The position numbers were made by a program, and so were the translations under genes. Under the pieces are notes generated by a model. The model was given only the letters and a program-made list of their open reading frames with translations, searched no databases and was not told the DNA's origin. This document shows positions 1 to 20,000 of a DNA stretch of 20,000 nt, piece by piece. Position 1 is the stretch's first letter; each line of letters opens with the position of its first letter. The stretch is from an uncultured virus (IMG/VR IMGVR_UViG_3300033463_000084) (Duplodnaviria; Heunggongvirae; Uroviricota; Caudoviricetes). Location: IMG/VR virus record IMGVR_UViG_3300033463_000084; one strand, given 5' to 3'.

Positions 1-821
1 TTAAAGAATTACAACAATTAGGCGACACTATCCGCGAATACTACGAAATTAAAAACAACATAACTGCCGACCGCTTCAAGTGGGTTGCAATGGCGCAAGG
101 CGAGAGCAGCGAGAACGCGGAGCTGCTTTATTGCGTTTTCAACGAACTGAAAGACGGCCTTTTCGCATTGTCGAACCAATCGCGGTATAACCCAGCCGAC
201 CGACGGCTGGGGTACGCCAAAAAGCTGACAAAAGCACTGGAGATTGCGAAACAAACCTACCAGCTTTGCGGCAGCGGCAAAAAGTATTCGGGCGACATTC
301 CGAATATCAACCGCGATGTGTATGAGCAAGACCGTCGGCGTTACTTTATCCGCAGGGCTGGTGCGCTGCTTACGGTCGATGTTAATCTAACCAACTCGAC
401 CGACATAATCTGCCTTGCCCGACTTTTAGAATCGCTCGACCCCGAAAAACACTACGACGATGGAGTTATCGACCTAACGCACTATATCGACAAGATACGC
501 ACCGACAACGGCAAGGAAATACCGTACTATGAGGGCGACATTTTCTTCCTGCACTTGAATCCCTACGACAGCTTGTTCGACATTTGGCACACCGACGATT
601 GTGGCGTGTTCTTGGCCACTGATAGAGGCTTTGTGAAGCTCCTATACACACAAGGGCGCGGCTACATTGACAAAGACGGCAGACCGAACATTGATGAGCA
701 ACACCATTATTCGGACTATATGCTCAACGGCAGCTCAAAGGTATTCGACATTGTGGGCAACATTCACAAAGATATTTCAGTGCTGGTTGACAAACCGCAA
801 ACCGAAGAAGAAAGGAGGTAA
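1..821 (+). CDS. Phage protein, 5'-truncated, with C-terminal YopX-like domain
   Basis: The frame of ORF 90..821 is open back to position 3 (KELQQLGDTIREYYEIK...), so the start probably lies upstream of the window. C-terminal DNGKEIPYYEGDIF...FDIVGNIH resembles the YopX signature (D..GKEIYEGDI...E/D-V/I-IGNIH). Confidence 0.65.
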   Translation, partial: KELQQLGDTIREYYEIKNNITADRFKWVAMAQGESSENAELLYCVFNELKDGLFALSNQSRYNPADRRLGYAKKLTKALEIAKQTYQLCGSGKKYSGDIPNINRDVYEQDRRRYFIRRAGALLTVDVNLTNSTDIICLARLLESLDPEKHYDDGVIDLTHYIDKIRTDNGKEIPYYEGDIFFLHLNPYDSLFDIWHTDDCGVFLATDRGFVKLLYTQGRGYIDKDGRPNIDEQHHYSDYMLNGSSKVFDIVGNIHKDISVLVDKPQTEEERR

Positions 822-823
822 TT

Positions 824-1045
824 ATGGATAAACCTTTAACAATCTCCGAGGCAAACCATATCAACAAACTGGCCGAAAACTTTTTGTGCGCGATGTTTAG
901 CGACGGCAAGTGGTGGCAAATATATAACGAGGACAAGGAAAACGCGGTGGAAACCGCGTTCAAGTATGCCGAATTGTTTTTTGAACGCGAGAAACAAACA
1001 AAAAAAAGGATAATAAGAAATGAAAAAGATAATGTTCAACGATAA
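824..1045 (+). CDS. Hypothetical phage protein (73 aa)
   Basis: Starts 2 nt after the upstream stop, is preceded by AGGAGG, and overlaps the next gene. Confidence 0.6.
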   Translation: MDKPLTISEANHINKLAENFLCAMFSDGKWWQIYNEDKENAVETAFKYAELFFEREKQTKKRIIRNEKDNVQR

Positions 1046-1562
1046 GTACGGCCTCACTGAAGCCGTAATGCAAGGCCGCAAGACAATGACGCGGAGAGTG
1101 ATAGACTGTGCAACGTTGCACTGGTTACAAATGCAGTATGGAAACAATACACTTGACTGGCTGCGGCACGTACCATACATACCGAATCTAAATGTTGCCG
1201 TTGCTCAATCATACGCAAAACTAAACGCGCAAGGCTTGTTGCTCGACGATGGCAAGCAGACACTTGCCAATAGCAAAGGCTGGAATAACAAGATGTTTGT
1301 AAAAGCTGACCTTATGCCGCACCAAATTCGCATAATCAACGCGAGAGTAGAACACTTGCAGGATATTAGCAATGAAGATTGTTTGCGCGAGGGGATAAAG
1401 CAAATAAGCAGGGGCTATGTGTTCGACCCTATGCCAAATGGTGTTGACGATTACCACACCCCACGCGAAGCCTACGCCGCGCTAATTGACAAAATTGGCG
1501 GCAAAGGCACTTGGAAAAGAAACCCATACGTGTTTGTCTATGATTTTAAACTTGTTAAATGA
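1020..1562 (+). CDS. ASCH/PUA-like phage protein
   Basis: Motifs MFND...AVMQGRKTMTRR, W.NKMFV...MP, RVEHLQDIS.EDC..EGI and W..NPYVFVYDF match the widespread phage ASCH-like family. Confidence 0.8.
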   Translation: MKKIMFNDKYGLTEAVMQGRKTMTRRVIDCATLHWLQMQYGNNTLDWLRHVPYIPNLNVAVAQSYAKLNAQGLLLDDGKQTLANSKGWNNKMFVKADLMPHQIRIINARVEHLQDISNEDCLREGIKQISRGYVFDPMPNGVDDYHTPREAYAALIDKIGGKGTWKRNPYVFVYDFKLVK

Positions 1563-1569
1563 TTGAGTT

Positions 1570-1794
1570 ATGAGTATGAAAGATTTTTTAGGCACAATAG
1601 CCTCGTCGCTTTTCGGGTCGGCGGTCAACCGCCAGCCAGTTTTATACGGCGTACCGCCTCGCCGTGCAGTTGAACCGCAGCCAGTATGGAAGCGCAAAAA
1701 GTGTAAGAGCTGCCGATTGTTTAAGTCGAATGATTGCAGTGTGATTAACCCGATTGGTGCTGCTTGTGAGTTTTACAAACCTAAAAACAAATGA
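1570..1794 (+). CDS. Small Cys-rich protein, paralogue A
   Basis: 74 aa with WKRKKCKSCRLF...C...AACEFYKPKNK. An alternative ATG lies at 1576. Confidence 0.7.
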   Translation: MSMKDFLGTIASSLFGSAVNRQPVLYGVPPRRAVEPQPVWKRKKCKSCRLFKSNDCSVINPIGAACEFYKPKNK

Positions 1795-1797
1795 GTT

Positions 1798-2013
1798 ATG
1801 TTTTGCGATGAAATACCCTTGTTTGTGTCGCCACGCTATAAGCCGAAAGCGACCCACGCGCCCTCGCCAGCGCAGAAATGGCAGCGTAAAACGTGCAAAA
1901 CGTGCGGGCTGTTTTGGAACAGCCACTGCCCATATTGCCACAGTGAGTTTGGCTTGTATCGAATCAAGACCACCCACGCCGCTTGTCCAAATTATGAATC
2001 TAAAAACAAGTAA
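1798..2013 (+). CDS. Small Cys-rich protein, paralogue B
   Basis: 71 aa with WQRKTCKTCGLF...CPYC...AACPNYESKNK, the same pattern as the preceding gene. Stop-GTT-ATG junctions on both sides. Confidence 0.7.
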   Translation: MFCDEIPLFVSPRYKPKATHAPSPAQKWQRKTCKTCGLFWNSHCPYCHSEFGLYRIKTTHAACPNYESKNK

Positions 2014-2016
2014 GTT

Positions 2017-2232
2017 ATGACTGACAAGAAATGCCCGAAATGTGGCTCTCGCAACTTTGGAATAACGGCAAAAGTAACGGCCTATATGCTATACACGGTT
2101 ATTGACGGCCACGTTTACCCTAATGGTGCTGATTATGATGATAGCGACACGCTTTCCGAAACGTGTATCTGCGACCAGTGCGGCCACCGCTGGCACCCGA
2201 AAAACTTTGATTACACGATTGATGAGGAATAA
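2017..2232 (+). CDS. Zinc-ribbon protein (71 aa)
   Basis: CPKCGS near the N-terminus and CDQCGH near the C-terminus. Confidence 0.75.
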   Translation: MTDKKCPKCGSRNFGITAKVTAYMLYTVIDGHVYPNGADYDDSDTLSETCICDQCGHRWHPKNFDYTIDEE

Positions 2233-2265
2233 GGTGAGTTTTACAAATCTAAAAACAAATGAGTT

Positions 2266-2592
2266 ATGACAAAAAATGAAGAAATAGTTACAAGTGTTGT
2301 TTGTGAAGGTTGCGAAATGCTCTCCAAAGATTGCTTTAAATCTTGTAGTGCATTTTGTTCCGCGTTGAAAGTTGCAAACTTTAAAGATGAGCAACTAAAT
2401 CAACTACAAGACGAGCGTAAGACAATCAAGTTTTGGGTCAATGGCGAAATAAAATATGGCGACCTTCGTCGCCCAGCGCAACTTTTGATTTCTTTCTCCA
2501 ACGAGCCAACAGTGGAAGAAATATTAGAAGATGTGGCCGACGAATGGGGTGATTATCAAGATTATCTAATTGAATCAATTACAAGAATCTAA
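2266..2592 (+). CDS. Hypothetical phage protein (108 aa) with N-terminal Cys cluster
   Basis: CEGC-x5-C-x3-C-x3-C; the start codon is supplied by the junction repeat. Confidence 0.7.
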   Translation: MTKNEEIVTSVVCEGCEMLSKDCFKSCSAFCSALKVANFKDEQLNQLQDERKTIKFWVNGEIKYGDLRRPAQLLISFSNEPTVEEILEDVADEWGDYQDYLIESITRI

Positions 2593-2603
2593 CCGAATCA
2601 GTT

Positions 2604-2906
2604 ATGGAAAAGACAAGTTACATTAAAGGCTTCGGCCACGTAAAATTCGGCGGTGCAATTCAGCTGTGCTTCGGCGTTAGCAAAAAGACCAACAATCCAG
2701 TCATAGGCTTTTCGGAGCTGCCTAACCAGCACGAAGCCGGTGCCGACATTACCGACGATGAGATTGCCCAAATTAAATACAAGGGTCAAATCGTCTTTGA
2801 GTTTGACGATGTGCGGTCGATTGATATTGTCCGCAGGGCGCTCGATAAGGTTGAAAGCTATTTGAAAGAGAAAAAGGAAGATGTTGAACTTTTTAATAAA
2901 GAATGA
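2604..2906 (+). CDS. Hypothetical phage protein (100 aa)
   Basis: AGTTATG start context like its neighbours; tight packing. Confidence 0.7.
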   Translation: MEKTSYIKGFGHVKFGGAIQLCFGVSKKTNNPVIGFSELPNQHEAGADITDDEIAQIKYKGQIVFEFDDVRSIDIVRRALDKVESYLKEKKEDVELFNKE

Positions 2907-2909
2907 GTT

Positions 2910-3056
2910 ATGAAAGATTTTATTCACTACCTACTATTCGATAACGACATTGTGAAAGCGTGCATAGTGGTTGTTTTGTTTGGCCTTGCCTTATATGCTG
3001 CTGTAACGCTTGTAACGTTTGTGGAACAAGAAATTAACAAAAACTCTAAAGAATAA
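2910..3056 (+). CDS. 48-aa single-pass membrane peptide (not in the ORF track)
   Basis: Hand translation: MKDFIHYLLFDNDIVKACIVVVLFGLALYAAVTLVTFVEQEINKNSKE*. It fills the gap exactly with 3-nt spacers on both sides, has a TGA-GTT-ATG start and a ~20-residue hydrophobic run. Confidence 0.75.
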   Translation: MKDFIHYLLFDNDIVKACIVVVLFGLALYAAVTLVTFVEQEINKNSKE

Positions 3057-3059
3057 ACT

Positions 3060-3329
3060 ATGACACTGGAATATAAAGCCGAAGCAAAAGCAAGGGAGTA
3101 TCAAGTTGGCGATGTGTGCCGAGTATGGAACGGCGGTTGCCCTAATGTAAGAGACTCCGCGATGAGAATGTTTGAGTGGACTAAAGAGCAATACGAGAAA
3201 AAGCTCGACGAGGCCATACAGCTGGCTCACGAAGCCCTAAAAGGAACAAACAGCAGTCAGCACACAACCGATTTTAAAGAAAACGAATGGGCTGAAAAGC
3301 TGTTCAATTTTGTATCAAAAGAATTATAG
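3060..3329 (+). CDS. Hypothetical phage protein (89 aa)
   Basis: Packed 3 nt after the previous stop and 2 nt before the next start. Confidence 0.7.
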   Translation: MTLEYKAEAKAREYQVGDVCRVWNGGCPNVRDSAMRMFEWTKEQYEKKLDEAIQLAHEALKGTNSSQHTTDFKENEWAEKLFNFVSKEL

Positions 3330-3331
3330 CG

Positions 3332-3709
3332 ATGAAAAAAATTAAACTACCGCGCCGACTGAAAAAGGCGTTATCATACAGCTACATTCTGCACAGCACT
3401 AAACATCAATACACAAAGGCTGTTCGCAAGTTACTGAACGATACCACAACGGCAAACAAAACGCTGCGTTGGTTACGAATGGAAGATTTAAGCAGGCGTT
3501 TTAATGAATCGCCCTATCGTTTGTATGAAACGTTAGGCAGCGTAACACTCGAAGATTTGGCTGGTTGGGAATATATGAACAAACTTTTGCCGGTGGAGCG
3601 CCGTAAGTGGCAACTCCGCGAGAAATATGTCAAAATTCTTTTAGCCGGTCATATTGTGGAAGAAATGCACGGAATCAGCGGCGGCGAATTAAAAGAGTAT
3701 GAAGATTAA
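3332..3709 (+). CDS. Hypothetical basic phage protein (125 aa)
   Basis: N-terminal KLPRRLKKA basic motif; overlaps the next ORF. Confidence 0.65.
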   Translation: MKKIKLPRRLKKALSYSYILHSTKHQYTKAVRKLLNDTTTANKTLRWLRMEDLSRRFNESPYRLYETLGSVTLEDLAGWEYMNKLLPVERRKWQLREKYVKILLAGHIVEEMHGISGGELKEYED

Positions 3710-4100
3710 AGAATTGAAAATACCGCTTTACGGCTACGATTTGGCCATTGTGCAGCTGGAAGCCAGCGACACCAGCCAGCAGATAGCCCGGTTTCTTCAA
3801 AGGCGAGGATTGGGCAAAGACGAACTCGACGAAGAGCTGTACTACCACAACGGCGAGTTGTGTTTCCAAACCAACCGAATCGACGGCGGCATAACCCTAT
3901 CCAATCCGAAGCTGAAGCAGATAATTGTGCTGTTTTATCCGTTTAGCAGCGAGATTGAACGGGAAAATGTCTTTTCGCACGAAAAACGGCACGTAGAAGA
4001 TAGGTTGCTCCGTTACGCGCAAATCGACGATTACGAATCGGCTGGCCTGCTTGCCGGTTGGCTCGGTGTTAAGTTTTATGAGTTTAAGAAAACATTGTGA
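3699..4100 (+). CDS. Small zincin-like (HExxH) metallopeptidase-fold phage protein
   Basis: HEKRH followed by DDYESAGLLAGW, with a candidate third-ligand Glu. Confidence 0.65.
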   Translation: MKIKELKIPLYGYDLAIVQLEASDTSQQIARFLQRRGLGKDELDEELYYHNGELCFQTNRIDGGITLSNPKLKQIIVLFYPFSSEIERENVFSHEKRHVEDRLLRYAQIDDYESAGLLAGWLGVKFYEFKKTL

Positions 4101-4108
4101 AATGTTTA

Positions 4109-4116
4109 TATATTTG
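4109..4116 (+). promoter_or_regulatory. Bacteroidota primary-sigma -7 promoter element
   Basis: TATATTTG followed by CA matches TAnnTTTG and lies 25 nt before ATG 4142. No clean -33 TTTG was seen. Confidence 0.65.
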
Positions 4117-4141
4117 CAGAAATATTTTAAACGTAAAGGAT

Positions 4142-4318
4142 ATGGAAACGGCATCATTTTACACGGAAACACCAGTTTTGAAAGGTAAGGACGCAAAACG
4201 TTTCGTTAATAAAATGGCGAATGTCAAACAATTGCCACGAAATGTAATAGATAGAATTGCCGCTAACGCTGCACAATTTGAAGGTCGAGAAATAAAAGAG
4301 GGAATTAGTATAATATGA
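4142..4318 (+). CDS. Putative antitoxin of the GNAT toxin (58 aa)
   Basis: METASFYTETPVLKGKDAKRF...; ATG 4142 is preferred over GTG 4097 because the promoter element lies between them. ATGA overlap with the GNAT gene. Confidence 0.6.
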   Translation: METASFYTETPVLKGKDAKRFVNKMANVKQLPRNVIDRIAANAAQFEGREIKEGISII

Positions 4319-4908
4319 TTGGTTCAACTGATGATTTTGATTGGCGCTGGGGAGTGTTGACACCTAATTTTTCAATTGAAAATTTTAAGTGTTTGACATA
4401 TAACCATCATTTTGAGAATTTCTTAAATTTGGAAGCCTTACAATATCAAAATCAACACCTTTCCACCACAAGAGTAATTACAATAGACAATGTTGTAATT
4501 GCATATTTCACATTGGCAAACGACAGAATTTCTACTGATGAAATTGAGAATCCTATAAGGAATCGAATCAATAGAAAAATACCACACGACAAACAACGAC
4601 GAGGCTATCCCGCATTAAAATTATGTCAATTAGCTGTTGATGATAATTATGCTTCAAATGGTTTTGGAAGTTTGATTATTAGTAAAATAATAAAAGACGC
4701 ATACAATTTTGTAGGTTGCCGTTTTATAACCGTTGATGCCCTGCCTAAAGCCCGAAAATTTTATAAGAGAATGATGTTTGATTATTTATGTAATATTGAC
4801 GAATCGAAGATACCCGAAGATGAAGAATTAGACGAATCCACAACAAAAACATATCCAATGTATTTTGACCTTATGAGCGTAAGGTTTAAACCACGAAAGG
4901 CACTTTAA
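4315..4908 (+). CDS. GNAT acetyltransferase, AtaT/TacT-like toxin family
   Basis: F.C....F..FL...A, IAYFTL, YPALKLCQLAVD..Y.SNGFG, GCRFITVDA...A..FY....F. This is the motif order of tRNA-acetylating TA toxins. Confidence 0.8.
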   Translation: MIGSTDDFDWRWGVLTPNFSIENFKCLTYNHHFENFLNLEALQYQNQHLSTTRVITIDNVVIAYFTLANDRISTDEIENPIRNRINRKIPHDKQRRGYPALKLCQLAVDDNYASNGFGSLIISKIIKDAYNFVGCRFITVDALPKARKFYKRMMFDYLCNIDESKIPEDEELDESTTKTYPMYFDLMSVRFKPRKAL

Positions 4909-4918
4909 TTAGGATAGA

Positions 4919-5048
4919 GCCGCCGTTAGGCCACGCGCCCAAGCCCAACGGCAAGCCGCAAGGCAAGGCAGACGGCGCACTTGATTATGCTGGTGTGTTC
5001 AGCCGTCCAGCAATAACCGTCCAAAACGAACACGCAGGACGGTTTTTT
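4919..5048. ncRNA. Candidate structured RNA or ssDNA element (unassigned)
   Basis: Several nested GC-rich stems, a GCAA tetraloop and two loop-mediated long-range pairings (see findings). No family recognised. Confidence 0.4.
5015..5048 (+). terminator. Rho-independent terminator candidate
   Basis: AACCGTCC (5015-5022) pairs with GGACGGTT (5037-5044) around a 14-nt loop, followed by a T run. Confidence 0.6.
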
Positions 5049-5076
5049 ATTTTGTAGTGAACGTTCACTACAAAAT
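5049..5076. repeat. Perfect 28-bp palindrome
   Basis: ATTTTGTAGTGAAC|GTTCACTACAAAAT with no spacer and no mismatch. Confidence 0.95.
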
Positions 5077-5100
5077 CTAACCGCCTAATAATCAGCCAGT

Positions 5101-5150
5101 CCCCAAAATTCCCCAATTTTCCCCAATCCGCACCCAAAAATTCCCAATTT
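5101..5150. repeat. ~10-bp-period CCCAA array (five units)
   Basis: CCCCAAAATT CCCCAATTTT CCCCAATCCG CACCCAAAAA TTCCCAATTT. Confidence 0.75.
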
Positions 5151-5174
5151 GTAACCATTACAGCACTGGTTACA
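5150..5174. promoter_or_regulatory. Inverted repeat, possible operator
   Basis: TGTAACCA-N9-TGGTTACA. Confidence 0.45.
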
Positions 5175-5263
5175 CGCCCGAAAAAATTTTATTTCGGTTT
5201 GTATCATTCCAAAAAACATTTACATTGTAAGCGCGTAACGTTCTGAAAATCAACTGTTTTATA

Positions 5264-5313
5264 TTGTAGTTAGTTGTAGTTTTCTGCACTTTCTTGTGTT
5301 TTGTTGTAGGATA
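5264..5313. repeat. 10-bp-period TTGTAG array (five units)
   Basis: TTGTAGTTAG TTGTAGTTTT CTGCACTTTC TTGTGTTTTG TTGTAGGATA. Confidence 0.7.
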
Positions 5314-5396
5314 AAAGCAGCCGTCCGATTTTCAGTTTTTACGCCCTGCGCGGCAAAATCCGCGTTTTGAAACGATTTTTTAAATGTTTTGATGAT

Positions 5397-7229
5397 ATGA
5401 AACACTACGGGCATACTGGCAATTTAGGCCGAACCGAACCCGAATACTGGTCGGAAGAAGAATCAACTCCGTCTATCAACGGTCTTTTTGGAATCAACGA
5501 TAATCTGCAATCAATCGAAATGCAGTTGCTCACGATTGACGAACTGAAAGATTTTGGCGAAAAGATTGGCGGCTCGGCAAAAGACCGATATAACGGTCGC
5601 AAAGTAAAAGCCACTGGCGACGGCGAGAAACGCATAGACTTTAACCGCCTGCCCACCGACGATGAAGCCGCAACGCACTACGGCGATTTGAACAAAAAGT
5701 ATAGACCCCAACTTTCCGATTTTGAGGAAATTGGATTGAACAAGGTTTGCGCTCGATTATACTTGTTAAAGTATTACAGTGAGTACGGAATGTCAAGCAG
5801 TAGTTTTAAAACAATGAAAGAAGTCGCTGCTGGCAGCTCAACACAAGAGGAAATGACGGAATATTTCCTGCTCAATCGCCGGTCGCTCAACTTTGTTGAT
5901 AATTGGCACGGCTTTAAAATGAATGATGATAGCGTTTCGCCGTTCAGCCGCAACGATTACATATATGCCGCGCTCGGTATGAATCTTGAAAAAGAAATGG
6001 GCGAAGATTTTGATTGGCAGATTGTTGTCAAACAAAGCAAACGCGGCAATCAAAAATTTAGGGGTTATATCGACTGGAGCATTTTTAAAAACGAGAAAGT
6101 ATCAGTAGAAACAAAACAACGGGTATTCAACATTGAATATAGCAACACACGCGACGGCCAACCGATTTACCGCGTTATGTATTCAAACCGATTAGGCCAC
6201 GCAATTTTCACGGAACAAAAGCACTTAACCGAAAACCGCAGTTCGTATCGGTTTGATACGCACTATGTGAAAGCTGGCGATTGTTATTCGTGGGATAACT
6301 GTTTTATCAACTACGCTGACCTTTATATGGCCGGACTAAAGAAATACCTTGAAGAATACGGCAACGAGGAAAAGCCGGAAAAATGGCTCTATGAAGATAA
6401 GGTTGGCGTATTCGCCAAAATACGCGATGGCAAAGACTGGCGCAACGGACGCAACGCCGAGCCAAAAGATTTTACCGACACATTTGGCTTCCGCGCCGTA
6501 GAGTTTGGCGAAACAATGCCACAAAAGGAGCGTTGGGAACACCTTAACCGCACCTACGATTCATTTATGGACTTATGCGACATTCTCAATATCAAGCCCG
6601 AAAACATATCGCTGGGCAAAACGCTTGCAATTTGCTTCGGTTCACGCGGACGCGGAGGCAAACACGCGCCAGCAGCACACTACGAGCCAGTAAAAAAGGT
6701 TATCAATCTTACACGACGCAGTGGTGCTGGCTGTTTGGCTCACGAATGGTTCCACGCTTTCGATAATCAAATCAACACCGACCGCCACCAATTCTCGTAT
6801 GCGCCTAAAGACCGCAACCACTTGGAATACGGCACTGTTTCCGGCGCAACCGGCAACGACGATTTAACCGTTTATTTGGGATATTTCAACGACGCGACAA
6901 AAGACAAATGGTATCAGTCAAAATGTTTCAAATATTTCCTTTCTGCCGCCAAACTCGATGAGGAAGAAGGCCGCAGCAAGAAATACTGGTCAACGATTGT
7001 TGAGTGTGCGGCTCGCGGCTTTGAGTGGTACGTAATTAAGAAATTAGCCGACAAGGGTTATGTAAACGAATATTTGGCGCAGGTTGGCAAACTGCCCGAC
7101 GAGGAGCATAGACACCTCTATCCATATCCTCATACCGAAGATTTTGATAGGCTTGAAAACATTTACGACGGCATATTCAAGAGTGTGCGTCAAGTAAAAA
7201 CACCATTTGGCTTAAATACAATCCAGTAA
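5397..7229 (+). CDS. LPD1-like (large polyvalent protein-associated) zincin-domain protein
   Basis: DFGEKIGGSAKD near the N-terminus. C-terminal FGFRAVEFG...LAICFGSRGRG...AAHYEP...VINLTR..GAGCLAHEWFHAFD...YWS...ECAARGFE. The start is ATG 5397 or TTG 5367. Confidence 0.85.
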   Translation: MKHYGHTGNLGRTEPEYWSEEESTPSINGLFGINDNLQSIEMQLLTIDELKDFGEKIGGSAKDRYNGRKVKATGDGEKRIDFNRLPTDDEAATHYGDLNKKYRPQLSDFEEIGLNKVCARLYLLKYYSEYGMSSSSFKTMKEVAAGSSTQEEMTEYFLLNRRSLNFVDNWHGFKMNDDSVSPFSRNDYIYAALGMNLEKEMGEDFDWQIVVKQSKRGNQKFRGYIDWSIFKNEKVSVETKQRVFNIEYSNTRDGQPIYRVMYSNRLGHAIFTEQKHLTENRSSYRFDTHYVKAGDCYSWDNCFINYADLYMAGLKKYLEEYGNEEKPEKWLYEDKVGVFAKIRDGKDWRNGRNAEPKDFTDTFGFRAVEFGETMPQKERWEHLNRTYDSFMDLCDILNIKPENISLGKTLAICFGSRGRGGKHAPAAHYEPVKKVINLTRRSGAGCLAHEWFHAFDNQINTDRHQFSYAPKDRNHLEYGTVSGATGNDDLTVYLGYFNDATKDKWYQSKCFKYFLSAAKLDEEEGRSKKYWSTIVECAARGFEWYVIKKLADKGYVNEYLAQVGKLPDEEHRHLYPYPHTEDFDRLENIYDGIFKSVRQVKTPFGLNTIQ

Positions 7230-7233
7230 GACG

Positions 7234-8505
7234 ATGGAAAGCGCGCAGCAAATAATCGACAATCTTAACAAGAATCTGCCAGTGCTTCAAGTATATGTAG
7301 AGCAGGAACTTGTGCAAGGTAATACGGTAGGCGGCAAGCAGATAACCGACAAATGCAAAGAGTTGGGAATTGACCACAACCGCTTTATCAGTCGTGTAAA
7401 AGAGGCCATTGAAATTTCACTTATGCACGCGGCGAGGGCTATTGCCACCGACCGCAGCATAACCATTCGTCAGCGTTACGATGAGATTATCGGCTTATAC
7501 AACCGCCAGCCGGTTGTGGGTGCAAAAATGACGCTAAACCAAATGACAAAGGAGCAATATTCGACTTCGCTGCCAGTGGCCTATCTTATGAGCGAGTTTG
7601 TGAAAGACAGCGACGCAACAAGCTGGAATTGTGATAGCAACAAGGTGTTTTTTGAGCCGTCGGCTGGCAACGGCTTCTTGACAATAGCTCTGCCGCAAGA
7701 ACAAACAATCTGCAATGAGATAGACGAAAACCGACTGGTTAACTTACGCGGCGAACACTACCGTAAAGTTACCGACCAAGACGCGCTCCAACCGTTCAAC
7801 TACGGCCAAATTTTCGACGGTGTTATAACCAATCCACCGTTTTTACGCGCTGGCGGTACTGAAAAAATGATATTCAACGCCCTTGCCACAATGAAAGACA
7901 ACGGACGGTGCGCCATTATTCGCGACGGCTGGAATCAGTTTGAAAACTACTACAACACAATGCAGCGTAGCAAGTTCAATACATTCTACGATAGATTATT
8001 TACCGAATACAACGTAGTTAAAATCATAAACTTGAACAGCTACGATGTTTACGCCAAGCAAGGCACTGGCTTTCCAATGCAGCTTATTTTGATAGTCGGA
8101 CGCAATGCAAAACGCCGCACCGACACAAAGTATCGCGTCTTTAACCCCGATATTGATAAAACCGAAAAAGCTGGTTTTGAAAAACTTTGGGAGTATTTTG
8201 AAAAATATTTTCCACTCGACCAACGGCAGCAAGGTACAGCCGAAATTTTGACTTTCCGTGAAGCGTTAAAACTAAAGGTTACACGCTTGCAGCAAATGGC
8301 CAACAAAGACGAATGGAATTGCAATAGCGAAGCGGAGCGCGTCAATCGGTTAATGGCTCGCCACATATTCAATTTATACAAGCAGAATATGCTCACAATC
8401 GAAAACGACTATTTCAAAGCTGATGATACATTGATTCAATGGCACGGCCAGCCAATACCGCACCGCGCAGTCTTGTTTAAAAAAGAGATTGAACTAATGA
8501 AATAA
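7234..8505 (+). CDS. DNA N6-adenine methyltransferase-like protein (DarB/polyvalent type)
   Basis: Motif X EQYST, motif I FFEPSAGNG, NEID, motif IV NPPF and motif VIII-like YAKQGT, in gamma-class order. Confidence 0.85.
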   Translation: MESAQQIIDNLNKNLPVLQVYVEQELVQGNTVGGKQITDKCKELGIDHNRFISRVKEAIEISLMHAARAIATDRSITIRQRYDEIIGLYNRQPVVGAKMTLNQMTKEQYSTSLPVAYLMSEFVKDSDATSWNCDSNKVFFEPSAGNGFLTIALPQEQTICNEIDENRLVNLRGEHYRKVTDQDALQPFNYGQIFDGVITNPPFLRAGGTEKMIFNALATMKDNGRCAIIRDGWNQFENYYNTMQRSKFNTFYDRLFTEYNVVKIINLNSYDVYAKQGTGFPMQLILIVGRNAKRRTDTKYRVFNPDIDKTEKAGFEKLWEYFEKYFPLDQRQQGTAEILTFREALKLKVTRLQQMANKDEWNCNSEAERVNRLMARHIFNLYKQNMLTIENDYFKADDTLIQWHGQPIPHRAVLFKKEIELMK

Positions 8506-8524
8506 CAACATAAACATTAAAACA

Positions 8525-11500
8525 ATGAAGCAAATAGACATTCAGTTTCGCACATTCCGACTAAAAGACGATAGCCGGACATTCTTTTGCACCGAAGCAA
8601 AATGCGACTACAATTTGAACGTGTTAGGCGTGGCCTATATCACTATTCGCGGCAACTCGCTTCCTGCCAACTGGAACGATAGCAGCAAGTGGCAGCACCT
8701 GCCCAATGCACGGCTCAAAGACATTATCATTCCCGACGATTCGGCAACGCTCAATGGCGCATACACACCGGCGGCAGAACTTGAAAACGCCAAGTTTCTC
8801 GATGTGCTGACCCCCGACAGTATGGACGAAAGCACCGCCGAAGCGTTGAACCAGTTGAAAAAGGCCGTCGGCAACGTGGCAGAATTTGTGGCTGAAAGAC
8901 TGCAATATTCGCTTGAAGAATTGGCCGAGTGTCTTGCGCTGGAGCAAATCGACGCGGTTGCGCTGGCTATCTACAACGCCGAAGCGCGTAATCAAGGTAT
9001 GATTATTGGCGACCAAACCGGCATAGGCAAAGGCCGTGTCGCTGCCGCCTTTATCCGCTACGGTGTCATTCACGGCCACAAGCCTATATTCTTTACTGAA
9101 AACGCCTCGTTGTTTAACGACATTTACCGCGACCTTATCGACATTCATTGTGAAGATTATAAGCCGCTTATGATTAACTCAAACGCGGCACAAACCGACG
9201 ATGATGGAAACATTGTCTATTCGTGGGACGAGAAAGTGCTGAAAGCGGCTTTTGCCGACGGCAAAGTTCCCGACGATTGCCAGTATGTTTGCTGCACCTA
9301 TTCGCAGCTGCCAACCAACACAACAAAGCAGGATTTTATCGCGGCCATTGCCGAGAATAACATTATTGTACTCGACGAGGCGCACAATGCAGGCGGCGAG
9401 GTCGAATACAACAAAGACGGAGATATTGTCAGCGGCAAAATCGCAGCGTTTTTCCAAGAAAATGTTATCGGCAAGTGTAAATCGGTTATCTACCTTTCGG
9501 CCACCTACGCCAAATCGCCAAAAAATATGCCGATTTACGCGCAGAAAACGTGTATTTCCGACATTGACGATGGCGGCTACGATGTGGCCCGATACTTTGT
9601 TTCGCTGCCAGCTGCCGAAATCATCAGTTCGTCTATGGCACGATTCGGCCAGTTTATCCGTCGTGAGCGCATAACCGAAGGTATGAACGTAAACTATTAC
9701 ACTCTCGACGCTTCCGACGAGGACGCAATGAGGGCTGGCTATCCCGACTTGAAAGAGCAACATTGGCAAGTGTATCAAAACATTACCAATATTTATTCGC
9801 GGATTCGCAGATTCCAAGAAAAATATTTCCAGCCGTATTTGGCCGATATTGCCGAAACACTTGCCGCACAAGGCAGTCGCCAATCAAAACCGCCTACGGT
9901 TGCTTCGGCAAGCCTTATGAGTTCGCTTTTCCATTTGACAAACAACATTTTGCTTTCACTCAAAGCGCTGCCAGTGGCCGAGCGCACGCTCCAGCTGCTT
10001 AAAGAGGGAAAAAAGGTTGTTATTGCGCTGGCCGACACTAACGAAAGCGTATTGAAAAACCGCAACGAGGCCGGTAAAAAAGGCAACGTTGACGAGGGCG
10101 ATGATAGCGGAGTATCGGTAGAGGTTCGCGAGGGGCAGACAATCAACGCTGACTACACAAAGGTTTTCGACACCATTTTCAAAAACCTATTCTACTACAA
10201 CATACGGCAAGGCCGCAAGGTTATCGACAAGGTTTATATATCGGTTGATGAGCTTGGCGAGGAAGCCGTAGAGGAATACAAGAGCATACTCGAATTGTTT
10301 AGCAAAACCACCAGCGGATTGTGTTTTTCGCCTATTGATGTGATTCGTGAGCGTATTGAGCGCGAGGGCTACCAAATTGGCGAATGTACTGGCCGCAAAA
10401 CGCGAATTAAATTCACAAATGGCAACTACTATAATGCGACGGTAACGAATATTGACAAATTCAGCAGCAACCAAGAGAAACACAAGGCTTTATGCTTCCG
10501 CAAGTTCAATAACAACGAGATTGATGTAATGATTATCAATCAGTCCGGCTCAACCGGCAAGTCGGCACACGCAACCAACAAAAACACAAAGTTGCGCCCC
10601 GACGAGGTTAAACAGCGCGTTATGATTATCGCGCAGGCCGAACTCGATGTCAATACCGAAGTGCAGAAGCGAGGCCGTATCAACCGAACCGGCCAGTTTG
10701 CACACATACCGCCGCAGTATGAATACATATTTTCGGCCATTCCGTGCGAAAAGCGATTTATGATGATGTTGAAGGCAAAGCTCAAATCGCTCGACGCTAA
10801 CACAACCTCAAACCAAAAGAACAGTAACGAAACTGTCCTTAAAACCGACGATTTCTTTAACAAGTACGGCGATAAGATTGTGGAAGATGTTTTGAAAGCC
10901 GATTTGCGGCTGAATCACACGCTGAACGACCCATTAGGTGTTGAACCCGACCCGGTAAACCCCAAACGCACAAAACAGCGTCCGCAAGAAATGGCGCGGA
11001 CTGTGTTTGGCCGTATGCAGATTCTGCCAGCTGACGAGCAGGAAAAATACTACGATATGGTGCTTCGCGCTTATAACGCAAAGGTTGAGCAACTGAAAGC
11101 CGACGATGAGTTTGACCTCGAAATGAAAGAGGCCGATTTCCAAGCCAAGAAGATAAGCGAGAATATTCTGCGTCAAGTCGAAAATGACGGTACACACTCC
11201 GAACTGAAAGGCTCTGCGTTTCTCACGCGCTACTCAATCAAGGCACAAGCCAAATTTATGTCAGTCAAGAACATAAACGAAACGCTGAACCGCAACACGC
11301 AAAGCGGATTGGCCGACACCGACGGAATTTTGAAACGCCTCAAAGACGATTACGAGGCCGTTATCAAAGACGAGAAAGAGCGCCACGCCAACCGGCTGCA
11401 ACAAGAGATTGACCGCCAGCAAGACCGAGTAACACAAACCAGCAATACCATTGAAGATTTTATCGAGGCTGGAATGTCTGCCGAGAGAATCGACAAGCTG

Positions 11501-12769
11501 CGTGAGAATCTAAAAGAGGCCACCGCCAAGCTCAAAGACCTCAAAAAAGGCGTTGACCCCGAATTTGATGAGCGTTTGGCCGACAAAAAAGCCACATACG
11601 AGGAAATACGCAAGCTACTTGACAAACTGCGCGTAGGCCAGTATTTTGAGCGCAATTCAAATATCTACTGTGTATTGTCGGTAAACGCCAAGATAGGCGA
11701 TAGTGGCAACATTTACAACGCACCGTCGAATATTTTGATTAGCCTTACCTGCACCGACCCGATGAGTATTAAGGGCGTGAACGCAAACTTTGCAGAGAAC
11801 GACCGCGAGAACATTCTTAAAGAACTGGTTAAAAAGCCCTCGTCCGAAGCAGCTTACACCAAGTTTATCAAAGACGATTCGCGCCGCGAGGAAGTGTCAA
11901 TCATAACCGGCAACATTGTGCCGTATTTGTCGGAAGAAGGAACGGTTATCACACGTTACACGCTCTACGACGGCAGTATGGAAAACGGCATAGTTGTTAA
12001 GCCAAAACTTGTCAACGACCAATGGGAATATCCCGAATGGGCAAAATTCGCCTATATACCGCTTAACGACAAAACCATAAGGCCGATAATGTCTTCGCTT
12101 TCAAGTGAAACACGAATGAACCTTATGTCGCAAGTGGGCAATGGCGAGTTTTACATTGAGGGTCGCCGATTCGGTGGCGATATGGAGTTTGTATTGTTTG
12201 CCGAGCGCGGATATATACAATTCCTTAACCGTGAGGATATTAAAGAACAGTTTGATTTGTTGTATGGCGAAGATGTGCCGTTTGTTCAAGGTATGTTTAG
12301 GGTTACAATTAAGAACCTGCGTAAATTCCTCGAAAAACTGAACGAGTTTAATTTCTCGGCGCGAGTTGCTATTACTGCTCTTGAACACTACGCTGACGCT
12401 CTCGACTTTTCAAAATACAAGGCAAAAGACTGGATAAAGCTGTCATACGACCGCAACAAGATACCAACCGGCTACACCGGCCATAAGCCGAAACGTGTGG
12501 CTGTGCCAATGTTGCTGCTTACCGAGCTGAAATTGCTGAAATCGGGTGCCGATGTGAACGTTGACGATAATATAAGAATCATTGACTACTCCGAACACGC
12601 TTGGGCGGTTGTTGGCAACACAATGCCGATACGCTACACGCTGAAACAAAACGGCGGTCATTTCAACAAATTCTTAAAGATTGGCGGCAAGACAGTAGTA
12701 GGCTGGATATTCAGTAAAAACAAATTCAGCAAGACCGAGCTTTACAATATCATTCGCGAGGCCGCATAA
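8525..12769 (+). CDS. Strawberry-notch-family SF2 helicase (1414 aa)
   Basis: EQIDAVALAI, Walker A GDQTGIGKGR, DEAH, SAT, SGSTGKSAHA and QKRGRINRTGQ; a coiled coil; and a small C-terminal domain DYSEHAWAVVGNT...LKQNGGHFN..L....GWIFSK. Confidence 0.9.
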   Translation: MKQIDIQFRTFRLKDDSRTFFCTEAKCDYNLNVLGVAYITIRGNSLPANWNDSSKWQHLPNARLKDIIIPDDSATLNGAYTPAAELENAKFLDVLTPDSMDESTAEALNQLKKAVGNVAEFVAERLQYSLEELAECLALEQIDAVALAIYNAEARNQGMIIGDQTGIGKGRVAAAFIRYGVIHGHKPIFFTENASLFNDIYRDLIDIHCEDYKPLMINSNAAQTDDDGNIVYSWDEKVLKAAFADGKVPDDCQYVCCTYSQLPTNTTKQDFIAAIAENNIIVLDEAHNAGGEVEYNKDGDIVSGKIAAFFQENVIGKCKSVIYLSATYAKSPKNMPIYAQKTCISDIDDGGYDVARYFVSLPAAEIISSSMARFGQFIRRERITEGMNVNYYTLDASDEDAMRAGYPDLKEQHWQVYQNITNIYSRIRRFQEKYFQPYLADIAETLAAQGSRQSKPPTVASASLMSSLFHLTNNILLSLKALPVAERTLQLLKEGKKVVIALADTNESVLKNRNEAGKKGNVDEGDDSGVSVEVREGQTINADYTKVFDTIFKNLFYYNIRQGRKVIDKVYISVDELGEEAVEEYKSILELFSKTTSGLCFSPIDVIRERIEREGYQIGECTGRKTRIKFTNGNYYNATVTNIDKFSSNQEKHKALCFRKFNNNEIDVMIINQSGSTGKSAHATNKNTKLRPDEVKQRVMIIAQAELDVNTEVQKRGRINRTGQFAHIPPQYEYIFSAIPCEKRFMMMLKAKLKSLDANTTSNQKNSNETVLKTDDFFNKYGDKIVEDVLKADLRLNHTLNDPLGVEPDPVNPKRTKQRPQEMARTVFGRMQILPADEQEKYYDMVLRAYNAKVEQLKADDEFDLEMKEADFQAKKISENILRQVENDGTHSELKGSAFLTRYSIKAQAKFMSVKNINETLNRNTQSGLADTDGILKRLKDDYEAVIKDEKERHANRLQQEIDRQQDRVTQTSNTIEDFIEAGMSAERIDKLRENLKEATAKLKDLKKGVDPEFDERLADKKATYEEIRKLLDKLRVGQYFERNSNIYCVLSVNAKIGDSGNIYNAPSNILISLTCTDPMSIKGVNANFAENDRENILKELVKKPSSEAAYTKFIKDDSRREEVSIITGNIVPYLSEEGTVITRYTLYDGSMENGIVVKPKLVNDQWEYPEWAKFAYIPLNDKTIRPIMSSLSSETRMNLMSQVGNGEFYIEGRRFGGDMEFVLFAERGYIQFLNREDIKEQFDLLYGEDVPFVQGMFRVTIKNLRKFLEKLNEFNFSARVAITALEHYADALDFSKYKAKDWIKLSYDRNKIPTGYTGHKPKRVAVPMLLLTELKLLKSGADVNVDDNIRIIDYSEHAWAVVGNTMPIRYTLKQNGGHFNKFLKIGGKTVVGWIFSKNKFSKTELYNIIREAA

Positions 12770-12801
12770 ACTAATAATCAACAATTTAAAAGCATAACAA
12801 T

Positions 12802-14025
12802 ATGAACACTCTCAAAGAAAATCTAAAGATTATCAACGCGGCCACCATAACTGGCGATAGCCGCGAAGAAAACATTTACCGAGAACTCCGCAACTTGATT
12901 GAGGAAATCACGGACAAGTACGAAAGCCCCGAAAAACTTTCGGACGAAAAAATTGATATGACGGCGACTATCAAACAGTATGGCTACGACGCTGACGAAT
13001 ACAAAAAAATGTTTGGCAGCACCGAGCGCAGTGAGCGCGATGTGGTCGAGAATCTTGCCAATCTGCTTGTCGAAAAAGGCTACGCCAAAGCCGACGGCAA
13101 GAAAGAAGAACCCAAAAAATCGGACGATGAGGACAAGGCAAAAAAAATCAAATTGCTCAAACTCAAAGCAAAGGCCGCAAAAGCAAAACTGGCGTTAATG
13201 CAGTTGGGCTGTGTTAATGGTGTTGATGTAGCTACAAGGCCGCAAACATTCGGCGTTTCCACTGGTCGCTTATTCGACGATGAGTTACAACGCGACCGCT
13301 GGCAGAAACGATGGGATAGCAAGCGTCGCAAGTATATCTACACCGACAGCGATGATAACGAATGGTACAAAAACGAACACGGCCACTATTGTCTGCTTAA
13401 CGGCACTGGCGACCCGTCGTTCAGTTTCGATTGGGAGGGCAGGGTTGCCTATGTTAGCGGCTTCGACGCTGACGAATACGAGGCCGCGAAAGAGTTTTGT
13501 GCCTCAATGGTTGACGAGAAAGTAATGCACGGCAGCGGCTGGCATTTTGGCGCGGAGGGCTACGATAACCGCAGCCAGTCGTGGCGATTCTTTATTCTTT
13601 ACGGCGCAATGGCCGCTGGAGTTGGCAATACTGGCGAGGAAACCCCCGATAGCAAATGGTATATAAAAGCCTTTAGAAATATTAAAGAACGCTTCCCCTC
13701 TATATCGGACAGCTTTATTGAGAGCTATGTGGCCAACTATTGGGATAATTACGCCGAACTCTACGATAATCTAAACGCCTTTAAAGAACACCTCGACGAT
13801 GAGCAGGAAAATTATGCAGAGGGCGGCGAGTTGTTTGAACTTGACTGGAGCGACTACACCGAGCGCGGCACGGTTAGACCCTTGTATCACTGCGAAGATT
13901 TATACGGCGACGATTACGACTTTGCCGAAAAATGGCTGACCGAAACGCTTGCTGCCGACAATCTCTCAATCGACCGTATGTGGATAGACGAAAGAATGAA
14001 TTGCTACGAATTTTTAGCGAAATAA
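12802..14025 (+). CDS. Acidic hypothetical protein carrying the [19 protein letters not shown] motif
   Basis: 407-aa ORF with an AT-rich start context; motif at 13150-13209. Confidence 0.85.
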   Translation: MNTLKENLKIINAATITGDSREENIYRELRNLIEEITDKYESPEKLSDEKIDMTATIKQYGYDADEYKKMFGSTERSERDVVENLANLLVEKGYAKADGKKEEPKKSDDEDKAKKIKLLKLKAKAAKAKLALMQLGCVNGVDVATRPQTFGVSTGRLFDDELQRDRWQKRWDSKRRKYIYTDSDDNEWYKNEHGHYCLLNGTGDPSFSFDWEGRVAYVSGFDADEYEAAKEFCASMVDEKVMHGSGWHFGAEGYDNRSQSWRFFILYGAMAAGVGNTGEETPDSKWYIKAFRNIKERFPSISDSFIESYVANYWDNYAELYDNLNAFKEHLDDEQENYAEGGELFELDWSDYTERGTVRPLYHCEDLYGDDYDFAEKWLTETLAADNLSIDRMWIDERMNCYEFLAK

Positions 14026-14055
14026 ATGATTACTAACCTTTAATATTTTTTTAAA

Positions 14056-15384
14056 ATGAAACTATCAGCAAAAACATTGGCAGAGGACATTAAGAAAGTG
14101 GAACTGTCAGCAGAATTGATGAAATTCTACAATGAGAACTCAATCGCGGATATGGCCGAAGCATACGGTGAGGACGCGGAAATCGACGAAACCGTTGATT
14201 TGTTTGTAGAGAAAGCCAACGCCTACCTTGCGGCTCACGAAAAAAAAGAAGAACCGAAAAAGGAAGAACCAAAGAAGCCGGAGCCAAAGAAAGAGCCAAA
14301 AAAGCCCGAACCGAAAAAGGAAGAACCGAAGAAACCGGCTGGCAGCAAGCTCACACCGCAGAACCTTAAAAGCGAAATCAAGAACGTAAGCCTTTCGGCT
14401 GAACTGATGAAATTCTACGAGGAAAACTCAATCGCGGATATGGCCGAAGCATACGGCGAGGACGCAGAGATTGACGAAACAGTTGATTTGTTTGTAGAGA
14501 AAGCCAACGCCTACCTTGCAGCCAACGCTGGCAAGAAAGACGAGCCAAAAAAGCCCGAACCGAAAAAGGACGAGCCTAAAAAAAAGCCGGAAAAGAAAGC
14601 CGAGCCAAAGAAAGAGCCGAAAGAGAAAAAAGAGCCTAAAGCCAAGCAGCCAAAGAAGAAGCTGCCTGCCGCTTTGTTCAAAACTGGTTCGTGGGCAATC
14701 GACAACACTTGCGAGCGCGCCGGTATTATCAGCGAGCGTTTGAGTTATAGCGACGAGCGCGGCTGCTGGCTCTATCATATCGAGTATGTAGGCTCAAAGG
14801 AGCAATCGCTTGTGGCCGAGTGCGATTTGTCCAAAACACGCGCACCGAAAGCCATTGTGCAGACCGGCGAACTTGTACCCGAACTGCCAGCCGAAATCAA
14901 GATAATCAACCGTTATATTGCACTGGACGGCAAAAAGTTAGGCAAGATAGGCGACGAGCCGCGCCTTGTGCTGGCCGCTTTGCAGAAAATGATTATCAAC
15001 AAGCAGATTCGCAAAACCAGCAAGTATGCAAAGGAAATCAACGCTATGCAGGATTCGTTGATTAAACTTGTGAACAGCCGTGCAAAAGACGCTGAAATTA
15101 GCATTGAGCATATCGACGAACTCCGCAAGATTGTGGCACGGCAGAACGTTTCGGAAATATCGAACATATCGCGCAAATTCGTTACCCTTATCGGCCAACC
15201 CGACAAGAAGAAAGAGGCCAAAGCACTCTACGAGCGCATTATGAAACGCGCCTTTAAGGGCGATGATTCGACCGAAGCCGCCACAATGAAAAAGGCACTG
15301 AAAGCCTATATCGACGGCGAGAACGAAACCGTTTACGCCACTGGCCGCGAGTTGCGCGGTATTTACGGACTGGCTGGTATCTAA
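14056..15384 (+). CDS. Protein with a duplicated ~59-aa acidic helical module and KKEEP linkers
   Basis: 442-aa ORF with two near-identical modules, K/E/P low-complexity linkers, an SH3-like segment (FKTGSWA...YHIEY) and C-terminal LRGIYGLAGI. Confidence 0.85.
   Translation: MKLSAKTLAEDIKKVELSAELMKFYNENSIADMAEAYGEDAEIDETVDLFVEKANAYLAAHEKKEEPKKEEPKKPEPKKEPKKPEPKKEEPKKPAGSKLTPQNLKSEIKNVSLSAELMKFYEENSIADMAEAYGEDAEIDETVDLFVEKANAYLAANAGKKDEPKKPEPKKDEPKKKPEKKAEPKKEPKEKKEPKAKQPKKKLPAALFKTGSWAIDNTCERAGIISERLSYSDERGCWLYHIEYVGSKEQSLVAECDLSKTRAPKAIVQTGELVPELPAEIKIINRYIALDGKKLGKIGDEPRLVLAALQKMIINKQIRKTSKYAKEINAMQDSLIKLVNSRAKDAEISIEHIDELRKIVARQNVSEISNISRKFVTLIGQPDKKKEAKALYERIMKRAFKGDDSTEAATMKKALKAYIDGENETVYATGRELRGIYGLAGI
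14059..14523 (+). repeat. Intragenic duplication 14059-14235 / 14347-14523 (offset 288 nt)
   Basis: LSAELMKFY(N/E)ENSIADMAEAYGEDAEIDETVDLFVEKANAYLAA occurs twice. Confidence 0.95.
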
Positions 15385-15399
15385 TTAGTTAATAACCGC

Positions 15400-15433
15400 A
15401 AGTGTGGGGAGCGTTCCGCGTTCCCTGCACTTT
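15400..15433 (+). terminator. Intergenic RNA hairpin (weak terminator or mRNA stabiliser)
   Basis: 14-bp stem AAGTGTGGGGAGCG/CGTTCCCTGCACTT with three G-U pairs that work only on the + strand, a 5-nt loop and a short T tail. Confidence 0.55.
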
Positions 15434-15450
15434 AAAATTTACATTCCGTT

Positions 15451-18387
15451 ATGAGTAAATACACACCAGCCTTGTACGGCATTACCGAAGATGTTGATTC
15501 GACACTGAAAAGGTATCACAACTTTGCTTTCAATAGGCGCGACTGCGAAGAATCGCTGAACGACGATACAAAAGACGAACTCTACCGCCACGTTTTAAAA
15601 ACGTTGCTCGATTATATGGAGCAATCCGACGATGTTGTTGTTGGCGCGAAGATAAAAACCAACGACGGCAAAGAGGCTGGCGACATATTATGGCAGTCGG
15701 GCGGCTACTTTCAAGTGCGCTGGCTGGGCGATGTAGGCTCATTCGGCAAGCGGGTTAGGTGGAATGACCCCAAAAAGCCCAAAACCTATGACGCGGCCAT
15801 TGAGATATTTTTCTCAACGCCCCACATTGGAGCCGACTACCAAAAAGAAAACTGCACCGTAGAGCCAATCTACGGCGTTATATTCGACTATTACAAGTGG
15901 AAAGGCCAACCAACCGAACACCGCTTCAAGGTTGGCGACAAGGTTAAGTATGTTGGCGAAAAGCGCGGCTGGCAGACCGCCAAAGGCGCGATATGGACAA
16001 TCGTTAAAGCCTACACCAAAAAGGGAGCGCACCTATACACCGCCAGCAACGAAAAGGCAGGCACGTTGACCGATTTTACCGAATCCGATTTTGAAGCGGC
16101 CACGCCCGACGAGATTGCCAACGCACCGCAGTTGCTCACACCCGGCGAGTTGGCCGCAAAGCGTATGGCCGAAATAAACCGCAGTATGTATCACAAATAC
16201 AAGGTTGGCGACAAGGTAAGATTTCAAAAATACACGTTCAAAGACGGCAGTCAGTTTTATGTTGGTACGATTGTCGATATTGATTATACCATTAACCAGT
16301 ATATCATTCAAGACGAAAAAGATAGAAGCATAAAATACCACGTAAACGAAGCCGAAATTGACGAGTTGCTGGACGAATACACCGACCGCGCCAAACAACT
16401 CAAACTATTAAAACTCAAATCGAAAGCCGCAAAAGCAAAACTGGCGCTTATGAAGATTGACGGACTGGCCGGTTTGGGCTGGCCGCACTTTCCGTTTGTG
16501 CTTGCCATTAAGGAATTTAGGAGCGCAAAAAAACAACCAGTAAATTTATGGATTACCAACGATAACGCCGCCGTTCTTTTTGTAAAGAAAAAAGAACAAA
16601 AATCTTATCCGGCCACCTCAAACGAGTATTTATATCAGCAGTTGCTTCGGCTTTGCCGCGAGCGCGACATATTGACCCATTGGTACAACTGCAAGGTATC
16701 GCCGCAAGCATACGATTTTGCCGAACACGTTTATTCGGTTGGCACTTATTCAACCGACCTCAAGACGGAATATGAGGCAGGGAGCGTTGAGTGGTTTACC
16801 AAGCAACGGTTCGACACAATGACTGTCAAGGAAATAGAGACAAAACTCGACGAGTTGGAAACCGAAATCAAAGAGTATGTTCAAAAGATAAAAGAAGATA
16901 ACTCCACCATTGAGAGGCTGAAAGAGGGCAGCTATTGGCGCGAACAATACGACACAATAAAGAGCAAACACCCCGACGCTATTCTGCTTTTCCGTGTGGG
17001 CGACTTTTACGAAGCCTACTACAACGACGCGAAAGAGATAGCCCCAATACTGGACATTACGCTCACAACCGCTGGCGATAGCAAAATGGCCGGCTTCCCA
17101 GCCTACGCCATTGACACCTATCTGCCCAAACTTGTACGTGCAGGCAAGCGCGTGGCTGTTTGCGACAATATTATCGACAATAAATTAGTCAAAAAAGGCG
17201 CTGGCAACCTTAATCTGCTCAAACTCAAAGCCAAAGCCGCGAAAGCAAAGCTGGCGTTAATGCAGCTGGACGGCTTCGATTTGGGAATGGCCGTCCACCA
17301 CAACAGTCCCTACTTGCTGAAACGTGCCGACGGTTCATTTATCGACCCCGAAACTGGCGAGTGTTTAGGCTTTGACCACCGATTTATGGCAAGTGGCGAG
17401 GGTTGTCAGTCGCACGGCTGGGGCAGTTATTTTAGTGAGAATGATAGACGAAATTATGCTAATAATCAGCGCAATCCCAACAAATACAAAGGGGTAACGT
17501 CCGACGAAATCGACAAACTCAATCTTGAAAGAACGGAGCGCGTCATTGCAATGTGCATATTAGGCGATATGGACTTATATCCGCAACGCACGGTAGAGGA
17601 ACTTATACAAGAATACATACGCGATATTAAGATAAATACTGCGCTGGTAGAAAAAAAACTGGCCTTGCTGTTAAAAATCAAAAATATCGGCGATGACAGC
17701 GTGAAATATTGGAACAAATCGGTTGAAAGACAAAAGTTGTGCGAGAAGATTGATAAGATACTTGGCGACAGCGAGGCTGGGCGAAATGTATATATGAACA
17801 TTGCTTCGTCGCTGCGATACGACCGTATGGCTTTCAGTCGAATCATAAACGAATACGAAACTACCTGCGATTCGGTGTGTGTCGAAAATGAGGAAGAATT
17901 GGCTGCGTTTGAAAGATTAAACCCCGATGATTTTGAGCGCGTCGAAAAAGAACGCCACCACTACGAGGTTGAAATTCCCGACAACGACGGCACAAACTAT
18001 ATTGAAGAACAAAAGAATTTGACCGACAAGCAAATACAAATGGTGCTGGACGGTTTAAGCCGATGGAAAGTTATTGATGTTCGCACTAACGACTGGCTAA
18101 AACCATACACAAACCCCGACGGCAAACCGTATTCTTACTTGCGCGGCGGTAACTGGAAAGGCGAAAACCTATACAAAGAATTTTGCGCGGCCTTTGATTA
18201 CGAACACAATTATAGAGCTATGAAGCCAGCCGACGCTGGCCGACGCGCCAGCCAATTCCTGCACGATTGCGGATTTGTCGGCATACATTATAGCAGTTAT
18301 TCCGACGGCGAATGTTATGTCATTTTCGACGAAAACGACGCGAAGATTACCAGCCATAATTTATTTGGGCCCGAAACCAATAAATAA
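15451..18387 (+). CDS. Polyvalent protein: two SH3/KOW-like modules, MutS domain I and an ADP-ribosyltransferase-like domain
   Basis: FKVGDKVK and [31 protein letters not shown]...MAGFP...[16 protein letters not shown] at 16945-17166. VHHNSP...[15 protein letters not shown]...GFVGIHY...YVIFD. Two copies of the basic motif. Confidence 0.85.
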
Positions 18388-20000
18388 AAAAAACTGAAAC
18401 TATGAACGTGATTAAAGATGTATTGCCCCACTTGTTGAGCAAAAAATATAAATGCGAACCCGACGGACGCATAATTGACCCACAAGGCAGAAAAACCGAT
18501 GTGTGGTTTACCGACGATTGTTTGTTTGCCGTCCGTTGTGGTGCGCCCGATGTTGCAAAGCGCGTTTTGGCCGTAGCCAAGATACTGCAAGGCGTAAAAT
18601 GGCAATACGTGCTGCCAATCGCAGCCAATGGCAGCGACTTGTTGTTTGTCGATTTGGAATCAGCAAAAGATTTTGGCAAGTTATACGAAACGTTTTTAGA
18701 CCGCGACAGCATAAACCCTCTTTGGGGGCGCGGCGGCTATGCCGGTTGGCAAAAGGATATTGAAAAGCATTATACTGGCAAGCCGGGCGAGTTGGATAAT
18801 TGCATTGCCTCTAATTTCATTAGAGAATTTTATAGCCAGTTCGGAATCGAATACGATTTGGACGAAACCAAAAAGGCTCTCAACAAGATTGATTATGGCG
18901 CATTGGTGGCCGAGTTTTGCAGACATTTAGAGGTTCTGCAAAAGTACGACAACGACCAATCAACGCCTTATTCGACAAAATCGGACTTGCTTGCATACGC
19001 CCGAAACCGAATCGTCGAAATAGACAAAGGCAAAACACTTTACGGCCAGCTGGAAAGCCGCTACAAATGGGCTTTTGTCAACACTCCGGCTATTCCCAAA
19101 AAGGATATTGGCAAAATCGTCAGCGACTTTGCCAGCACTGATTATATAAGGCCACAACTAACCGGCATTTATCACGACCCCGACGGCTACGCGGTGGCAA
19201 CCGACACTTACACACTGATTGCCACGCCAAAAGTTTTCGACGCTAAACGCAGCGGCGAAATTGTCGCCCCCGACGGCAAGAAAATAGATGGTATCTATGT
19301 CAACTGGCGTGCGGTTGTTCCGTCGCTCGACAAATACTGCAAGCTGCCAATCAATATCGGCCAGTTATGCGAGTTTGTGTTGACGGCTAAAAGGCAGGCC
19401 GAAGTGAAGCGTGTTCAAACGCCCACAAAAGAATATATTGCGATACAAGCGTTACACCCAACCACAAACGAGCCGATAAGGATTGTTTTTGAAAGCACAC
19501 ACATACTGCGATTTCTTACCGCTGCAACCACGTTTGGCAACGGGTCATTATACGTAACAAGAAACGACGCAACGGCATATTGCAGCATACTATTGTTTCA
19601 AACTGACGAGGAAAGGCCGTCGTATGTATTGGCTGTGCCTTGCCACGCAAGCGGTTATGACTTTTTGGCTGGCCGTATTTTTGCAAACCGATATTTGCTT
19701 GATTTGGATTTTAATACCGTTTTCGCCAATGTTTTCGACGCAACCAACCAGCAGCCAACCAGCGGCGGCGATAAAACCAAACAACTCAAATTACTGAAAC
19801 TGAAAGCCAAAGCAGCAAAAGCAAAATTAGCGTTAATGCAGCTGGACGGCTTCGATTTGGGAATGTCCGTCCACCATAATAGCCCCCACTTGCTGAAACG
19901 TGCCGACGGCTCATTTATCGACCCCGAAACCGGCGAGCGTTTAGGCTTCGACCATAAGTTTATGTCAACTGGCGAGGGCGCACAAGCGCACGGCTGGGGA
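17215..20000 (+). repeat. Dispersed duplication 17215-17424 / 19791-20000
   Basis: Colinear, ungapped and highly similar DNA, e.g. the shared GCGTTAATGCAGCTGGACGGCTTCGATTTGGGAATG. The second copy runs off the window. Confidence 0.95.
18402..20000 (+). CDS. Polyvalent protein, 3'-truncated: beta-clamp-like domain, basic motif, start of a second ART-like domain
   Basis: Missing from the ORF track because it has no stop in the window. Hand translation from ATG 18402 (MNVIKDVLPHLL...) is open for 533 codons and ends ...GEGAQAHGWG. Confidence 0.85.
   Translation, partial: MNVIKDVLPHLLSKKYKCEPDGRIIDPQGRKTDVWFTDDCLFAVRCGAPDVAKRVLAVAKILQGVKWQYVLPIAANGSDLLFVDLESAKDFGKLYETFLDRDSINPLWGRGGYAGWQKDIEKHYTGKPGELDNCIASNFIREFYSQFGIEYDLDETKKALNKIDYGALVAEFCRHLEVLQKYDNDQSTPYSTKSDLLAYARNRIVEIDKGKTLYGQLESRYKWAFVNTPAIPKKDIGKIVSDFASTDYIRPQLTGIYHDPDGYAVATDTYTLIATPKVFDAKRSGEIVAPDGKKIDGIYVNWRAVVPSLDKYCKLPINIGQLCEFVLTAKRQAEVKRVQTPTKEYIAIQALHPTTNEPIRIVFESTHILRFLTAATTFGNGSLYVTRNDATAYCSILLFQTDEERPSYVLAVPCHASGYDFLAGRIFANRYLLDLDFNTVFANVFDATNQQPTSGGDKTKQLKLLKLKAKAAKAKLALMQLDGFDLGMSVHHNSPHLLKRADGSFIDPETGERLGFDHKFMSTGEGAQAHGWG

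Follow-up and report, generated by a model that had tools for sequence, protein, structure and literature searches.

A 21-residue peptide with genome-specific dialects at the ends and junctions of polyvalent-type modules in temperate Bacteroidota prophages

In T4, encapsulin and P22-type systems, a short portable peptide common to unrelated cargo suffices for loading. The capsid targeting sequence of T4 is an N-terminal leader of about 10 residues, which is removed by the prohead protease. The cargo-loading peptides of encapsulins and the coat-binding helices of P22-type scaffolding proteins are C-terminal. In phage P1, anti-restriction cargo that includes the methylase-helicase DarB is recruited into the head by helix-helix contacts, and DarA and Hdf are described as being held on the inner face of the capsid by an electrostatically complementary helix bundle, with the other Dar proteins depending on them (PMC12810830). 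A bioRxiv preprint describes the finding by proteomics of an LPD1-type polyvalent protein in phi24B virions.

The proteins analyzed here, encoded in a stretch of 20,000 nucleotides of viral DNA (the window) and in related elements, resemble both the Dar proteins and the polyvalent proteins surveyed by Iyer et al. 2017 (PMC5512222). Like the latter, they combine domains of the polyvalent repertoire (LPD1, LPD3, LPD11, ART-PolyVal, Kinase-PolyVal, PBECR, MuF_C and a methylase-helicase dyad) and have relatives encoded by prophages or phages. The available text of the survey covers domains and zincin processing, but it contains no conserved junction or terminal peptide and not the word 'linker'; here, in contrast, the modules belong to several genes that have one peptide in common, hereafter the tag. 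The comparison with P1, as far as the account in PMC12810830 goes, shows anti-restriction cargo in both cases, but dedicated anchor proteins in P1 as opposed to one short peptide on every tagged cargo. No sequence similarity to the P1 proteins was seen.

The first-pass annotation had pointed to four peptides at 13150-13209, 16402-16464, 17212-17274 and 19788-19850, and the translations match all four exactly. The conserved unit begins 3 residues before these peptides, at window positions 13144, 16396, 17206 and 19782 (copies W1 to W4), and is 21 residues long; it is charged and alternating in its first half and hydrophobic in its second. Fuzzy matching in all six frames of the window recovered these four copies and no further ones, and a back-translated 10-residue core gave 4 matches in the window compared to 0.00 expected from 200 dinucleotide-preserving shuffles. 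The 77-kb metagenome contig has another 4 copies just beyond the window, which makes the confirmed system larger than first described, with 8 copies on the contig rather than four. The motif D(K/R)(A/T)K(K/Q)(I/L) was found again before three of the four window copies, but W3 has GAGNLN instead.

All genes described for the window are on the plus strand. The first carrier protein (12802-14025, 407 aa) consists of a small acidic N-domain of ~100 aa, a spacer (...EEPKKSDDEDKAK), the internal tag W1 (13144-13206), which is followed by G, and a C-domain; its orthologues keep the tag at the same boundary. The next gene (14056-15384) encodes an untagged companion of 442 aa with two ~60-aa acidic domains (...AYGEDAEIDETVD...), a KPEPKK-rich stretch behind each of them, and then a C-domain. 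In the second carrier (15451-18387, 978 aa), a module is followed by W2 (16396-16458), a MutS_I-containing module, W3 (17206-17268) directly 3' of the MutS_I domain, and a conserved domain, with DG after both of these internal tags. The third carrier (18402-20000) is open at its 3' end in the window and is 1254 aa long on the contig; it contains two tags, namely W4 (19782-19844, internal and followed by DG) and the fifth copy, which is internal in the continuation of the ORF beyond the window. Also beyond the window, a 1053-aa minus-strand ORF with an ART-PolyVal domain has one internal tag and one at its very C-terminus, and the next ORF, of 249 aa, has a tag at its N-terminus. No near-length homologue was found for the 249-aa ORF apart from itself.

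The domains downstream of W3 and W4 are homologous, with 48-50% identity. The upstream contexts had been described as unrelated, and BLASTP searches with the 200 residues upstream of each copy agree with this, the sole match being a self-overlap. Of the labels that had been given to these contexts, MutS_I upstream of the third copy was confirmed, whereas 'SH3-like' and 'beta-clamp-like' could not be upheld, as there was no significant Pfam match. Upstream of the carriers, the gene row contains an LPD1/zincin (HEWFH) protein (5367-7229), a methyltransferase (7234-8505) and a Strawberry-notch-type helicase (8525-12769). The polyvalent-type domains of the window are thus LPD1, MutS_I and the Sno-type helicase, and its phage-type evidence consists of PHROG matches only.

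Tag-bearing relatives contain Kinase-PolyVal, LPD11, MuF_C, PBECR5 and LPD3 domains, and their architectures are highly mosaic. The proposal that the peptide is attached to unrelated cargo of an anti-defence type was borne out, since tags were found with MutS-I, ART-PolyVal, LPD3/11, PBECR (including PBECR2/3), Kinase-PolyVal and MuF_C-containing proteins, as well as with a DarB-like methylase and SNF2 or Sno helicases. The tag itself corresponds to no named domain, as had been supposed: 17/17 tag segments gave 0 Pfam families at E up to 10, none of the Pfam domains in the carriers covers a tag, and a PDB profile search with the tag gave 2 chance matches only (E 3.2).

The tag is rare: a set of 1.84 billion proteins yielded 19 clusters. 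Five whole genomes (2.6-4.3 Mb) had all their tag matches at E<0.1 on one contig each, and the tag was absent from the housekeeping genes of these hosts. The carriers include one cultured Flavobacterium strain and several rumen/gut Bacteroidales prophages. One tag-bearing contig is a complete prophage with an integrase, tail fibres and an M15 endolysin, the head genes of which matched no known family; another relative is an IMG/VR contig with a baseplate hub and an integrase. The tag is thus restricted to the polyvalent region of temperate Bacteroidota prophages. Scans for the exact peptides at the DNA level gave no match in viral or genome contig collections and matched only the window's own contig among metagenome contigs, so that within those collections no other contig has the exact dialect. 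Megablast of positions 12802-20000 gave no match in phage or plasmid collections, and a search for related loci with the 1254-aa protein identified no relative. No tag was present in four viral contigs with the conserved domain that follows W3, nor in Bacteroides phage BS-TP4, in which a 5391-aa polyvalent protein, gp3, adjoins the portal gene. The tag is therefore not general to polyvalent proteins.

The peptide is kept better than the DNA, as had been noted for the window copies: pairwise nucleotide identity is 58-64 out of 84, and 5-10 of every 28 codons differ synonymously. For all 8 copies on the contig, the Nei-Gojobori method gave a mean pS of 0.71 and a mean pN of 0.12, which places the synonymous sites near saturation. 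In three genomes, this contig included, the mean pS was 0.71, 0.64 and 0.42 as compared to a pN of 0.12, 0.15 and 0.04, in agreement with the earlier view that the peptide is portable and under selection as a protein. The comparison of W3 and W4 provides an internal reference: the tags have a pN of 0.06 and the adjoining homologous domain a pN of 0.34, at equal pS. Terminal copies are conserved as well as internal copies. Silent positions have diverged almost to saturation, yet the peptide has been kept, so that what selection preserves is the protein rather than identity of the DNA. Thus, the tag peptide is under strong purifying selection without homogenisation of the DNA.

We examined the location of the tag in 47 distinct instances. 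In 18 of these, the protein ends exactly at tag position 21, with real stop codons seen in the DNA, and another 9 tags are located at most 10 residues from the C-terminus. Thus, 27 of the 47 tags are at or near a C-terminus, as compared to 20 internal tags and a single one near an N-terminus. This distribution supports the previous assignment of the tag to the module upstream of it, and it means that the tag works without a downstream module. The location differs from that of the T4 signal, which is N-terminal, and resembles that of encapsulin and scaffold peptides in that a short C-terminal peptide is common to unrelated cargo, the 20 internal copies aside. Compared with such shell-targeting peptides, the tag is longer, is often internal and has genome-specific dialects.

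C-terminal hydrophobic tails are also known as bacterial degrons of the ssrA type, and the preferred location exactly at the C-terminus, together with the hydrophobic final residues (...LMKI-COOH), would fit a signal that times the degradation of the effectors by a protease of the host. We regard such a role as highly improbable, given that 20/47 copies are located internally and one at an N-terminus, that the long charged first half is foreign to known degrons, and that no supporting context was found.

The residues after position 21 vary (DG, EG, SG, NG, G, SD, GD and NI). A ribosome-skipping (2A-like) junction was rejected because the residues at the junction are not conserved. Known cleavage sites need far fewer conserved residues than the 21 of the tag, which argues against a processing site or hinge at which the helix and the following (D/E)-G would mark a protease cut between modules. 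Several observations would nevertheless fit such a cut: tags are located between modules, the chain of stand-alone versions terminates right at position 21, like a cut point, and a gene for a zincin (HEWFH)/LPD1 protein, which together with a prohead protease is the candidate enzyme, is in the same gene row (5367-7229). Metallopeptidase processing of polyvalent proteins has also been proposed by Iyer et al. 2017 (PMC5512222). However, the 18/47 tags at the very C-terminus have nothing to cut off and are conserved equally, and a Gly among the variable following residues can simply cap the helix. Moreover, the zincin/LPD1 protein of the window has no homologue in two related tag-bearing prophage contigs, and a scan of 55 proteins of the complete prophage, in which 4 tags are internal, detected no MPTase family. 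Based on these results, we consider processing an unlikely function of the tag.

Comparisons between genomes showed that the tag is the exact point at which orthologues are fused or split (P0126 versus P0139, and P0141 versus window ORF 15451), and the same holds for the modules of the K-contig genes in comparison with the window. A stretch with 96.8% DNA identity to a Salinivirgaceae prophage begins 9 nt past the end of W3, and in both of two recent exchanges between the contig and the Salinivirgaceae prophage (96.8% and 93.9% DNA identity) the breaks are located about 10 nt or less from a tag edge. Thus, the tag coincides with points of fission, fusion and exchange. These break points, the mosaic architectures, the exact DNA runs of 8-21 nt that the contig copies have in common, and a KaiC/Sak4-like ATPase that always accompanies the tag system could all be taken to indicate a cassette boundary without any binding role, that is, a tolerated break point or a short homology for module exchange, perhaps via the neighbouring RecA/Sak4-like ATPase. 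This explanation is improbable in our view, because near-saturation of the synonymous sites with the peptide kept implies selection on the protein. A merely break-tolerant boundary would not keep 19-21 identical residues, and at terminal tags there is no second module to protect.

The tags are more alike within than between genomes. Over the 21 positions, within-genome identity is 0.80 (8 copies), 0.78 (5 copies), 0.94 (3 copies) and 0.71 (2 copies), as compared to 0.33-0.64 between genomes; the K-type prophage contains two sub-dialects, and two Flavobacterium copies are only 0.58 alike. Part of the likeness within genomes could be due to shared ancestry or ancient gene conversion instead of a common partner. 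K-type tags have a net charge of +6 to +8. In one related prophage, an E-type dialect was found in 4/4 copies, with three central Lys replaced by Glu and a net charge of -1 to -2, and these tags occupy the same boundaries as the K-type tags. The E-type copies disfavour two further claims of the first-pass annotation, namely that a basic character defines the peptide and that DNA may be its target.

AlphaFold2 monomers, which were of low confidence and yielded secondary structure only, predicted a helix flanked by coil at the tag (H109-134 in ORF 12802) as well as two helices, H13-32 and H116-153, that flank a small folded domain, in each case with low to moderate confidence. Such confidence is expected, because the helix packs on nothing in a monomer. 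The hydrophobic residues of the tag lie on two opposite stripes, and the hydrophobic moment is 0.07-0.23 at 100 degrees with a maximum near 160 degrees. The low alpha-helical moment sets the tag apart from classical amphipathic helices that seek surfaces. A search of three genomes for a partner helix with mirrored charge, of the E-coil/K-coil kind, found none.

Peptides of the (KA)n type bind polyanions, and with a charge of +6 to +8 the Lys-rich K-type helix might tether the modules to phage DNA or a membrane for co-delivery. Synthetic (KA)n peptides feature in papers on peptide-starPEG/hyaluronic-acid hydrogels and peptide coacervates, and Hdf and DarA of P1 are reported to also touch DNA (PMC12810830). 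The negative charge of the E-type tags at the same boundaries, together with the low hydrophobic moment, is however at odds with a basic amphipathic helix that binds DNA or a membrane, and generic DNA binding needs no genome-specific dialects. We therefore consider this role very unlikely.

We interpret the tag as a lineage-specific, helix-forming docking handle of 21 residues on Dar-like early anti-defence polyvalent modules of temperate Bacteroidota phages, and assign a probability of about one half to this interpretation. According to this model, each module would bear the handle at its C-terminal end, behind a flexible charged spacer, and the gene would either stop exactly after position 21 or run on via (D/E/S/N)-G into the module that follows. 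A module would therefore present the same handle whether it is fused or split. The handles are alike within a genome and unlike between genomes, and we therefore infer that the tag binds a protein, either a common partner encoded by the same genome or the other handles. In this way, a module that is newly acquired could always be recruited together with the rest. By analogy with the Dar proteins of P1, the most plausible purpose would be virion loading, in which the modules are taken up into the procapsid and enter the host with the DNA. The internal copies (20/47) would have to act as internal helices or be exposed by cleavage.

The methylase and helicase of the window form a DarB-like dyad that is untagged, whereas the counterparts in the relative G001 are C-terminally tagged, an observation that counts against the docking handle.

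A candidate for the partner, and a candidate only, is the family of the untagged companion encoded at 14056-15384. Together with the ATPase, this family is present in all 5 tag-bearing elements with enough context (the window contig, K, E, G001 and L070), which may share it by ancestry. In two relatives, the family is fused to a KaiC/RadA-like ATPase, and in Flavobacterium profundi the fused form is located behind a tag-ended helicase. The charge of the acidic N-domain is -6 to -8 in the three K-type genomes as compared to -1 in the single E-type genome, with the reservation that these genomes share ancestry. In a charge scan of 9 shared proteins, the N-domain of this family displayed the only compensating shift, from -8 and -7 in K-type genomes to -1 in the E-type genome, which was seen in one E-type genome only. 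The ESM Atlas gave no usable match for the C-domain of ORF 14056. These results are consistent with the tentative and rather doubtful suggestion that the tag is an address label read by the acidic N-domain of a hub, which would gather all tagged modules, whether fused or split, and feed them to the procapsid. Such a reading of a C-terminal signal, in the manner of ClpX or a coupling protein, has not yet been described for tailed phages.

A phage that delivers anti-defence enzymes to its host has to load every one of them into the particle, although the genes for these enzymes are among the fastest-shuffled ones known. If the docking-handle interpretation is true, a shared, portable and genome-specific handle would explain how the cargo can be freely swapped, split and fused without loss of delivery. 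The tag is a concrete element of 21 residues that can be tested, and if it is sufficient for loading, it would also be a candidate for directing foreign proteins into the heads of phages. Even if it is only a junction, the tag still defines the assembly grammar of these multi-enzyme proteins.

Translation of the window confirmed the four copies of a short basic peptide described in the first-pass annotation. They form a 21-residue unit, here called the tag, and are located at 13144 in the ORF at 12802-14025 (407 aa), at 16396 and 17206 in the ORF at 15451-18387 (978 aa) and at 19782 in the ORF beginning at 18402. No further tag-like matches emerged in any of the window's six frames, and the back-translated tag core gave 4 matches as compared to 0.00 expected from 200 shuffles. 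The window begins at position 33,680 of a metagenome contig of 76,966 bp, and eight copies were identified within 29,086 bases, covering the window and 9 kb downstream. The fifth copy lies in the 1254-aa continuation of the ORF at 18402, and the remaining three on the minus strand downstream of the window: one internal to a 1053-aa ART-PolyVal protein, one forming its last 21 residues, and one from residue 5 of the adjacent 249-aa protein. The end tag of the former ORF and the start tag of the latter are 89 nt apart and differ in frame. Two tags are thus placed back to back over the gene boundary just beyond the window (locus L001, 4069-4137; contig 58,804-58,872), where the 249-aa ORF opens 12 nt past the end tag with MENKK followed by its own tag. 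The 249-aa domain in relatives (P0130 and a prophage with Glu-type tags, the E-type) is fused behind one internal tag.

Alignment of the copies with variants from relatives defined 21 positions without gaps. Positions 1-4 follow the pattern [KRQN]-hydrophobic-[KRN]-L, positions 5-11 alternate Ala/Leu with Lys (or Glu), and positions 12-21 are largely hydrophobic with two or three charges, ending in L-M/V-x-I/L/M. The tag is preceded by a hydrophilic spacer, which frequently ends in D-(K/R)-x-(K/R)-(K/R/Q), and is followed by a stop codon or by (D/E/S/N)-G. The Ala, Leu and Lys composition would favour a helix, on which the hydrophobic pattern h-p-h-p-h-p-h, repeated each seven positions, gives two stripes on opposite faces. 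With low to moderate confidence, AlphaFold2 predicted a coil-flanked helix, comprising residues 109-134 in the ORF at 12802 (pLDDT about 37-49). For the end of the 1053-aa ORF it predicted helices 13-32 and 116-153 around a small folded domain (pLDDT 75-85). No match was obtained to Pfam families or solved structures.

The first-pass claim that the peptide is conserved beyond its DNA was borne out by comparison of the eight copies, with a mean pS of 0.71, near saturation, and a pN of 0.12; the resulting dN/dS of roughly 0.06 is approximate because dS is saturated. Two related prophages showed pS of 0.64 and 0.42 versus pN of 0.15 and 0.04. For the tags at 17206 and 19782, pN was 0.06, as compared to 0.34 for the homologous domains that follow them, at equal pS. 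Given the low pN and high pS, the likeness is preserved at the level of the protein and does not stem from recent duplication or gene conversion. A pure DNA-homology junction fits poorly, as the synonymous sites are saturated.

The position of the tag was analyzed in 47 instances, which remained of 50 de-duplicated ones after removal of two chance matches (non-Bacteroidota, without the second half) and one duplicate. The protein ends exactly at position 21 in 18 of these, one residue short in 2, 1-2 residues beyond in 3 and 7-10 residues beyond in 4; the other 20 tags are internal, including one that lies four residues from the N-terminus. Stop codons immediately following position 21 were observed at the DNA level, the next gene starting 5-21 nt on. 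Corresponding modules occur split or fused at the tag end: P0139 (acidic domain and tag, then stop) corresponds to P0126, P0143 and the window ORF at 12802, which add a C-domain; P0141 (MutS_I with the tag near its end) to the 978-aa protein; and three consecutive genes of a prophage with Lys-type tags in a Salinivirgaceae MAG (K-type) to the fused window proteins. A passive spacer or pure cleavage site fits poorly with the conservation of the extreme C-terminal copies.

Two stretches, at window 17277-18347 and window-extended 25888-27500, share 96.8% and 93.9% DNA identity with the Salinivirgaceae prophage contig, with breaks within about 10 nt of a tag edge, whereas elsewhere in the region identity is 64-78% or no alignment is possible. 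This pattern is indicative of modules having been exchanged recently, and suggests a Bacteroidales (Salinivirgaceae-like) host.

Proteins encoded in the window include an LPD1/zincin protein, a methyltransferase, a Strawberry-notch-type helicase and one with MutS_I, and the ORF beside the window encodes an ART-PolyVal domain. A tag variant was present in 16 of the 120 homologues listed for the 978-aa protein, the remainder being mostly cellular MutS; the carriers are mosaics with Kinase-PolyVal, LPD11, MuF_C, PBECR5 and LPD3. The tag ends both methylase and helicase in the IMG/VR contig G001, and SNF2 helicases in Flavobacterium profundi and a Cytophagaceae MAG; other carriers are PBECR2/3, ART-PolyVal and LPD3 proteins. 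The carriers are bona fide polyvalent-type modules as defined in the available text of Iyer et al. 2017 (PMC5512222). The labels "SH3-like" and "beta-clamp-like", previously given to two upstream domains, found no significant Pfam match and were not confirmed. The window methyltransferase ends in ...LFKKEIELMK (8470-8505), resembling the last six tag positions, and may carry a decayed copy; the orthologous methylase in G001 and P0013 ends in a full tag. Untagged module boundaries in the window carriers and relatives frequently show (L/M)-x-G-(L/I)-G or L-F-G-(L/V)-x-G, and several of these proteins start with M-x-x-x-E-G-L-G-S. This second, shorter Gly-rich motif is found at module starts, for example at window 17269-17290 and 19845-19866.

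At a cutoff of E 0.001, a 17-tag profile identified 19 of 1.84 billion representative proteins, three of the 19 being from this contig; the profile was built mostly from Lys-type copies, so other dialects are perhaps under-counted. When 185,579 species genomes were scanned with a degenerate DNA query, 104 loci were returned, mainly chance matches in GC-rich genomes, and the profile-confirmed tags among them were confined to Bacteroidota contigs, bar one Peregrinibacteria MAG. The latter has a 103-aa frame ending in a good tag (RLRLAKAKAKARIRKIKLLAI; L035, 560-868, minus strand), which could mean that the host range is broader or that a phage contig was mis-binned. As to occurrence in housekeeping proteins, all matches at E<0.1 in five whole genomes were confined to one contig per genome, which leaves the first-pass proposal of a portable tag standing. 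One such contig (G003:C156) contains a complete prophage, which has an integrase at one end, an M15 endolysin at the other, and also encodes tail fibres and a DnaC-like loader. Related modules without the tag occur in four viral contigs and in phage BS-TP4. The peptide was not described in the literature searched (AKAKAKA in full text; polyvalent-protein linkers in phages), and the word "linker" is absent from the available text of Iyer et al. 2017 (PMC5512222).

The tags form dialects that differ between genomes. Mean identity over the 21 positions was 0.80 in this contig (8 copies), 0.78 in the K-type prophage (5 copies, two sub-types), 0.94 in the E-type prophage (3 ungapped of 4 copies), 0.71 in G001 and 0.58 in F. 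profundi (2 copies each), as compared to 0.33-0.64 for all pairs between genomes. Within the ORF 12802 family, tags at the orthologous boundary match the dialect of their own genome. All four tags of the E-type prophage, the single E-type genome found, read R-I-R-I-A-E-A-E-A-E-A-A-L-A-L-L-E-L-V, with a net charge of -1 to -2. This Glu dialect, together with the low amphipathic moment (0.07-0.23, periodicity maximum near 160 degrees), argues against a generic DNA or membrane binder.

Among nine proteins that the E-type genome has in common with two K-type genomes, the only compensating charge shift in both K-type genomes, tags aside, was in the ORF 14056 family, in an acidic patch within the ~60-aa N-domain (-8 and -7 versus -1 in the E-type); the G001 patch is likewise strongly acidic. 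The family is itself without a tag and is present alongside tags in the five elements with sufficient context. Its fusions to a KaiC/RadA-like ATPase occur in G001 and F. profundi, in the latter directly after a tag-ended helicase. The ORF 12802 family has a paralogous acidic domain before the tag, which is acidic in the E-type genome too. The charge pattern makes the ORF 14056 N-domain a candidate tag partner, although an improbable one, because the evidence comes from one E-type genome and from co-occurrence linked to lineage. The window ORF (14056-15384) has the ~60-aa acidic domain (...SAELMKFY.ENSIADMAEAYGEDAEIDETVDLFVEKANAYLAA) in duplicate, with a low-complexity stretch rich in Lys, Pro and Glu (KPEPKK repeats) behind each copy; in relatives the domain occurs once. 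The gene order in the cultured F. profundi strain (L093, 3293-10683) is an Eco57I-type methylase, a tag-ended 94-aa ORF, the tag-ended SNF2 helicase and an 884-aa protein comprising the acidic N-domain and the KaiC-like ATPase.

What remains after the poorly fitting readings is a sequence that would act at the peptide level regardless of where it is attached, and whose copies are kept uniform within a genome. We consider it about an even chance (roughly 0.5) that the tag is a shared docking signal, contacting one partner or its own kind. Docking might then serve to load the tagged modules into the phage head, by analogy with P1, where the available text describes packaging of the DarB methylase-helicase via helix-bundle anchors on the capsid wall (PMC12810830), with phi24B, whose virions contain an LPD1-type polyvalent protein according to the accessible part of a bioRxiv preprint, and with the packaging predicted for prophage polyvalent proteins in the available text of Iyer et al. 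2017 (PMC5512222).
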